DNA of 64,000 bases from Nibricoccus sp. (GTDB taxonomy: Bacteria > Verrucomicrobiota > Verrucomicrobiia > Opitutales > Opitutaceae): contig JASGHG010000001.1 in the NCBI GenBank assembly GCA_047602425.1, positions 4,480,001-4,544,000 on the forward strand, in the 5' to 3' direction. The position numbers and the translations under genes are program-made. The notes beneath the pieces are model-generated. The model saw nothing but the letters and a program-made list of their open reading frames with translations. It did not search any database and had not been told where the DNA came from. Positions 1 through 64,000 of this stretch are shown in pieces (the stretch's first letter is position 1; each line of letters starts with the position of its first letter).

Positions 1-341
1 GGCCAGGTGCCGGACCAATTGGCGACGGTGAGGATCGGACCTTTGTGCGAAATGAGGCCGTGGAGCAAATGGTGCGAGTATTGCCAGACCGACTCGGCAA
101 CGATGAGTGGCGTTTCGGGATTGATGTTGGCGAAGACCTCCATGCCTTCTTTCTGCGAGGCGATGAAGCCGTGATTGAGCTCGGGCTTGTAAGGATGCGC
201 GCGCACCAGTTTGGCGCCGAGGGAAGCGACGACCTCGGTGAGGCGAGCTTCCATGGCGGCCTGGGCGGGCCAGCATTTTTCGTTGGCGGATTGACGCAGA
301 TCGCCATTGGCGACCAGCAGAACAGTCTTTGATTTCTTCAT
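1..341 (-). CDS. L-fucose-isomerase-like protein, 5' part (runs off window start)
   Basis: Not in the ORF track. Manual translation from ATG at 341 gives [34 protein letters not shown]...[30 protein letters not shown], open to the window edge. It resembles proteins annotated as fucose isomerase. Confidence 0.7.
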
Positions 342-502
342 GATGACGATCGTGAGAGGTTGATCGAACTAGATATTCTTGGCGTAGAATTTGCCAGAGG
401 CGGGGAAAAAGCGCCGCGATTATTACAGCAAGGGCGGTCGATTGGGAATAGCAGAAACTGGCACTAAGATGGATATTATTGGCGATAAATACAGAGATCA
501 GA

Positions 503-672
503 TTTTGCCACAGAGGGCACGGAGCTCGGACACAGAGATCACGGAGGGAATGCAGGTAAGCATGGGAGTGAGCTGTCTTCGATGCCGATAGCGTCGTTAG
601 CGGAAATATTTCAGCAGGCTTTTGATACTCCCGCCGTCTCTGTGTCCGCGCTCTGTGTCCTCTGTGGCAAAA
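503..672. repeat. MITE/REP-like element with 36-bp terminal inverted repeats
   Basis: 503-538 TTTTGCCACAGAGGGCACGGAGCTCGGACACAGAGA is the reverse complement of 637-672 with 3 mismatches. Confidence 0.85.
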
Positions 673-748
673 ATTCCAAGTTCGGTCGTTCGTGAATTTT
701 GGCTTTCGTTATTGGCGCTGATGCGTGTTCATTGGCGGGACCAATCCC

Positions 749-1204
749 ATGTTTCCTCCCGTCACCGATCTCATTCCGCACCGTCCGCCTTTTCTTTTTG
801 TCGACGAAATTGTTTCGGAGTCGGCCGACGGATTGGTGGCGCGCCGCAAGTGGCGGGCCGACGAATTTTTCTATCAGGGACATTATCCAGGCTCGCCGAT
901 TACGCCCGGCGTGTTGCTCTGCGAATCGGTTTTCCAAACAGGCGCGCTCTATATGGCGCGACAGGCGATGGCGGCAGGCGCAAAACCCGGCGAAGGCGTG
1001 CCGTTGATGGCGAAGATCGGTGAAGTGCGTTTCCGCAATCCGATTTATCCTGGAGACGAGACGCTTATCGAAGTGAAGAAAAAAGATTTTGCGGCCGGTT
1101 TCACCATCATGAGCGGTGCGATCAAAAAGCCCGATGGCACGCGTGTGCTCTCGGTGGATTTCACGGTGGCATGGAAAACGCCGGAGAAACCGGCGCAAAG
1201 CTAA
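749..1204 (+). CDS. fabZ: FabZ/FabA-family 3-hydroxyacyl-ACP dehydratase
   Basis: Hotdog-fold motifs IPHRPPFLFVD and GHYPGSPITPGVLLCE (catalytic His/Glu). ATG at 749. Confidence 0.85.
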   Translation: MFPPVTDLIPHRPPFLFVDEIVSESADGLVARRKWRADEFFYQGHYPGSPITPGVLLCESVFQTGALYMARQAMAAGAKPGEGVPLMAKIGEVRFRNPIYPGDETLIEVKKKDFAAGFTIMSGAIKKPDGTRVLSVDFTVAWKTPEKPAQS

Positions 1205-1210
1205 GAAGCC

Positions 1211-2068
1211 ATGGCTGATTTCCTCCAACTTTCCGGAAAAAACTTTCTCGTCTTTGGCGTTGCCAACAAGAAAAGCGTCGCGTGGCACATCGCAAAGACG
1301 CTCGAAGATCAAGGCGCGCGAGTCATCTACAGCGTGCGTTCCGAGGCGCGAAAGAAGTCATTGGAGACGTTGCTGGCGGGAAAACCGGTTTTCATCTGCG
1401 ACGTGGAGCACGAAGGCGCGGTCGACAAACTCGCGGGCGAAGTAGCCGCGGCCGGCCTCGCGCCTCTTCATGGGCTGGTGCATTCGATTGCGTTCGCCAA
1501 TTACGCGGAAGGCTTCAAAGCGTTTCAAGAAACGAAGCGCGCCGACTTTTTGCAGGCTACCGCAATTTCCGCCTTTTCGTTGGTTGAGATGGCGAACGCG
1601 TTTAAACTGCACCTCGCGAAAAACGCCTCCGTGGTCACCATTGGCATTTCGTCGCTGCTGGTGACGCCCGACAACTACGGCTACATGGGGCCGATCAAGG
1701 CGGCGCTGGAGTCGGCTTCGCGGTTCCTCGCCAAGTCGTTTGGCACAAACGGCGAGGTGCGTTTCAACGTCGTCGGCGCCGGGCCGCTGAAAACGAGCGC
1801 CTCGGCCGGGATCCCCGGCTATCTTGAAAGCTACCTTTACGCCGAGAAAATGACGTTCCGCAAACGAAACCTCAGCACGCAGGAAGTGGCGAACGCCGCG
1901 GTGTTTCTGCTCAGCGAGGCGAGTAGTGGAATCAATGGTTCGACCCTGACGGTGGATGCAGGTCTCGGTTCAAATTATTTTGATCAGGAAATTATCCGCC
2001 TCGCGATGAGGCCAGCGGCGGTGCCGCCGCTGGAAAATGCAAATCCCAAAGTTCCAAACTCCAAATGA
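1211..2068 (+). CDS. fabI: Enoyl-ACP reductase (FabI-like SDR)
   Basis: GVANKKSVAW, HSIAFA, YGYMGPIK (YxxMxxxK) and AGPLKT motifs. Confidence 0.85.
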   Translation: MADFLQLSGKNFLVFGVANKKSVAWHIAKTLEDQGARVIYSVRSEARKKSLETLLAGKPVFICDVEHEGAVDKLAGEVAAAGLAPLHGLVHSIAFANYAEGFKAFQETKRADFLQATAISAFSLVEMANAFKLHLAKNASVVTIGISSLLVTPDNYGYMGPIKAALESASRFLAKSFGTNGEVRFNVVGAGPLKTSASAGIPGYLESYLYAEKMTFRKRNLSTQEVANAAVFLLSEASSGINGSTLTVDAGLGSNYFDQEIIRLAMRPAAVPPLENANPKVPNSK

Positions 2069-2129
2069 GTGTGTGTGCTGACAATTTGGAATTTCTTTGG
2101 GATTTGGCCCTTTGGCATTTGGGATTTGC
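2039..2129. repeat. Inverted array of ~7-nt repeats (AAATCCC/TTTGGGA family)
   Basis: GCAAATCCCAAA (2039-2050) pairs with TTTGGGATTTGC (2118-2129), with internal CCAAA/TTTGG repeats. Confidence 0.8.
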
Positions 2130-2132
2130 CTC

Positions 2133-3167
2133 ATGAAATTTGAGAACGTTTGCCTCGAATCCATCGCCGTTGCGTTGCCGGACGAAATTTGGTCTTCGGC
2201 TTCGATCGAAGAGCGCCTGCGTCCGCTTTACGAACGGCTGAAGTTGCCTTTCGGCCGATTGGAGCTGATGACGGGCATTCGCGAGCGGCGTCATTGGCCG
2301 GTGAATACACTTCCATCCGATGCGAGTGCCGCGGCGGGTAAGGCCGTACTCGCGAAATCCTCACTGCGTCCCGAACAGCTCGAAGTGTTTGTTCACGCAG
2401 CCGTTTGTCGCGACATGTTGGAACCGGCGACGGCGTCATTTGCTCATCGCAAAATCGGTCTCTCTCCGCGTTCGCAGGTTTTCGATGTTTCGAATGCCTG
2501 CCTCGGTTTTTTGAACAGCATGGTGTTGCTCGCCGGGTTGATTGAGTCCGGCCAAGTGCTGGCCGGCATGATCGTTTCCGGCGAAAATGGGCGGCCGCTA
2601 ATCGAACAAACGCTAAAGCATCTCCTGACGGCGCCGCTGGACCGGAACGCGATCAAACCCTTCTTCGCGAACCTGACGATTGGTTCGGGCGCAGTTGGTG
2701 CGATTTTATGTCATCGGTCGCTGGTGAAAGGCCGGCAGCATCGCCTGTTGGGCGGTGCGGTGCGAGCGGCGACACAGCACAGCGATCTTTGCAAAGGAGA
2801 CACACATGGAGCCGACGCGCTGGCGATGCAGACTGACTCCGAGGCGATGCTGGTCGCGGGGGTCGCGCTTGCGCGCGAAACCTGGAATGATTTTTCCACG
2901 GCGACTGGCTGGAATGAAGCACTGCCTGATCGGTTTATCTGCCACCAAGTCGGTGCGGCGCATCGACGCAAACTTTACGAAACGCTTGGGCTCGATCTGG
3001 CGAAGGATTTTTCGACCTTCGACACCCTGGGCAACATGGGTTCGGTTTCGTTACCGGCCACGCTTGCGTTGGCGATTGAAAACGGATCGGTCAACGAAGG
3101 CAGTCGAGTTGGACTGCTTGGAATCGGAAGTGGATTGAACTGCCTCATGTTGGGACTCGAATGGTGA
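2133..3167 (+). CDS. oleA: OleA-like thiolase/FabH-family condensing enzyme (olefin biosynthesis)
   Basis: MLEPATA (OleA-type Glu), SNACLGFLN (Cys), CHQVG (His), LGNMGS (Asn), GIGSGLNC. Followed directly by an oleB-like gene. Confidence 0.85.
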   Translation: MKFENVCLESIAVALPDEIWSSASIEERLRPLYERLKLPFGRLELMTGIRERRHWPVNTLPSDASAAAGKAVLAKSSLRPEQLEVFVHAAVCRDMLEPATASFAHRKIGLSPRSQVFDVSNACLGFLNSMVLLAGLIESGQVLAGMIVSGENGRPLIEQTLKHLLTAPLDRNAIKPFFANLTIGSGAVGAILCHRSLVKGRQHRLLGGAVRAATQHSDLCKGDTHGADALAMQTDSEAMLVAGVALARETWNDFSTATGWNEALPDRFICHQVGAAHRRKLYETLGLDLAKDFSTFDTLGNMGSVSLPATLALAIENGSVNEGSRVGLLGIGSGLNCLMLGLEW

Positions 3168-3190
3168 GCACGCGCAATATTTCCCAAACC

Positions 3191-3256
3191 GGACAATGCG
3201 GAGCATTGTCCCTACCTACAGACGACAAGCCGGCCGGCCCGGCGGTCCGTCCCTAC
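3191..3256. repeat. Two GTAG-family REP-like palindromes
   Basis: GGACAATGC-GGA-GCATTGTCC-CTAC (3191-3215) and an imperfect hairpin ending in CTAC (3232-3256). Confidence 0.65.
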
Positions 3257-3267
3257 CGCGCCCGCGC

Positions 3268-4164
3268 ATGAAAACATCTTCACCGATTCCCGCGTGGCTG
3301 CGCGCGATCTATCCGTTCGAGCCAAAATCATTTACTACGCCGCGCGGCGCGCGGATGAGCTATCTCGATGAAGGTCCGCGCAGCGACGAGGCGGTGTTGA
3401 TGTTGCACGGAAATCCGACGTGGTCGTTTTTCTATCGTGATGTGGTGAAGAGGCTCTCGCCGACGATCCGTTGCGTGGTGCCGGACCACGTTGGCATGGG
3501 GCTTTCGGAAAAGCCGGAGACTTACGACTACAGTCTCGCGACCCGAATTGCCGACGTGGAGGCACTAGTGGCGTCGCTTGGTTTAAAAAAGATCCACCTG
3601 ATCGTGCACGACTGGGGTGGGGCGATTGGTTGCGGTTTTGCGACGCGGCATCCGGAGTTGATCGGACGCATGGTGATTCTGAACACGGCGGCTTTTTTTT
3701 CGACGCACCTACCGAAGCGGATCGCTTTGTGCCGCGCGGGAATTTTTGGCAAGGTTTTGGTGCGCGGTTTCAACGGTTTTGCCGGGCCAGCCTCGTGGAT
3801 GTCGACAGTGCGACCGCTCGCGCCGGACGTGAAGCGCGGATTTCTTTTTCCCTACGATTCCTGGGAGAATCGTGTAGCTGTGCATCGGTTCGTGCAGGAC
3901 ATCCCAATGTCATCGAACCATTCGACGCGCCCGAGGCTCGATGAAATCGAAGCGAAGCTGCCTTTGCTGGCCAATCGGGAGAAACTGATTCTTTGGGGCG
4001 GCAAAGATTTTTGTTTCAACGACCATTTTCTGGCGCGCTGGCGTGAAATTTTTCCGCACGTGCCGGTGCATCGATACGACGATGCCGGGCACTATGTGCT
4101 GGAGGATGCCGGTACCGATGCAATCGAGCGTATCACCCGTTTTCTTTTACCCAAAACACCATGA
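3268..4164 (+). CDS. oleB: OleB-like alpha/beta hydrolase (haloalkane-dehalogenase-like beta-lactone decarboxylase)
   Basis: HGNPTWS, HDWGG (Asp nucleophile) and AGHYVLED motifs. Follows oleA. Confidence 0.8.
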   Translation: MKTSSPIPAWLRAIYPFEPKSFTTPRGARMSYLDEGPRSDEAVLMLHGNPTWSFFYRDVVKRLSPTIRCVVPDHVGMGLSEKPETYDYSLATRIADVEALVASLGLKKIHLIVHDWGGAIGCGFATRHPELIGRMVILNTAAFFSTHLPKRIALCRAGIFGKVLVRGFNGFAGPASWMSTVRPLAPDVKRGFLFPYDSWENRVAVHRFVQDIPMSSNHSTRPRLDEIEAKLPLLANREKLILWGGKDFCFNDHFLARWREIFPHVPVHRYDDAGHYVLEDAGTDAIERITRFLLPKTP

Positions 4165-4541
4165 AATTCGAACACTTCGCCATCAACGTTCCCGATTGCC
4201 GCGCCCAAGCCCACTGGTGGGTGCAAAACCTCGGCCTCACGGTTGCCCGCAAGCGCGAGGACGCGCCGTACACGCACTTTCTCGCGGATGAAACGGGGCG
4301 GGTTGTCGTTGAAATGTACAGCAACACGACCGCCGCGATGCCCGACTACAAGAAGACGCATCCCTTGGTTTTCCATGTGGCATTTGTTTCGAAAGACTCC
4401 CACGCGGATCGGGCGCGTGTGGAAAAAGCCGGCGCGACTTTCTTCGTGGAAGACAAACTGCCAGATGGGTCGTCGCTCGTTATGATGCAGGATCCTTGGG
4501 GAGTGGCGTTGCAATTTTGCCAGCGCGCAAATCCGTTTTAA
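4161..4541 (+). CDS. VOC/glyoxalase-family protein
   Basis: FEHFAINV...FHVAF...QDPWG pattern. 4-bp overlap with oleB. Confidence 0.8.
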   Translation: MKFEHFAINVPDCRAQAHWWVQNLGLTVARKREDAPYTHFLADETGRVVVEMYSNTTAAMPDYKKTHPLVFHVAFVSKDSHADRARVEKAGATFFVEDKLPDGSSLVMMQDPWGVALQFCQRANPF

Positions 4542-4562
4542 ATCCTGCCGAAAATTTTTATG

Positions 4563-4593
4563 AGACCGGAGCGCAAGCCCCGGTCTTTTTTTT
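4563..4593 (+). terminator. Intrinsic terminator ending the fab/ole operon
   Basis: AGACCGG...CCGGTCT stem followed by a T run. Confidence 0.8.
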
Positions 4594-4601
4594 CGCACCG
4601 A

Positions 4602-5312
4602 TTAATTGCCAAGATTTTTCTGCAGCAGCCGCTGGATACCCTCACGGGAAAGCAGAGTGATTTCACGTCCTTTGACGGAAATCCAGCCGGCTTCGCGGAA
4701 TTTGGCGAAAGTGCGCGAGAGCGTCTCGCTGGTGGTACCCATTTCCGCGGCCAGGACGCGCTTGGTCGTCTGGAGCTTGACGACTTCGGGAATTTTTTCC
4801 CCGGAAGAGCGGTGAAGCAGCCAGTTGGCGAGGCGGGTTTCGACGTCTTTTGACTGCAAGTCTTCCAGCAGGCCGACCAATACGCGGAGATGCGTGCTCA
4901 TCGAAGCGAGCATGCGCAGCGAAAGTTCAGGGCGGCGGCGGAGCAATTCGACGAACTCTTTCTTTGGAACAAGAATAACCGATGAATTTTCGACTGCCCG
5001 CGCGTCGGCCGGGTAACCAGTAGCCATTGCCAGGGCGGCCTCCGCGAAGGTTTCACCGGTGCGGAAGACATGGATGATCTGCTCCTTGCCGGCGGCGCTG
5101 ACGCGATGGACGTTGATGGCGCCAGTCTGCACGACGTAAAAGCCAAGCGCAGCGTCGCCTTCACGAAAGAGATACTCGCCTTTGCCGATACGGACGAGTT
5201 TTGAAAAACCGGCGATGATTTCCAGATCGGTCGGGGGCACTCCGGAAAAAATCTGGCAGCCACGGAGGGATTCCGCGAGGGCGACACGAGAAAGGGTGGA
5301 ATTGGCGGGCAT
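4602..5312 (-). CDS. Crp/Fnr-family transcriptional regulator (Dnr/NnrR/HcpR-like, no FNR Cys cluster)
   Basis: cNMP-binding-like domain (LFREGD...GETFAE) and HTH recognition helix GTTSETLSR (ExxSR). Confidence 0.9.
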   Translation of the reverse strand: MPANSTLSRVALAESLRGCQIFSGVPPTDLEIIAGFSKLVRIGKGEYLFREGDAALGFYVVQTGAINVHRVSAAGKEQIIHVFRTGETFAEAALAMATGYPADARAVENSSVILVPKKEFVELLRRRPELSLRMLASMSTHLRVLVGLLEDLQSKDVETRLANWLLHRSSGEKIPEVVKLQTTKRVLAAEMGTTSETLSRTFAKFREAGWISVKGREITLLSREGIQRLLQKNLGN

Positions 5313-5365
5313 GGCGCCAGAAAGAAACACAGACGGCCGGCTTTGGCCAGCGCGCCGTGTGGATC

Positions 5366-5683
5366 TCAACGGCGATTTTCCAGGAACTCACGTCCTGCCG
5401 GTGTGATCATCTCCGGATTCCAAGGGGGATCAAACGACATCACGATATCGACGGTGGTCACGCCTGGAATGCCAGCAACCATCAACCGGGCGCCCTCGAC
5501 AATCTGATCGTGCATCGGGCAGTTGGGACTGGTTGGCGTAATGACGACGCGGACGAAGCCCGTTTCATCGTGTTCAATGGCGCTTACCATGCCGAGATCG
5601 ACAATGTTGAGCCCGATTTCGGGGTCATCGAGCAGGCGGAGACGGTCGAGGATCGTGGCGTCGTCTGGAATTGGGTTGCTCAT
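5366..5683 (-). CDS. DUF59/SufT-like metal-sulfur cluster assembly factor
   Basis: DPEIGLNIVDLGMV, TSPNCP and FDPPWNPEMI motifs. Confidence 0.9.
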   Translation of the reverse strand: MSNPIPDDATILDRLRLLDDPEIGLNIVDLGMVSAIEHDETGFVRVVITPTSPNCPMHDQIVEGARLMVAGIPGVTTVDIVMSFDPPWNPEMITPAGREFLENRR

Positions 5684-6996
5684 GTGGAAAGGGAGGCTGG
5701 GCGTGCGGCGGGTGTGGGTAGTGGTTGGGCGGCGGAACGCCAAAGGTGGGAAAGACTCTTGAATAGGTTGATGACGAAGCCAGCCATGGACGCGCAGAAG
5801 ACGAAAGCACCGATGCGGACAACGAAATCACTTTGAATAGCCGAACCTACGGCTAGCGCTAGAGCTGCGGCCGGAACCGACCAGGCGAGGATATTGAGCA
5901 AGCGCCCATAGACGAGGTCTGCGAGTTTTGGAACGCGAGCGCGGCCCAGAAGGGGGGCATAACGATGTTGCCAGACGAGGAAGGGCACGATTTTGGCGCC
6001 CATGCCCAGAATGGCGCATGCCAATGTGCCAAAAACGGCAAAGGTGAAGAGCGGCGTGTCGAGATTCAAAGCCAAAGCGGGCGCATGGCCTGCGAGTTGA
6101 AGACCACGGAAAATGAAACCGATGGCTACCGGTAAAAGAAAAACAAGGTTGTGGGCGTAGAGTCGCAAGGCTCCATCCAGGCGGCGAGGACTGCGGCGGA
6201 TGAGGGCAAGATTCTCGATCGCGTAGAAACCGAGACCCAATGCGGCGGCGAGCGCGGCAAAAGGCAGAAGTTGCGAAAATGCGAGCTGGCCGGGAATAAA
6301 AAGAGCGATGGCTGCCAGAAAGTATTGGACCGAACCGTAAGCTCGACGTGCGCTGGTCAGCGGCACGAGCAGGAACATCGGCAGGAGCGTATAAGACACG
6401 GCGGCGAGAATGAGCAAAAAGAATCCAGCCAGCATCAGGTAGGTGTGGGCGCCGAGGAGAAGAAGCGGTTCACGTACGGCAACAAAACCGAGTTTCGACG
6501 AAAGAATACAAGCGGCGACGCCGAGGGCGACCGTGAGAGAGCCGAGACAACCGAGCACGCCAATCGAGGTGGGAGTGCGACGTAAAGGACGCACCGCGGT
6601 GCAGGTGATATTCAGCACGTAGAGGACGAGTCCCAAAAGGACGGCGGTTCCGCCGACGGCGAGTGCGGGCATCCGCCAGTGGTAGAAGCCGTAAACCATC
6701 AGGGGCACGCCGGGAAGATGCAGCGCCAGGTGGATTTTTGCCAAGGTGCGACTGAAAAGCGGGTTTTCAAAAGCAACGGGCAGCAACTGATAACTCGAAC
6801 CAGCGACCAGCGACATAAGGAAACCGAGGCCGATAACGTGAGCGAAAGCGATGACATGCGGTTGGTAAAAATGACCGGTCAGCGTAGTCGGATTGCAGGC
6901 AAGCCAGAGCAGCCCTGCGGCGAAATGCAGAAAGCCGAAAAGAAAAAACGGCAATGCAATCCAGATCTGACTTGGAGCGGGGGAGGACTTGCTCAT
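5680..6996 (-). CDS. Polytopic membrane protein (~12 TM) of the type found with DUF2249 genes
   Basis: Many hydrophobic segments with intramembrane His, QLLPV and KIVPFLVW motifs. 4-bp overlaps on both sides. Confidence 0.75.
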   Translation of the reverse strand: MSKSSPAPSQIWIALPFFLFGFLHFAAGLLWLACNPTTLTGHFYQPHVIAFAHVIGLGFLMSLVAGSSYQLLPVAFENPLFSRTLAKIHLALHLPGVPLMVYGFYHWRMPALAVGGTAVLLGLVLYVLNITCTAVRPLRRTPTSIGVLGCLGSLTVALGVAACILSSKLGFVAVREPLLLLGAHTYLMLAGFFLLILAAVSYTLLPMFLLVPLTSARRAYGSVQYFLAAIALFIPGQLAFSQLLPFAALAAALGLGFYAIENLALIRRSPRRLDGALRLYAHNLVFLLPVAIGFIFRGLQLAGHAPALALNLDTPLFTFAVFGTLACAILGMGAKIVPFLVWQHRYAPLLGRARVPKLADLVYGRLLNILAWSVPAAALALAVGSAIQSDFVVRIGAFVFCASMAGFVINLFKSLSHLWRSAAQPLPTPAARPASLST

Positions 6997-7250
6997 GTGG
7001 AGGGCGAGCCGGTGGCGCTTGTTTCGGTGATGGGCATTTGGATGGTCCAACTGCCATCCGCTTGTGGCGTGCACGTATGTTGCTGGCCGCGACGCTTGAG
7101 TTCCTCGAGGAGAAACATGGGACGGCGCTCCAAATGGGCTTCGAGAATTATGCCGGGTGGTGTGGTAGCGAGTGCTTCGAGAATTCGCATCATGGGTTCA
7201 GGAGGCTCCAGGCCGCGGAGATCCATTTTGCTGATCAAGGTGGGTGTCAT
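6993..7250 (-). CDS. DUF2249-domain protein
   Basis: DLRGLEPPEPMMRILEAL...RRPMFLLEELKRRG pattern. Confidence 0.85.
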   Translation of the reverse strand: MTPTLISKMDLRGLEPPEPMMRILEALATTPPGIILEAHLERRPMFLLEELKRRGQQHTCTPQADGSWTIQMPITETSATGSPST

Positions 7251-7270
7251 GGTGAAAGCGCTTTGGAGAT

Positions 7271-7522
7271 TCAGGCTGGTTTTAGACGGCTAACGCGGAC
7301 GGCGAAAGCGTTGGGGTCCTGCTGAATGTTTTCCCACGAGAATTGCCCTGGATGCGCGGAGTCGAGAAGGTAGCGAAGCGGAAGAGGATTATGCCCATTG
7401 ATGAGCACGAAGTAATCGCCGGGCGCCAGGTTGCGGGCGCGAGCGAAAACCTGGGGCTGTTTGACCTCACACGAAAGTGTGCGGGCGTCGTAGATTTTTT
7501 CGGCAGGAATAGTGGAGAGCAT
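7271..7522 (-). CDS. DUF2249-domain protein
   Basis: DARTL...FVLINGHNPLPLRYLL...GQFSWE pattern. Confidence 0.85.
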   Translation of the reverse strand: MLSTIPAEKIYDARTLSCEVKQPQVFARARNLAPGDYFVLINGHNPLPLRYLLDSAHPGQFSWENIQQDPNAFAVRVSRLKPA

Positions 7523-7528
7523 GCCGCC

Positions 7529-7570
7529 AGCTTAGCAGTCGGTGCGTAAAACAGCCTTGAGGCGGATCAA
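7529..7570 (-). promoter_or_regulatory. FNR/Dnr-type box plus -10 element (class II promoter)
   Basis: TTGAGGCGGATCAA at 7557-7570 (consensus TTGAT-N4-ATCAA). Minus-strand TAAGCT at 7534-7529. Confidence 0.8.
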
Positions 7571-7588
7571 ACTTCAACGATCTCGATG

Positions 7589-8398
7589 CTAACACCGATA
7601 AACTGCTGTTGCGCCAAGCACGTACAATGTGCCCCAGCCAACCTCAATGATGCCGAGTTGTTTGGCGGTGAAGTTGGACTTGTTCGAGAGGAGGAAGAAA
7701 CACGCGCGCAGCGAGAGCACGGCGTTGAGGGCGACAATCGCGGGTGGCACCAGATTTTGTTGGGCGAGACCAGCGAGTACGAGCGGGGCGAAAACCTGGG
7801 CCAGCAAGGCAGGGAGCAGCTGATTGGTTTCGCCACGTGCCCTCCGCAGGCAGGCGCGTACAAAAAGCAGACTCGGCCAGGCGCGGGCCAGACTCACGCA
7901 GCCGAGGGAAAGTGCGGACGCGAGATCCCATTTATCGGCCAAGGCGATCGAAACCAGCGGAAAAGAGCAAAGACCGGTGGCGATAAGTTCGGTGGTGAGC
8001 GCACGAGTTTGGCCTTCTCGTTCGCGCAAAGCAAAAACCAGCAGAGCGGGAAAACATACGATCACGGGGATGAGCACCTGCCAGCGGGAAACGGCGATTG
8101 CACCGACGAGGCAAAATGCGGCCCCGAGAGACAAGGCGAGTAATAGCAGACGCGCGGGAGCGCGCAGAGACAGCGGGCTGGGTGAAGCCGTGGCGAAGGA
8201 AAACTTCGCGGGTTTGCGGGAGATAAAACCAAGAAAAACCGCCAGGCTCAACCAAAGTGCCGCGGGTGAGAAGGCGACGAGCAAGCCGAGGAACAGCGGC
8301 TCCAGGAAAAAAGCCCAACTGCCATGTTCATTGGGTAGAAGCAGGCGCCGCCAGGCAACGGGCCGATTTTTTAAGTCCGGGTGAAGATTGTCTGCCAC
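7589..8398 (-). CDS. YwiC-like membrane protein
   Basis: N-terminal LPNEHGSWAF motif, multiple TM segments, C-terminal KQLGIIE. Confidence 0.8.
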   Translation of the reverse strand: MADNLHPDLKNRPVAWRRLLLPNEHGSWAFFLEPLFLGLLVAFSPAALWLSLAVFLGFISRKPAKFSFATASPSPLSLRAPARLLLLALSLGAAFCLVGAIAVSRWQVLIPVIVCFPALLVFALREREGQTRALTTELIATGLCSFPLVSIALADKWDLASALSLGCVSLARAWPSLLFVRACLRRARGETNQLLPALLAQVFAPLVLAGLAQQNLVPPAIVALNAVLSLRACFFLLSNKSNFTAKQLGIIEVGWGTLYVLGATAVYRC

Positions 8399-8604
8399 GA
8401 GCCGTCGGACTGAATTTGTGGGCGAGCTCCGAAGCCGGAGCTTTTGAGATGCTCGATGAGCGGCGAAGGAAGAAAAGGCGTGATCAAGATCAATCCTTCT
8501 TCGGGTTTGAGCGAAGCAACTTCGGACGTGATGATGGAGAACGGTTCACCGCCACGTTTCAGCACGGGGCGAACGTCGAGGGTGCGAAATTTTTGCGTGC
8601 TCAT
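8371..8604 (-). CDS. DUF2249-domain protein
   Basis: LDVRPVLKRGGEPF...TPFLPSPLIEHLKSSGF pattern. Confidence 0.85.
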   Translation of the reverse strand: MSTQKFRTLDVRPVLKRGGEPFSIITSEVASLKPEEGLILITPFLPSPLIEHLKSSGFGARPQIQSDGSWQTIFTRT

Positions 8605-8621
8605 TTGGGCATGATGGGAGG

Positions 8622-8960
8622 TTATGGTTTGGAAAGCGTGAGAAGCATGGAAAACTTTTCCGCGGCACGCACGGCATGCGGAGCGCCCGGCGGCATGTGG
8701 AGAAGATCGCCGGCAGTCAGGTTATGGGTTTTGCCATTCACGTCGAATTCGCAGCTTCCACTGAGCACCTGAACAATGGCGGCGCGGGGCGTGCTATGTT
8801 CCGAAAGCGATTGTCCAGCGGCAAAAGCGAAGAGCACGACGCGCGTGACGGAATTGGCAAAGAGCGTGCGACTGACGACGCCGTTTTCGGCGAAGACCGT
8901 CTCGCTGGTGAGTGAGGTCTGGACAACTTGATCGACGGGAAAAACAGGTTTTTCGGCCAT
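8622..8960 (-). CDS. Cupin-domain protein
   Basis: FAAGQSLSEHST...LTAGDLLHMPPGAPHAVRA motifs. Confidence 0.9.
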   Translation of the reverse strand: MAEKPVFPVDQVVQTSLTSETVFAENGVVSRTLFANSVTRVVLFAFAAGQSLSEHSTPRAAIVQVLSGSCEFDVNGKTHNLTAGDLLHMPPGAPHAVRAAEKFSMLLTLSKP

Positions 8961-8966
8961 GCGGTC

Positions 8967-9008
8967 AATTTAGCCCTTTGCGGCGCGGGCGTCGTTGATG
9001 CCGGTCAA
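8967..9008 (-). promoter_or_regulatory. FNR/Dnr-type box plus -10 element (class II promoter)
   Basis: TTGATGCCGGTCAA at 8995-9008. Minus-strand TAAATT at 8972-8967. Confidence 0.8.
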
Positions 9009-9041
9009 GTTTTCAGGCGGGTGGCTGTTTACCAAACCGAT

Positions 9042-10628
9042 TTATACGTCGTTGGCGGGCGTGATGCGTCCGTACAGTTCGCCCAATTCCCGTAGGTACG
9101 TGCTGCTGTCGAGGTAAAGGCGGCCGAGTTGTTCGGGGCGGAAACGCCATTGCCAGTTGCCGGCGGCAACGCCGGGGCTGTTGAGGCGGCCTTCCGACGC
9201 GAGACAGAAGAAGTCTTGCAGCGCAATAATGGCGAGATTGCACGGCGACGAATAAGCGGCGCGGATAAAATCCCAACCGACCTCGTGACCACTGATGCGG
9301 AAATAACGGCGCACGTGATCGCGGACATTTTCGGGCGCAGAACGATACCAGCCGAGAGTGGTATCGTTGTCGTGAGTTCCCGGATACACGACACTGTTGG
9401 TGTGGTGATTGTGCGGGAGGTAAAGATTGTCGGCTTTGCCACCGTAGGCGAATTGAAGGATGACCATGCCGGGGAGTCCAGTGGCGTCGCGCAGATCGAG
9501 GACAGAAGGCATCAGGTCGCCGAGATCCTCGGCAATGAGACGCGCATCGGGCATGGCCGCCTTTACCGCGGCAAAGAAAGGCAGGCCCGGGCCGGGGAGC
9601 CATTTGCCGGTACGGGCTGTCTCGGCGGAGGCGGGAATGGACCAGTACGTGTCGAAGGCGCGGAAGTGGTCGATGCGAAGGACGTCGCAGAGTTCGAAAT
9701 TGGCACGAAGGCGACTGAGCCACCATTTGTAACCATCGGCAGCATGCGCGGCCCAGTCGTAAAGCGGGTTGCCCCAGAGCTGTCCATCGGCCGAAAAATA
9801 ATCGGGAGGAACGCCGGCGACGGCCAGCGGGCATCCGGTGGTTTGGTCGATTTGGAAAAGTTGGGGATTGGCCCAGACGTCGGCGCTGTCGAGAGCGACG
9901 AAGATCGGCGCGTCGCCGATGATTTCGATGCCGCGTTTGCGGGCGTTGGCCCGAACCTCCTGCCATTGCCCAAAGAAAAGATACTGACAGAAGGCGTAGG
10001 CCTCGGCCTTGGCGGACACGCCTTCGGGCAGGGTGGCGCCTTGTGCGAGTTTAAAGAAGCGGAATTCGGCCGGCCAGTCCCACCAGGGCTGCCCTTTGTG
10101 GCAATCCTTGAGCGCCATAAAAAGCGTGTACGGCGCGAGCCAGTCACGATGCTTTTTCTGAAAATCGGCGAAGTCGCCATAGGGCTGGGCGGGGGCGCCG
10201 GGCGCGTTTTTTAAATTTTGAAACGCCCTGAACAGAACCGGCCACTTCGTGACGTACAACCAACCGAAATCGACATGATCCTGCGGCAGGGCGCGGAGTG
10301 GGCTGAGATCGGCGTCCGTCAGCAATCCGTGGTTTTTGAGCGCCTCAAGATCGATCAGGTACGGATTGCCGGCGAACGAGGAAAAGCATTGATAAGGCGA
10401 ATCACCGTAGCCGGTCGGTCCGAGCGGGCAGACCTGCCAGTAGCGGAAACCAGCGGATTGGAGGAAGGCCAGCCACGCATCGACCGCGCCGTCGAGCGAG
10501 CCCACGCCATAGGAACCGGGAAGGCAGGTCGGATGCAGCAGCACGCCAGCAGCACGTTCAGTCAGCCAGTCGAACAACGGAGCAACAACGGATCTTTTTC
10601 GCGGCTCAAGTTTGGTGGTGTCGCTCAT
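9042..10628 (-). CDS. malQ: 4-alpha-glucanotransferase (amylomaltase, GH77)
   Basis: AGVPPDYFSADGQLWGNP, RIDHFR, AEDLG and YPGTHDNDT motifs. Confidence 0.95.
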   Translation of the reverse strand: MSDTTKLEPRKRSVVAPLFDWLTERAAGVLLHPTCLPGSYGVGSLDGAVDAWLAFLQSAGFRYWQVCPLGPTGYGDSPYQCFSSFAGNPYLIDLEALKNHGLLTDADLSPLRALPQDHVDFGWLYVTKWPVLFRAFQNLKNAPGAPAQPYGDFADFQKKHRDWLAPYTLFMALKDCHKGQPWWDWPAEFRFFKLAQGATLPEGVSAKAEAYAFCQYLFFGQWQEVRANARKRGIEIIGDAPIFVALDSADVWANPQLFQIDQTTGCPLAVAGVPPDYFSADGQLWGNPLYDWAAHAADGYKWWLSRLRANFELCDVLRIDHFRAFDTYWSIPASAETARTGKWLPGPGLPFFAAVKAAMPDARLIAEDLGDLMPSVLDLRDATGLPGMVILQFAYGGKADNLYLPHNHHTNSVVYPGTHDNDTTLGWYRSAPENVRDHVRRYFRISGHEVGWDFIRAAYSSPCNLAIIALQDFFCLASEGRLNSPGVAAGNWQWRFRPEQLGRLYLDSSTYLRELGELYGRITPANDV

Positions 10629-10783
10629 GGTTTGTTGGTAGGATCGCGTAGCTAGGATTTGCAGAAAGCAAATAACAGACTGGGATTAACCGCAAGCTGG
10701 CAGACGGCGGTGTATGGTCGTACTTTGTGCCGTAATTTCGAGGTGGAATTTGGCCAGATTTGCGGTCGAATATCCCGCATATT

Positions 10784-11248
10784 ATGAAGGCAGTTATTTT
10801 TCTGGGCCTATGGGTTTCCTTGGTCGGTAGTACTGGTTGTGCAGTAGCAAAGGACGAGATCGCTGTCGTTTTACCTCCTTCTCCCACATCTGAAGAGCGT
10901 ATATTTGCAGACACAATTCTAACTGCATTCAAGCGGAAGGATCCAGCGCTGCTCACAGAGATTTCCCACTGGAAATCGTCGGAAGGCAAGCCGACCTTTT
11001 TTGCGGAGTTTTATGGCGAGTTGCTTAAACGAGGCTGCAAAAAGCTCACCATCGAGCGGGTCGATCCCAAACTCGCCACGGAGCGAATTGAAAACAACGA
11101 ACGAATCCGAGAAAGTCTGCCAGTAAGCTGGGTTCTTGTGGTCTATCATTCCACAACGGCCAGTATTTCTACTGATATGAACGCCGGGCTTGATGAGGGG
11201 ATCATCAAGTTGACAACTTCCTCCGTCGTTAAAGAGAGCGAGAAATAG
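10784..11248 (+). CDS. Hypothetical exported protein/lipoprotein
   Basis: Signal-peptide-like N-terminus ending STGC. Lower GC than neighbours. Confidence 0.6.
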   Translation: MKAVIFLGLWVSLVGSTGCAVAKDEIAVVLPPSPTSEERIFADTILTAFKRKDPALLTEISHWKSSEGKPTFFAEFYGELLKRGCKKLTIERVDPKLATERIENNERIRESLPVSWVLVVYHSTTASISTDMNAGLDEGIIKLTTSSVVKESEK

Positions 11249-11256
11249 CGTACGCG

Positions 11257-13212
11257 TTATACCCCCGCTTCGACCTGGGCGTGGTGGAGATTGCGCCAGC
11301 GGGCGAGGATGCGGCGGTACATTTCGTCCGGCGCGAGGCCGTTGGCGGCGCGCAGGGTCGCGACGTCGGAACCGTGTTCGATGAACTTGTCGGGCCAGCC
11401 GATGCGTTCGACGGCGGTCGTGCATTCGCCTTCTTGCAGCGCTTCGAGCACGCCGCTGCCAAAACCGCCAGCGAGGACGTTGTCCTCAAGTGTGACGAGC
11501 AGTGGAACGACGGCGGCCTGGCTAAGCAGGAGTTCGCGGTCGAGTGGTTTGGCAAAGCGGGCATTGACGACGCCGACGGACAGATGCTCCTCGGCCTCGA
11601 GGCGCGCGGCGAGCTTGAGGGCTTCAGCGACCATGGGTCCGAGCGCCCAAAGGATGATATTGGATCCTTGCTTCAACACTTCGGCCTGGCCGATGGTTAG
11701 GGTTGCGGGCTGGGCTTTGATCGGCGCGCCGGTGCCGGCGCCGCGTGGGTAGCGGATGAACGCGGGCGAGTCCTGCCGGAGGGAAGTGTGGAGCATGTCG
11801 ACCAGTTCGGCTTCGTCCTTCGGCTGCATGACGATGGTGTTGGGTACGCAGCGGAGGTAGGAAAGATCGAAGAGGCCGTGGTGGGTCGGGCCGTCGTTGG
11901 GTGAAAGGCCGGCGCGGTCCATGCAAAACGTCACGGGGAGATTTTGCAGACAGACATCGTGAATGATTTGATCGAAGCCGCGCTGGAGGAATGTCGAATA
12001 GATCGCGACGACCGGGCGAATGCCCTTGGTGGCGAGGCCGGCGGCGAAAAGCACGGCGTGTTCCTCGGCGATGCCGACATCGAAAAATTGCTTCGGGCAG
12101 GCGGCGGCGAGGTGGTGCAGGCCGGTGCCGCTGGGCATGGCACCGGTGATGCCGACGATGCGGGCGTCTTCCTTGGCGAAACGGGCGAGTGATTGGCCGA
12201 ACACGTCCTGGTAATTGGGAGGCGTTCCGGGCGCGGAGGCTTTGCTCTCGCCGGTTTCGGGATTGTAGGGGCTGGCGCCGTGAAATTTTTCCGGGTGCTC
12301 GATGGCGGCGGGCAGACCGCGGCCTTTTTTCGTGAGCACGTGAAGAACGACCGGAACGTCGGAGCTTTTGGCAAATTCCAGATTCTTGGTCAGCTCTTCG
12401 AGATTGTGGCCATCAACCGGTCCGAGGTAACGCAGGCCAAATTTTTCGAAGAGACTGGAGCTCACAAAAAAGTCTTTCGTCTCGCGTTTCCATTTCACCC
12501 ACATGCGGTGCATGTCATGGCCGTGGGGAAGGCTGGTGAAAAACTTTTCGAGGTCGTGGTGGACCTTGTTGTAAGTCGGATTGGTGGAAAGTTTGTTGAG
12601 GTATTTGGCGATGGCGCCGACATTCTTGGCGATCGACCACTCATTGTCGTTGAGGACGAGGATGAGACGCTTGGTCGACGCGACGACGTTGTTGAGCGCT
12701 TCGAGGGTAATGCCGCAAGTGAACGCAGCGTCGCCGCAAACCGCGACGACGTGTTCGTGGGTGCCGCGGAGATCGCGCGCGGTCGCCATGCCGAGGGCGG
12801 CGCTGAGGGCGGTGCCGGCGTGTCCGGCACCGAAACTGTCGTGGGCGCTTTCGTTGCGGTAGCTGAAGCCGCTGATGCCTCCGGTTTGGCGTAGCTTTTT
12901 GAAACCATCGCCATTGCGGCCCGTGAGAAGCTTGTGAACGTAGCTTTGATGGCTGACGTCGAAAACGAACTGGTCGTCGGGTGTGGAGAAAACGCGATGG
13001 AGCGCGAGCGTGAGTTCGACGACGCCGAGATTTGGGCCGACGTGCCCGCCATTTTTCGCGGTGACCGCAATAATGACGTCGCGGATTTCCTGGGCGAGGC
13101 GGGTCAGTTGGTCGGGCGTGAGGCGCTTTACGTCAGCCGGTCCCTGAATCGTATCGAGAAGGCGCGAAGGAGCTGGCATGGCGTTGGCGGAGGCGGAAGA
13201 CGAAGAATTCAT
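11257..13212 (-). CDS. dxs: 1-deoxy-D-xylulose-5-phosphate synthase
   Basis: GGHVGPNLG, FDVSHQSY, GAGHAGT, GIAEEHAV, DRAG and DGPTHHG motifs. Start could be 13179. Confidence 0.97.
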   Translation of the reverse strand: MNSSSSASANAMPAPSRLLDTIQGPADVKRLTPDQLTRLAQEIRDVIIAVTAKNGGHVGPNLGVVELTLALHRVFSTPDDQFVFDVSHQSYVHKLLTGRNGDGFKKLRQTGGISGFSYRNESAHDSFGAGHAGTALSAALGMATARDLRGTHEHVVAVCGDAAFTCGITLEALNNVVASTKRLILVLNDNEWSIAKNVGAIAKYLNKLSTNPTYNKVHHDLEKFFTSLPHGHDMHRMWVKWKRETKDFFVSSSLFEKFGLRYLGPVDGHNLEELTKNLEFAKSSDVPVVLHVLTKKGRGLPAAIEHPEKFHGASPYNPETGESKASAPGTPPNYQDVFGQSLARFAKEDARIVGITGAMPSGTGLHHLAAACPKQFFDVGIAEEHAVLFAAGLATKGIRPVVAIYSTFLQRGFDQIIHDVCLQNLPVTFCMDRAGLSPNDGPTHHGLFDLSYLRCVPNTIVMQPKDEAELVDMLHTSLRQDSPAFIRYPRGAGTGAPIKAQPATLTIGQAEVLKQGSNIILWALGPMVAEALKLAARLEAEEHLSVGVVNARFAKPLDRELLLSQAAVVPLLVTLEDNVLAGGFGSGVLEALQEGECTTAVERIGWPDKFIEHGSDVATLRAANGLAPDEMYRRILARWRNLHHAQVEAGV

Positions 13213-13254
13213 CGAGCGGTGAGCTGCGTGATAGTAGACGGTGGCGCGGGTGGC

Positions 13255-13503
13255 TCAGCGGTCGCGTTCGGCGGTCGGAAAAGTGGTGAAGGCGATGCCG
13301 TCTTTTTGTTTTTTGAGCAGCTCAATTTTCATTTCGGCATCTTTGAGACGTGTTTCGCAAATTTTCAGAAGTTTATTGCCCTCTTCGTACTTAGCGAGCA
13401 AGTCGGCCAGCGGCACGTCGCCGGATTCCATGGTGTCGACGATGGTTTCGAGCTGGGCGAGGGCGTCTTCGAAGGAAAGTGATTTGTCGGGCTTGGCTTC
13501 CAC
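13255..13503 (-). CDS. xseB: Exodeoxyribonuclease VII small subunit
   Basis: SFEDALAQLETIV...YEEG...C...L pattern. Located upstream of dxs. Confidence 0.93.
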   Translation of the reverse strand: MEAKPDKSLSFEDALAQLETIVDTMESGDVPLADLLAKYEEGNKLLKICETRLKDAEMKIELLKKQKDGIAFTTFPTAERDR

Positions 13504-13634
13504 GCGCCCAATCTGTGCGGAGAGTGCGGCTTTTCAACAAAACTTTGGAAAAGGCATGAGGCGAATCACGGGAGTGAGATGGTGGACAAAGTTTTGCGTT
13601 GGCCCGGATCGGGAAGTCGCTGCACAGTTGGGGC

Positions 13635-14873
13635 ATGGTTTTAACGATTGTTGTCGCCCTGATAGTGCTGCGTCTCGCGGCCGAAATAGTTCTGAGCTTG
13701 CTGAATTGCGCCGAGGCGCGCAAAAACGCGGCCAAGCCGCCGGCGGCGGTGGCGGCCATCACAGATGAAGCGAGCTATGCAAAATCCGTCGAATACACGC
13801 TGGCCAAGGGGCGCTTTGGCCGGATCGAACTCGTGTGGGATTCCCTCGTGCTCGTAGTCGTGCTGAGCTGCGGCCTGCTGCCTTGGTTGTATGCGAAGTT
13901 TGCTCCGATTTCGCCGACGGGTGTTTGGGACGACGCCTTGTTTTTGATCGCAACAGGGCTGCTGCTCGGCCTGCCGTCGCTACCGCTCGATTGGTGGGGA
14001 CAATTTAAACTGGAGGAGAAATTTGGATTCAACAAAAGCACTCTGGGCTTGTGGATCAGCGATAAGATCAAAGGCATGGTGCTGGGCCTGGCGATTGGTT
14101 TTCCGCTGCTTTGGGCTCTGCTGTCACTTGTGCGGCTGGCCGGTAGCACCTGGTGGATTTGGGGCTTTGCGTTGGTTTTTGTTTTTCAACTGTTGATGCT
14201 GGTACTCTACCCGAAACTGATTTTGCCACTCTTCAACAAACTCACGCCGCTGCCGGAGGGCGATTTGCGCAAGCGGCTGTTGGAACTGTCGGAGCGGACC
14301 GGGTTTCGCGCGTCGACGATTCAAGTGATGGACGGCAGCAAACGCTCCGGACATTCGAACGCGTTTTTCACGGGCTTCGGAAAATTCCGTCGTATTGTGC
14401 TTTTCGATACATTGATCGAACAGCTCAAGCCGGAGGAACTCGAAGCCGTGCTGGCGCACGAAGTCGGCCACTATAAACGCGGGCATATCCCGAAAACGAT
14501 TGCAGTGAGCGCGGTGATGATGCTGGGCGCGTTTGCCGCCATCGCGTGGCTGGCGCAGGCGCCCTGGTTCAATACGGCGTTCGGTCTACCTGCGGGGGAA
14601 ATCGCGCCAGCATTTTTGCTCTTTGGCCTGCTGAGCGGTTTGGCGACATTCTGGTTCACACCGGTCGGGAATTATTTCTCGCGAAAGCATGAATACGAAG
14701 CCGACGCTTTTGCACGCGAAGCGGTGGGCGGCGCGGGACCGATGATCGGCGCGCTCCATGTGCTGGCGAAAAAAAACCTGAGCAATCTCACGCCGCATCG
14801 CTGGTTCAGCGGGTTTTACTATTCGCATCCGACGGTGGTGGAACGCGAGGAGGCTCTACTCGCGGCGAAATGA
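13635..14873 (+). CDS. M48 (Ste24-like) membrane metallopeptidase
   Basis: DGSKRSGHSNAFFTG, AHEVGH (HExxH), EYEAD and SHP motifs. Confidence 0.92.
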   Translation: MVLTIVVALIVLRLAAEIVLSLLNCAEARKNAAKPPAAVAAITDEASYAKSVEYTLAKGRFGRIELVWDSLVLVVVLSCGLLPWLYAKFAPISPTGVWDDALFLIATGLLLGLPSLPLDWWGQFKLEEKFGFNKSTLGLWISDKIKGMVLGLAIGFPLLWALLSLVRLAGSTWWIWGFALVFVFQLLMLVLYPKLILPLFNKLTPLPEGDLRKRLLELSERTGFRASTIQVMDGSKRSGHSNAFFTGFGKFRRIVLFDTLIEQLKPEELEAVLAHEVGHYKRGHIPKTIAVSAVMMLGAFAAIAWLAQAPWFNTAFGLPAGEIAPAFLLFGLLSGLATFWFTPVGNYFSRKHEYEADAFAREAVGGAGPMIGALHVLAKKNLSNLTPHRWFSGFYYSHPTVVEREEALLAAK

Positions 14874-15820
14874 AATTCGGAATGGCCACAAAAAGCACAA
14901 AAGGCACAAAACACTTCAGCGGGCGGGCTTGGCCGGGGATTGGCTATGTGTGGTTGTTGTTGTTTGTTTGGACGGCTTTAAAGGCCGAAACTATCACCAT
15001 CGCTACGTATAACGTGCAAAACTATGGCCTTGCCGATCGCATGGTCGAAGGGACGTTCAGACAGGCGTATCCGAAACCGGAGACAGAGAAAAAGGCGCTG
15101 CGCGCGGTGATTCGCACCCTCGATGCCGACGTGATCGCATTGCAGGAAATCGGCCCAAAGTCGTTTTTGGAGGAATTGCAACGGGACCTTGCGGCCGACG
15201 GCGTAAAGTACCCCTACGCGGAATTGTTGGAAGCTGCCGATGAGGAACGGCACGTGGCGATTTTGTCGCGGCGGCCCTTTGCTTCCGTGGGACGGCACAC
15301 GGACCTGACATTTTCATATTTTAAGACGAAGGAGCCGGTGAAACGAGGTCTGCTCGAAGTGCGTTTCAAAATGGAAAGTGGCGAGCTCACGCTGTTCGTC
15401 GTGCACCTGAAAAGTCGTTTCACCGATCGGGACGACGATCCGCTTTCGGCGCAACGTCGGCTCGGCGAAGCGGTGGCAGTGCGCGATCGTGTGCTGAAAC
15501 TTTTCCCAGAACCAACGAAAGCGCGGTTTATCTTGATGGGCGATTGCAACGACAGCGGTGCCAGCCGGCCATTGCGCTCCCTCATGAAACGCGGCGAGGC
15601 GGAGATTTTTCAGCGCGTGCCCGCGACGGACAGCCGGGGCGAAGTCTGGACGCATTTTTATCGAAAGGAGCAGACCTACAGCGCTGTCGATCACGTGTTG
15701 ATTTCGCCGGCGCTGAAAACGGCGGTGGTCACCGGAACGGCCACAATTTGCGATTCGTCTGAGGTATTGGAGGCGAGCGATCACCGGCCGGTGGTGGTGA
15801 AACTCAAGTGGGAAAAATAG
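14870..15820 (+). CDS. Endonuclease/exonuclease/phosphatase-family exported protein
   Basis: ATYNV, ALQE, HLKS, GDCND, DH and SDHRP motifs. Start uncertain. Confidence 0.88.
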   Translation: MKFGMATKSTKGTKHFSGRAWPGIGYVWLLLFVWTALKAETITIATYNVQNYGLADRMVEGTFRQAYPKPETEKKALRAVIRTLDADVIALQEIGPKSFLEELQRDLAADGVKYPYAELLEAADEERHVAILSRRPFASVGRHTDLTFSYFKTKEPVKRGLLEVRFKMESGELTLFVVHLKSRFTDRDDDPLSAQRRLGEAVAVRDRVLKLFPEPTKARFILMGDCNDSGASRPLRSLMKRGEAEIFQRVPATDSRGEVWTHFYRKEQTYSAVDHVLISPALKTAVVTGTATICDSSEVLEASDHRPVVVKLKWEK

Positions 15821-15873
15821 AGGGCGCTGTAGCGCGGCGCGCCACTGGGATTCGGTATTTTGCCGGATGACGA

Positions 15874-15898
15874 GTTTGTTACGTAATACGTGACAAAC
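15874..15898. repeat. TAATA-centred palindrome, copy 1
   Basis: GTTTGTTACGTAATACGTGACAAAC, related to 29823-29841 and 60953-60977. Confidence 0.8.
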
Positions 15899-15966
15899 AT
15901 CGCGAGCCTAGAGCACATACGATAAAACTATAGTCGTAAATCGGTATTACAAACCGAGCTGTCTTC

Positions 15967-16036
15967 GTAGGGCGCAGTCTTGCTACGCCCTTTCTGTGGC
16001 AAAGCCAAACCGGGCGCAGCAAGACTGCGCCCCTAC
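15967..16036. repeat. Inverted pair of GTAG-family REPs (REPIN-like)
   Basis: GTAGGGCGCAGTCTTGCTACGCCC (15967-15990) and GGGCGCAGCAAGACTGCGCCCCTAC (16012-16036). Confidence 0.8.
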
Positions 16037-16125
16037 ACCCGGAGTAGTGCGGTGATGACATTTTTAAAAATGCTCTAGAAGGCCGGAGATAAGAGCGGTT
16101 TGTCGGATTCGTTTGATTTGGGCGC

Positions 16126-16156
16126 AAAAAAACCGGCTCCTTGCGAGAGCCGGTTT
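16126..16156 (-). terminator. Intrinsic terminator
   Basis: A7-CCGGCTC-loop-GAGCCGG, downstream of the 16178-17143 gene. Confidence 0.8.
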
Positions 16157-16177
16157 CGGGAATTATTTTGTCGATGT

Positions 16178-17143
16178 TTAGTTGACCGTGATCGGGACGT
16201 GCAGCTCTTTCACGCCGGGGCCCTTAATGAAGAGGGTGCCTTTGCCGGGACGGCCGCCTTCAATGGTAATGGTGGTCGTGTTGTTGCCCTGCGGGATGAT
16301 GACCTCGGGCATGATCACGCTCTCGGGAACGTCGGTGGTGACGTCAATGAGCAGACCGCCAGCGGTTGCGGCGACAGGAGAGGTAAAGGTGAGCGGAGCT
16401 TTTTCGCCGCGGCGCAACGTGATCGCGGTGGGCGAGACGAGCAGGCCGCCCGCGTTAGGAGCCGAGAAGCCGGTGCTGGACAGGTCGCTGCCGACCGGAC
16501 CATCGATGCGGAAAGTGCCGACGGGCGTCTGGCTGGTGCCGCTGCCGATGGACACGCGGTAGTTGCGATTGGCGTCAAGACCGGGAACGTAGAACCCGAT
16601 GGAGCCGGCCGATTCGAAGACGGTGCGGACGGGAGTTTCGTCGAAGTTGATGATGTCGTTGGGCGTGAAACCGCGACCGCTGATGCGAACGAGCGCGCCG
16701 ACGGGGCCGCGATTGGCTTCGATCGAGACGATGTAGCGGCTCAGGATCTGCGAGCGTTGCAGCGGCGTGTAATCCTCGCGGGAGGAAGTCAGGCCATTGG
16801 AACGTTGGATCTGGTAGTTAGTTTGGATATAGTAAACGAGTTCGTTGCGGCCGGCGGGAACTTGATAATCGACTTCCCAAATGTCCTGGCCGAGCGGGCT
16901 CTTCTTGAGCGCGATACTTTGGCCATCGATGACGAGCATGGGAACGACGGTGCCCGGCACGTAATCGGCATCACGGGGGTTGACGCGCGCGGAAATCGTA
17001 TAGATTTGCGACGGATTTTCCGGGAAGGTCGACGGCGTCAGATTGGTGATCGAGGCTGTGTAGCAGCCCGTCAGCATGAGGGAGAGGGCGGCGCCCAACC
17101 CGAGGAAGATTCGTCTCGCGTGAGAGAAGCGGTTGTTTTGCAT
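16178..17143 (-). CDS. Lipoprotein with IPT/TIG-like Ig domains
   Basis: Lipobox LTGC, GPVGALVRISGRGF (IPT-like), beta-rich sequence. Confidence 0.75.
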   Translation of the reverse strand: MQNNRFSHARRIFLGLGAALSLMLTGCYTASITNLTPSTFPENPSQIYTISARVNPRDADYVPGTVVPMLVIDGQSIALKKSPLGQDIWEVDYQVPAGRNELVYYIQTNYQIQRSNGLTSSREDYTPLQRSQILSRYIVSIEANRGPVGALVRISGRGFTPNDIINFDETPVRTVFESAGSIGFYVPGLDANRNYRVSIGSGTSQTPVGTFRIDGPVGSDLSSTGFSAPNAGGLLVSPTAITLRRGEKAPLTFTSPVAATAGGLLIDVTTDVPESVIMPEVIIPQGNNTTTITIEGGRPGKGTLFIKGPGVKELHVPITVN

Positions 17144-17219
17144 TGGGATTTTCCGATTAAAAAATCACTGTGAAGGCAATATAAACTTATGCGGCTTGGC
17201 AATGAGCGAAATTAAAAAC

Positions 17220-18386
17220 ATGCAGACCCTAGCGCCAGTCAGAAATGCACTGGGGTTGTACGTGCATGTGCCTTTTTGTGCAAGGACGTGCGATTATTGC
17301 GCCTTTTATCAGGTTGCGCCCACGGCGGCGATGGTTCGCGAGTACCTCGAGGGCGTCGCCCGGGAGGCGGAATTGGTTAGGTGGATCCAGCCGGTGGATA
17401 CGATTTTCTGGGGCGGCGGCACGCCGGGATTGCTGGCGCCAGCGGACTTGCGACGTTTGGGCGAGACGGTGAAGACGCGTTTTGGCGGTGTGCCGTCGGA
17501 ATGGTCGGTGGAACTGGCGCCGGGTTCGGTCACCGAGGCGCGGCTGGCGGTTTTGCGGGAATTAGGTGTCACACGTGTTTCGATGGGCGCGCAAAGTTTT
17601 CAGCCAAGTTTGTTGGAGGCATTGGGCCGGCCGCACACGCGGGAACAAATTTTGCGGGCTTACGAACGGATACGCGCGGCGGGTTTCATCAACGTGAATA
17701 TCGATCTCATGTTTGCCGTGCCCGGGCAGGACGAAGCCTCGTGGCTGGAGGATGTGCGCATGGCGGTCGATCTCGCGCCGGAGCATCTCTCCACCTATTG
17801 CCTAACCTTTGAAGAGGATACAGCGCTTTGGGTGAAACTGTCGCAGGGCAAAGTGAAGCTCGATTCCGAGCGCGAGGCGCGGCTCTACGAAAAAACATGG
17901 GAGCAACTCGACGCTGCGGGTTACGCGCAGTACGAAATTTCCAATTTCGCCCGGCGAGGTTATTCGTGCCTCCACAATTTGAATACATGGCGCATGCACG
18001 AGTGGGTTGGTCTTGGGCCGGCGGCTTCGTCGCAATATTCGGGTTGGCGGGGCACCAATATCGACGACCTGGCAAAGTGGAACGAGCGGCTCGCCCGCGG
18101 CGAACGAGCCACGGAAGATCGTGCGGAAATTACACCGGCATTGCTGGCTGAAGACGCAATCGTGTTTGGCCTGCGCATGAACGAAGGCGTGGACCTGACG
18201 GCGTTGCGTGCGCGTTTTCCGCAGGCGCCATGGAACGCCATGGACGAATTTGCGGCGCGGTTAACCGCGGAAGGATTGGCCAAGTTGACCAACGGTCAAC
18301 TTGCACTGACCTTGCGCGGCCGGCTCATAGCTGATGCGATCGGCGCCGAAGTAATGACTACAATGGATCGCGAGACTTCCGTATGA
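17220..18386 (+). CDS. hemW: Radical SAM heme chaperone HemW
   Basis: LYVHVPFCARTCDYCAF, GGGTP, YEISNF and HNLNTW motifs. Start 17202 or 17220. Confidence 0.9.
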   Translation: MQTLAPVRNALGLYVHVPFCARTCDYCAFYQVAPTAAMVREYLEGVAREAELVRWIQPVDTIFWGGGTPGLLAPADLRRLGETVKTRFGGVPSEWSVELAPGSVTEARLAVLRELGVTRVSMGAQSFQPSLLEALGRPHTREQILRAYERIRAAGFINVNIDLMFAVPGQDEASWLEDVRMAVDLAPEHLSTYCLTFEEDTALWVKLSQGKVKLDSEREARLYEKTWEQLDAAGYAQYEISNFARRGYSCLHNLNTWRMHEWVGLGPAASSQYSGWRGTNIDDLAKWNERLARGERATEDRAEITPALLAEDAIVFGLRMNEGVDLTALRARFPQAPWNAMDEFAARLTAEGLAKLTNGQLALTLRGRLIADAIGAEVMTTMDRETSV

Positions 18387-19402
18387 CGAAACTATTCCTA
18401 TCGGCCATGATGTTGGTAGCGCTCGCGACGATGGCGCAGGCGCAGCGCGTCGAAATCGTCTGGCCCACGCCGAACACCGCTTATCTGGAGGGCAAGCCGC
18501 TCTCGGAATTCATTCAGCCGACGGCCGCGGGCGAACCCGAGTCGGGACTCTTTGGCTGTCGACGCAGCAGCGGCCGGCAGTTTCACGAGGCGCTCGATTT
18601 AAAACCGTTGCGACGCGATCGGCGTGGCGAGCCCACCGATCCAGTTTTCGCCGCCATGAGCGGCGTGGTCCACTACGTCAGCCGCAGCCCGGGCAACAGC
18701 AATTATGGGCGCTACGTCGTGTTGGAGCATCCCGATGCCGAGCCGGCGATTTACACGCTCTACGCGCATTTGGCGGAGATCGCACCAGAAATTGCAGTCG
18801 GAGGCGTGGTGACGCGCGGCCAGGTTCTTGGCGTAATGGGCCGCAGTTCGAGCGAACAGGCGATTCCGCGCGAACGGGCTCACTTGCATTTCGAAATGGG
18901 CGTGATGCTCTCGCGCGATTTCCAGAGCTGGTACGACTGGAAAAAATTCGGCAACCGCAACCCGCACGGACTTTACAATGGCATGAACCTGCTCGGCTTC
19001 GATCCGTTGGAATTTTTCGACGCCTACCGGTCGCGGCGCGTCGATACGTTTCGCGGGTATTTCGCGCAAATGAAGACGGCGGTGCGCCTGCGCATCGCCA
19101 CGCAACGCGTTCCGGATTACGTGCAACGCTATCCATCGCTCATCTCCAAGCCGCTTCCACCGGATCAACTGGTCGGAGGTTGGGAGGTCCGTGTCAACGA
19201 AATGGGCCTGCCATTCTCCTTCACGCCGCTCTCGCCGATGGAGATGATGAGCGTTGGTTCGGGAACGGTGCAGATATTGGAGGCCAACGAAGCGATTTTA
19301 AAACAACACCGCTGCAAATCCCTCGTCTTTGAAAAGCGCGGCTCCTGGGCCATCGGCCGCGATTTGCAAGAAGTGCTGCAGCTGGTGTTTGGGTTGAGGT
19401 GA
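18383..19402 (+). CDS. M23-family metallopeptidase
   Basis: HEALD, YAHL and AHLHFE motifs plus a signal peptide. Confidence 0.9.
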   Translation: MTKLFLSAMMLVALATMAQAQRVEIVWPTPNTAYLEGKPLSEFIQPTAAGEPESGLFGCRRSSGRQFHEALDLKPLRRDRRGEPTDPVFAAMSGVVHYVSRSPGNSNYGRYVVLEHPDAEPAIYTLYAHLAEIAPEIAVGGVVTRGQVLGVMGRSSSEQAIPRERAHLHFEMGVMLSRDFQSWYDWKKFGNRNPHGLYNGMNLLGFDPLEFFDAYRSRRVDTFRGYFAQMKTAVRLRIATQRVPDYVQRYPSLISKPLPPDQLVGGWEVRVNEMGLPFSFTPLSPMEMMSVGSGTVQILEANEAILKQHRCKSLVFEKRGSWAIGRDLQEVLQLVFGLR

Positions 19403-19437
19403 GCCAGCTTCGGGCATAGGCCAACTGAACAAGCAGT

Positions 19438-19935
19438 TCACTCAAGCTTAAGTGATTTCAAGAATGTGGCAGACTCCGAGCCTGTCAGCTTGGATTTTTC
19501 CTTTGCGATGATCGTAATTCCGTAAGTGATCTGTTCGATCTGTATCATCCAATTCGAATAAAATAACTCTCCGTTTTCTGACTTCAGAGAAGTCACTAAC
19601 TCGGCGGCGTCGTGATCAGCCAGTTTCTTAATTTGGAATGAAATCTTTTGGGTAAAATTTTCTGATAATCCCCGTGCCCACTCCTCAGCATTCTCTCGAA
19701 AGGTAGGTTTAGCCTCGGGCATAGGGGCGTCGATGACTGTGAAAATGTATACTAAAGCGACGGATTGATTTTCTGCTGACCAAATTCGTACCGCGGGATT
19801 CCCTTCGTGGAGAACTGGGGCCGTCCATCCTGCTTCATCAGGAAATGAAATCTTGAACTTGGGTTTTTCGCTAGAAACGTCTTTTGCCTGAAGGCCGATT
19901 GTAAACGCTAGTAAAACACAAATAATATATTTCAT
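19438..19935 (-). CDS. Hypothetical exported protein (low GC)
   Basis: ATG at 19935, MKYIICVLLAFTIGLQA signal peptide, AT-rich codons. Confidence 0.7.
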   Translation of the reverse strand: MKYIICVLLAFTIGLQAKDVSSEKPKFKISFPDEAGWTAPVLHEGNPAVRIWSAENQSVALVYIFTVIDAPMPEAKPTFRENAEEWARGLSENFTQKISFQIKKLADHDAAELVTSLKSENGELFYSNWMIQIEQITYGITIIAKEKSKLTGSESATFLKSLKLE

Positions 19936-19967
19936 GTAGTTAGGCGTAAGGACTTGTTCGCTAAAGC

Positions 19968-20951
19968 TTATCGCTTGCTCCAATCCAGCATGCGCTGGAT
20001 GGGGGCGAGGGCGGCGGTGCGGGTTGGCTCGGGGACGTCGATGGCAGGGCTGAGGGTTTTCAAGGCGTCGCGAACTTTTTCGATCGTGTTCATTTTCATG
20101 AAACGGCAGTCGTTGCAGGCGCAGGTGTCGGTCGGGCCGGCGATGAAGGTCTTGTCGGGAACCTCGCGTTGCAGGCGGTGGAGCATGCCGCTTTCGGTGA
20201 CGACAATGATGCGTTTCGCGGGCGTCTCCTTCGCAAATTTCACCATGAGTTCGGTGCTGCACACTTCGTCGGCGAGGTCGCGGACGGCTTGCACGCATTC
20301 GGGGTGCGCAACGATGGGCGCATCAGGAAACTGAATACGGGCCTTTTCCAAGGCCTGCACGGTGAAGAGCACGTGCGCGTAACAGCTGCCGGGCCAGAGT
20401 TGCATCTTGCGCTTGGTTTTCTGCGCAACCCATTGGCCGAGGTTTTGGTCGGGGACAAAAAGAATTTCGCGGTCGGCAGGAACCTGATTGACGATTTTGA
20501 CGGCATTGCCGCTGGTGCAGATGACGTCACTCAACGCCTTCACGCCGGCCGAGCAATTGATGTAGGCGACGACGTAGACGTTGGGATTTTTCGCTTTGTA
20601 GGCGGCGAGTTGTTCGGCCGGGCATGAGTCGGAGAGCGAGCAGCCGGCGGCGAGATCGGGGATGAGGACGGTGCGGCCGGGATTCACGATCTTGGCCGTT
20701 TCGGCCATGAAGTGGACGCCGCAGAAGAGGATGACGTCCGCCTTGGCCTGCTGAGCCTGGTAGGAGAGGCCAAGCGAATCGCCCACGAAATCGGCGATGC
20801 GCTGGATCGGCTCGATTTGATAATTGTGCGCGAGAATGACGGCGTTGCGCTCCTTTTTCAGGCGGAGAATTTCCTCCTGAATGACGGAAAGTGGCGCGGG
20901 TTCGCGGCGCGGTGCGGCGATGACGGGTTCGTAGTTAAGGACGGCAGGCAT
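19968..20951 (-). CDS. nadA: Quinolinate synthase
   Basis: ILAHNYQ, GDSL, FCGVHFMAE, AGCSL, YINCS, AHPEC and C-terminal CRFMK motifs. Confidence 0.96.
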   Translation of the reverse strand: MPAVLNYEPVIAAPRREPAPLSVIQEEILRLKKERNAVILAHNYQIEPIQRIADFVGDSLGLSYQAQQAKADVILFCGVHFMAETAKIVNPGRTVLIPDLAAGCSLSDSCPAEQLAAYKAKNPNVYVVAYINCSAGVKALSDVICTSGNAVKIVNQVPADREILFVPDQNLGQWVAQKTKRKMQLWPGSCYAHVLFTVQALEKARIQFPDAPIVAHPECVQAVRDLADEVCSTELMVKFAKETPAKRIIVVTESGMLHRLQREVPDKTFIAGPTDTCACNDCRFMKMNTIEKVRDALKTLSPAIDVPEPTRTAALAPIQRMLDWSKR

Positions 20952-21021
20952 GTCGATTGAGTCACAAATTTCACGCAAAAGAGCGTGAATGCAAAGAAGA
21001 AGATTTTTTGTGCAGCTGCCG

Positions 21022-21945
21022 CTAGACCGCGACGTCGGCGCTGGGGAATTTCTGGCGAACGCGTTCGCGATAGAGCAGGTACAAGCCGGAACCGATGACG
21101 ATGAGGCCGCCGACGATCGTCCAGCGATCCGGGCTTTCGCCGAAAACCGTCAGGCTGAATGCGGTTGCACCGATGATTTGCGAATAGAAAAACGGTGCGA
21201 GCACGGAGGCCGGTGCGTGTCGGTGGGCGAGAATGAGCAGCCAGTGGCCGAACGCACCGAGCAGACCCAAACCAATCATCAGAAGCCATACGAGCGCGCT
21301 GTCGGGTGTTTTCCAATAGAAGAAGAGCAGGGGCGAAACGAGCACCGCGCCGAAAACGCTGGTGTAGAACATCGTGGTTTCGGAGGAGTCGGTTTTCGCG
21401 AGCTGGCGGGTGATGATGAGATAGAACGAATTCGAAACGGCGGCGGCCAGCGAGAGCAGCACGGCGGGTTGCAGTGCTTGGCCAAACGGGCGTGTTACGA
21501 TAAGCACACCAGCGAAACCGACCAACACAGCGATCAGACGGCGCGGTCCGATTTTTTCGCCGAGCATTGGCCCGGCGAGCAACGCGGTCATGAGCGGCGC
21601 AGAAAAGTTGATGGCGGTGACTTGGGTGAGCGGCAAATAGCGCAGGGCGATCCAGCAGCCTATGGTCATGCCGATCAAAGTCAGCGCACGTACGATTTGC
21701 AGCACGGGTTTTTGCGTCCGAAGGATCCCGGGCTTGGTTTTGGGGTTAAGAAAAAAGCCCACCACGACGAGGGTGACGAGGTAGCGCATGCCCGAGGTTT
21801 GCAGGGGATTAATGTGACGCGCCAACCACTTGGCAGACGCATCCATGCAACAGAAGCAAACGATCGCACCCATCAATATAAGAATGCCCGTCAAGGGACG
21901 GGAGGCTTGCGTGGTGGCGATCGTGGCAGCTGGCTTGGCGAACAT
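21022..21945 (-). CDS. DMT/EamA-family transporter
   Basis: About 10 TM segments, LGEKIG and FGESP repeats. Confidence 0.88.
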   Translation of the reverse strand: MFAKPAATIATTQASRPLTGILILMGAIVCFCCMDASAKWLARHINPLQTSGMRYLVTLVVVGFFLNPKTKPGILRTQKPVLQIVRALTLIGMTIGCWIALRYLPLTQVTAINFSAPLMTALLAGPMLGEKIGPRRLIAVLVGFAGVLIVTRPFGQALQPAVLLSLAAAVSNSFYLIITRQLAKTDSSETTMFYTSVFGAVLVSPLLFFYWKTPDSALVWLLMIGLGLLGAFGHWLLILAHRHAPASVLAPFFYSQIIGATAFSLTVFGESPDRWTIVGGLIVIGSGLYLLYRERVRQKFPSADVAV

Positions 21946-22148
21946 GGGCGAACACGATGGGGAGCCGGCGTTTTTTATCCAATCAAATGCTAGTTTTCGT
22001 CAGCTAGCAGTTGATGGAATGAGTGTTGTGGTCACGAGAGCCGCACGAGAGGGCGGCGTTTCGGCGTGGCCGAGATTCGAGGCAAATTCGGCCGACGTGG
22101 AAGTCGGCTTTCCCTTTGTCGATCAAATCGCTCGTTTGATTTCGCGGC

Positions 22149-22466
22149 TTAGGAAAGGCTCGCGAGCAAGGCGCGGATTTCTCGTTCGGGTTCCTCGTGC
22201 TGTTGTTCAACGGCGAGGCGCAGGGCATCCTGGAGTTGCAGGCGCGCTTCGGGATTGCGGCCGAGTTCGAGCAGGATTTTGGCGAGAAGGATCCGCGGCA
22301 TCATCCAATCGGCTTTTTTGCGGACGCAGAATTTATATTGCTCAACCGCATCGAGGTACCGGTGTTCGGTGACGAGAGCTTGCGCGAGGCTGAAGCGGAA
22401 AAGCTCATTGTCCGGCTGTTGTGCAACGAGGCGGGCGAACGTGTCGGAGCGTTTTTCTTCGCCCAT
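22149..22466 (-). CDS. Small TPR-like protein
   Basis: PDNELFRFSLAQAL and other helical TPR-like repeats. In operon with PP2C. Confidence 0.75.
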   Translation of the reverse strand: MGEEKRSDTFARLVAQQPDNELFRFSLAQALVTEHRYLDAVEQYKFCVRKKADWMMPRILLAKILLELGRNPEARLQLQDALRLAVEQQHEEPEREIRALLASLS

Positions 22467-22477
22467 ATGGCAATTGG

Positions 22478-23191
22478 TTAAACTTGGTCGACGACCACGA
22501 GCACGGCGGTGGCGTTGTCGAGTCCACCGCGCACGTTGGTGAGTTCAATCATGTCGTGGAGGATATCGGCCGGAGGATCGTTGCGAGCAAGATGTTCGGC
22601 GAGTTCTTCTTCGCGAAGGAGGCGGGTGATGCCATCGCTGCAAAAAAGGTAACGGTCCTTCGGCATCACGGTGCGGGTGGCGACGTCGACTTCAAGCGGT
22701 GTGGACTGGCCGATGCAGCGCGTCAGTGCATTGCGATGCTGTTCGTTGACCCAGATGAGTTCGCCTTTGGCGCGACGGGCTTTGGCTTCGTTTTCGACCG
22801 AATGATCGAGCGTGAGGCATTCGATGTCGCGTCCGCGCAGGAGATAACAACGGGAATCGCCGACGTGGGCGAGGCGGAGTTTGCCGTCGCGAAAAACGCC
22901 GTAAGTCAGGGTCGAACCAATTCCAAAATGGGGACTAAGACGAAAGCCGAGCTGGGCGACAGCGTGATTCGTTTCGAGGGTGATAAGTTCGAGGTCCGGT
23001 GGATTGCTGGAATTGCGGATGAGTTTTTTAATCAGATCCACCGCGCATTGAGCAGCTTCGGCACCGCCGGGCAAACCGCCCACACCATCGGCTACCCCGA
23101 AAAGGCACAACGACTCCTCGCAAAGGAGGCGGTCTTCATTCTGGCGGCGGATTCGGCCGATGTCGGTAAGGGCGGCGCTGCGAAGTTGCAT
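22478..23191 (-). CDS. PP2C-family Ser/Thr phosphatase
   Basis: TDIGRIRRQNED, VADGVGG, HVGDSR, CSDG and GGLDNAT motifs. Confidence 0.95.
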   Translation of the reverse strand: MQLRSAALTDIGRIRRQNEDRLLCEESLCLFGVADGVGGLPGGAEAAQCAVDLIKKLIRNSSNPPDLELITLETNHAVAQLGFRLSPHFGIGSTLTYGVFRDGKLRLAHVGDSRCYLLRGRDIECLTLDHSVENEAKARRAKGELIWVNEQHRNALTRCIGQSTPLEVDVATRTVMPKDRYLFCSDGITRLLREEELAEHLARNDPPADILHDMIELTNVRGGLDNATAVLVVVDQV

Positions 23192-23229
23192 GAATTGGTA
23201 TTAAGGGAGGACGCTAAGGGGCTATCGGC

Positions 23230-25296
23230 TCAACCGAAAGGCTTAAATAGCTCTTCGCGCGTTTCCCGTGTGATTTTTTCGAAGTTTTCCTTGGGCAGGC
23301 AGTTGAGAAAAAACCGTCCGTAGGGTTTGGCGAGCACGCGGGAATCGAGAACCGTCACGACGCCCCGGTCGGTTTTGGTGCGAATGAGCCGGCCAATGCC
23401 CTGGCGAAACTTAATCAAGGCGTCGGGCAAAGTGAGTTCGTTGAAAGGGTTGCCGCCTTGGTCGCGAATCCACTCGGTGCGCGCTTCCAAAACCGGATGC
23501 GAGGGCACTTCGAAGGGCAGGCGGGTCACAATCACCTGCGAAAGGGCGTCGCCCGGCACGTCGATTCCTGTCCAAAAACTGTCGGTGCCAAAAAGAACGG
23601 CGTTGCCGACCGCGCGCATTTTGCGGGCGAGCTCGGTGCGGGAGAAATCTCCGCCTTGCATCAGAAAAGGGCGGCGGGCTTTGGCAAAATCGACTTCGAG
23701 CGCATCGGCTACCTGCCGCATGTCGCTATAACTGGTGAATAGCACCAAGGAACCGCCCTTGTTGCGCAACGTGCAAAACCGCACGTAGTCGATCAGCACA
23801 TCGAGCGCGAGGCGGGCGTCGCGCGGCGAAGGCAACGGCACGTCACCGGCGACGTAGATGCGCATCACGCGTTCGAAATCGAACGGAGATTGTACCACGG
23901 ACGAGCGCACGTCTTCCGCTCCCACGCGGTGTTGAAACGGCTCGATTCGTCCGCCCATCGCGAGGGTTGCGCTCGTGAAAAGGACGGAAGTCTGACGTTG
24001 CAGCAGCTCTTCGCGCAAATAGGGCGCGACATCGATCGGCGCGCTGCGCAACGTGACAATCGTCTGGCGTTTGCCGGAGCGTTCGAGCCAGTAAACGTGT
24101 TTGTCGTCGGCGACGTGAAGAAATTGTCGCAGATTGGTTTGGTAGGTTTTGATTTTACCCGCCTGTTCGAGCAATTCGTCGCGTTCGCGACCATCGTCGA
24201 ATTTGTCGGCGATGGTGCGCACCGATTTGATGAGTTTGACCAGCGGACCATCGAGCCACGGCTCGGCAAAACCCTCTTCGCGCACGCGGACGAGCGGCTG
24301 CTTGTCGAGGAGTTTCTCGGCGAGAAAAGTGTAGAATTGTTCGGAGGCATCGAGCGCATCGACCACGAGCTGGCGATCCGCAGGGGAACCAAATTTTTGG
24401 AGTAAACCGCGTTTTGTTTTTGGGTTGAAAAGATGTTTCAACATCCGGTCGGTGCCGTAGCTGCTCACGCGGAGTCCAAAGTGATCCGTGGCGACTTCGG
24501 GCACCGTCTGGGCCTCGTCCAGCACGACGAAATCGTCGGGAAACAACACGCCGCGCGCGCTGCCTTTTTCGGCGGCGCCGCCGGCGTTGATGTGCGCGAA
24601 AAGAAGCGAATGGTTGACGATGATGACGTTGGCCTGCCGCAGGCGCCCCCGGGCTCGCTGGTAGAAACATTTTTCGCAGTCGCAGTATTTGCGCGAGCAG
24701 CTGGATGAATCGGCATTGATGAGATCCCACACATCCTGCGAAACGGCGGGCACGAGTTCGTGGCGCAAGCCAGTGGTTGTGGTTTCGGCCCAGGCGGCGA
24801 CGCGCTGAAGATCGTCGTGCTCGGGTGTGGCGAAGAGTTCCTGTTTGTCGCGCAGCGCGTGGGCGAGGCGCGTGGTGCAAAGGTAGTTCGATTTGCCGAC
24901 GAGGACGGCGCTCTTGAAATCCTTGTAGCGGGCGAGTTCGGGCGCTGTGGCGAAGACGCGACGGCACAACGGAAGGTCTTTTGTTTCGAGCTGTTCCTGC
25001 AAGGCGATGGTGTGGGTCGAAACGATGAGCTGACGGCTTTGGTCGATGGCGTGGACAAGTCCGGGCAGAAGATAGGCGAGGGATTTGCCGACGCCCGTGC
25101 CGGCCTCGAAGAGCAACGGCTCGTCAGCTTTCATCGCGGCGGCGGTGGCGAGCGCCATTTGCTCCTGTTGCGGGCGATGCTCGAGGCTCAGACCATCCTG
25201 AAGCCAGCCACCTTCGGCGAAAATGCGCGCAGTCAGCTCCGGCGCACGCGAGGGCGGCGCAGGCGGAGGAGTTGGGCCATCATTAAAACCGATCAT
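23230..25296 (-). CDS. DinG/YoaA-family ATP-dependent helicase
   Basis: EAGTGVGKS, Fe-S Cys residues, DEAQ, SATL, LFTSY, GIDVPG and QGIGRLIR motifs. Confidence 0.93.
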   Translation of the reverse strand: MIGFNDGPTPPPAPPSRAPELTARIFAEGGWLQDGLSLEHRPQQEQMALATAAAMKADEPLLFEAGTGVGKSLAYLLPGLVHAIDQSRQLIVSTHTIALQEQLETKDLPLCRRVFATAPELARYKDFKSAVLVGKSNYLCTTRLAHALRDKQELFATPEHDDLQRVAAWAETTTTGLRHELVPAVSQDVWDLINADSSSCSRKYCDCEKCFYQRARGRLRQANVIIVNHSLLFAHINAGGAAEKGSARGVLFPDDFVVLDEAQTVPEVATDHFGLRVSSYGTDRMLKHLFNPKTKRGLLQKFGSPADRQLVVDALDASEQFYTFLAEKLLDKQPLVRVREEGFAEPWLDGPLVKLIKSVRTIADKFDDGRERDELLEQAGKIKTYQTNLRQFLHVADDKHVYWLERSGKRQTIVTLRSAPIDVAPYLREELLQRQTSVLFTSATLAMGGRIEPFQHRVGAEDVRSSVVQSPFDFERVMRIYVAGDVPLPSPRDARLALDVLIDYVRFCTLRNKGGSLVLFTSYSDMRQVADALEVDFAKARRPFLMQGGDFSRTELARKMRAVGNAVLFGTDSFWTGIDVPGDALSQVIVTRLPFEVPSHPVLEARTEWIRDQGGNPFNELTLPDALIKFRQGIGRLIRTKTDRGVVTVLDSRVLAKPYGRFFLNCLPKENFEKITRETREELFKPFG

Positions 25297-25385
25297 GACT
25301 GAGATTGAGTCTGATAACCATCGGTTTCATGCGAAGGAGCGCAATTGATATTTGCGCGGCATCGCGACTGCTCCATTTTGCGAGG

Positions 25386-27620
25386 ATGTCTACGAAGTCA
25401 GATCCGAACGTCAACTGGGCTGAAACTCTCGCGCAATTTCTGAGCGAACAACCCGGCATTGAGGCCGTGCGCATTGACGCCGGCACCCGAAAAATCGCCG
25501 TGGCGACCCTCGGCGAAGTGGACTACGTGCAATTGCAGGCGCGACTGGCGGAAACGATCAAGGCCATCGAGGACAAGCTCGCCAGCGCGGCGGAAGTGCC
25601 CGCAGGTTTTGCGGTGCGACAGGAAGGCAAGCTCACGGAAATGGCCGGCCTGACCTGCTCGACCGCGGCCGCGATGTGGAAATGGCGCGAATACGAATGG
25701 CCGCCGATCAACGCGGAGATCGAGGAAATCGAGGAGCCGGAATGGCGGGAACTCGCAGCTTTCGCGGCGGTGTGCGGCGTATTTGGCATTGCGGGTTTTG
25801 TGGTGGAAAAAATGGGCGTCGGTCCGGCATGGTTGGCGCATGCGCTGTACGGCGTGGCGTTGATTGCCGGCGGCTGGGACGCCACGGTCGACACTTGGGA
25901 GAACATCAAGCAGAAGAAACTCGACATTCATTTTCTCATGTTGGCGGTGGCGGTTGGTGCGGTTTGCATCGGCGCCTGGGGCGAGGCGGTGTTGCTGCTG
26001 TTTCTCTTTTCGTCGTCCGGCGCAATGGAGGACTACGCGATGGACCGCACGCAGCGCGAAGTCGGCTCCCTGCTGAAAACCGCGCCCAAGCAGGCTACGG
26101 TGGTGCGCAACGACGGACGCGAGCAACTGGTGAAGATTGAAGAAATCGGCATCGGCGATCGCGTGCGGGTGAAGCCCGGCGAGGCGTTTGCGGCCGACGG
26201 CGTTGTTTCGAAAGGCAAAAGCGCGGCCGACGAATCCGCGATCACAGGCGAAGCGCGGCCCGTTGAAAAAGCGGTCGGCGATCAAGTGTTCAGTGGCACA
26301 ATCAATCTCTGGGGCGCGGTCGATTTCGACGTGGCGCGTTTGCCGTCGGAAAGTACGCTGCAAAAGATCATCCGTCTGATTCAGACGGCGCAAAAACTTC
26401 GCGCGCCGAGCGAACGTTTCACCGACCGGTTTGGCGGCGGCTATACGTTCGTGGTCTTGGGCGTGTGCGCCGTGATGTTTTTCATCTGGTGGCTGGGCTT
26501 CCATGTTTCGCCGTTCACCAGTGTCGAAGGCTCGCGCTCGGCTTTCTACCGCGCAATGACGCTCCTCGTCGTCATGAGCCCGTGCGCGCTCGTGTTGTCG
26601 ATTCCATCGGCCATTCTCGCGGCGATTGCGTGGGGCGCGAAGCACGGCGTGCTTTTCCGCGGCGGAGCGGCGATCGAAAAACTCGCCGAGATCAAAGTCG
26701 TGGCGCTCGACAAAACCGGCACGCTTACGACCGGCGAACTCGATGTGGTCGGTCACGAAAGTTATCCTCCTGGTCGCGAACATCAGGTGTTGGAACTGGC
26801 GTATGCGCTCGAAGTGAAATCGCAGCATCCGCTGGCTCGCGCCATCGTGCGCCATGCGAAGGCGAACGGTGTCAAAGAACTGGATACCGACGATTTTCAA
26901 TCGCTCACCGGTCAGGGCGTGCGCGGCACGATCGATGGCGCGCAATGCTTGCTCGGCCGCCGTGAGTTGCTCGAAAGCGGTCCGCTGGCCGAATGGGCCA
27001 AGGCCTTGCCGCCCGCGCCGCCCGAAATGAGCGAGGTCTGGGTCATCGGCCGGGATTTGGTCGGTCGCATTCTCTTGCGCGACCAGATACGCGCGGAATC
27101 AAAAGAGGTTTTGACCAAACTGAAAGCCGCTGGGATTCGTTCGGTGATGTTGACGGGCGACCGTCGTCACGCGGCCGAAAGCGTGGCCAAGGAACTCGGT
27201 CTCGACGAAGTGCGCGCGGGTTTGACACCCGAAGGCAAAGTCGAGGCGATCCAGTCCTTCCGCGCTGGCGGCAAAAAAGTCGCCATGGTGGGCGACGGTG
27301 TGAATGACGCGCCGAGTTTGGCGGCGTCGGATGTTTCGGTGGCAATGGGCGCGCGCGGCAGCGATGCGGCTTTGGAGCAGGCCGAAGTCATCCTGATGCA
27401 CGATCGAATCGAGAACTTTCTCGCGGCGTTGCGGCTGAGTCTGCGCGCCCGGACAATCATCAGGCAAAATCTCGCGATCTCGCTCGGTGTGGTGGTGCTG
27501 ATGGCGATCGCGTCGATCTTTGGCATCGTACCGCTCGGCGTCGGTGTCGCCGCACATGAAGGCAGCACGGTCGTGGTTTGCCTGAATTCGTTGCGATTGC
27601 TCTTCGGTAAAAATCGCTGA
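25386..27620 (+). CDS. Heavy-metal P-type ATPase (P1B-4 signature)
   Basis: TGE, SPC, DKTGT, HP, GDGVNDAP and HEGST motifs. Confidence 0.93.
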   Translation: MSTKSDPNVNWAETLAQFLSEQPGIEAVRIDAGTRKIAVATLGEVDYVQLQARLAETIKAIEDKLASAAEVPAGFAVRQEGKLTEMAGLTCSTAAAMWKWREYEWPPINAEIEEIEEPEWRELAAFAAVCGVFGIAGFVVEKMGVGPAWLAHALYGVALIAGGWDATVDTWENIKQKKLDIHFLMLAVAVGAVCIGAWGEAVLLLFLFSSSGAMEDYAMDRTQREVGSLLKTAPKQATVVRNDGREQLVKIEEIGIGDRVRVKPGEAFAADGVVSKGKSAADESAITGEARPVEKAVGDQVFSGTINLWGAVDFDVARLPSESTLQKIIRLIQTAQKLRAPSERFTDRFGGGYTFVVLGVCAVMFFIWWLGFHVSPFTSVEGSRSAFYRAMTLLVVMSPCALVLSIPSAILAAIAWGAKHGVLFRGGAAIEKLAEIKVVALDKTGTLTTGELDVVGHESYPPGREHQVLELAYALEVKSQHPLARAIVRHAKANGVKELDTDDFQSLTGQGVRGTIDGAQCLLGRRELLESGPLAEWAKALPPAPPEMSEVWVIGRDLVGRILLRDQIRAESKEVLTKLKAAGIRSVMLTGDRRHAAESVAKELGLDEVRAGLTPEGKVEAIQSFRAGGKKVAMVGDGVNDAPSLAASDVSVAMGARGSDAALEQAEVILMHDRIENFLAALRLSLRARTIIRQNLAISLGVVVLMAIASIFGIVPLGVGVAAHEGSTVVVCLNSLRLLFGKNR

Positions 27621-27686
27621 CGGTTCTGCTCGGAGGCGGATGCTTTGTCCAAAGCGATTTCGCGTCTGTTCTAGCGGCGCGCTTTT

Positions 27687-27887
27687 TCAGGCCTTGGCGT
27701 TGAGTTTCTGGCCAACTTTTTGCGCGCGTTCAGTGGCTGACGCTTGCTCTGCGGAATCGGCTTTGGCGAGCGGATCGATGGACGGTTGGTAAGCCACCTT
27801 GGTCGCAGCTTTGCTTTTGGCCTGCTCGGCGGCGCCGAAATTTGCGGTGTAACTCGGAGAATATGATGCGGTGCTGTTAACTTGCAT
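27687..27887 (-). CDS. Small hypothetical protein
   Basis: 66-aa Ala/Ser-rich ORF filling the gap, ending GQKLNAKA. Confidence 0.55.
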   Translation of the reverse strand: MQVNSTASYSPSYTANFGAAEQAKSKAATKVAYQPSIDPLAKADSAEQASATERAQKVGQKLNAKA

Positions 27888-27968
27888 GCGGGAAAAGTGC
27901 GAAGGTGTGCGCACATTTCCAATTTTTTCCACTGAGGTTGATTCCTCAGATTTGATAACAGGCGGCGT

Positions 27969-29777
27969 CTACGCCAAAGGCAGCGTGAGGCGCATCGTCG
28001 TGCCGGCGGGGCCGGTTTCTTGGAGCGCGATGTCGCCGTGGTGGCTGAGCAAAATGCGCTTCGCAATCGCGAGGCCGAGGCCGGTGCCGTCGGGGCGGCC
28101 GGAGAGGAACGAGTCGAAGATTTTTTCCCGCAGCGTTTCGGGCACGCCCCGACCGGTATCACGAATGTCAATACACACCACGCGTCCATTGGGCGCATCA
28201 CCGGTATGGCACGAAACCGCGATTTCACCGCCGTCGGGCATGGCTTGGGTGGAGTTGATGAGAAGGTTGAGCAGGACCTGCTGGATCTGTCCTTTGTGAA
28301 CGTCGACGACGAGCGGTTGCGAGGGATGATCGAAGCGAAGCGCGATTTTGCTCTGGGCGAGTTTCAGGCGGATCAGGATGAGCGTATCGTCGATGATATC
28401 GGTGATGGGCCAGCGTGAATGCAGACTCGACGGTGCTTTGGCAAAACTGAGCACGCGCGACACGATGGCTTCGAGTTGGTCGATTTTTTCGCTGATCACA
28501 CGGACGTCGGTCTTGCGTGGATCGCCTTCGTCGAAATCCAAGCCGAGGTTGAAATAGAGAAGCTTGATGACGGTGAGCGGGTTTCGGATCTCGTGTGCGA
28601 TTTCGGCGGCGAGCAGGCCCAAGGTGGTGAGCTGTTCGTTTTTGCGGAGGGATTCTTCGCTTTGGAAAACGCGGGTGTAGAGACGCGAGTTTTGCAGGGT
28701 GACGGCACCGAGGCTGGCGAGCGCGGCGATGAGGCGGCGTTCGTCGTTGTTGAAACGATGAATGTGATCGGTGAAAACGACGAGCACGCCGAGGACTTCC
28801 GACTCAAACGTGACAGGCGTCGCGAGCAGCGTGCGCAGGGCGGGATCGCGCGGAAGATCGAGGAGGTCGCGAAACTCCGGGCCTTGAATATTGGGAAATT
28901 CGAGCTGCTTGCGGGTGTGGATGACACCGGAAACGAAGCAGGAATCGGAAGGCAGATCCTGGCCGAGCACCTCGGAATTCGTGTTGGTGACGGAGGCTAG
29001 GCGGACAGATTGGTTCGGTTCGTTGTAAAGATAGAGGGCGCAGGCGCGGCACTGCATGATCTGGCGGGTGTCGCGGGTAAGAGCGTCGAAAAGTTCCTGC
29101 GGGCCGACCTTGGTGACGAGCGATTGGCCGATGGCAAGGAGGGATTCGAACTGGCGGGCTTTGTCACGCAAGTGACGCAGCTGCCAAAGGCGGGACATGA
29201 CAGCGGTGGCCTCCTGCGAGCAAAGAATGAGGAGCTGGAGGTCGGCTTCGTTGAAGGCGCCGACAGTGTCCTGGTCGACGTTGATGACGCCAATGGTCTG
29301 GCCATTGTCTTCCATTGGCACCGCCATTTCGGAACGGACCTCGGTGCGAATGGCGATATAACGTGGATCGGCTTTGACGTCGGCGATGAGCAAGGGCTTG
29401 CCGTGGAAGGCAACCCAGCCGGTGATGCCTTGCCCGAGGCGCAGACCCACTTCATCCGTTTCAGGAGGGAGACCTTGCTGGACCTCGATTTCGAGTTTCC
29501 CTGTGTCGGGATTAAGCAGGGCAATGGAACCCGAGGCTGCGTGGAGCGTGGCGATGATTTCGGCAAGGATCGAGCGGAGGGCGACGCGGGGATCCTCCGT
29601 GCGGCCGACAAGCGAGCTGATGCGATACAGGACAGGAAGGGTGCGCGGATCAAAAGAGCCGGGCAACGGTGCGGCGGGCAAGGGCGGGACGGAATTGCCG
29701 GTCGGAGAATTTTCCACACCGGCGATATGAACGGAAAGCGCGGGCGAGACGAGGATTTCCTGCTGGTTGTCCGCCAC
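27969..29777 (-). CDS. Cytoplasmic GAF-GAF sensor histidine kinase
   Basis: Two GAF-like domains, AHEIRNPL H-box, N-box, DTGRG and GTGLGL. No TM segments. Confidence 0.92.
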   Translation of the reverse strand: MADNQQEILVSPALSVHIAGVENSPTGNSVPPLPAAPLPGSFDPRTLPVLYRISSLVGRTEDPRVALRSILAEIIATLHAASGSIALLNPDTGKLEIEVQQGLPPETDEVGLRLGQGITGWVAFHGKPLLIADVKADPRYIAIRTEVRSEMAVPMEDNGQTIGVINVDQDTVGAFNEADLQLLILCSQEATAVMSRLWQLRHLRDKARQFESLLAIGQSLVTKVGPQELFDALTRDTRQIMQCRACALYLYNEPNQSVRLASVTNTNSEVLGQDLPSDSCFVSGVIHTRKQLEFPNIQGPEFRDLLDLPRDPALRTLLATPVTFESEVLGVLVVFTDHIHRFNNDERRLIAALASLGAVTLQNSRLYTRVFQSEESLRKNEQLTTLGLLAAEIAHEIRNPLTVIKLLYFNLGLDFDEGDPRKTDVRVISEKIDQLEAIVSRVLSFAKAPSSLHSRWPITDIIDDTLILIRLKLAQSKIALRFDHPSQPLVVDVHKGQIQQVLLNLLINSTQAMPDGGEIAVSCHTGDAPNGRVVCIDIRDTGRGVPETLREKIFDSFLSGRPDGTGLGLAIAKRILLSHHGDIALQETGPAGTTMRLTLPLA

Positions 29778-29822
29778 CCATGTTCCATCCGATCGTCAAT
29801 GGAGCGAAAACATAAAAACCAG

Positions 29823-29841
29823 AGTAACCTAATAGGTTACT
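29823..29841. repeat. TAATA-centred palindrome, copy 2 (variant arms)
   Basis: AGTAACCTAATAGGTTACT. Confidence 0.7.
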
Positions 29842-29899
29842 TTGTCGGGATGAGGTTTCTCTGGTTTAAGAACGACTGTTTGTCGTTTTGCACGCTACT

Positions 29900-31288
29900 T
29901 CAGCGAGCGCCGCGACCGAAGAGGACGACGGGGAGGGTGGCGATCATGATTTTCAGATCGAGCCAGAGCGTCCATTGATCGATGTACGCGAGATCGAGGC
30001 GAACCCATTCGTCGAAGTCAGTGATGTCATTGCGACCGTTGACCTGCCAGAGACACGTAAGTCCGGGACGCACGCTGTGACGACGGCGATGGGCGTCGTC
30101 GCTGAATTTTTTAACCTCTTTCACAGGCAAGGGGCGTGGGCCCACGAGACTCATTTCGCCGCGAAGCACATTCCAAAGTTGTGGAAGTTCGTCGACGCTG
30201 TAGCGCCGGATGAAGCGGCCGATGGGCGTAATGCGCGGGTCTTTGGTGATTTTAAAGACGGGACCGGTCATTTCGTTGAAGGTGGCGAGACTGGCCTGTT
30301 CTTTTTCCGCGCCGGTGCGCATGGAGCGGAATTTGTACATGGTGAATGGTTTTCCATTCAGGCCGGCGCGGGTCTGTTTGAAAACGGCGGGGCCTTTCGA
30401 GGAAAATTTGATCAACGCTGCGATGACGAGAAGCGCGGGCCCGAGGAAAAGAAGCAGGAGGGCGGCGCCCACGATGTCGATGATGCGTTTGAACAACTGA
30501 TGGCTGGGCCGAACCGGCTGCGCGTGATAGTGGATGACCGGTTCGCCGGCGAACCAGTCGACACTCATGCCAAAGGGGCTGCGCGCAAAAACGCCCGGGC
30601 GGACGATAACCGTGACCCCTTCGCGTTCGCAGGTGGAAAGAATCGGAAGCAGCCGGCCGGTATCGAGGCCCGCCAGATTGAAGACCACGGCGTTGATCGA
30701 GTAATCGTGGAGGATGGCGATGAGTTGTTCAATCGACTCGGAACGCGGATCGAATTCGCTGATGCTTTCAATTTGTTCGCGTTCGTCAGCGGAGAGAGCC
30801 TCGCGCAGAAGTCGATTTTCCTCGGGCACGCCGACCCAGAGAATGCGTTGACGGTACTGGCTGCGCGCACGTGAGGTCGCGGCAAAATGGAGGAAGAGTT
30901 CGTGGCGAATGTAGCAGAGAAGTCCGCCGCAGGTGCACGCCAGGATGATAACAGAACGCGCAAAGTCGGCCCTAAAAAGGAACAGGAGCAGCACCATCGC
31001 GATCGTCGCGAAGGTGATGGCGCGCATAACCAGAAAGATATTGCTCCACCGGGAAATCACGCGTTGTTGGTGATAAAATCCCTGCTTCGAAAGCGTCGCG
31101 GGGCCAATGACCGCGATGGAAGGGAGCAACCAAAGGTATTTGCTGAATTCGCGCAGCGGGGCCAATTCGAAGTAGGTAAACGAAAGGGACGCGCGCAAAT
31201 AGTAGGCGCCGACAAGCGCGAGGATGAAGAGCAGTCCGTCGCTGATCTGCAAAAGTCGAATGCGGATCTGTCGAGTGGGTGTCAGCAA
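29900..31288 (-). CDS. Polyprenyl-phosphate sugar phosphotransferase (WcaJ/EpsB-like priming glycosyltransferase)
   Basis: KRIIDI, KFRSM, DPRIT, DELPQLWNVLRGEMSLVGPRP and PGLT motifs. Confidence 0.93.
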   Translation of the reverse strand: MLTPTRQIRIRLLQISDGLLFILALVGAYYLRASLSFTYFELAPLREFSKYLWLLPSIAVIGPATLSKQGFYHQQRVISRWSNIFLVMRAITFATIAMVLLLFLFRADFARSVIILACTCGGLLCYIRHELFLHFAATSRARSQYRQRILWVGVPEENRLLREALSADEREQIESISEFDPRSESIEQLIAILHDYSINAVVFNLAGLDTGRLLPILSTCEREGVTVIVRPGVFARSPFGMSVDWFAGEPVIHYHAQPVRPSHQLFKRIIDIVGAALLLLFLGPALLVIAALIKFSSKGPAVFKQTRAGLNGKPFTMYKFRSMRTGAEKEQASLATFNEMTGPVFKITKDPRITPIGRFIRRYSVDELPQLWNVLRGEMSLVGPRPLPVKEVKKFSDDAHRRRHSVRPGLTCLWQVNGRNDITDFDEWVRLDLAYIDQWTLWLDLKIMIATLPVVLFGRGAR

Positions 31289-31306
31289 GGGCGGGGAAGC
31301 GGATGG

Positions 31307-32392
31307 TTATTGGTAGAGCTTGATGAACTTTTTCCCGCCCGGCTCGGTAAAGGTGATAACGCCCGGTTCGATCTTCACGAGTTTCAATTCGAGGCCGGGG
31401 TCGACCATGTCGCCTACATTGAAGAGACGGTCGTTGAGGATGACTTTGCTGCCCTTGTCGGAGATGCGGACGCTGGTGACGCGAAGACGGTCGATGAAGT
31501 TTTGAATTCGCGTCGCGTTGTTGACCGGAGCCGGCGCGCGCGGAGCGTAGATCGGAGGCAGCGCGGCGGGAGCGGGCTGGGCCGGAGCCGGCGCGGACGC
31601 AGCGGGCGGAGTCGAGTCGGGCGGAAGCGAAACGACGGGCGCCGTGGCGGTGGCAGCTGGTTTGGTGGCCGGGGCGGGCGCGGGAGCCGGCGTGGATTTG
31701 GCAGTGGCGGCGGGTTTTGTCGGGAACGAAATAGTGGGCGGCGGCTCGGCCGCTGCGACGGCGGACGCGGGAGGCTCGGCCTTTTCCGGCTCTGGCGTTG
31801 TGACCGGCGGGATTTCTCGTGTGGGAGCGACTGGAGGAGTCGGAGGCGGCAGGCTGGGCGTGGGAACGGCAACGGCGACTTGGAGCGGTGCGACTTGTTC
31901 GACTTGGGGCTTGGAGGAGACCGAATCGTTGCGTCCCATGGTGACGACGAGTCGCACGACAATGGCCACGGCGGCAATGCAGCCCAGGGCAATCCAGAAG
32001 GTTTTCTGTGCGCTGGAGCGCGGACGTCCGGACTCTGTTTCGTCGTCGCCGGAAGGATTGTAGCGAATGGACGAGACGCGCGGCCTGGTTTGGTTAGGCG
32101 TGGCGGGTTGTTCGGCAGGATCGATCTGCGGAATCGAATAATTGACAATCGGAGGGAGCGGAACGCGGCGCGGACCGGGTCCGCCGGTGGGTTTTAGAGG
32201 TGGTATGGGAAGTTGCGGCCGGTCGGGGGGCGGGGGTGGCGCCGGAATCTTGCGCTTTACGTCGTCGGGGTGTGGTTGCGAAATCGTGTCGGGGGCGGGC
32301 GGACGCGGTGGCGGTGCGGGAGGCGTTTGGGCCGCCGCTTCCTGAGCCCGTTTTTCCTGGGCTTTTTTTAGCGCGTCGTTGATCAGGCTCAT
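31307..32392 (-). CDS. ExeB/GspB-like Pro-rich bitopic protein
   Basis: MSLINDALKKAQ N-terminus, single TM, Pro/Ala linker, small C-terminal beta domain. Follows an ExeA-like gene. Confidence 0.7.
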   Translation of the reverse strand: MSLINDALKKAQEKRAQEAAAQTPPAPPPRPPAPDTISQPHPDDVKRKIPAPPPPPDRPQLPIPPLKPTGGPGPRRVPLPPIVNYSIPQIDPAEQPATPNQTRPRVSSIRYNPSGDDETESGRPRSSAQKTFWIALGCIAAVAIVVRLVVTMGRNDSVSSKPQVEQVAPLQVAVAVPTPSLPPPTPPVAPTREIPPVTTPEPEKAEPPASAVAAAEPPPTISFPTKPAATAKSTPAPAPAPATKPAATATAPVVSLPPDSTPPAASAPAPAQPAPAALPPIYAPRAPAPVNNATRIQNFIDRLRVTSVRISDKGSKVILNDRLFNVGDMVDPGLELKLVKIEPGVITFTEPGGKKFIKLYQ

Positions 32393-32410
32393 CGCAGAGG
32401 GCGAAAGCGG

Positions 32411-33229
32411 TTATTCTTCGATCAGTTTCTTGAGATCTTTGACCGCACGGCGGACGTCCCAGTAATTTACCTCATCCGATTCACGAATAAAGGCGGAGAG
32501 GAGGGATTTATCGCAGAGATTATTGACCACACGGGGAATTCCCTTGGAGAAACCGTGGATTTTGCGCATGGCCGAGGCGGTGAACACCGGGCGGCCATTC
32601 CAGCCGGCGGTCGACATGCGGTGGTTGACGTAGTGGGCCAGTTCATACGGATCAAGCGGAGTCAGTTCGCAGTGAACGAGGATGCGCTGGCGGAGTTGAC
32701 GGAGTTCGGGACGTTTAAGCACGGCTTTGAGCTCGGGCTGGCCGATGAGGACGATCTGCAAAAGTTTTTGCTGATCCGTTTCGAGATTGGAGAGCAGACG
32801 GATTTGTTCGAGGACCTCGAAGGAAAGATTTTGGGCCTCGTCGATGATGAGCACAATGTCGCGGCCGGCGGTGATGCGGCTGAGAAGCACTTTGTTCATC
32901 TGAAGCACGAGGTCGTGCGGGTTGTCGGCGGTGGTTTCCTCGCCCAGCTCATGGAGGATGGCGCGGAGCATCTGGTTTTCGTTGATGCGCGGATTGAGAA
33001 TGAGCGCGGTGTCGAAACGGGCAGGATCGAGCTCGTTGAGGAAACGACGGCAGAGCGTGGTTTTGCCGCAACCGACTTCGCCAACGATTACGATGAAACC
33101 TTTGTGCTGCTCGACCCCGAATTTGAGGTGGTGCAGCGCTTCTTGGTGGGTGGGGCTGAGGTATAGGAATTTTGGATCCGGTGTGATGTTGAAAGGCATC
33201 TCATTGAATCCGTAGTAGCTCTTGTACAT
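32411..33229 (-). CDS. ExeA/GspA-family AAA ATPase
   Basis: PFNITPDP, GEVGCGKT, IIDEAQNL, GQPEL, RQLRQR and GIPRVVN motifs. Confidence 0.92.
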   Translation of the reverse strand: MYKSYYGFNEMPFNITPDPKFLYLSPTHQEALHHLKFGVEQHKGFIVIVGEVGCGKTTLCRRFLNELDPARFDTALILNPRINENQMLRAILHELGEETTADNPHDLVLQMNKVLLSRITAGRDIVLIIDEAQNLSFEVLEQIRLLSNLETDQQKLLQIVLIGQPELKAVLKRPELRQLRQRILVHCELTPLDPYELAHYVNHRMSTAGWNGRPVFTASAMRKIHGFSKGIPRVVNNLCDKSLLSAFIRESDEVNYWDVRRAVKDLKKLIEE

Positions 33230-33358
33230 GTCGGTGGGGCATTTATTAACGATATCGGCGAAAGGCACGCAAAAATTGCGTAGGTACGTTTGGAACATCT
33301 ACTTTTGAAACGTCCTTTACAAGCCTTGGGGTGAGTCGTTTATCTCCGGCATCCTCCA

Positions 33359-33697
33359 TTGAACTTCCGCCGTCTGATCATCGTATTTTATCTGCTGCTG
33401 TTCCTGTGTCTCGCGATCGGCTCGGGGGTTTTCTTCCTACAGACACGTCGACAATACCAACAGCTGCTGAAAAACGAGGCGGAGAGCCGTCAATTGCTGG
33501 CGGAGGCGCAGTTGAAATTGCGTGAGCAGGAAAAAATTCTCGACCGCTTGCGAAACGATCCGGCCTTCGTCGAACTCGTGATCCGCCGCCAGCTCGGCTA
33601 TGCGAAACCCGAGGAAATGATTTTCCGGTTTGAGTCGGTGGGCGAACAAGACCTGCGTCGCGACGATGGCGCGCGCAACCCGCGTCGTATCCCGTGA
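33359..33697 (+). CDS. Septum formation initiator (FtsB/DivIC family)
   Basis: TM plus coiled coil, DPAFVELVIRRQLGYAKPEE. TTG start. Confidence 0.85.
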   Translation: MNFRRLIIVFYLLLFLCLAIGSGVFFLQTRRQYQQLLKNEAESRQLLAEAQLKLREQEKILDRLRNDPAFVELVIRRQLGYAKPEEMIFRFESVGEQDLRRDDGARNPRRIP

Positions 33698-33776
33698 TCC
33701 TGCAATCGCGCGCGGGAAATAGCATTGCCGCGGGGCCGGTGGCGTTTTTTCAATAACCCCTTTTCTTATCAGCAAC

Positions 33777-35204
33777 ATGGCCACACCTTCGATCATCGAA
33801 ACGTTTCGCAACGCCGGACAGGGGCAGGTTTTCGCCTTCTTCGACCAACTCACACCGGCCGAACAGGAGCGCTTGCTGGCCGATGCGGCGGAAATCGATC
33901 TCGCGGAAATCGACCGGCTTTGCCGAACCTTGTTGGTTAAGGGCGCAGCCGCGGTGAATCTCGAGGGCATCACGCCGGCCCCATACGAGCCGCTTCCTGA
34001 AAACGGTGGCAACGGCTCCGAATGGGCTCGCGCGAAAGGTGCGGGCGAGGCGGCGTTGCGCGCGGGCAAGGTTGCGGCCTTCGTGGTCGCGGGCGGGCAG
34101 GGCACCCGGCTCGGCTACGACGGCCCGAAAGGCACGTATCCGGTTTCACCGATCAAGAAGAAACCGCTATTCCAGATTTTTGCCGAAAAGATCCGCGCCG
34201 CCGGCCTGCGTTACGGAAAACCGATCCACTGGTTCATCATGACGAGTCACGCCAACCACGTGGCGACCGAGACATTTTTCAAAGAGAATAATTTCTTCGG
34301 GCTCGACGCCGGCCGCGTGCATTTTTTCCGCCAGGGACGCATGCCCGCTGTGGACTTAAACGGCAAGATTCTCCTCGAAACGAAAAGCTCCATCGCGATG
34401 AGTCCCGATGGCCACGGCGGTTCGCTTCGCGCGCTGGAGCGCAGCGGCGCGTTGGACCTCATGAAGCGCGAGGGCATCGACACGCTGAGCTTTTTCCAAG
34501 TCGACAACCCACTGGTCCGCGTGATCGATCCGGCTTTCATCGGCTTCCACCTTTTGCGTGGTTCGGAAATGTCCAGCAAGACGGTGACCAAGGCCTATCC
34601 CGAGGAGAAAGTCGGCCACTTCTGCATCCAGAACGGCAAATTGATCGTCGTCGAGTACAGCGATCTCCCGCTCGAACTCCAGCGCGCGACCGACGCCCAC
34701 GGGAAGCTCCGTTACCTCGCTGGCAGCATCGCTATTCACGCGCTCGATCGCGAATTCATCCACCGTATGGCGGCCGGAGGCGAAGGCGTGGCGCTGCCAT
34801 TCCATCGTGCCGATAAAAAAATTCCCACCGTCGATGCCGCGGGCAATCCGGTGAAGCCTGAGAAGGCCAACGGTGTGAAATTCGAGATGTTTGTCTTCGA
34901 CGCGCTACCATTTTCCCGGCAGCCGGTCGTGATCGAAACGCGCCGCGCCGACGACTTCAGTCCGGTGAAAAACGCCGAAGGCATCGATTCACCCAAAACC
35001 TGCCGCGAGGACCAAATGCGCCAGTTCGCCCGCTGGCTCAAGCTGGGCGGCAAACCCGTCGAGGTAGACCCAACCGGACTGCCGAAGATCGACGTCGAGG
35101 TGTCGCCGCTTTTTGGATACGACGAGGATTCGTTCCTCGACAGTCTCGGCAAGCGTTCTCTCAAGCGCGACGAACTCAACCACGGACCCCTTTATCTCGA
35201 ATAA
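33777..35204 (+). CDS. UDPGP type 1 family nucleotidyltransferase (eukaryote UAP1-like UDP-hexNAc pyrophosphorylase)
   Basis: AGGQGTRLG-PKG, PDGHGG, VDNPL, VEYS, KFEMFVFD and FSPVKN motifs. Confidence 0.9.
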   Translation: MATPSIIETFRNAGQGQVFAFFDQLTPAEQERLLADAAEIDLAEIDRLCRTLLVKGAAAVNLEGITPAPYEPLPENGGNGSEWARAKGAGEAALRAGKVAAFVVAGGQGTRLGYDGPKGTYPVSPIKKKPLFQIFAEKIRAAGLRYGKPIHWFIMTSHANHVATETFFKENNFFGLDAGRVHFFRQGRMPAVDLNGKILLETKSSIAMSPDGHGGSLRALERSGALDLMKREGIDTLSFFQVDNPLVRVIDPAFIGFHLLRGSEMSSKTVTKAYPEEKVGHFCIQNGKLIVVEYSDLPLELQRATDAHGKLRYLAGSIAIHALDREFIHRMAAGGEGVALPFHRADKKIPTVDAAGNPVKPEKANGVKFEMFVFDALPFSRQPVVIETRRADDFSPVKNAEGIDSPKTCREDQMRQFARWLKLGGKPVEVDPTGLPKIDVEVSPLFGYDEDSFLDSLGKRSLKRDELNHGPLYLE

Positions 35205-35207
35205 GCC

Positions 35208-37169
35208 ATGACCACGTTGGAAAAAATTCAATCGGCCGCCAAAGCCGGCCAGCTTCTCGCCTCGACCAATGAAAACCTCCAAGCCTGGCTGAATGCAGGC
35301 TTGCCTGCTTGGGCCGTGGCCAGCATCGACGAACTCGTTGCGCAGCAGGCGTGGGCCGAATTGAACGACCGGTTTTATCGCTATCTTGAATTTGGCACGG
35401 GCGGCATGCGTGGACGCACGATCGGCGTGGTATCGACGAAAGCCGAGTCCGGCCAGCTTGGCGAGCAAGGCACACCCGAACATGCCGCTATCGGCAGCAA
35501 TGTGTTGAACGATTTTACGCTCATCCGCGCGACGGTCGGCTTGTTCCGCTACACGCACAGCTTTCTGGCGAAGTCGTCCCGGAGTGAATTGCCGAAGCTG
35601 GTGATCGCCCATGACGTCCGCCACTTCTCCCGGCATTTCTGCGAGCTTGCCGCCTCCACGTGGACAAAACTCGGAGGCACCGCGTATATTTTCGAAGGTC
35701 CGCGCTCAACGCCACAACTCAGTTTTTCGGTGCGCTATCTGAAAGCGCATGCCGGCGTCGTCATTACCGCCAGCCACAATCCTCCTCACGATAATGGCTT
35801 CAAGGCCTACTTCGAAGACGGCGGTCAGGTGGTTCCACCGCACGACACTTCGATTGTGGCCGAGGTGAACAAGGTTTCCCTCGACCAAGTCGGTCAGTTT
35901 CTCTCCAAGGACTTGGTTCGGGTCATTACACTCGGCCGGGCGGCGGACGACGCTTATCTGGCGGTTGCGCAAAAAGCGTTGCTCGATCCAGCGGTGTTTC
36001 GCAAAGCCAAGCTCAAGGTTGCTTTTACCAATATCCATGGCACGGGCGCGATCGCCTCGGTGCCGTTGCTGCTGCATGCCGGCGCGGAAGTGCACGAAGT
36101 CGCGGAACAGCTGAATTTCGATCCACGCTTCCCGACGGTGAAATCGCCAAACCCGGAAAACGCGGAAGCGCTTTCCAAAGCGGTTGCGCTGGCCGAAGCG
36201 AAAGGGCTCGATCTGGTCCTCGCCACCGATCCGGATTGCGACCGCATGGGCTGCGCCGTGCGCAATCGCGAAGGCAAAATGGAACTCCTCACCGGCAACC
36301 AAATCGGTGCCATGCTCGCCGAGTATCGAATTAGCAAATACAAGGAGCTCGGTTGGATTCCCAAGGGCGGCGTGGCCTCGGCCGTGTTGATCAAAACATT
36401 CGTAACCTCGCCATTGCAGGATGCGATCGGCCACGCGCACGGCGTCAAAGTCATCAACACGCTGACGGGTTTCAAATGGATCGCGGCCAAGATTCGTGGC
36501 TATGAGGAACATCTTAAAACGAAGATACTTTCTTCCGAGGGAATTGCGCTCGACTACGACGCCACGCCGTTTGAAAGCCGCGCGAAGCTGTTGCAGAAAT
36601 ACAGCACCTTCTACCTTTTCGGCGGCGAAGAGAGCTACGGATATCTCGGCAACGACTACGTGCGCGACAAGGATGGCAACGCTGCTTGCTTAATGCTCGC
36701 CGAATTGTGCGCTTGGGTGAAAAGCCGCGGCATGGCTGTGACCGAATATCTGGACGATATTTATCTGCGCTACGGCTTCTTCCTCGAAGGCGTAATCAAC
36801 ATCTACTACGAGGGCGCAAGTGGCGCTGCGAAAATCAAACGCATCCTGGATACCTATCGCTCGGAACCGCCAAAAACATTTGGCGACGTTGCCGTGACAA
36901 AGTTCCAGGATTTCGGCCGTGAGCACGTTTTCGATGCCGACGGTGAACAGATTCCCTCGCAAGATCTCTATTTTGTAACGCTGGCTAATGGTTATAGCTT
37001 TGCGGCGCGCGGCAGCGGCACGGAGCCGAAGATGAAGTTTTACCTTTTCGCCCACGCGAAGGCGGCCGATGCCGGGGCGCTGAAAACGGTCAAGACTCAG
37101 GTCAAAATCGAACTCGACCGGGTGCGCGCGTTGATTGAAGCCGACGCGAAGAAACGAGCCGAAGGCTGA
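35208..37169 (+). CDS. Phosphohexomutase (PGM/PMM family)
   Basis: FGTGGMRG, TASHNP, DPDCDR, EESYG, DKDG and RGSGTEPKMKFY motifs. Confidence 0.93.
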   Translation: MTTLEKIQSAAKAGQLLASTNENLQAWLNAGLPAWAVASIDELVAQQAWAELNDRFYRYLEFGTGGMRGRTIGVVSTKAESGQLGEQGTPEHAAIGSNVLNDFTLIRATVGLFRYTHSFLAKSSRSELPKLVIAHDVRHFSRHFCELAASTWTKLGGTAYIFEGPRSTPQLSFSVRYLKAHAGVVITASHNPPHDNGFKAYFEDGGQVVPPHDTSIVAEVNKVSLDQVGQFLSKDLVRVITLGRAADDAYLAVAQKALLDPAVFRKAKLKVAFTNIHGTGAIASVPLLLHAGAEVHEVAEQLNFDPRFPTVKSPNPENAEALSKAVALAEAKGLDLVLATDPDCDRMGCAVRNREGKMELLTGNQIGAMLAEYRISKYKELGWIPKGGVASAVLIKTFVTSPLQDAIGHAHGVKVINTLTGFKWIAAKIRGYEEHLKTKILSSEGIALDYDATPFESRAKLLQKYSTFYLFGGEESYGYLGNDYVRDKDGNAACLMLAELCAWVKSRGMAVTEYLDDIYLRYGFFLEGVINIYYEGASGAAKIKRILDTYRSEPPKTFGDVAVTKFQDFGREHVFDADGEQIPSQDLYFVTLANGYSFAARGSGTEPKMKFYLFAHAKAADAGALKTVKTQVKIELDRVRALIEADAKKRAEG

Positions 37170-37195
37170 TTTTTTTTATTCCCTCGCGCAGGACG

Positions 37196-37222
37196 GGCCC
37201 GGATTTTTGCCGGGCCTTTTTT
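37196..37222 (+). terminator. Intrinsic terminator between convergent genes
   Basis: GGCCCGG-loop-CCGGGCC-T6. Confidence 0.75.
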
Positions 37223-38051
37223 ATTTGGTTATTATTTCACTGACGGGGGTCGGCGTCGCGACACTCAATCCCGCAGCCTGCTGCAGGATGGCCTTTACTT
37301 TAGCGGTATCGAAGGGTTTTAGGAGGTAACCTGAAATATTGAGTTGGGCGAGTGCGCGAACCTGTTCGCGATCGTGCTCGGCGGAGATGACAACCACGCG
37401 CATCTTGCGCAGACTCGGATCTTCACGGATGAGCTGGATGAAACCGAAGCCGTCGACTCTGGGCATCCGCAAGTCCACGAGGATGAGGTCGGGTCGCAAG
37501 CCGGCATGGAGGCGATCGAGCGCATCCTGTCCATCCTGAGCCATGACAATTTCCCAGCTTGGTTCGGTTTTGAAAATTTCCTTCAACGCGGCGCGTTCGG
37601 TGACGTTGTCGTCGGCGATCAACGCGGTGTGCTTGAGAAGATTTTTGGTGTAAAGGGTTGGGTTGGCACTTGACCGCGCGAGGAGCGGACGAAGGGTGGC
37701 GAGCGTCTTTTCGGCATTGTAGGGTTTGAGCAGGTAGCCGGCGATGCTGAGTTTGGCGAGGGCGACAATGGTATCCTTGTCGCGGGTGCCGGAAGCGACG
37801 ACGACTTTGATGTCGCGAAGCAAGGGGTCCCGGCGCATGCGTGTGAGCATTTCGAGCCCGTCGAGGCGGGGCATTCTCAAATCGAGCAGACAGATGTCGG
37901 GGCGCAGGCCGTCGCAGAGCAAGTCTATGGCTTCCTGTCCATCTTTGGTTTCGGTGACTTCCCAGCCGGGTTCGGCCTTGAGGATCGCGCGCAAGGCGGT
38001 GCGCTCGGTTTCCTGATCGTCTGCGATCAAAATGCGTTTGGTTGTGTTCAT
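37221..38051 (-). CDS. Response regulator with two tandem receiver domains
   Basis: Two similar ADD...DLRMP...GYLLKP units and no output domain. Confidence 0.9.
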   Translation of the reverse strand: MNTTKRILIADDQETERTALRAILKAEPGWEVTETKDGQEAIDLLCDGLRPDICLLDLRMPRLDGLEMLTRMRRDPLLRDIKVVVASGTRDKDTIVALAKLSIAGYLLKPYNAEKTLATLRPLLARSSANPTLYTKNLLKHTALIADDNVTERAALKEIFKTEPSWEIVMAQDGQDALDRLHAGLRPDLILVDLRMPRVDGFGFIQLIREDPSLRKMRVVVISAEHDREQVRALAQLNISGYLLKPFDTAKVKAILQQAAGLSVATPTPVSEIITK

Positions 38052-41000
38052 GAGGCGGTGGGCTTGCGTTGTTGGCGTAAAATTTCGAACTCCTTTTCCG
38101 CCCGGACAACCAGCGCGTTGATTCGGTCGAGTTGGTTGTTGTCGGCAAAACGTTCTATTTCGGCACAGATCGAAGAAAGCGCCGCGGCTTGGATATAGCT
38201 AGAGGTTCCTTTGAGGGAATGCGCAGCGCGTGCGAGTACAACTGAATTGGCTGATGCCAGGGAATCCCGCATTTGCGCGAGGCGTTGCGGCGCTTCCGCA
38301 AAGTACAATTCGGTGATGCGTTCGATGGCATCCGAGGGAAGCTGGGGTGGAGAGGGTGGTTGGGCTTCGGCTTCGTCGAGAATGGCCAGCAATTCGTCTT
38401 CGCTCAAACCGACTTCGCTCATGGGCGACTGGGTTTCAGCCGACGAGGCATAGACATGCCTGGAATGAATCGGCTTTTCGGGCGGCTGGAGGGCTACGCC
38501 CTGTTTTTCCAGATGTACGATGGTCCTTTCCAGCGCGGCATGGAGTTCGTCTTCGCGGAGGGGCTTGATGAGGTAGTCATTCATGCCGGCCGCAAGGCAG
38601 CGCTCTCGATATCCGGAAGCGGCGTTGGCGGTGTTGGCGATGATGTAAACTTGGTGATCGAGGACGGTTGAGGCTGGATTGCGAATACATTGGGTCGCTT
38701 GGAACCCGTCCATCACCGGCATGCGATTGTCCATGAGCACGACATCGGCTCGATTGCAGGCGAGCCAATCGACGGCTTTTTGGCCATCGTCGACGAATTC
38801 GATGGAATGTCCCATCTGAATTACGAGGAATTCCACGGCGACCTGATTGGTGAGATCGTCCTCCGCACAGAGAATATGCAGGCGGGCGCGGTGACGGGGG
38901 AGACTTGAGATGGGTGCAATGGTACCTCGAACGGCCGCGAGATCTTCGTTCGTGCCGACACCAACCGACGCGGTAAAAGTAAAGATGGTGCTGATTCCCG
39001 GCGTACTCTTCACCTGGACGTCGCCACGCATGAGCTCCGCCAGGTTCTTTACTATGGAAAGACCAAGGCCGGTGCCACCGAAGCGTCGGGTGGTGGAAAT
39101 GTCTCCTTGCTCAAAACGGCTGAAAAGGCATGCGAGCTTTTCCTTTTCGATCCCAATGCCTGTATCGATCACTTCAATACGCAGTTCCGCCCGGCCTTCC
39201 GCAGCGGGTGCAATGGAGATTTCGGTTTTTATGCTGCCATTCTCGGTGAACTTCAGGGCATTGCTGAGGAGATTGGCGAGAACTTGGCGCAGGCGAGTTG
39301 GATCGCCGTGGAGGGCGGGCGGAAGATCGGGCGCAAGCGTCCAAGTAAATGTGAGCCCCTTTGCTTCGGCACGCACACGCATGGGTTCAAGCACGCGTCC
39401 GAATTCCAGGACAGGATCGAAGGCGATAGTTTCGAGCGAGAGTTTTCCTGCCTCGACCTTGGCGGTGTCCAGAATGTCATCGAGCATGCCCAGGAGATTT
39501 TCTGCATTTTCCTTCGCAAGATCAGTATAAAGCTGCTGGTCGGGCTCCATCGGATATTTCCGCAGGACATTGAGCATGCCGATGACACCGCTCAAAGGCG
39601 TGCGGATTTCATGGCTCATAACGGCGAGGAACTCGCTTTTGGTTCGGTTTGCAGCCTCGGCCGCATCCTTGGCTGTGAGCAGTTCCTTTTCGGTTTGCTT
39701 GAGATCGCTGATATCGACGCCGATCGAGACGAGGCTGCGCAAGTTGCGTTGGTCGTCGAGTGTGGGAGTCAGGGCGACGCGCCAGATGATCGTCTGGCCG
39801 TCAGGTCTGTGGTACTCGGATTCGAAGGCTGTAGACTGTCCCTTGAGCGTGGAATCGAACGACTTCGCGACCAACTCGCGTGTGTGGACAGGCCAGATTG
39901 AAAGGTAATGCTGGCCGATGATCTCGTCGCGCCGGCGATCCAGGGCATTGAGGCCATTTTGATTGATGGCGGTACAGCGCCCTTGGGGGTCAAACATCTG
40001 AACGCAATTGGGCGAACCTTCCACAAGCGTACTCGTGCGTTGTTCCGAGACGGTCAGCCGGGCGAGGCTTTCGTGGATGCGATCTTGGGCATAGAAATAG
40101 GTTATTAACAGCAACGTGATGATAAGCGTAATGAGCAAGGCAGGCAGGCGACCCGCTTTTAGCGCGGCAGACCAGTGCGCTGCGGAGATGTCGGCATCGG
40201 CCGTGACCCACGCATTATCGGGACCGATCGCGCCGAGCGGAACGGAAGCGGAAATCCAAGTCCCCCAATGATCGGTGAGCGGACCAAGAACAAAGGCCTG
40301 ATGTTTCGCCGCTTCGTGAAGGTAGTTTTCTTCGGCATCGTCGTAATGTTGTCCGGGTGGCGAATAGTCGGGCGAATCTGGCGCCTCGGAATCGACGAGA
40401 AAATAGGCCTCCCCCTTTCGCAGTCCCGTGAGCATGAGAAAGCGTATGTCCGGGTTCGCTTTGGCCTGCGCCATCATGCGTTGCTTGATCTCTTGATAGC
40501 GAGGGTTGTTGAGATCGGTGTGATTCCACTGAAAAGTTGCGACATACTCAGGAGGGATCGACGCAGCGAGCAGGCGAGTGCGGAGCAGGATGTCGTTGCG
40601 CATGCTCTCGTCCTTCAAACGCATGGCATGGTCGGAAGAAAACCAACCGGCAGCGACAATAAGCAGGAGAATGCCGGATTGCACCTGCCGCTTGTGCGCC
40701 CAGGTCCGTCTCGTGTGATCGCCGAGACGGAGATGATGTTGCAGCGAGTAGTGGCAACCCAGGGTCCAGCAAGCGAAAATGGCCAGAACGATCCCAACGA
40801 GTGCAGTAGCCAGCGACAACCAGGTTTGTCGGCCGGGATCCTGGGCCGAGGCGAAATTCGTCAAACCGGTACAACCAATGACTAAAGCATAAAAACCGAA
40901 GGCAAAGGCGCATCGCTGGAGGCGAACCGCTTCAACCTTTTGGCGCGTACCCCGGGAGCGGGCGATGAATGCCAGACCGGCAATGAGGCCGCTCAACAGG

Positions 41001-41392
41001 CCGAGCACCGGCATGTACCAGTCCGCGAAATCGCGGCCAAACCGTATGATACCGACAACGAGCAGCGCGGCTGGTCCCATATGCACCCAGTTGTTCAGTC
41101 TGAGGAGACCCATCCCGTAGAGTTTTTTCCGTGCGAACTGGACCAGGCAGAAAAAAGAACCGGCGAGCAACATGACGCGGACGGCGTACAGCACCCGGTT
41201 GTCACCCAGATCGAACGTGATCGCGTTCAGCCACACAAAGGCGGCTTGGGACGCACCGAAAAGCGCGAGCCACGACCAACCCCGGCGATTTTCCAAATGA
41301 AACAAACCCCATGATGAGCCCGCAATGAGCGCCAGTGCGACCCCGTGCAAAAAATAGATGTAGTCCAGTCTGAGTTCGAAAAAACCAATCAT
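38048..41392 (-). CDS. Membrane hybrid histidine kinase (multi-TM, periplasmic sensor, PAS, HisKA, HATPase, REC, Hpt)
   Basis: SHEIRTPL, NLLSNALKFT, GGTGLGL, MDNRMP and AHSLKG motifs. Confidence 0.93.
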   Translation of the reverse strand: MIGFFELRLDYIYFLHGVALALIAGSSWGLFHLENRRGWSWLALFGASQAAFVWLNAITFDLGDNRVLYAVRVMLLAGSFFCLVQFARKKLYGMGLLRLNNWVHMGPAALLVVGIIRFGRDFADWYMPVLGLLSGLIAGLAFIARSRGTRQKVEAVRLQRCAFAFGFYALVIGCTGLTNFASAQDPGRQTWLSLATALVGIVLAIFACWTLGCHYSLQHHLRLGDHTRRTWAHKRQVQSGILLLIVAAGWFSSDHAMRLKDESMRNDILLRTRLLAASIPPEYVATFQWNHTDLNNPRYQEIKQRMMAQAKANPDIRFLMLTGLRKGEAYFLVDSEAPDSPDYSPPGQHYDDAEENYLHEAAKHQAFVLGPLTDHWGTWISASVPLGAIGPDNAWVTADADISAAHWSAALKAGRLPALLITLIITLLLITYFYAQDRIHESLARLTVSEQRTSTLVEGSPNCVQMFDPQGRCTAINQNGLNALDRRRDEIIGQHYLSIWPVHTRELVAKSFDSTLKGQSTAFESEYHRPDGQTIIWRVALTPTLDDQRNLRSLVSIGVDISDLKQTEKELLTAKDAAEAANRTKSEFLAVMSHEIRTPLSGVIGMLNVLRKYPMEPDQQLYTDLAKENAENLLGMLDDILDTAKVEAGKLSLETIAFDPVLEFGRVLEPMRVRAEAKGLTFTWTLAPDLPPALHGDPTRLRQVLANLLSNALKFTENGSIKTEISIAPAAEGRAELRIEVIDTGIGIEKEKLACLFSRFEQGDISTTRRFGGTGLGLSIVKNLAELMRGDVQVKSTPGISTIFTFTASVGVGTNEDLAAVRGTIAPISSLPRHRARLHILCAEDDLTNQVAVEFLVIQMGHSIEFVDDGQKAVDWLACNRADVVLMDNRMPVMDGFQATQCIRNPASTVLDHQVYIIANTANAASGYRERCLAAGMNDYLIKPLREDELHAALERTIVHLEKQGVALQPPEKPIHSRHVYASSAETQSPMSEVGLSEDELLAILDEAEAQPPSPPQLPSDAIERITELYFAEAPQRLAQMRDSLASANSVVLARAAHSLKGTSSYIQAAALSSICAEIERFADNNQLDRINALVVRAEKEFEILRQQRKPTAS

Positions 41393-41561
41393 GGCAACGA
41401 GTCCGCAACAGGCTGCTGCATGGATACGCAACCTATGATGGGCTCGTGATTTCCTACAACGGCGCAAGCTGCGGTAAAGTTGAGCCGAATGACGTTCGGC
41501 CGCGCATGATCAATATTATAATACCCCCGATTAACCGCTCTCCAACCCCTTGTCTAAAAAC

Positions 41562-41588
41562 AAAAAGCCCGCTCGGTCATGAGCGGGC
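41562..41588 (-). terminator. Intrinsic terminator of the pdh operon
   Basis: A5-GCCCGCTC-loop-GAGCGGGC. Confidence 0.8.
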
Positions 41589-41614
41589 CGGAAAAAATAC
41601 GAGAGGATTTGCCC

Positions 41615-42919
41615 TCAGATCAAAAGGAGGGCCGGAGCCTCCAAAAGCTGTTTGAGCGCAGCGAGGAACTGGGCGCCGACGGCACCGTCGACCACGCGAT
41701 GATCGACCGAAAGGGTCAGCATCATGGTTTGGCCGATAACAATCTGGTCGTTTTTTACGACGGGCTTTTTTACCGTGGTGCCGACCGCGAGGATCGCGGC
41801 ATTGGGCGGATTGATAATGGCATTGAAACTTTCGATGCCCATCATGCCGAGATTGGAGACGCAGAACGTGCCGCCGGTGTAGTCGTTGGGCGCAAGTTTC
41901 TTGTCCTTGGCGCGCTTGGCGAGGTTTTTGGCCTCGTCGCTGATTGCGAAGACGGTTTTGAGATGCGCGTCGCGAACGACTGGCGTGATCAAACCATCTT
42001 CTATCGCCACGGCGAATGAGACGTGGGCAGCGCTATGGTGGCGGATGGCGGTGTTTTCCCACGAGCAATTGACCGCAGGCACCCGGCGGAGCGCCTCGGC
42101 GCTGGCCTTGAGAATGAAATCGTTGACGGAGAGTTTGACGCCGGATTTTTCGAGCGCGGTGTTGAGCTGGGCGCGGATTTCGAGAAGCGGGCCCGCGTCG
42201 ACTTCAATGTTGAGGTAGAAATGCGGAAGCTGCGTCTTCGATTCGACGAGGCGGCGGGCAATGGTGCCGCGCATGTTCGAGACAGGTATGGTTTTCTCTT
42301 CTTGAATCGGGCCTTTCGCGAACGAACTGGCGGACGGCGCGAATGACGCGCCGCCAGTCTGAAGTTTGGAAGTTGAAGTTTGAAGTTTGCCGCCGGTTGC
42401 AGCGGCGATTACGTCGGCGCGGACGATGCGGCCGCTCGGGCCGGAGCCCTGGATGGCGGCGGGATCGATGCCTTTTTCTGCCGCGAGTTTTTTCGCGAGC
42501 GGGGAAATTTTCACCCGCTGGCCGGGAGCCGAAGTGACCTCAGGATGAACGGCGGGAACCGCAGCCGGGGTTGGGGCGGGCAGGTGAGCGGGCGCTGGCG
42601 TAGAGGTGGTGGCTGGTTTGGGTTCGTCTTTGAAAACGGGTTTGGGCGCGCTGGGCGCGGGCACATCGGGGACGACTTCACCGGCTTTGCCGATCGCGCA
42701 AAGCGGAGCGCCGATGGCGACTTGTGAGCCGGCGGGGGCGTAGATTTTCAGGACGACGCCGTCGAAGAAGCATTCCAACTCCATCGTGGCTTTGTCGGTT
42801 TCGACCTCGGCGAGCATTGTGCCGCTTTTGACGGCGTCGCCTTCTTTTTTAAGCCATTTGACCAGCGTGCCCACGGTCATGGTGTCGCTGAGTTTGGGCA
42901 TGTCGATGATTTGAGCCAT
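41615..42919 (-). CDS. pdhC: Pyruvate dehydrogenase E2 dihydrolipoamide acetyltransferase
   Basis: Lipoyl motif ETDKA, E3-binding GSGPSGRI, DHRVVDG. Confidence 0.95.
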   Translation of the reverse strand: MAQIIDMPKLSDTMTVGTLVKWLKKEGDAVKSGTMLAEVETDKATMELECFFDGVVLKIYAPAGSQVAIGAPLCAIGKAGEVVPDVPAPSAPKPVFKDEPKPATTSTPAPAHLPAPTPAAVPAVHPEVTSAPGQRVKISPLAKKLAAEKGIDPAAIQGSGPSGRIVRADVIAAATGGKLQTSTSKLQTGGASFAPSASSFAKGPIQEEKTIPVSNMRGTIARRLVESKTQLPHFYLNIEVDAGPLLEIRAQLNTALEKSGVKLSVNDFILKASAEALRRVPAVNCSWENTAIRHHSAAHVSFAVAIEDGLITPVVRDAHLKTVFAISDEAKNLAKRAKDKKLAPNDYTGGTFCVSNLGMMGIESFNAIINPPNAAILAVGTTVKKPVVKNDQIVIGQTMMLTLSVDHRVVDGAVGAQFLAALKQLLEAPALLLI

Positions 42920-42923
42920 GGGA

Positions 42924-43010
42924 TGAAAAATGAAGAATCTAGAATTAAGAATGTAGAATTAGAAATGCGAGTACGTAGAAGCGGTTTTGGAATTCTACAT
43001 TCTGCATTCC
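42924..43010. repeat. Inverted heptamer array (nnAGAAT / ATTCTnn)
   Basis: GAAGAAT CTAGAAT TAAGAAT GTAGAAT ... ATTCTAC ATTCTGC ATTCC. Confidence 0.8.
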
Positions 43011-43026
43011 AAGCTAGCGCGAGGGG

Positions 43027-44004
43027 TTACGCGAGTGCTTCGAGGGCGGCCTTGATCACACGTGTGGGGTTGGGGAGTTGTTCGATCTCAACGGGTGGGC
43101 TGTAGATCGCTGGCGAATCGACCGTGGTGAGGCGGTGGATTGGAGCATCGAGTTCGTCGAAGGCTTCGCGCTGGATCATATAGGCGAGTTGCGAACCGAC
43201 GCTGGCGAAAGGTTTTTGTTCTTCGACGATCAACACGCGATGCGTTTTGGCGACGGAGGCGAGGACCGTATCGATGTCGAGCGGGCGAATCGTGCGGAGG
43301 TCGACGATCTCGACCGAACGCTTGTGTTCTTTTTCGAGAACTTCGGCAGCCTTGAGCGAGTGGATGACCGAGCGGCCATAAGTGACAATGGTGAGGTCGG
43401 TGCCTTCGCGTTTCACGTCGGCCTTGCCGAGCGGGATGAGATATTCTTCGGTCGGGACTTCGCCTTTGTCGCCGTAGAGGATGGTGTTCTCCAGGAACAT
43501 CACCGGGTCGTTGTCGCGGATGGCGGTCTTGAGCAGGCCCTTCGCGTCGTACGGTGTGGCGGGTACGACGACCTTCACGCCGGGATGATTGGCGAGGACG
43601 TTTTCAGGCGTGTGCGAGTGCGTGGCACCGACGTTGGTGCCACCGTTGGCCGGTCCGCGGATGACGATCGGAACGTTGATCTGGCCGCCGGACATGTAAC
43701 GGACGTTGGCGGCGTTGTTCAGGATCTGGTCGAACGCAACCGAGTAAAAGGACCAAAACATGAGCTCCATCACGGGGCGCACGCCGAGCATCGAGGCGCC
43801 GACGCCCATGCCGATGAAACCGGCTTCAGAAATGGGCGTATCGACGATGCGCTTGGGGCCGAATTTGGCGAGCAGGCCCTCGGTGACTTTGTAGGCGCCG
43901 TTGAACTGGGCGACTTCCTCGCCCATGACGACGACGTTGGGATCGCGCTCGAGTTCCTCGGAGAGGGCGTGACGGATGGCTTCGCGGTAAGTGATGACGG
44001 GCAT
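43027..44004 (-). CDS. pdhB: Pyruvate dehydrogenase E1 beta subunit
   Basis: GEEV, GAYKVT, DTPISEAG and DLRTIRPLD motifs. Confidence 0.95.
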   Translation of the reverse strand: MPVITYREAIRHALSEELERDPNVVVMGEEVAQFNGAYKVTEGLLAKFGPKRIVDTPISEAGFIGMGVGASMLGVRPVMELMFWSFYSVAFDQILNNAANVRYMSGGQINVPIVIRGPANGGTNVGATHSHTPENVLANHPGVKVVVPATPYDAKGLLKTAIRDNDPVMFLENTILYGDKGEVPTEEYLIPLGKADVKREGTDLTIVTYGRSVIHSLKAAEVLEKEHKRSVEIVDLRTIRPLDIDTVLASVAKTHRVLIVEEQKPFASVGSQLAYMIQREAFDELDAPIHRLTTVDSPAIYSPPVEIEQLPNPTRVIKAALEALA

Positions 44005-44019
44005 CGGTGGAAGAAAAAG

Positions 44020-44115
44020 GTGATGTGTTATTGGTGATGGGTGACAGGTGGGAGGCGATGGGTAATAGATGATAGGTAATGGGAACCTATAACCTGTTAC
44101 CGATGACCCATGACC
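44020..44115. repeat. Inverted heptamer array (GTRATRG / CCnnTRA)
   Basis: GTGATGG GTGACAG GTGGGAG GCGATGG GTAATAG ATGATAG GTAATGG ... CCTATAA CCTGTTA CCGATGA CCCATGA. Confidence 0.8.
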
Positions 44116-45222
44116 TTATTTATCGAAGAAGATTCGGCCTCCGGAGGTTTTCTTGTCGGGATTGTCGACTTCCCAATAGACGTCTTTTTGGAGGTCTTCG
44201 GTGGTTGGGAACGGGCTGGCCTCCGCGAAATCCGCGGCCTGGTCGGCTTCGGCGCGGGCTTCCTGGTCGATTTGCTCGGCGAGGGCCTCGGTGAGAACGC
44301 CGGCCTTGATCAACGTTTGTTGGAAAAGATTAATGGGATCCTTTGTACGCTGGTAGTCCTCGATTTCGTCGCGCGTGCGGTAGGTTTTGTCCGGATCGGC
44401 GACGGAGTGGCCGCGGTAACGGTACGTGTCGATTTCGACGATACTCGGCTTCGATTGCTCGCGGGCGAGCGTGAGGAATTTATCCATCGTGGCGCGCACG
44501 TCGTAGAGATCGTGGCCATTGCAAGTGCCCCAAGCCATGCCGTAGGCGCGACCGCGTTCGGCGAGGCCGAAGCCCGCGGAGGAGCGTTCCTGGCTCGTGC
44601 CCATCGAGTAGCCGTTGTTTTCAATCACGAAAACGCAGGGCAAATCCCAGAGCGCGGCGAGATTATAGGACTCGTGCACGGCACCTTGGTTGACCGCGCC
44701 GTCGCCCATGAACGCCATGGCGGAACCTTTCTGGCCTTTGTACTTCACGCCATAGGCGAGACCGAGACCGAGCGGGATCTGGCCGCCGACGATGCCATGG
44801 CCGCCCCAAAAATTACGCGAAGGATCGAAGTAATGCATCGAACCGCCCTTGCCCTTTGAGCAACCAGTGACCTTGCCATAGACTTCGGCCATGAGCGGCT
44901 TGGTGTCCATGCCGACGGCGATGGCGTGGCCATGATCGCGGTAGGCCGTGATGACATGATCGTGCGGCCCCATCAATGAGCAGCAACCGACGGCGACAGC
45001 TTCCTGTCCGATATAAAGATGGAGGAAACCGCCAATTTTTTTGGCCTGATAAGCGCGCAAACTGCGTTCTTCGAAACGGCGAATGCGGACCATCTTGCGA
45101 TAAAGTTCGATGCGCTCCTCGGGCTTGAGGTTGGCATTGATGGGAGCCAAATGGCTCTGCTCAGTGCCGGAGGCGGGCGGTTCGGCTTTTTTGTTGGGAG
45201 TGGCGGAGGGTTTTGTACTCAC
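44116..45222 (-). CDS. pdhA: Pyruvate dehydrogenase E1 alpha subunit
   Basis: GFLHLYIGQEA, GKGGSMH, GDGA...NN and YRYRGHS motifs. GTG start. Confidence 0.95.
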   Translation of the reverse strand: MSTKPSATPNKKAEPPASGTEQSHLAPINANLKPEERIELYRKMVRIRRFEERSLRAYQAKKIGGFLHLYIGQEAVAVGCCSLMGPHDHVITAYRDHGHAIAVGMDTKPLMAEVYGKVTGCSKGKGGSMHYFDPSRNFWGGHGIVGGQIPLGLGLAYGVKYKGQKGSAMAFMGDGAVNQGAVHESYNLAALWDLPCVFVIENNGYSMGTSQERSSAGFGLAERGRAYGMAWGTCNGHDLYDVRATMDKFLTLAREQSKPSIVEIDTYRYRGHSVADPDKTYRTRDEIEDYQRTKDPINLFQQTLIKAGVLTEALAEQIDQEARAEADQAADFAEASPFPTTEDLQKDVYWEVDNPDKKTSGGRIFFDK

Positions 45223-45337
45223 GAGAAAATTGTTCGGCGAAGGGGCTTATTTTTTACCGAAACCCTTCGAGATCAAGATCGAGCTCCCAACTAGTAATTC
45301 TGCTCACGTGGAAAACGCGAGCGCAGTTTTATCGCTA

Positions 45338-45868
45338 CTACCGGAGCTTGGCGTCATCGGAAGGACGCGGTGTGACTTCTTCTATTTCAACTAGTAGCGG
45401 ACTTCCGGGCCTGCAATCGGCTCGCAGCGCCACGAAATGATCGCGATGGTATTTGTCGTAGATCGGCCAGAGTGCGGTGCGATCGGTCTCGGGTAGCGAA
45501 AGTGTATCCACCGCGGCACGACTGAAAAAGCCAAAGTGTCCCTCATCGATCGTCGGTGGAAGATGGGGAATGGGTTTTGTGCACTGAAACAGAAACAACA
45601 ACCAGTGACTCTGTCCCTCGTAGGCCTTTTCGGAAATCATGCCAAAGAGATGCAGGTCGCTCGCGACGATTTTGAAGCCGGCTTCCTCCTCGGTTTCGCG
45701 CACGGCACATTCGAACGGCGATTCGCCGATTCCTGTTTCAACTTTTCCACCGATAGGGCTCCAGTTTCCCAAATTCGGCATCTTCGCGCGCCGGATGAGC
45801 AGCTGCTCGCCTGCGGCATTTTCAATAAAAACGAGAACGGCGAGTTTGTGCGAAAGGACGGTGCTCAT
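45338..45868 (-). CDS. NUDIX hydrolase
   Basis: Nudix box GGKVETGIGESPFECAVRETEEEAG. Confidence 0.9.
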   Translation of the reverse strand: MSTVLSHKLAVLVFIENAAGEQLLIRRAKMPNLGNWSPIGGKVETGIGESPFECAVRETEEEAGFKIVASDLHLFGMISEKAYEGQSHWLLFLFQCTKPIPHLPPTIDEGHFGFFSRAAVDTLSLPETDRTALWPIYDKYHRDHFVALRADCRPGSPLLVEIEEVTPRPSDDAKLR

Positions 45869-45920
45869 GAGTGGTACCCAGCAGAAACGCCCTTCGCGAA
45901 AATCTCAACATTCACATCCG

Positions 45921-46370
45921 TCATTTCGGCGATTGGCGATACGCCGTTTCGCTCGATATTTGAACGACACCGTTCTTTCGGAGAATCTCCAAAACCTCGA
46001 TTGAAGTTTTATAGTTCGTGCTGCCGCTGTCCTGGAGCAACACTTTGGTTGTTGGCCCAACAATATTCGGAGCCTGTTTTTCGAATTCGGAAACGCTCAT
46101 CGTCTTGCCGTCCATCGACACGCGGTCGGCTTGTATTTCGATAGTGAGGCTGGATCCGTCTTTCCCGGGATTTTGTGGAGGGGGAATGTCGACCGAGACG
46201 GATTGAACTTTGTTCAAAGACGCTGCGAAACTTTCCACAAAGGATTTCATAAACGCATCGTCGATTACGATGGGTTTCCCGGCCGAACGCTGTCGGACGA
46301 GAAGCGCAACGATGACGATTTGCAGGAGAAAAATTCCTGCTAGCAGCCAAGTGTTGAGCTTGTTGCTCAT
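45921..46370 (-). CDS. ExbD/TolR-like protein
   Basis: N-terminal TM, VSVDIP, and C-terminal YKTSIEVLEILRKNGVVQIS resembling the ExbD periplasmic domain. Confidence 0.65.
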   Translation of the reverse strand: MSNKLNTWLLAGIFLLQIVIVALLVRQRSAGKPIVIDDAFMKSFVESFAASLNKVQSVSVDIPPPQNPGKDGSSLTIEIQADRVSMDGKTMSVSEFEKQAPNIVGPTTKVLLQDSGSTNYKTSIEVLEILRKNGVVQISSETAYRQSPK

Positions 46371-46380
46371 GGTATAAGCT

Positions 46381-46902
46381 TTAAAGCTTCGGCGACTCTG
46401 AGGGCGACGGCGCGATCGGGGCGGTGCCGCTGTTTTCAGCTGGGGCCAATTGAGCCTCTTGCAACGCCGTGCGCAGGCCGATGGCGCCTTTCACAATATA
46501 GAAGAGCGCGAGGCCATGGAACGCGACAGACATGAAGTCGCCAAAATAAAGATAGATCAACGCGTCGCCGGCATAAACCACTGCTCCGACGATAAAGGCC
46601 CAAAAATGCCCGCGCAGCGAAAGGAGGCCCATCAGAAAAAAGAATCCGAGCGCCACCGCATCAATGGCGAAGGCGATGGCTTTTACCGATTGGAACAACG
46701 CGTCGGCCATCAGCGTGAGTCCGAGACCTACTACAAAGCTGGTGTCGCTGCCACTGTGAATCAGCACGGTATTCACGAGCGAAAGACCGGCGATCCACCA
46801 GAACCATTTTGCGCCATTTGCGACACCGGGCGTGGTTTCGACGGCGACCTTTTTGTCTTCGGCGGTCAATTGCTGGGGCTGGACGAAGGGACTTTCGGGC
46901 AT
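46381..46902 (-). CDS. Hypothetical membrane protein
   Basis: 4-5 TM segments, GAKWFWWIAGLSLVN. Confidence 0.75.
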   Translation of the reverse strand: MPESPFVQPQQLTAEDKKVAVETTPGVANGAKWFWWIAGLSLVNTVLIHSGSDTSFVVGLGLTLMADALFQSVKAIAFAIDAVALGFFFLMGLLSLRGHFWAFIVGAVVYAGDALIYLYFGDFMSVAFHGLALFYIVKGAIGLRTALQEAQLAPAENSGTAPIAPSPSESPKL

Positions 46903-47059
46903 GGGGATGGGCGGGTTGAGTTGGAGTAGCGGCGCTTGCCGCGAATGTCGCAAAGAAATTGGTTCGGCTTTCACTTGTCGAGCCGATAGCTCAGCCGAAC
47001 CGGTAAGAATATTGTCATTTCGAGTTTGCGCCGGGCTGCGGCTGGGGTTCGCTGGGCGC

Positions 47060-47947
47060 ATGGCAAAATGGCTTTTGGTCGACGGCTTCAATCTCGCGTA
47101 TCGTTGCTTCTATGCGATTCCTGAGCTTACGCGCGCAGACGGTTTTCCCACCAATGCACTGCACGGCTGGGTGAAGTCGCTGTGGAAATTTGAGGATCAG
47201 GAAAAGCCCGCCGCCACGCTCGTCTTTTTCGATCTCGGTGGCGCGCAGGACAAACTTGCGTTGCATCCCGAATACAAGGCCCACCGGGAAGACATGCCCG
47301 AGGCGCTCGTGAAACAATTGCCGTACGTAAAACTGCTCACGCGCGCGATGGGGCTTGTCGGTATCGAACAGGACGGCGTTGAGTCTGACGACTTGCTGGC
47401 CGCCCAAGCTGTGGCGCTCGCGAAGCTCGGCCACGAGGTGTTGATCGTGAGCGCAGACAAAGACTTTGCCCAGATCGTCGGCGGGGGCGTTAAAATTCTT
47501 CTACCACCCCCCACCGCTAATCCGAAGCTGGGCTGGCGCGTCATGGATGCAGCTGGCGTCCAGGAAAAGTTCGGTGTGCCACCCGCGCAGATCGCGGACT
47601 ACCTGGCGCTCGTCGGCGACACCTCGGACAATATTCCCGGGGTAAACGGCGTCGGGCCAAAGACCGCGTCGAAGTGGCTGCAGCAATACGGCTCGCTCGA
47701 AGGCGTGATCGCGCACGCGGGCGAATTGAAGCCCGAACGTTTTCAAGAGGCCGTCCGAAACCAGACCGAAGGCCTAAGACGCAATCTGAAGCTCACCACG
47801 CTCAATCTTTCGCTGCCCACAGTCTCGGCCGAAAAGCCCGCGATGGAAGCGAAGGAACTCTTCCGCCTTCTCGGCGAATTGGAGATGAAAGGCTGCCTCG
47901 CCGAAGCCCAACGCCGCTATGGTTTGGGGCAAGGGGAGTTGTTTTGA
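47060..47947 (+). CDS. Stand-alone 5'-3' exonuclease (PolA N-terminal/FEN-like)
   Basis: LVDG, YKAHR, ESDD, SADKD and GDTSDNIPGVNGVGPKTA motifs. No polymerase domain. Confidence 0.92.
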   Translation: MAKWLLVDGFNLAYRCFYAIPELTRADGFPTNALHGWVKSLWKFEDQEKPAATLVFFDLGGAQDKLALHPEYKAHREDMPEALVKQLPYVKLLTRAMGLVGIEQDGVESDDLLAAQAVALAKLGHEVLIVSADKDFAQIVGGGVKILLPPPTANPKLGWRVMDAAGVQEKFGVPPAQIADYLALVGDTSDNIPGVNGVGPKTASKWLQQYGSLEGVIAHAGELKPERFQEAVRNQTEGLRRNLKLTTLNLSLPTVSAEKPAMEAKELFRLLGELEMKGCLAEAQRRYGLGQGELF

Positions 47948-48017
47948 GGTTTTACTCGCTAATGAACCTTCACAGGTCCGTTCGTAGCCGGTGTGGCGGA
48001 TACAGGTGTAGGCGTTA

Positions 48018-48734
48018 CTAGTTGGTAGGCTTTTTTATTAGTCTAACCTCACTAGCGGGGATGATCACTGTATCTTTTTCTGTATCTGGTAGAAAAAGCA
48101 CAAATTCAGAGTAGCGGCGAAGTAGCCGGCCAGCTGACACTTTGCCTGACGCAAGTTCCACTGTGTCTACTCCCTTCTTGCTAGATGCAGTAATCGCGTC
48201 CTGCTTTCCGCTACCGTAAACGAAAAGCACGACTCCAACGATGGCCCAAACGGCAAATAGCAGTCGCGGCGGAAACTTTTTCTGCAGGCTATCGCGTGTA
48301 ACCAAAAACCCAGCAACTGACAGCCAAACCAAAACGTAAAGGTTATGGACGAACGGTCGAATGAACTCTGCATTAGCAACGATTGCGATCAAAAGCAAAA
48401 GACCGATCACCAAAAACATGTAGTCTGGTGAGCGTCGAATTTTGCGCCATAGCTCCGGATTGCCGGTTTGGCGCACAATTTCATCTTCGGATCTTCCTCC
48501 TTCTATATAACTGGTAGACGTCTCTAGGAAAAAGATGCCGGCGAATCCCACAAACAAAGGAGGTGCCCACGCGGAAGCTGACTTAATTAAATCATGAGGA
48601 TTGAGTGAAAGAACGGTCAGGCTAACTCCGGCACCGCTTGCGAAGCCATACTCATAGGCCAAGGAAACACAGGCGATGCCCGCGCCAGCAATCCCGACAA
48701 GACTAACCGTATCTGCTATGCTAGGGGGCTTCAT
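48018..48734 (-). CDS. Hypothetical membrane protein (low GC)
   Basis: ORF with ~5 TM segments and AT-richer codons. Confidence 0.65.
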   Translation of the reverse strand: MKPPSIADTVSLVGIAGAGIACVSLAYEYGFASGAGVSLTVLSLNPHDLIKSASAWAPPLFVGFAGIFFLETSTSYIEGGRSEDEIVRQTGNPELWRKIRRSPDYMFLVIGLLLLIAIVANAEFIRPFVHNLYVLVWLSVAGFLVTRDSLQKKFPPRLLFAVWAIVGVVLFVYGSGKQDAITASSKKGVDTVELASGKVSAGRLLRRYSEFVLFLPDTEKDTVIIPASEVRLIKKPTN

Positions 48735-49012
48735 GGTTAACAAATTGGTCAATCCACATTCAGCTTAACTTGGCTTTCTGCGACAGCGCCGATTTTAAGG
48801 AATACAATTCCATTGGGATAAGCTTTTAGTGGTGCTTTATGAAATAAGCTCCTACGAGGTTTCAGGGGCGGTCGAGTATTGATAAAAGACAAGCGAGACT
48901 CTGAAAGTCGAGCGGATTACATGGTCGATTTATTACAGGTTCATTTGGTTAGAGTGTGAAAATATGGAGTTCTGTGGCCGGAGAAGCGTGTGTAGGGCTT
49001 TGCATGTACATG

Positions 49013-49040
49013 AAAAAGCCCGCAGTTTCCTGCGGGCTTT
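49013..49040 (-). terminator. Intrinsic terminator after rho
   Basis: AAAAAGCCCGCAG-TTTC-CTGCGGGCTTT. Confidence 0.85.
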
Positions 49041-49069
49041 GGTGAATTGACGAAGGTTCGACTCGGGGC

Positions 49070-51082
49070 TTAGCGGTTGAGTCCCATGAGGAATTCGGCG
49101 TTGGTCTTTGTCTTCTTGAGGCGGGTGATGAGCATTTCCATCGCCTCGACCGGGGGGATGCCTTGCATGGCGCGGCGGAGGCCGTAGATGCGGAGCATTT
49201 CGTCGGGATGGTAGATGAGCTCTTCCTTGCGCGTGCCGGAGCGGTCCATGTTGATCGCGGGGAAAATGCGTTTGTCGACCAAACCACGATCCAGGTGCAA
49301 TTCCATGTTACCGGTGCCCTTGAATTCCTCGAAGATAACTTCGTCCATGCGACTGCCGGTATCGATCAGCGCGGTGGCAATGATCGTGAGGCTGCCGCCG
49401 CCTTCGATGTTGCGGGCTGCACCGAAAAAGCGTTTAGGCTTTTGCAGCGCGGTGGCTTCCATACCGCCGGACATGATCTTGCCGGAGTTGGAGGCAAGGG
49501 CGTTGTAGGCGCGGGCGAGACGGGTGATCGAGTCGAGCAGGATCACGACGTGCTGGCCGGCTTCGACGAGGCGGCGGGCTTTTTCGCCAACCATCTCGGC
49601 GCAGTGCACGTGGCTCTCGGGCGCTTCATCGAAGGTGGAGCTGACGACTTCGCCCTTCGTGTGGCGTTTGAAATCGGTGACTTCCTCGGGGCGCTCGTCG
49701 ATCAGCAGAAGGATGAGTTTTGCCTCAGGAAAATTGTTCGAAATGGAGTTGGCCATGTTTTGCAACAGGACCGTTTTGCCGGTGCGGGGCGGGGCGACGA
49801 TGAGGCCGCGTTGGCCGAAGCCGACGGGCGTGAGGATGTCGACCGCACGCATGGAGATGTCTTTGTGAATCTCGGGCGCTTCGAGAAGGATGCGCTGGAG
49901 CGGGTAGTAAGGGACGAGGTCCTCGAAGGGTTTTACCTTGGAGATTTCGGCCGGTTCGAGGCCCATGACCTTGTCGACACGGACGACGGACGGGCAGCGT
50001 TCGTTTTCCTTTGGAGCCTGGACCAGGACTTCGACTTGGTGGCCGCGTTTCAGACCCCACTTGAAAACAAGACTTTCAGGGAGGTAGGCATCTTCTGGAT
50101 ACAGGCGGTAGTTGACGGCCTCGTGAACGATGAAGCCATGACCCTTGTCGGTCATGTCGATCCAGCCGCGATCGAGAATCGGGCGTTTCGCGGCTGAGAG
50201 TTGTTTGAAAATCTCGGCTAGGACCTGTTTGCGGTTGGGCGCGCCGTCGAAATTGACGCCGAGGCGACGGGCTTCGGCGGTGAGTTCGGCGAGGTTGAGC
50301 GCGTAAAGTTTGTCGAGATAGACGGGTTCGCCTCCGCCCGAAGTGATATCGGTGGCGGTGGTTTCAAGGGCGGCGAGATCGGCGAAGTTGGCGGGATTGG
50401 GCAGATCGCCATAATGTGGCGTGAGATCCGGCGGGGGCGGTTGTTGCGGGAACTTTGGCTCACGCGGTTCGCCACCTTGTCCGCCTCCCTGTTGCCAGGG
50501 GCCGCCGCCATGGCGACCACGCTGGCGGTTCTTTTTATTCTTTTTCCAGTGAGGCTCGTTGCCGCCGTGCTGGCCGTGTTGTCCGTGCTGGCCATGGTTT
50601 CCGTGTTGCTGCCGTGGCGGGTGCTGGTGGCGTTGCTGCTGTTGCGGTGGTTGTGGCGAAGCGGAATCGGAGGACGGGGCCGCAGGAATCTGGTTCTCGG
50701 CGGAGGTTGGAGCGCTTTTTTCGGCGGGTGTTTCAGATGCCGGAGGTGCGTCGGACTTGGATTCGCTTTCAGGCTTGCTGCTTTCGGCGGGTTCGTCGGG
50801 GTCGAAGCTGTAGCGTTTGGGCTCGCTTTCCTCGCGAGCGGGAGGAGGGGGCGTCGGGGTGAAAATTTCGGCCGGTGCGGTCGCGGACTTGGGCGACTCC
50901 TCGGCAACGGGCGCGGATTCCAGATTTAATTCCGGGGTTTTCTCCTCGGACGCAGCGGCGGCTTTTTTCTTGCTGGTGGTGCTGCGGCTGCGTGTACGGG
51001 TGGCGCCGGTTTTTTTGGCGGCGGTTTTTTTGGCACCGGATTTTTTCACGGTGGGTTCGTCGTTAAGATCAGAGTCTGCCAT
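49070..51082 (-). CDS. rho: Transcription termination factor Rho with long low-complexity N-terminal extension
   Basis: [45 protein letters not shown] and SGTRKEE motifs. Confidence 0.97.
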
Positions 51083-51162
51083 GATAAATGATAGATGAAT
51101 GCGAGAAATTTTAGGGCGTAAAAGCGCGCCACAGGGGAGGCTTGGGGAAAGCCAGGGAGGCG

Positions 51163-51747
51163 TCAGCGGCCGGCCCGGAGTTCTGCGACCAGTCGGTTGA
51201 CTTGGTCACGCAGAAATTCGGGTGAACCGTCGTTTAACAATACGTAATCAGCGAGCTCAATTTTTTGCGCCAAGGGCAATTGCTTGGAAATTCGTTGCTC
51301 GGCGAGCGCTCTGGGGAGGCCGCGCTCTTCTAGCCGTGCGAGTTGAAGCTGCGAGGTTGTGGACACGCAGACGGTGAAATCAAACCAATTCTCCAAATGT
51401 TTTTCGAAGAGCAGGGGAACTTCTACAACATGGTCAAGTTCAGGGTGCGCCTCTAATTTTTCACGAACCAGGACGCGCAATCGCGGGTGGGTGAGTTCCT
51501 CCAGCCAGGTTAGAGCATTGGCATCCGCAAAAACGATTTTCGCAACCGCCGGCCGATTGATGCGTCCGTCGGTACCGATGGCCTCTGACCCGAATTTCAG
51601 TCGCAGGGCGGCGATGACTTCAGGTTGGGCGTGGACCTCGTTTTTGATGACTTCGTCGGTATCGATGCGGCGAAATCCCGCTTCGACGAAAAAGCGGGCG
51701 GCGGTCGATTTGCCACAACCAATACCACCGGTGAGTCCAAGCAACAT
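51163..51747 (-). CDS. coaE: Dephospho-CoA kinase
   Basis: [15 protein letters not shown] and EVPLLFE motifs. Confidence 0.95.
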
Positions 51748-51868
51748 GATGAACGTGAAAGCGCCAGAGATTGGGCTTGCGAGACTTAGACGCAAATCAT
51801 TAGTCACAAGCTGCCGGCAAGAAATCTGGCCTGAAAACGGCTAGGGGCTTTCCGGTTTTCACCCCAGC

Positions 51869-52729
51869 ATGTTTCCCACGATCGACACGAAGAGTTCAAT
51901 CGCCGTGGCCGACGCCACTGCGACGGCATTTGCCGGCATGTTTCAGGGTAAAACCCCCAATCTGCTCCCGCGTCTGTTCGCGGATGTCGACGCGATGTTC
52001 GGTGGACGTTATATGGATTACCGGCAAATCGACACGCCGTATCATGACCTCGAGCATACCTTGCAGGTGGTTTGGTGCCTCGCGCAAATGCTCGCAGGTC
52101 GGCACCACGCCGGCATTGAGCCGCGCCTCAACGAACGCCAGTTCGAACTCGCGATCGCCGCCGCCCTGCTGCACGACACCGGCTATCTGAAAATGCGTGC
52201 CGACACCGAGGGCACGGGCGCCAAGTACACGTTCACCCACGTCCTCCGCAGCTGCGCCGTCGCCTCATCTTATCTACCGACCGTCGGTGTCAACCTCGAC
52301 GAACTCGACGGCGTGCTTGGCGCGATCCGTTGCACCAACTCTGGCACGCCCATCCGCCGCCTCCATTTTCGCAATCCCATCGAAGGTCTAGTCGGCTGCG
52401 CGGTCGCCACAGCCGATTACTTGGGACAAATGTCCGTATCGAACTACTTGGAAGAACTTCCGCGTCTGTTCGCCGAGTTTCACGAGTCGGATCAATTCGC
52501 CGCCGTACCCGAAGCGCAACGCCACTTCCGCTCGGTCGAAGAGCTTATTGCAAAAACTCCGCATTTCTGGCGGACGGTTGTGCAACCGAAACTCGATAAC
52601 GACCTTCTCGGCCTTTACCGCTTCCTCGCCACACCTTATCCCGACGGGCCGAACCATTACATGGAGGCCGTCAACCGCAACATCGCACTTGTCTCCGCCG
52701 CTGCCGCCGCTCATACACGCCAGAACTAA
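51869..52729 (+). CDS. HD-domain metal-dependent phosphohydrolase
   Basis: [14 protein letters not shown] and ADYLGQ motifs. Confidence 0.82.
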
Positions 52730-52731
52730 AT

Positions 52732-54270
52732 ATGCTGGCGACAATTTTTTCGGCGGGTTTGCAAGGTATCGACGCAGAGCTTGTGCACGTGGAGGTCAAC
52801 TCCGGCGAAACGGGCGAATGGAAACTCGTGCTGGTAGGCCTGCCTGATGCCGCCGTCAAGGAGTCTAACGACCGCGTGATGTCCGCCCTCGGCAACACCG
52901 GCTTCAAAAAGCCTCGCACTCGAACCACCATCAATCTTGCCCCCGGCGACATGCGCAAGGAAGGCCCGATGTACGACCTGCCCATCGCGCTCGGCCTGCT
53001 CACCGCCACCGGTCAGCTCCCTCCCGACGGCATTGACCAATATCTGATCGCTGGCGAACTCGGCCTCTCCGGCGCCACGCGACCGATCCGCGGCGCGCTC
53101 GCTTTGGCGCGCCTCGCAAAATCCCTCGGCAAACGCGGTGTGTTGCTCCCCGTAGCCTCCGCGCCCGAGGCCGCTCTCGTTGAAGGATTGGAAGTCTATG
53201 CCGTGCCCTCGCTCGACCACGCCTTTCGCTTTCTCAAAGGCGAACTCAAGCTCGAACCCACACCCGCTAGGCCACACTCCGCGCCAACCGCGCATAGTGA
53301 GGACGGTTTGGGCGATTTCTCCGAAATCAAAGGCCAGCACGCCCTCCGCCGCGCCGTCGAAGTCGCCGTCGCGGGTAACCACAACCTTCTGATGATCGGG
53401 CCCCCCGGCTCGGGAAAATCCATGGTCGCGAAACGTGTGCCGACCATCATGCCAGCGCCAATTTTGGACGAGTCGCTTGAAATCCTGAGCATCCACTCTG
53501 CCGCCGGCCAGACCCTCAGCGGACCGGCGGTTTTCGGACGTCGTCCCGTGCGCTCGCCGCATCATACTATTTCCGATGTCGGCCTGCTTGGCGGCGGCGC
53601 GATTCCCGGCCCCGGCGAAATCTCGCTCGCGCACAACGGCGTACTTTTCCTCGACGAGTTGCCCGAGTTCAAACGCTCCGCGCTCGAAGTCCTCCGCCAG
53701 CCTTTGGAAGACGGCGTCGTCTCGATCTCGCGTAGCGCCGGCAAAGTGACGCTGCCTTGTTCCTTCATGTTGGTTGCGGCGATGAACCCTTGCCCCTGCG
53801 GCTACCTCGGCGATAAGAAACACGAATGCCGCTGCTCGCCGCCACAAATCCAGCGCTACCGCTCGCGCATCAGCGGCCCGCTGCTCGACCGCATCGACAT
53901 TCACATCGAAGCGCCCGCGCTCTCGATTGCTGAACTGCGCAACGAAAAACACGGCGAAACTTCCGAGACCGTTCGCACACGGGTGCAAGCCGCTCGCAAC
54001 CGCCAGCACGAACGTTTTGCTGGAAGTAAAATCACCTCCAACGCCCGCATGACCCATGCGCAGATCCGCAAACACTGCGCAATCGACAGCACGCTCGGCG
54101 ACCTGCTGCAACACGCGATGGAACAACTTTCGCTTTCGGCCCGGGCCTACGACCGCATTTTGAAAGTCGCCCGCACCATCGCCGATCTGGCCGCCTCCGA
54201 AAAGATCGAATCGAACCACCTGCTAGAAGCCATCCAGTACCGCAGCCTGGATCGGAATGTGTTTTATTGA
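52732..54270 (+). CDS. comM: YifB/ComM Mg-chelatase-like AAA+ ATPase
   Basis: [39 protein letters not shown] and SGPLLDRID motifs. Confidence 0.93.
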
Positions 54271-54326
54271 AAACACACGTTTGCGTAATAACCTCAAAAA
54301 ACCTGCCCTCGTTAGATCTCCTCGTT

Positions 54327-55256
54327 ATGAACTATATCGTTGAAGGCTGGGTTGATGCCGAGCGCCATAGCTCCGACATTTCGCAAGAACGTTACGCTGA
54401 AGTAAAAGAGGCTCGTGACCGATGCCTCGTAGCAGTTGAAATCGAGGAGAAATTCCAACTCCTTCTGGAGAACTACAATGAGTTTGAAGTGGATCTCCTT
54501 AGAATTGCCGAAAGGGTTGTGATCTCCAGCCATGAAGGACACGATGTGTCTATGACGCAGCGGTTGTTGCTCGATAGGCGTATTGCTAATCTACTTACAG
54601 CTTGCCGATTGTTTCTCGACCAGACCGCTCATTCCGTATCATCTCAATTTGGAGCGAAGAGTCCTGAATTTCTAAGACTAAAGAGGTTCAAGAATGATTG
54701 TTACGATAAGACGAGCGGGTATCGTATAATGGAGGAACTCAGAAATCACGTACAGCACGCGGGGTTACTTGTGCATATTATCACGTATAGCCATTTCACG
54801 GTGGAATGTGATGGTAACAGATATCCCGTCACCGCAATCATACCGCATTCGAGGACCAGTGATCTTTGTGCTAAGGGAAAGATTAAGGCGAGTGTCCTCA
54901 AAGATCTGAACGCAGAAGGAAATGATGTCGATCTGCGGCAGCCGATTCGAGAATACCTTTCATGCATGGTTCAACTGCATGGTGAGCTTCGGGCCATGTT
55001 TGCAGAACGAATAAAAATAGCGCACGAGACTTTTAGGACGGCAACGAACGAATTCACTAAAATCGACGGGGTTGAAGTGAAGTATCCGAGCTTGGCAACT
55101 GTGGACAGCGGTGGTCGGTTGAGCGAAAGCGTATATCTCGGTAAAGAGATGCTCGTCTACTACGATGAGCTAGTTCGACGAAACAAAGTTGCGGATCAGT
55201 TAGAACGTCGCAGTGCTGCAAACTTATACGTGAGAAAGACGCTACGGGTTGAATAG
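54327..55256 (+). CDS. Hypothetical low-GC protein with an RxxxxH (HEPN-like) motif
   Basis: Helical protein containing ELRNHVQH, with atypical codon usage. Confidence 0.7.
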   Translation: MNYIVEGWVDAERHSSDISQERYAEVKEARDRCLVAVEIEEKFQLLLENYNEFEVDLLRIAERVVISSHEGHDVSMTQRLLLDRRIANLLTACRLFLDQTAHSVSSQFGAKSPEFLRLKRFKNDCYDKTSGYRIMEELRNHVQHAGLLVHIITYSHFTVECDGNRYPVTAIIPHSRTSDLCAKGKIKASVLKDLNAEGNDVDLRQPIREYLSCMVQLHGELRAMFAERIKIAHETFRTATNEFTKIDGVEVKYPSLATVDSGGRLSESVYLGKEMLVYYDELVRRNKVADQLERRSAANLYVRKTLRVE

Positions 55257-55295
55257 ACGACTGGGCAAAGGGAATTCCTTCAACACGCAGCAGAC

Positions 55296-56639
55296 TCAGG
55301 TGAAATCTTCCACCGGGAGGAGCAGCGAATCGCCTTTGACTGCGGGGAGTTTGGCGATGGCGGTGCGGGCTTTGTCCATTGCGGCGCGGCTGGCTTTGTG
55401 CGTCATCAGGATTAGTGGGACGGCTTCGCCTTCGTGGCCTTCGGGCTGCACGATCGAGGCGATGCTGATGCCGGCGGTGCTGAGAATCGCGGAGATTTTG
55501 GCGATGACGCCTGGTTTGTCCACGACGTTGAGGCGAAGATAAAAGCGCGAAGAAGTTTCGCTGTAGGGGACAACTGTGCCCTGTGCGCACGCAGCAAAGG
55601 CGGGCACGCGGTCGAGGGTGCCATGGGTGATGTCGAGGCCTGCGTCGGCGAGGTCGCTCAGGACGGCGCTGGCGGTCGCATCTTTGCCGGCGCCGCGTCC
55701 ATAGTAGAGCGTATCGCCAATCGGGAAGCCGGAAACGAAGACGGCGTTGAAGACGTCGTTCACGCTGGCGATGACGTGGCTTTGCGGGACGAGGGTCGGG
55801 CTCACGGCCACGCTGATGCGGGCGCCAGAGGATTTGCTTTTCTTAGATTTTGCTTTGGCGGATTTCGACGGTTCGGCTTGGCGGACGGAGCCGAGAAGCT
55901 TGATGGTGTAGCCGAGTTGTTGGGCGAAGCGGATATCGAGTGGCGTAAGCGGCCGAATGCCTTCGACGTGAATGTCGTGGTGATCGACCCAGAAACCGTG
56001 CGCGAGCGAGGCGAGGATGCCGGTTTTGTGCGCGGCGTCGTGGCCGTCGACGTCGAGTGTCGGGTCGGCTTCGGCATAACCGAGGCGTTGTGCGTCGGCG
56101 AGCACGGCGTCGAAGGCGGCGCCTTCGCGGGTCATGCGAGTGAGGATGTAATTGCAGGTGCCGTTGACGATGCCGTAGATGCGCTCGAAGCGGTTGCCGA
56201 CGAGGGCTTCGCGCAGGGTTTTGATGATAGGAATGCCGCCGGCGACGCTGGCTTCGTAATAGAGATTGGTGCCGGCTTTTTTGGCGGCGGCGAAGAGTTC
56301 GGGTCCGTGGGCGGAGAGCAGAGCCTTGTTGGCGGTGACGACGGCTTTGCCCTTTTCGAGGGCGGCGAGGACAATGGTCTTGGCGATGCCGGTGCCGCCG
56401 ACGAGTTCGGTGACGATTTGAATCTCGGGATCCTCGACGACATCTTTCCAGTTGAGCGTCATCAGGGACGGTGTGATCGGGTAGGGGCGAGGCTCGTCGA
56501 AGGCCTTGACCGCGACTCTGCGGATGACGAGGCGAACGCCGGTGCGGGCAGCCATGAGCTCCGCGTTTTGCTGGAGCGCGTTGAATACGCCGCTGCCCAC
56601 GGTGCCGCCGCCGATCATGCCGAGATTGACTTGTTTCAT
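55296..56639 (-). CDS. hom: Homoserine dehydrogenase with C-terminal ACT domain
   Basis: GGGTVG, TANK, EASVAGGIP, NGTCNYIL, GYAEADP, GRGAG and DKPGVIA motifs. Confidence 0.96.
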   Translation of the reverse strand: MKQVNLGMIGGGTVGSGVFNALQQNAELMAARTGVRLVIRRVAVKAFDEPRPYPITPSLMTLNWKDVVEDPEIQIVTELVGGTGIAKTIVLAALEKGKAVVTANKALLSAHGPELFAAAKKAGTNLYYEASVAGGIPIIKTLREALVGNRFERIYGIVNGTCNYILTRMTREGAAFDAVLADAQRLGYAEADPTLDVDGHDAAHKTGILASLAHGFWVDHHDIHVEGIRPLTPLDIRFAQQLGYTIKLLGSVRQAEPSKSAKAKSKKSKSSGARISVAVSPTLVPQSHVIASVNDVFNAVFVSGFPIGDTLYYGRGAGKDATASAVLSDLADAGLDITHGTLDRVPAFAACAQGTVVPYSETSSRFYLRLNVVDKPGVIAKISAILSTAGISIASIVQPEGHEGEAVPLILMTHKASRAAMDKARTAIAKLPAVKGDSLLLPVEDFT

Positions 56640-56834
56640 AGAGGTAAAGGCGCGAGCAAAAGCACTTGGCGACGGCGCGACAATGCTTGATTGGGAAAAA
56701 ATTCCGCAACTTGAACACCGCGTTAACGTTTTTGGTCTGCCACCGGCAAGAAAGGCACAGTGGTCGGCAAAAGCTTGCGGCGCAGAAATGCTGGCTTTGC
56801 GTTTGGCGGAACTTTAGCTACGTTCGGCACCTCC

Positions 56835-57266
56835 ATGAGCGATCTCAGCGATCTCTATCAATCGGTCATCCTTGATCACAACAAGCGTCCGCGTAATCGC
56901 GGCAAGCTCCCGACCGCCAACCGCGTGGCCACGGGCGACAATCCGACGTGCGGCGACAACTGCACCGTCCACTTGCGGCTCGAAGGCGACCGAATCGCGG
57001 AAATTTCCTTTGAAGGCTCCGGCTGTGCGATCTCGCAAGCCTCCGCCTCGCTCATGACCACGCAGCTTAAAGGCAAGACGAAAGACGAAGCGGCCGATAC
57101 CTACAAACGTTTCTCGGACATCGTGAAAACCGGTCAGGCTCCGGAAGAGTTCGACGAACTCGCCGCTTTTGCCGGCGTGCATGCGTTTCCCGCGCGCATC
57201 AAATGCGCCACGCTCTCGTGGCACGCTGCGCTTGAAGCCGCCAACCAGCCGGAGGCCAACGTATGA
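56835..57266 (+). CDS. sufU: SufU/NifU-like Fe-S assembly protein
   Basis: LYQSVILDH, NPTCGD, GCAISQAS and RIKCATL motifs. Confidence 0.93.
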   Translation: MSDLSDLYQSVILDHNKRPRNRGKLPTANRVATGDNPTCGDNCTVHLRLEGDRIAEISFEGSGCAISQASASLMTTQLKGKTKDEAADTYKRFSDIVKTGQAPEEFDELAAFAGVHAFPARIKCATLSWHAALEAANQPEANV

Positions 57267-58534
57267 GCGCCGCCCTTCCCGTTCTTAAACAGCCGCGCCT
57301 TTCCTCGAAGTTCTGGGACGACGTGCGGGCCGACTTTCCCGTGCTGCATCAGCACGTGGGCAACAAGCCGCTGATCTATCTCGACAACGCCGCCACCACC
57401 CACAAGCCCAGCGCGGTCATCGATGTGCTGGCGCGTTTTTATCAACAGGACAACAGCAACGTCCATCGCGGTCTGCACGCGCTTTCCATGCGCTCGACCG
57501 ATGGCTACGAGGCGGCGCGTGTATGCTCGGCGAAGTTCATCAACGCCGCTGCTCCGGAGGAAATCGTATTTACCCGTGGCACGACGGAATCGATCAATCT
57601 CGTCGCGCAAAGCTGGGGCGCCGCCAATCTGAAAAAAGGCGACGTCGTCCTGATCACCGAGATGGAACATCATTCCAACCTTGTGCCGTGGCAGCTCATC
57701 ACCGAGCGCACCGGTGCAACGCTGCGCTACGTGCCGGTGGTCGGCGAAAATGCCGAGGGAGGACTCGACCTCGAGGCGCTCGACAATCTCCTCACGCCGC
57801 AGGTGAAACTTTTCGCGTTCACACACATCTCGAACACGCTCGGCGTGATCAATCCCGTGGCCGAACTATGTGCCAAGGCTAAAAAAGTCGGTGCGTTGAC
57901 CTTGATCGACGCCGCGCAATCCGTTGGTCACGAGCCCATCGATGTGCAGGCGCTGGGCTGCGATTTTCTCGCGTTTTCCGGACACAAGATGGCTGGCCCG
58001 ACCGGCATTGGCGTGTTGTATGGACGCAAGGCGTTGCTTGATGCGATGCCGCCCTGGCAGGGCGGCGGCGGTATGATTTCGACCGTCGAATATTCCGGCA
58101 GCAAGTGGAAGCCGTCTCCCGAGCGCTTCGAAGCCGGCACGCCCAACGTGGCTGACGCGATCGCGCTGCATGCGGCGATGGATTACCTCGATGCACTGGG
58201 TCGGCCCCGCATTGCCGAGCACGATTACAAACTTGCGGCCAAGGCCTACGCGGCGCTGAGCGAGTTGCCCGGCATCCGAATCCTCGGGCCAAAGGGCGCG
58301 CGCAGCGGATTGGTGAGCTTCGCGCTCAAGGATGCGCACGCGCACGACGTGGTGACGTTTGCCGATCAAGACGGTATCGCCTTGCGCGGCGGTCATCACT
58401 GCAACCAGCCGCTCATGCGCAAACTCGGCCTGCCGAGCACGGTTCGTGCGAGCTTCTACGTTTACAACAACGCCGCCGAGATCGACGCCCTCGTGTCATC
58501 CATGCGGAAGATCGTGAAATTTTTCGCCGGCTGA
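57263..58534 (+). CDS. sufS: SufS-family cysteine desulfurase
   Basis: YLDNAAT, EHHSN, SGHKM, FEAGTP and RGGHHC motifs. Confidence 0.95.
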   Translation: MSAALPVLKQPRLSSKFWDDVRADFPVLHQHVGNKPLIYLDNAATTHKPSAVIDVLARFYQQDNSNVHRGLHALSMRSTDGYEAARVCSAKFINAAAPEEIVFTRGTTESINLVAQSWGAANLKKGDVVLITEMEHHSNLVPWQLITERTGATLRYVPVVGENAEGGLDLEALDNLLTPQVKLFAFTHISNTLGVINPVAELCAKAKKVGALTLIDAAQSVGHEPIDVQALGCDFLAFSGHKMAGPTGIGVLYGRKALLDAMPPWQGGGGMISTVEYSGSKWKPSPERFEAGTPNVADAIALHAAMDYLDALGRPRIAEHDYKLAAKAYAALSELPGIRILGPKGARSGLVSFALKDAHAHDVVTFADQDGIALRGGHHCNQPLMRKLGLPSTVRASFYVYNNAAEIDALVSSMRKIVKFFAG

Positions 58535-58597
58535 GAAGTTTTCAGGGCAAAGTTTGTCGCTAAACTATTGGTCCAAGCGGCCGATAAAGTTGGTTGT

Positions 58598-59380
58598 ATG
58601 CGATTACCCACTACCTCGCTGGCCGGACGATTTTTTGTTTTCGCAGGGCTCGTTCTGGGGCTCGCGACTATCGCTTCGGGGGCCGAGACGCTGCGATTGC
58701 GGGCCGACATGTGGATGCCATACAACGGCGATCCTGAGTCGAAAACGCCGGGCTACGTCGTCGAATTGGCGAAAGCGATTTTTGAACCGCAAGGCATCAA
58801 GGTGGACTACCAGATGATGCCATGGGCGGAAGCGTTGACGAATGCACGCTCGGGCAAAATCGATGGTGTCATTGGCGCCGGCTCGGCTGAGTTGGAAGGC
58901 TTGATCGCCCCCGACGAGTCAATCGGCGAACCACGTGTCGTGTTGCTCGTGAAAAAGGACAGTCCGTGGAAATTTGAAAACGTCACTTCGCTCAAAGGCG
59001 TGCGCCTCGGAGCGATTGAAGGCTACACTTACTGGGAAGCGCTCGACGCGTACATTAAAGCCGGCAAGGCACCGGCTGTTGTGCAGTTTGGCGGCGAGAC
59101 GCCTTTGGTCGACGGGCTAAACCAGTTAAAAGAGGGAAAAATCGACGTTATGCCCGAGACCATGGCGGTTTTTGTTTGGACGGTCAAAGGCATGGGCCTG
59201 TCGCCGTCGGATTTCCGCATCGCATACACCTGGCAGAATGAACCGATCTACCTGGCTTTCTCGAAGAACGATAAAGGCGCACGCTATGCCAAAATGTTCG
59301 ACGAAGGCATGGGCAAGATGCGCGCCTCGGGCGCGTTGGCAGCTCTGCTTAAACGCTACGGACTGGCCGAGTGGAAATAA
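58598..59380 (+). CDS. Family 3 extracytoplasmic solute-binding protein
   Basis: Signal peptide, WMPY, GYVVEL, MPWAEA and GKIDV motifs. Confidence 0.82.
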   Translation: MRLPTTSLAGRFFVFAGLVLGLATIASGAETLRLRADMWMPYNGDPESKTPGYVVELAKAIFEPQGIKVDYQMMPWAEALTNARSGKIDGVIGAGSAELEGLIAPDESIGEPRVVLLVKKDSPWKFENVTSLKGVRLGAIEGYTYWEALDAYIKAGKAPAVVQFGGETPLVDGLNQLKEGKIDVMPETMAVFVWTVKGMGLSPSDFRIAYTWQNEPIYLAFSKNDKGARYAKMFDEGMGKMRASGALAALLKRYGLAEWK

Positions 59381-59411
59381 GTCTGATCGGGATTCGCGTG
59401 ACCGAAACCAT

Positions 59412-60101
59412 TTACCGCACCACAAACTCGCCGACTTTGTCGCGCAAGGCGACGCTCGCGGCGTGGAAGAGCTCCACATCGGGTTGTGTGAAAGGATCGT
59501 TGGTTTTCGAATCGTGTGGCAGCGGCTTGTAGGTCTGCAACGCGTATCGGCGCACCCCATACATGAGCGGAGCGAGTTCATCGATATGTGTGCGTTCGTG
59601 CAGTCCTCCGACCAGCGTGGTGCGAAATTCGTAGGGCAATCCGGACTGTTTAATCAATTCGATGCTGAGCTCGATCGGGCCGGTGTCGACCGGGCAACCC
59701 GTAAAGCGGCCGTACTCGCAAAGTGGGCCTTTGACATCCATGGCGATGTAATCGAGCAGCTTCGCATCGAGCAGCGCGGCGAGGACGTCGGGCTGGCTGC
59801 CGTTGGTGTCGAGTTTGATGAGAAATTCCATCTCGCGCACACGCTGGAGGAAAACATCGAGCCCGGGCTGTATGGTGGGCTCGCCGCCGGTCATGACGAT
59901 GGCGTCGAGTTCGTTGCGATCCGCCCCGAGGTGTTCAATGACTTCTTCAACTGGAATCGCGGGCTGAAAACGCGTGGGGACGGTCAGGGATCGATTGTGG
60001 CAAAAGGGGCAGCGCCAGCAACAGCCTTGGGTCTTGATGACGGCTGCGGTCTTACCCGGATAGTCGATCAGAGAACGTTTTTGGAAGCCGCCGATTCTCA
60101 T
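59412..60101 (-). CDS. nrdG: Anaerobic ribonucleotide reductase activase-like radical SAM protein (NrdG2 type)
   Basis: SLIDYPG, CCWRCPFCHN (CxxxCxxC), TGGEPT, KLDTNGS and YEFRTT motifs. Confidence 0.85.
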   Translation of the reverse strand: MRIGGFQKRSLIDYPGKTAAVIKTQGCCWRCPFCHNRSLTVPTRFQPAIPVEEVIEHLGADRNELDAIVMTGGEPTIQPGLDVFLQRVREMEFLIKLDTNGSQPDVLAALLDAKLLDYIAMDVKGPLCEYGRFTGCPVDTGPIELSIELIKQSGLPYEFRTTLVGGLHERTHIDELAPLMYGVRRYALQTYKPLPHDSKTNDPFTQPDVELFHAASVALRDKVGEFVVR

Positions 60102-60406
60102 AGAAGTATGCTTCGTTGACTAAAAATACCGGAAATTGCGCCGACGTTTTGATTGCTGTGGGGAAGTGGGGCGATGCCTGGGAAATGACACGAGGCACTT
60201 GCCGGGGATGCCCGTTTGGAGAAGTGAGGTAGTTTGGTATTTCCCAACAGGCGACTCAACCCTCCATTCGGCGCCGGGACGCGTAATTAGCCCGGACGAT
60301 TGAGATGATGAAGAGATGGAATGTCACCCGTTGCAGGACAGGCATTAGGAAATGAACACGGCATCGACACGCGGACTGATACCCCTTTAAGGTCTGGTCT
60401 TTAAAC

Positions 60407-60862
60407 ATGTCTTTCCGCATCTGTAAAAGTATCGAAATTGAGAACGGGCACCTGCTGACCAAGCATCCCGATAAATGCCGCTTCCCCCATGGCCACAGTC
60501 GTCGCGTGGACATTGTACTCGCTGCCGATCAGTTGGATGCGAATGACATGGTGTGCGACTTCAAGGCCATTAAAGCCGCCATCGAAACCTTCCTCGATTC
60601 TTGGGACCACGCTTTCTGCCTCAATACCGAGGACCCCCAGTTCGCCGACTTTCAAAAAATCTACGGCGTGCAAGTGATACCGTTCGAAGGGGTCGATCCG
60701 ACCAGCGAAATGATGGCCAAAACCATTTTCGATGTACTAAAGAAACGGCTCAACGACTCCGCTGGCGCCGTCGACGCCCGGTACCGTGTACCGACCGGCG
60801 TGCGTGTCGAACGTGTGCGCGTGACCGAGACTAGCTCCAGCTGGGCGGAATACAGCGAATAA
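60407..60862 (+). CDS. queD: 6-carboxytetrahydropterin synthase (QueD/PTPS family)
   Basis: CRFPHGHS, DF, WDH, PTSE and ET motifs. Confidence 0.88.
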   Translation: MSFRICKSIEIENGHLLTKHPDKCRFPHGHSRRVDIVLAADQLDANDMVCDFKAIKAAIETFLDSWDHAFCLNTEDPQFADFQKIYGVQVIPFEGVDPTSEMMAKTIFDVLKKRLNDSAGAVDARYRVPTGVRVERVRVTETSSSWAEYSE

Positions 60863-60952
60863 TCGCTCTGGTACCCGCCTGCGAGACTGTTCGCAGACCG
60901 CGGCTCCGCCGCCACCTTTTCATATCAAAACAAAGCAAACGCTCCCGATCCA

Positions 60953-60977
60953 ACTTGTCACGTAATACGTGACAAGT
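60953..60977. repeat. TAATA-centred palindrome, copy 3
   Basis: ACTTGTCACGTAATACGTGACAAGT, with perfect 12-bp arms. Confidence 0.8.
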
Positions 60978-61004
60978 GATTGGGGACACGCGGATCGGTT
61001 TGAA

Positions 61005-62264
61005 TCATCGCAGCAATAAATATCTGCCGACGCCCAAGGCTGCGCAACCAGCGATTATGACTAATACGCCCACTTTAAACCAATGGAGCGCAATGAAGGC
61101 ACATGTCGCAAGGACAGTCGCGTACCAATCGATCTTGCTGTGATCGGGAAAGAACACGTGGACGCCAAACCAAACGGCCAGGTTCAGTATGACGCCAACC
61201 ACCGCTGCCGTCACGGCCGATAGCGCGTGGTTGAGCCACGTGACGTGACGCAAGCGCTCGAGATAAGGCGCACCGGCGAAGATAAACATGAAGCTTGGGA
61301 CAAAAGTTGTCCACGTCGTCATTGCCGCGCCCAACGTGGCGGCGGTGAGGGGAGTTAACCCGCCGGGCTGGTTCCAGCCACCGAGGAAACCTACAAATTG
61401 CAGCACCATGATAAGTGGGCCGGGTGTGGTTTCGGCCAGGCCGAGACCGTCGAGCATTTGAGCAGTCGAAAGCCAATGATAGTTTTCCACCGCCTGTTGT
61501 CCAACGTAAGGCAGCACGGCGTAGGCGCCGCCGAAGGTCACGAGCGCGGCACGGCTGAAAAAAAGGCCCAACTGCGCGAGCGTCCCCGACCAGCCTTGAT
61601 AGAACCCGGCGACGAGGACGGGCGTCCACCAAAGCGCGAGCGATATGGCGATAACTTTGATCGTTTGGCGGAGCGACGGGTGCGATTCCGTCAGGCCGGT
61701 GTTGGAGATTATGGGTGGTTTAGCTTGTTTGTTTTTGAAGAAAAGTCCGAGCAACGCGGCCGCGCCGATGACAGCGGGGAAGGGGAGGCGAAAAAAGTAC
61801 AAAGAAACGAACGCCGCGCCGGCGATGCCCCAGTGAAAGCCATTTTTCAACGTCCGCTGACCAATCCGCCAGACGGCGGCGAATACGATGGCGGTGACGG
61901 CTGGTTTGAGGCCGTGAAAGGCGGCGCCGAGCCAGGCGACCTGGCCATAGCTCACGTAGACGAAACTGAGCAGCCAGAGAAACAGCACCGAGGGAAGTAC
62001 GAACAACACGCCAGCGACAATTCCGCCCCATGTGCGATGAAGCAGCCAGCCGCAATAGGTCGCGAGCTGAGTGGCTTCCGGACCCGGAAGCAGCATGCAG
62101 AAATTGAGCGCGTGGAGGAACCGTTCTTCGGAAACCCATTTTTTCTTTTCAACCAACTCGGTGTGCATGATCGCGATCTGCCCGCTCGGCCCGCCGAAGC
62201 TGATCAGCCCCAGTTTCAGCCAAAAGCGCAGTGCTTCGCGAAAGGAAGGAGCCGTGGAGGTCAT
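61005..62264 (-). CDS. chrA: Chromate efflux transporter (long-chain CHR)
   Basis: SFGGP, LPGPEA, TFGGAYAV and TPGP motifs in two homologous halves. Confidence 0.92.
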   Translation of the reverse strand: MTSTAPSFREALRFWLKLGLISFGGPSGQIAIMHTELVEKKKWVSEERFLHALNFCMLLPGPEATQLATYCGWLLHRTWGGIVAGVLFVLPSVLFLWLLSFVYVSYGQVAWLGAAFHGLKPAVTAIVFAAVWRIGQRTLKNGFHWGIAGAAFVSLYFFRLPFPAVIGAAALLGLFFKNKQAKPPIISNTGLTESHPSLRQTIKVIAISLALWWTPVLVAGFYQGWSGTLAQLGLFFSRAALVTFGGAYAVLPYVGQQAVENYHWLSTAQMLDGLGLAETTPGPLIMVLQFVGFLGGWNQPGGLTPLTAATLGAAMTTWTTFVPSFMFIFAGAPYLERLRHVTWLNHALSAVTAAVVGVILNLAVWFGVHVFFPDHSKIDWYATVLATCAFIALHWFKVGVLVIIAGCAALGVGRYLLLR

Positions 62265-62431
62265 CGGCGCTAACCGTACGCGAAGCTGCAAAGACGCAAA
62301 GCGTAATTTCGGTTTCTGAACGTCGATAAGGTAACGATGTTCAGCGGAGGTGCGTGCGGCTGGTCCGAGAGACAAAGCCGGACGTCAGTTGATTTAAGCG
62401 CGATTTTGGAAACATTGCCGACTTTTCGCCG

Positions 62432-63259
62432 ATGTCCGCCTTCATCAATCTGTCTGCCTACAAATTCGCGCCATTGGAAAATCTGCCAGAACTGCGACGA
62501 CGGTTGCTCGATCTTTCCGTTGCTCGTGGTTTGAAAGGCACGATCTTGCTGAGCCGCGAAGGGATAAATCTATTCATTGCGGGGCTTCGGGCCGATGTCG
62601 ACGCGCTGGTTGCGGAAGTGCGAAGCGTTGCGGACCTCGAAGATCTTTCGCCGAAGGAAAGCGAGAGCGCCGAGCAGCCTTTCAACCGAATGCTGGTGAA
62701 AATAAAAAAGGAGATAATCGCGTTTGGCGTCGACGGGATCGACCCTGCGCGTCAGCCCGCGGCCAAGCTGCCTCCGCGCACGTTGAAGCAATGGCTCGAC
62801 GAAGGACGCGAGATTACGCTGCTCGACACGCGCAACGACTACGAGGTGCGTTTGGGCACATTTCGCGGTGCGCTGCCGGCGGGCATCGACAACTTCCGGG
62901 ATTTTCCCAACGCGGTTCAGCGCCTGAAGCCCGAACTAAAAGAAAGACCTATTGTGATGTTTTGCACCGGCGGTATTCGGTGTGAAAAGGCGGGGCCTTT
63001 CATGACGCGCGAAGGTTTCAATGTCTATCAGCTCGAGGGCGGTATTTTAAAATATTTCGAGGAATGCGGTGGCGCGCATTACGAGGGCGAATGTTTCGTT
63101 TTCGACAAGCGCGTGGGCTTGGATCCTGCGCTCAAAGAAACCGATTCGGTGCTTTGTTACGCCTGCCAGATGCCGCTGACCATCGAGGAGCAACGTCACC
63201 CGCACTATGTGCCCGACGTCTCGTGCCCGCATTGCCACGGGCGGGATAAGCGGGGGTGA
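62432..63259 (+). CDS. Rhodanese-related TrhO/YceA-family protein
   Basis: [44 protein letters not shown] and C-terminal Cys motifs. Confidence 0.88.
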
Positions 63260-63423
63260 AGGGCGCATCGCGTTGCGGCTCCAGCCGAGTCCGGTGCGGT
63301 TCCGGCGTGCTGCGGTTGAAGTCCGGGGAGCGCCGTCCCTACTCACACAGGGGAATACTTATGTAATTGCGGTTTATCTGCATTACGGCGGTGAAAATGC
63401 GTAAGTATTTGCTGTACGTCGTA

Positions 63424-63927
63424 ATTGCTTCGCTGTTCGGGGGCATTGTTTTGCTGTCAGGCTCAATTGCTAAGCTGTTTGTCTCAATTGCTGGGCTGTA
63501 CGTGCCGGTTGCTGGCGTGTTTGTGGTCGTTGCTAAGCGGTTTGTCCCCATTGCTTGGCTGTTACAGGGCATTGTTGTGTTGTTTGTGTGCGTTGCTGAC
63601 GTGTCAGCGTGCGTTGTTTGGCGGTACGAGGCGATTGTTGCGCGGTTTGTCTCAATTGCGGCGCTGTCTGTTTGCGTTGCTAACGTGTTCTGGGCGATTG
63701 CTGACGTGTCTGAATGAGTTGTTTTAATGTTTGAGTGAGTTGTTTCGTTGTTTGCGTGAGTTGTTTTGGTGTTCGAACGAGCTGTTTTCGTGTTCGGGCG
63801 AGCTGTTTTTCTGTTCGGGTGAGGTGCGAGGTTGTTCGGATGAGTTGTCTGGCGGTAGGGATGAGTTGTTTCGGCGTCGCGGTGAGGTGCGAAGCTGTTT
63901 GAGCCTGTTGCGACGATGTCAGCGTGA
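63424..63927. repeat. Array of 24 degenerate, indel-free 21-nt tandem units
   Basis: Every unit fits RNTGYNNNNNNGTNNNNNNNN, e.g. ATTGCTAAGCTGTTTGTCTCA and GTTGTTTCGTTGTTTGCGTGA. Confidence 0.9.
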
Positions 63928-63963
63928 GCTGCGGGAAGGGGTGTGGACGATGCGAGAGAGTGG

Positions 63964-63983
63964 GGGTCACGCTTCGGTGACCC
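63964..63983. other. GC-rich hairpin flanking the 21-nt array
   Basis: GGGTCAC-GCTTCG-GTGACCC, just after a possible minus-strand TGA at 63990-63988. Confidence 0.6.
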
Positions 63984-64000
63984 GCGGTCAGGCTCCGGCG

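Follow-up and report, generated by a model that had tools for sequence, protein, structure and literature searches.

Known Phased Repeat Arrays

Plasmid centromeres of the sopC/parC kind place a phased repeat array beside the gene of a small binding protein. Iteron origins carry 2–7 near-identical repeats of 17–22 bp, and their cooperativity depends on helical phase (PMC4980987). The BrickBuilt (23-nt) and MITE464/PgRS (41-nt) elements of Porphyromonas gingivalis are described as minisatellite MITEs (PMC4596501).

The window considered here, a whole stretch of 64,000 nucleotides from a Nibricoccus genome, contains near its right end a long array of variable 21-nt units. On comparison, the array appears to work in the manner of an iteron or centromere array, while falling outside both of these groups and outside CRISPR, MITEs and reverse transcriptase-linked systems. 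Unlike sopC and parC, it lacks a palindrome in each unit, its units are highly variable, and no Rep gene or Par gene (ParA, ParM or ParB) was seen among the examined neighbors. Like a CRISPR locus it is long, keeps a fixed period and includes variable parts, but instead of a constant repeat alternating with unique spacers it has 4 of 21 columns fixed and the variable bases interleaved between them. No Rfam match to a CRISPR family and no cas gene among the four flanking proteins were found, and the earlier note on this DNA was right that the repeat-spacer layout is lacking. A link to a reverse transcriptase or diversity-generating retroelement was rejected, as the single reverse transcriptase gene of the genome (924805–926679 of the chromosome, L169), which by eye we take to encode a group II intron protein-like enzyme, lies 3.6 Mb away.

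The likeness to the P. gingivalis elements is one of layout, both being intergenic, dispersed, multi-copy, tandem and free of spacers. However, BrickBuilt-type MITEs have a leader and a tail with IS5-type terminal inverted repeats (PMC4596501), whereas the flanks of the present array are unique in the genome and its class, unlike those MITEs, is tied to gene families across phyla. Plasmid iterons bound by Rep in F, P1, RK2 and R6K resemble the present arrays: they too are direct repeats, each spanning roughly two turns of the helix and carrying short contact motifs, and they lie next to the gene for the protein presumed to bind them (PMC4980987). They differ in that 2–7 near-identical units stand against 8–40 hypervariable ones here, and a winged-helix Rep protein at a single origin against Pfam-less helical rods and many chromosomal copies. 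That the array represents the iterons or centromere of a cryptic integrated replicon is extremely improbable: the two-turn spacing is alike and one match to the array motif is a five-unit array upstream of a Rep3 gene, but there are at least 24 units at about 58% identity rather than 2–7 iterons (PMC4980987), dozens of arrays occur per chromosome, and the examined neighbors include no replication or partition gene.

Architecture of the Array and Its Surroundings

Between 63424 and 63927 the DNA divides into 24 units of 21 nt, all distinct and free of indels, in which T3, G4, G12 and T13 are each invariant (24/24) and positions 1 and 5 are always a purine and a pyrimidine, respectively (24/24), just as had been described from the letters alone. 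The two sub-blocks and the G/T-richness of the + strand (73% G+T) that had been noted were likewise recovered: block 1 (63424..63696) has 13 units with the motif RTTGY-n6-GT on the G/T-rich + strand, and block 2 (63697..63927) has 11 units with the same invariant columns, of which 10/11 (units 14–24) end in YGA. Units are alike at 12–13 of 21 bases (about 58% identity), and Tandem Repeats Finder (TRF) detected the array as fragments only. Not one invariant column appeared across 2000 shuffles. In a genome-wide scan the array had a 21-nt contrast of 0.34, the second highest of the chromosome, where the genome mean is 0.002 (sd 0.027). The period is 21, and not 20 or 22, in all nine sub-windows as far as the insertion sequence described below.

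The array had been taken to end at 63927, but it continues in register through two degenerate units (63928..63969) into a third block (63970..64000 and beyond the window to about 64095), which has a different motif with two CGG patches 10–11 nt apart. A small hairpin reported at 63964..63983 is present; it spans the junction of blocks 2 and 3, however, and is tied to no gene. Nor does any gene end at 63990–63988, where a stop had been suspected: the neighbor on the right, beyond the window, encodes an IS481-family transposase and lies on the + strand. The array adjoins no gene on the minus strand, and the sequence beyond 64000 shows none for which the array could be a template or variable cassette, as had been suggested. 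The transposase belongs to an IS481-type element of 1314 bp, whose ends and 5-bp target duplication, read by eye, show it to be inserted in block 3 at about 64095; 2–3 further units lie beyond it. Four near-identical IS481-family copies (99.8%) are present in the genome, at 326704, 3860617, 4544088 and 4744821, and 5-bp target duplications occur at two of them.

On the left, an A/T-rich flank (63354..63409) contains an imperfect 15-nt inverted repeat and would correspond to the side on which the promoter of the partner gene sits in 5/6 of the gene-linked arrays with the same motif. Next to it lies the remnant of a dispersed element (63323..63342), which we take to be REP-like, whose core motif occurs 84 times in the genome and which is probably not part of the array. 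The left neighbor is a UPF0176/rhodanese gene (62432..63259, + strand), presumably TrhO-like, which is not linked to the array; a chromate transporter, this rhodanese, the IS481 transposase and an esterase are the four flanking proteins. A link of the array to the chromate and rhodanese genes was rejected because rhodanese orthologues in 3/4 same-genus genomes (the fourth gave no match) have other neighbors and no array.

Coding Potential

The earlier note had read three frames as heptads, one on the + strand and two on the − strand. These readings hold as described, but frame +2, with L-x-x-C heptads and one stop, had been missed. The 74 units of the window array and two of its paralogues have 21, 4 and 23 stops in the three + frames and 28, 0 and 18 in the three − frames, where column shuffling predicts 17.8, 16.8 and 17.1 and 25.5, 4.8 and 19.1; frames +2 and −2 thus fall short of stops. 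A position-specific dinucleotide null built on 125 units of five arrays, which may itself absorb real stop avoidance, matches the stop counts of all six frames, including that of the open frame −2 (1 vs 1.0), in which 4/5 arrays have no stop and the fifth has one. The pN/pS values of this open frame (1.11, 1.14 and 0.91 for the window array and the two paralogues) show no purifying selection, and the codons used at its invariant third positions account for 10% of Thr/Ala codons in the genome. Before 63572 the frame offers no ATG, GTG or TTG start, and it extends back into the end of the insertion sequence. Low pN/pS (0.56–0.71), similar to that of coding controls (0.49–0.79), is found instead in frames +3 and −3, which contain 23 and 18 stops, of all three types, in the 74 units. 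The possibility that the open minus frame is simply the C-terminus of a known heptad protein is opposed by these ratios and by a Pfam search of three array frames, which gave no match below E 0.01.

Column conservation in the window array and two paralogues has a power of 0.45–0.49 at period 10.5 and of 0.05–0.08 at period 3; the period-3 power of four coding repeats from this genome is 0.24–0.44. A period of 10.5 nt also equals 3.5 codons. Among arrays of the gene-linked class described below, 5/26 and 10/20 (two locus sets) are without any open frame, one array of 37 units has at least eight stops in every frame, and no amino-acid pattern is common across the class. Judged by these sequence signatures, the array is most likely non-coding, and the suggestion that constraint acts on the nucleic acid, with no single frame fitting, is borne out by the pN/pS ratios, the dinucleotide null and the 10.5-nt period.

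The opposing view takes the array to be the gene, or the relic of a gene, for a coiled-coil peptide built of heptads, with TxxQL in frame −3 or IxxN[ST] in frame −2, which is now diversifying or decaying. Such a peptide would suit the scarcity of stops in frame −2 and the low pN/pS of frames +3 and −3, and it can draw on two metagenome loci where the DNA motif is matched by TxxQL heptads that are truly coding, and on two arrays of genome G004 in which + frame 1 is open over 19–20 units. However, openness and constraint fall in different frames, and the three kinds of stop in the constrained frames tell against the recoded heptad protein once proposed. Most of the open frame is without a start codon, Pfam offers no match at the threshold given, the class has no shared amino-acid pattern, and variants with a period of 20 occur, for which a heptad code is impossible. 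A coding array of this kind is consequently quite improbable, though a heptad-coding ancestor may still lie behind the present one.

A Class of Arrays Linked to Genes

Similar arrays lie upstream of genes for two protein families, referred to here as A1 and A2. With kin loci counted as if they were independent, which they are not, an unbiased scan of periods from 5 to 63 found a best period of 21, 42 or 63 upstream of 51/67 gene loci, as against 5/66 downstream and 11/300 random stretches, in keeping with the co-occurrence of arrays and gene families that the earlier note had envisaged. Three more loci, in genome G591, have arrays of period 20, which brings period 20–21 to 54/67 gene loci in several phyla. 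With a fixed cut-off, upstream arrays were present at 30/40 and 22/27 loci of two locus sets and downstream arrays at 1/38 and 3/27, four genomes of one A2 locus set having been chosen for holding a pattern match. The genes from which the alignments started had themselves been located through arrays, and with 12 own-genome and two seed loci taken out the upstream count is 41/53. Weak or partial pieces, and matches with no locus, were left out of the linkage counts (2/18 A1 matches; 3/27 and 8/35 A2 matches).

The conservation spectrum of the 67 arrays peaks at period 10.5 (0.23 vs 0.10, z 11.2), without an excess at period 3 (z −2.2) and with weak A/T phasing of the bending or nucleosome-like type (z about 2). 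The period is kept across the class and the unit sequence is specific to each locus. Gene-linked arrays vary in strand and side, and such variation fits double-stranded DNA better than a leader RNA.

A single-stranded function, in which a transcribed but unstructured repetitive RNA or leader scaffolds the partner protein, is distinctly unlikely. The strong strand asymmetry (73% G+T), the promoter-like A/T-rich flank and the coincidence of the C/A-rich strand with the gene strand in 5/6 of the gene-linked arrays of the window motif are all compatible with it. The varying strand and side speak against it, and the 10.5 period suits B-DNA better than an RNA helix. Moreover, neither strand gives an RNA folding signal (z −0.66 and +0.62), the top 25 column pairs include no palindromic or complementary covariation within units, and a scan for sigma-70-type sites returned none. 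The repetitive non-coding RNA considered earlier is disfavored as a structured molecule by the same folding scores and by Rfam, where four weak matches all lie far below the gathering scores.

The window array shares with the class its 20–21-nt period, a locus-specific unit, two patches one turn apart and a non-coding character. No A1 or A2 gene lies directly downstream of it, however, and no A1, A2 or A3 profile match occurs within 4 kb, which makes it an orphan copy without a partner gene. The class of gene plus array is apparently undescribed, no account of it having been found in the literature searched, and the window holds only an orphan copy of it.

A four-unit pattern of the window motif has 85 matching loci among GTDB genomes, which belong to many phyla. 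An A2 gene adjoins 6/85 of these, in two phyla, with its ORF start 105–369 nt from the array and on the C/A-rich strand in five cases and the other strand in one; no A1 or A2 gene is found at the other 79/85, nor at 29/29 metagenome and 56/56 viral matches. Since most matches are without such a gene and some are plain coding repeats, the window motif alone is unspecific. The Rep3-linked match (L157, G197:C290) consists of five 21–22-nt repeats upstream of the initiator gene, ordinary iterons that match the motif by chance.

Orphan Copies in the Genome and Its Relatives

A search of the genome with the unit profile, of the kind the earlier note had proposed, uncovered three paralogue arrays, at 2.085, 3.867 and 4.823 Mb, which scored 97–118 compared with at most 5 for all other sequence and were the only own-genome arrays with window-like scores. 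All four copies of this motif type are intergenic, and the neighbors of the paralogues are unrelated. Paralogue flanks align poorly, no terminal inverted pair is found at the array, and neither the two flanks nor block 3 match anywhere else in the genome. From unit 16/17 onwards, 191 nt of block 2 are 94.8% identical to the paralogue at 4.823 Mb, while flanks and ends are not common to the two; the pattern of identity points to block exchange or copying.

Without any motif, a genome scan found 34 periodic segments, of which four lie in coding repeats, one has a 7-nt period, eight are directly upstream of small helical ORFs and 21 are without such a gene. Twenty of these 21 unlinked arrays, including that of the window, have no A1, A2 or A3 profile match within 4 kb, and at the remaining one a pseudogene of the partner lies on the far side of a transposase ORF. 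The separation of an A1 pseudogene from its array by a transposase ORF, seen at G000:C1:3986618–3989886, is one way in which orphans arise. Four partner genes of the genome are broken (G000:C1, 1770269–1770958, 3986618–3986980, 1276571–1276918 and 3647136–3647502), three by an in-frame stop and one by being split over two frames, and modules of array and gene therefore decay often. A DNA search of 61 relatives yielded, outside the own genome, only four short matches in three genomes. The exact three-unit pattern occurs in 2/201 family genomes, the own genome (G000) and G004 of the same genus, and the two window-type arrays of G004 are orphans too.

Such a distribution raises the possibility of a minisatellite without a job of its own, produced by slippage and gene conversion, which travels as a passenger or arises as a by-product of the spread of the module and of which the window copy is a leftover. 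In line with this, the position of the array is strain-specific, the 191-nt stretch is common to two copies but its flanks are not, 21 arrays of the genome are unlinked, an IS insertion has been tolerated, the unit sequence varies between loci, and REP-like motifs occur within about 210 bp of 7/21 unlinked arrays. Slippage alone, however, does not predict a period of 20–21 at 54/67 gene loci in several phyla. One register is held across three motif blocks, and units are about equally unlike at lags of 21 and 42 (0.519 and 0.524), yet four columns are fixed in 71–74 of 74 units. An array with no function of its own is thus considered unlikely, though it deserves to be taken seriously.

The Partner Proteins

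Proteins of family A1 are about 120 aa long and those of A2 about 215–240 aa, some of the latter with a C-terminal Ig-like domain; a carboxypeptidase-regulatory-like domain stands at the end of 3/5 long A2 members scanned. At E values up to 0.001 the A2 profile matches 9,857 clusters (50% identity); the A1 profile matches at least 709 proteins. Both kinds of gene have a patchy distribution and occur in several copies, A1 being present in 8/251 phylum genomes and A2 in 9/201 family genomes. No Pfam family and, by sequence, no solved relative was found for either family, and the Atlas clusters closest to the partner proteins, from Bacteroidota, Cyanobacteriota and Gemmatimonadota, are labeled 'hypothetical'. 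Among Atlas clusters that have a Pfam family, DUF6261 comes nearest to A2 (score 0.87). DUF6261 (PF19775) matches 0/107 A2 members, and a search of the own genome was empty, as were its controls, so that kinship of A2 with this family can serve as a lead only.

Models of partner proteins are all-helical (pLDDT 95 and 88) with a central helix of 54–58 residues. The fold search gave no Foldseek match at E 0.001, and the best Z values, 9.9 for A2 and 6.9 for A1, are within the range of common helical bundles; the probability of a relationship between the two families in hhalign is 2%. Four basic residues of A1 are near-invariant (R81, R104, R108 and K109), while A2 is not basic overall (median net charge −2). 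An antiparallel homodimer of A1 was modeled with a score of 0.74 (best control 0.00), 97% contact agreement between runs and pLDDT of at least 89, the mark for this score being one that 20/30 solved pairs and 1/23 single chains reach. If the model is correct, the dimer would form a rod with its invariant basic tails at either end. The 54-residue helix of A1 measures about 8 nm by textbook rise values, compared with about 7 nm for 21 bp of DNA.

The genome has one intact A2 gene without an array, at 373353–374048. In a quick tree it forms a clade with genes of G004 and G431 that likewise have no array (SH-aLRT 97), and this clade is sister to L051 (SH-aLRT 93 in the quick tree), which has an upstream array of the window type. 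G000 and G004 hold both an array-less A2 gene and orphan arrays, and G431 has an array-less A2 gene but no match to the exact motif pattern. Action of the 373-kb gene on window-type orphan arrays in trans is suggested by these sequences as a lead, rather than supported by them.

A Proposed Helix-Phased Lattice

The reading to which we give about even confidence is that the array is a non-coding double-stranded DNA lattice to which the partner rod proteins would bind cooperatively. A two-turn protein-binding lattice had been among the first suggestions for this locus and is the best reading of it. Each 21-bp unit would represent two turns of B-DNA with two short fixed patches about one turn apart, and all fixed patches would then face one side of the helix, leaving the bases between them free to vary. 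Arrays of the class normally lie 50–600 bp upstream of the gene for a predicted rod-shaped helical protein (A1 or A2), the presumed binder. This rod, about as long as one unit, may fill the array cooperatively, in the way that Rep loads onto iterons, and loading might either control the partner's own gene or build a nucleoprotein structure. The window copy may have been orphaned through loss of the partner gene, or through copying of the array away from it; the A2 gene at 373 kb, which has no array, could serve it in trans. We infer binding, the identity of the binder, cooperativity and any function of the orphan from phasing, linkage and models; the dimer model is of A1, whereas the window motif type is linked to A2.

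An extension of the lattice reading is speculative and rather doubtful. The rods would be molecular rulers that polymerize on two-turn lattices, and the lattices would be copied round the chromosome as loading sites, exchange unit blocks and be addressed in trans, the four window-type arrays being sites for the 373-kb A2 gene.

Partnership with a helix-phased array would provide the first testable function for the A1 and A2 families, namely binding to the array upstream of the gene. If true, it would represent a new kind of bacterial nucleoprotein lattice, in which the recognition sequences are locus-specific and fast-changing. Annotators should note that the 'heptad hypothetical proteins' frequently predicted on arrays of this kind probably do not correspond to genes.

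Further Observations

Several loci of the class have features of their own. At L131, L178 and L186 a 21-nt array lies downstream of the gene, L178 and L186 forming one clade. The 20-nt arrays of G591 (L177, L181 and L192) have phased A-tracts and lie upstream of divergent A2-like genes. The A1 genes of L096 and L097 are 53% alike; between array and start codon they have conserved segments in common, an inverted repeat among them, while their arrays differ in sequence. Six A2 genes of Bacteroidota (L170, L171, L174, L175, L179 and L182) have a conserved 9-base motif about 20–35 nt before the start codon, which is possibly a promoter or operator element. Elsewhere in the window, at 42356–42967, TRF reports short A/T-rich tandem repeats of 7 and 14 nt.
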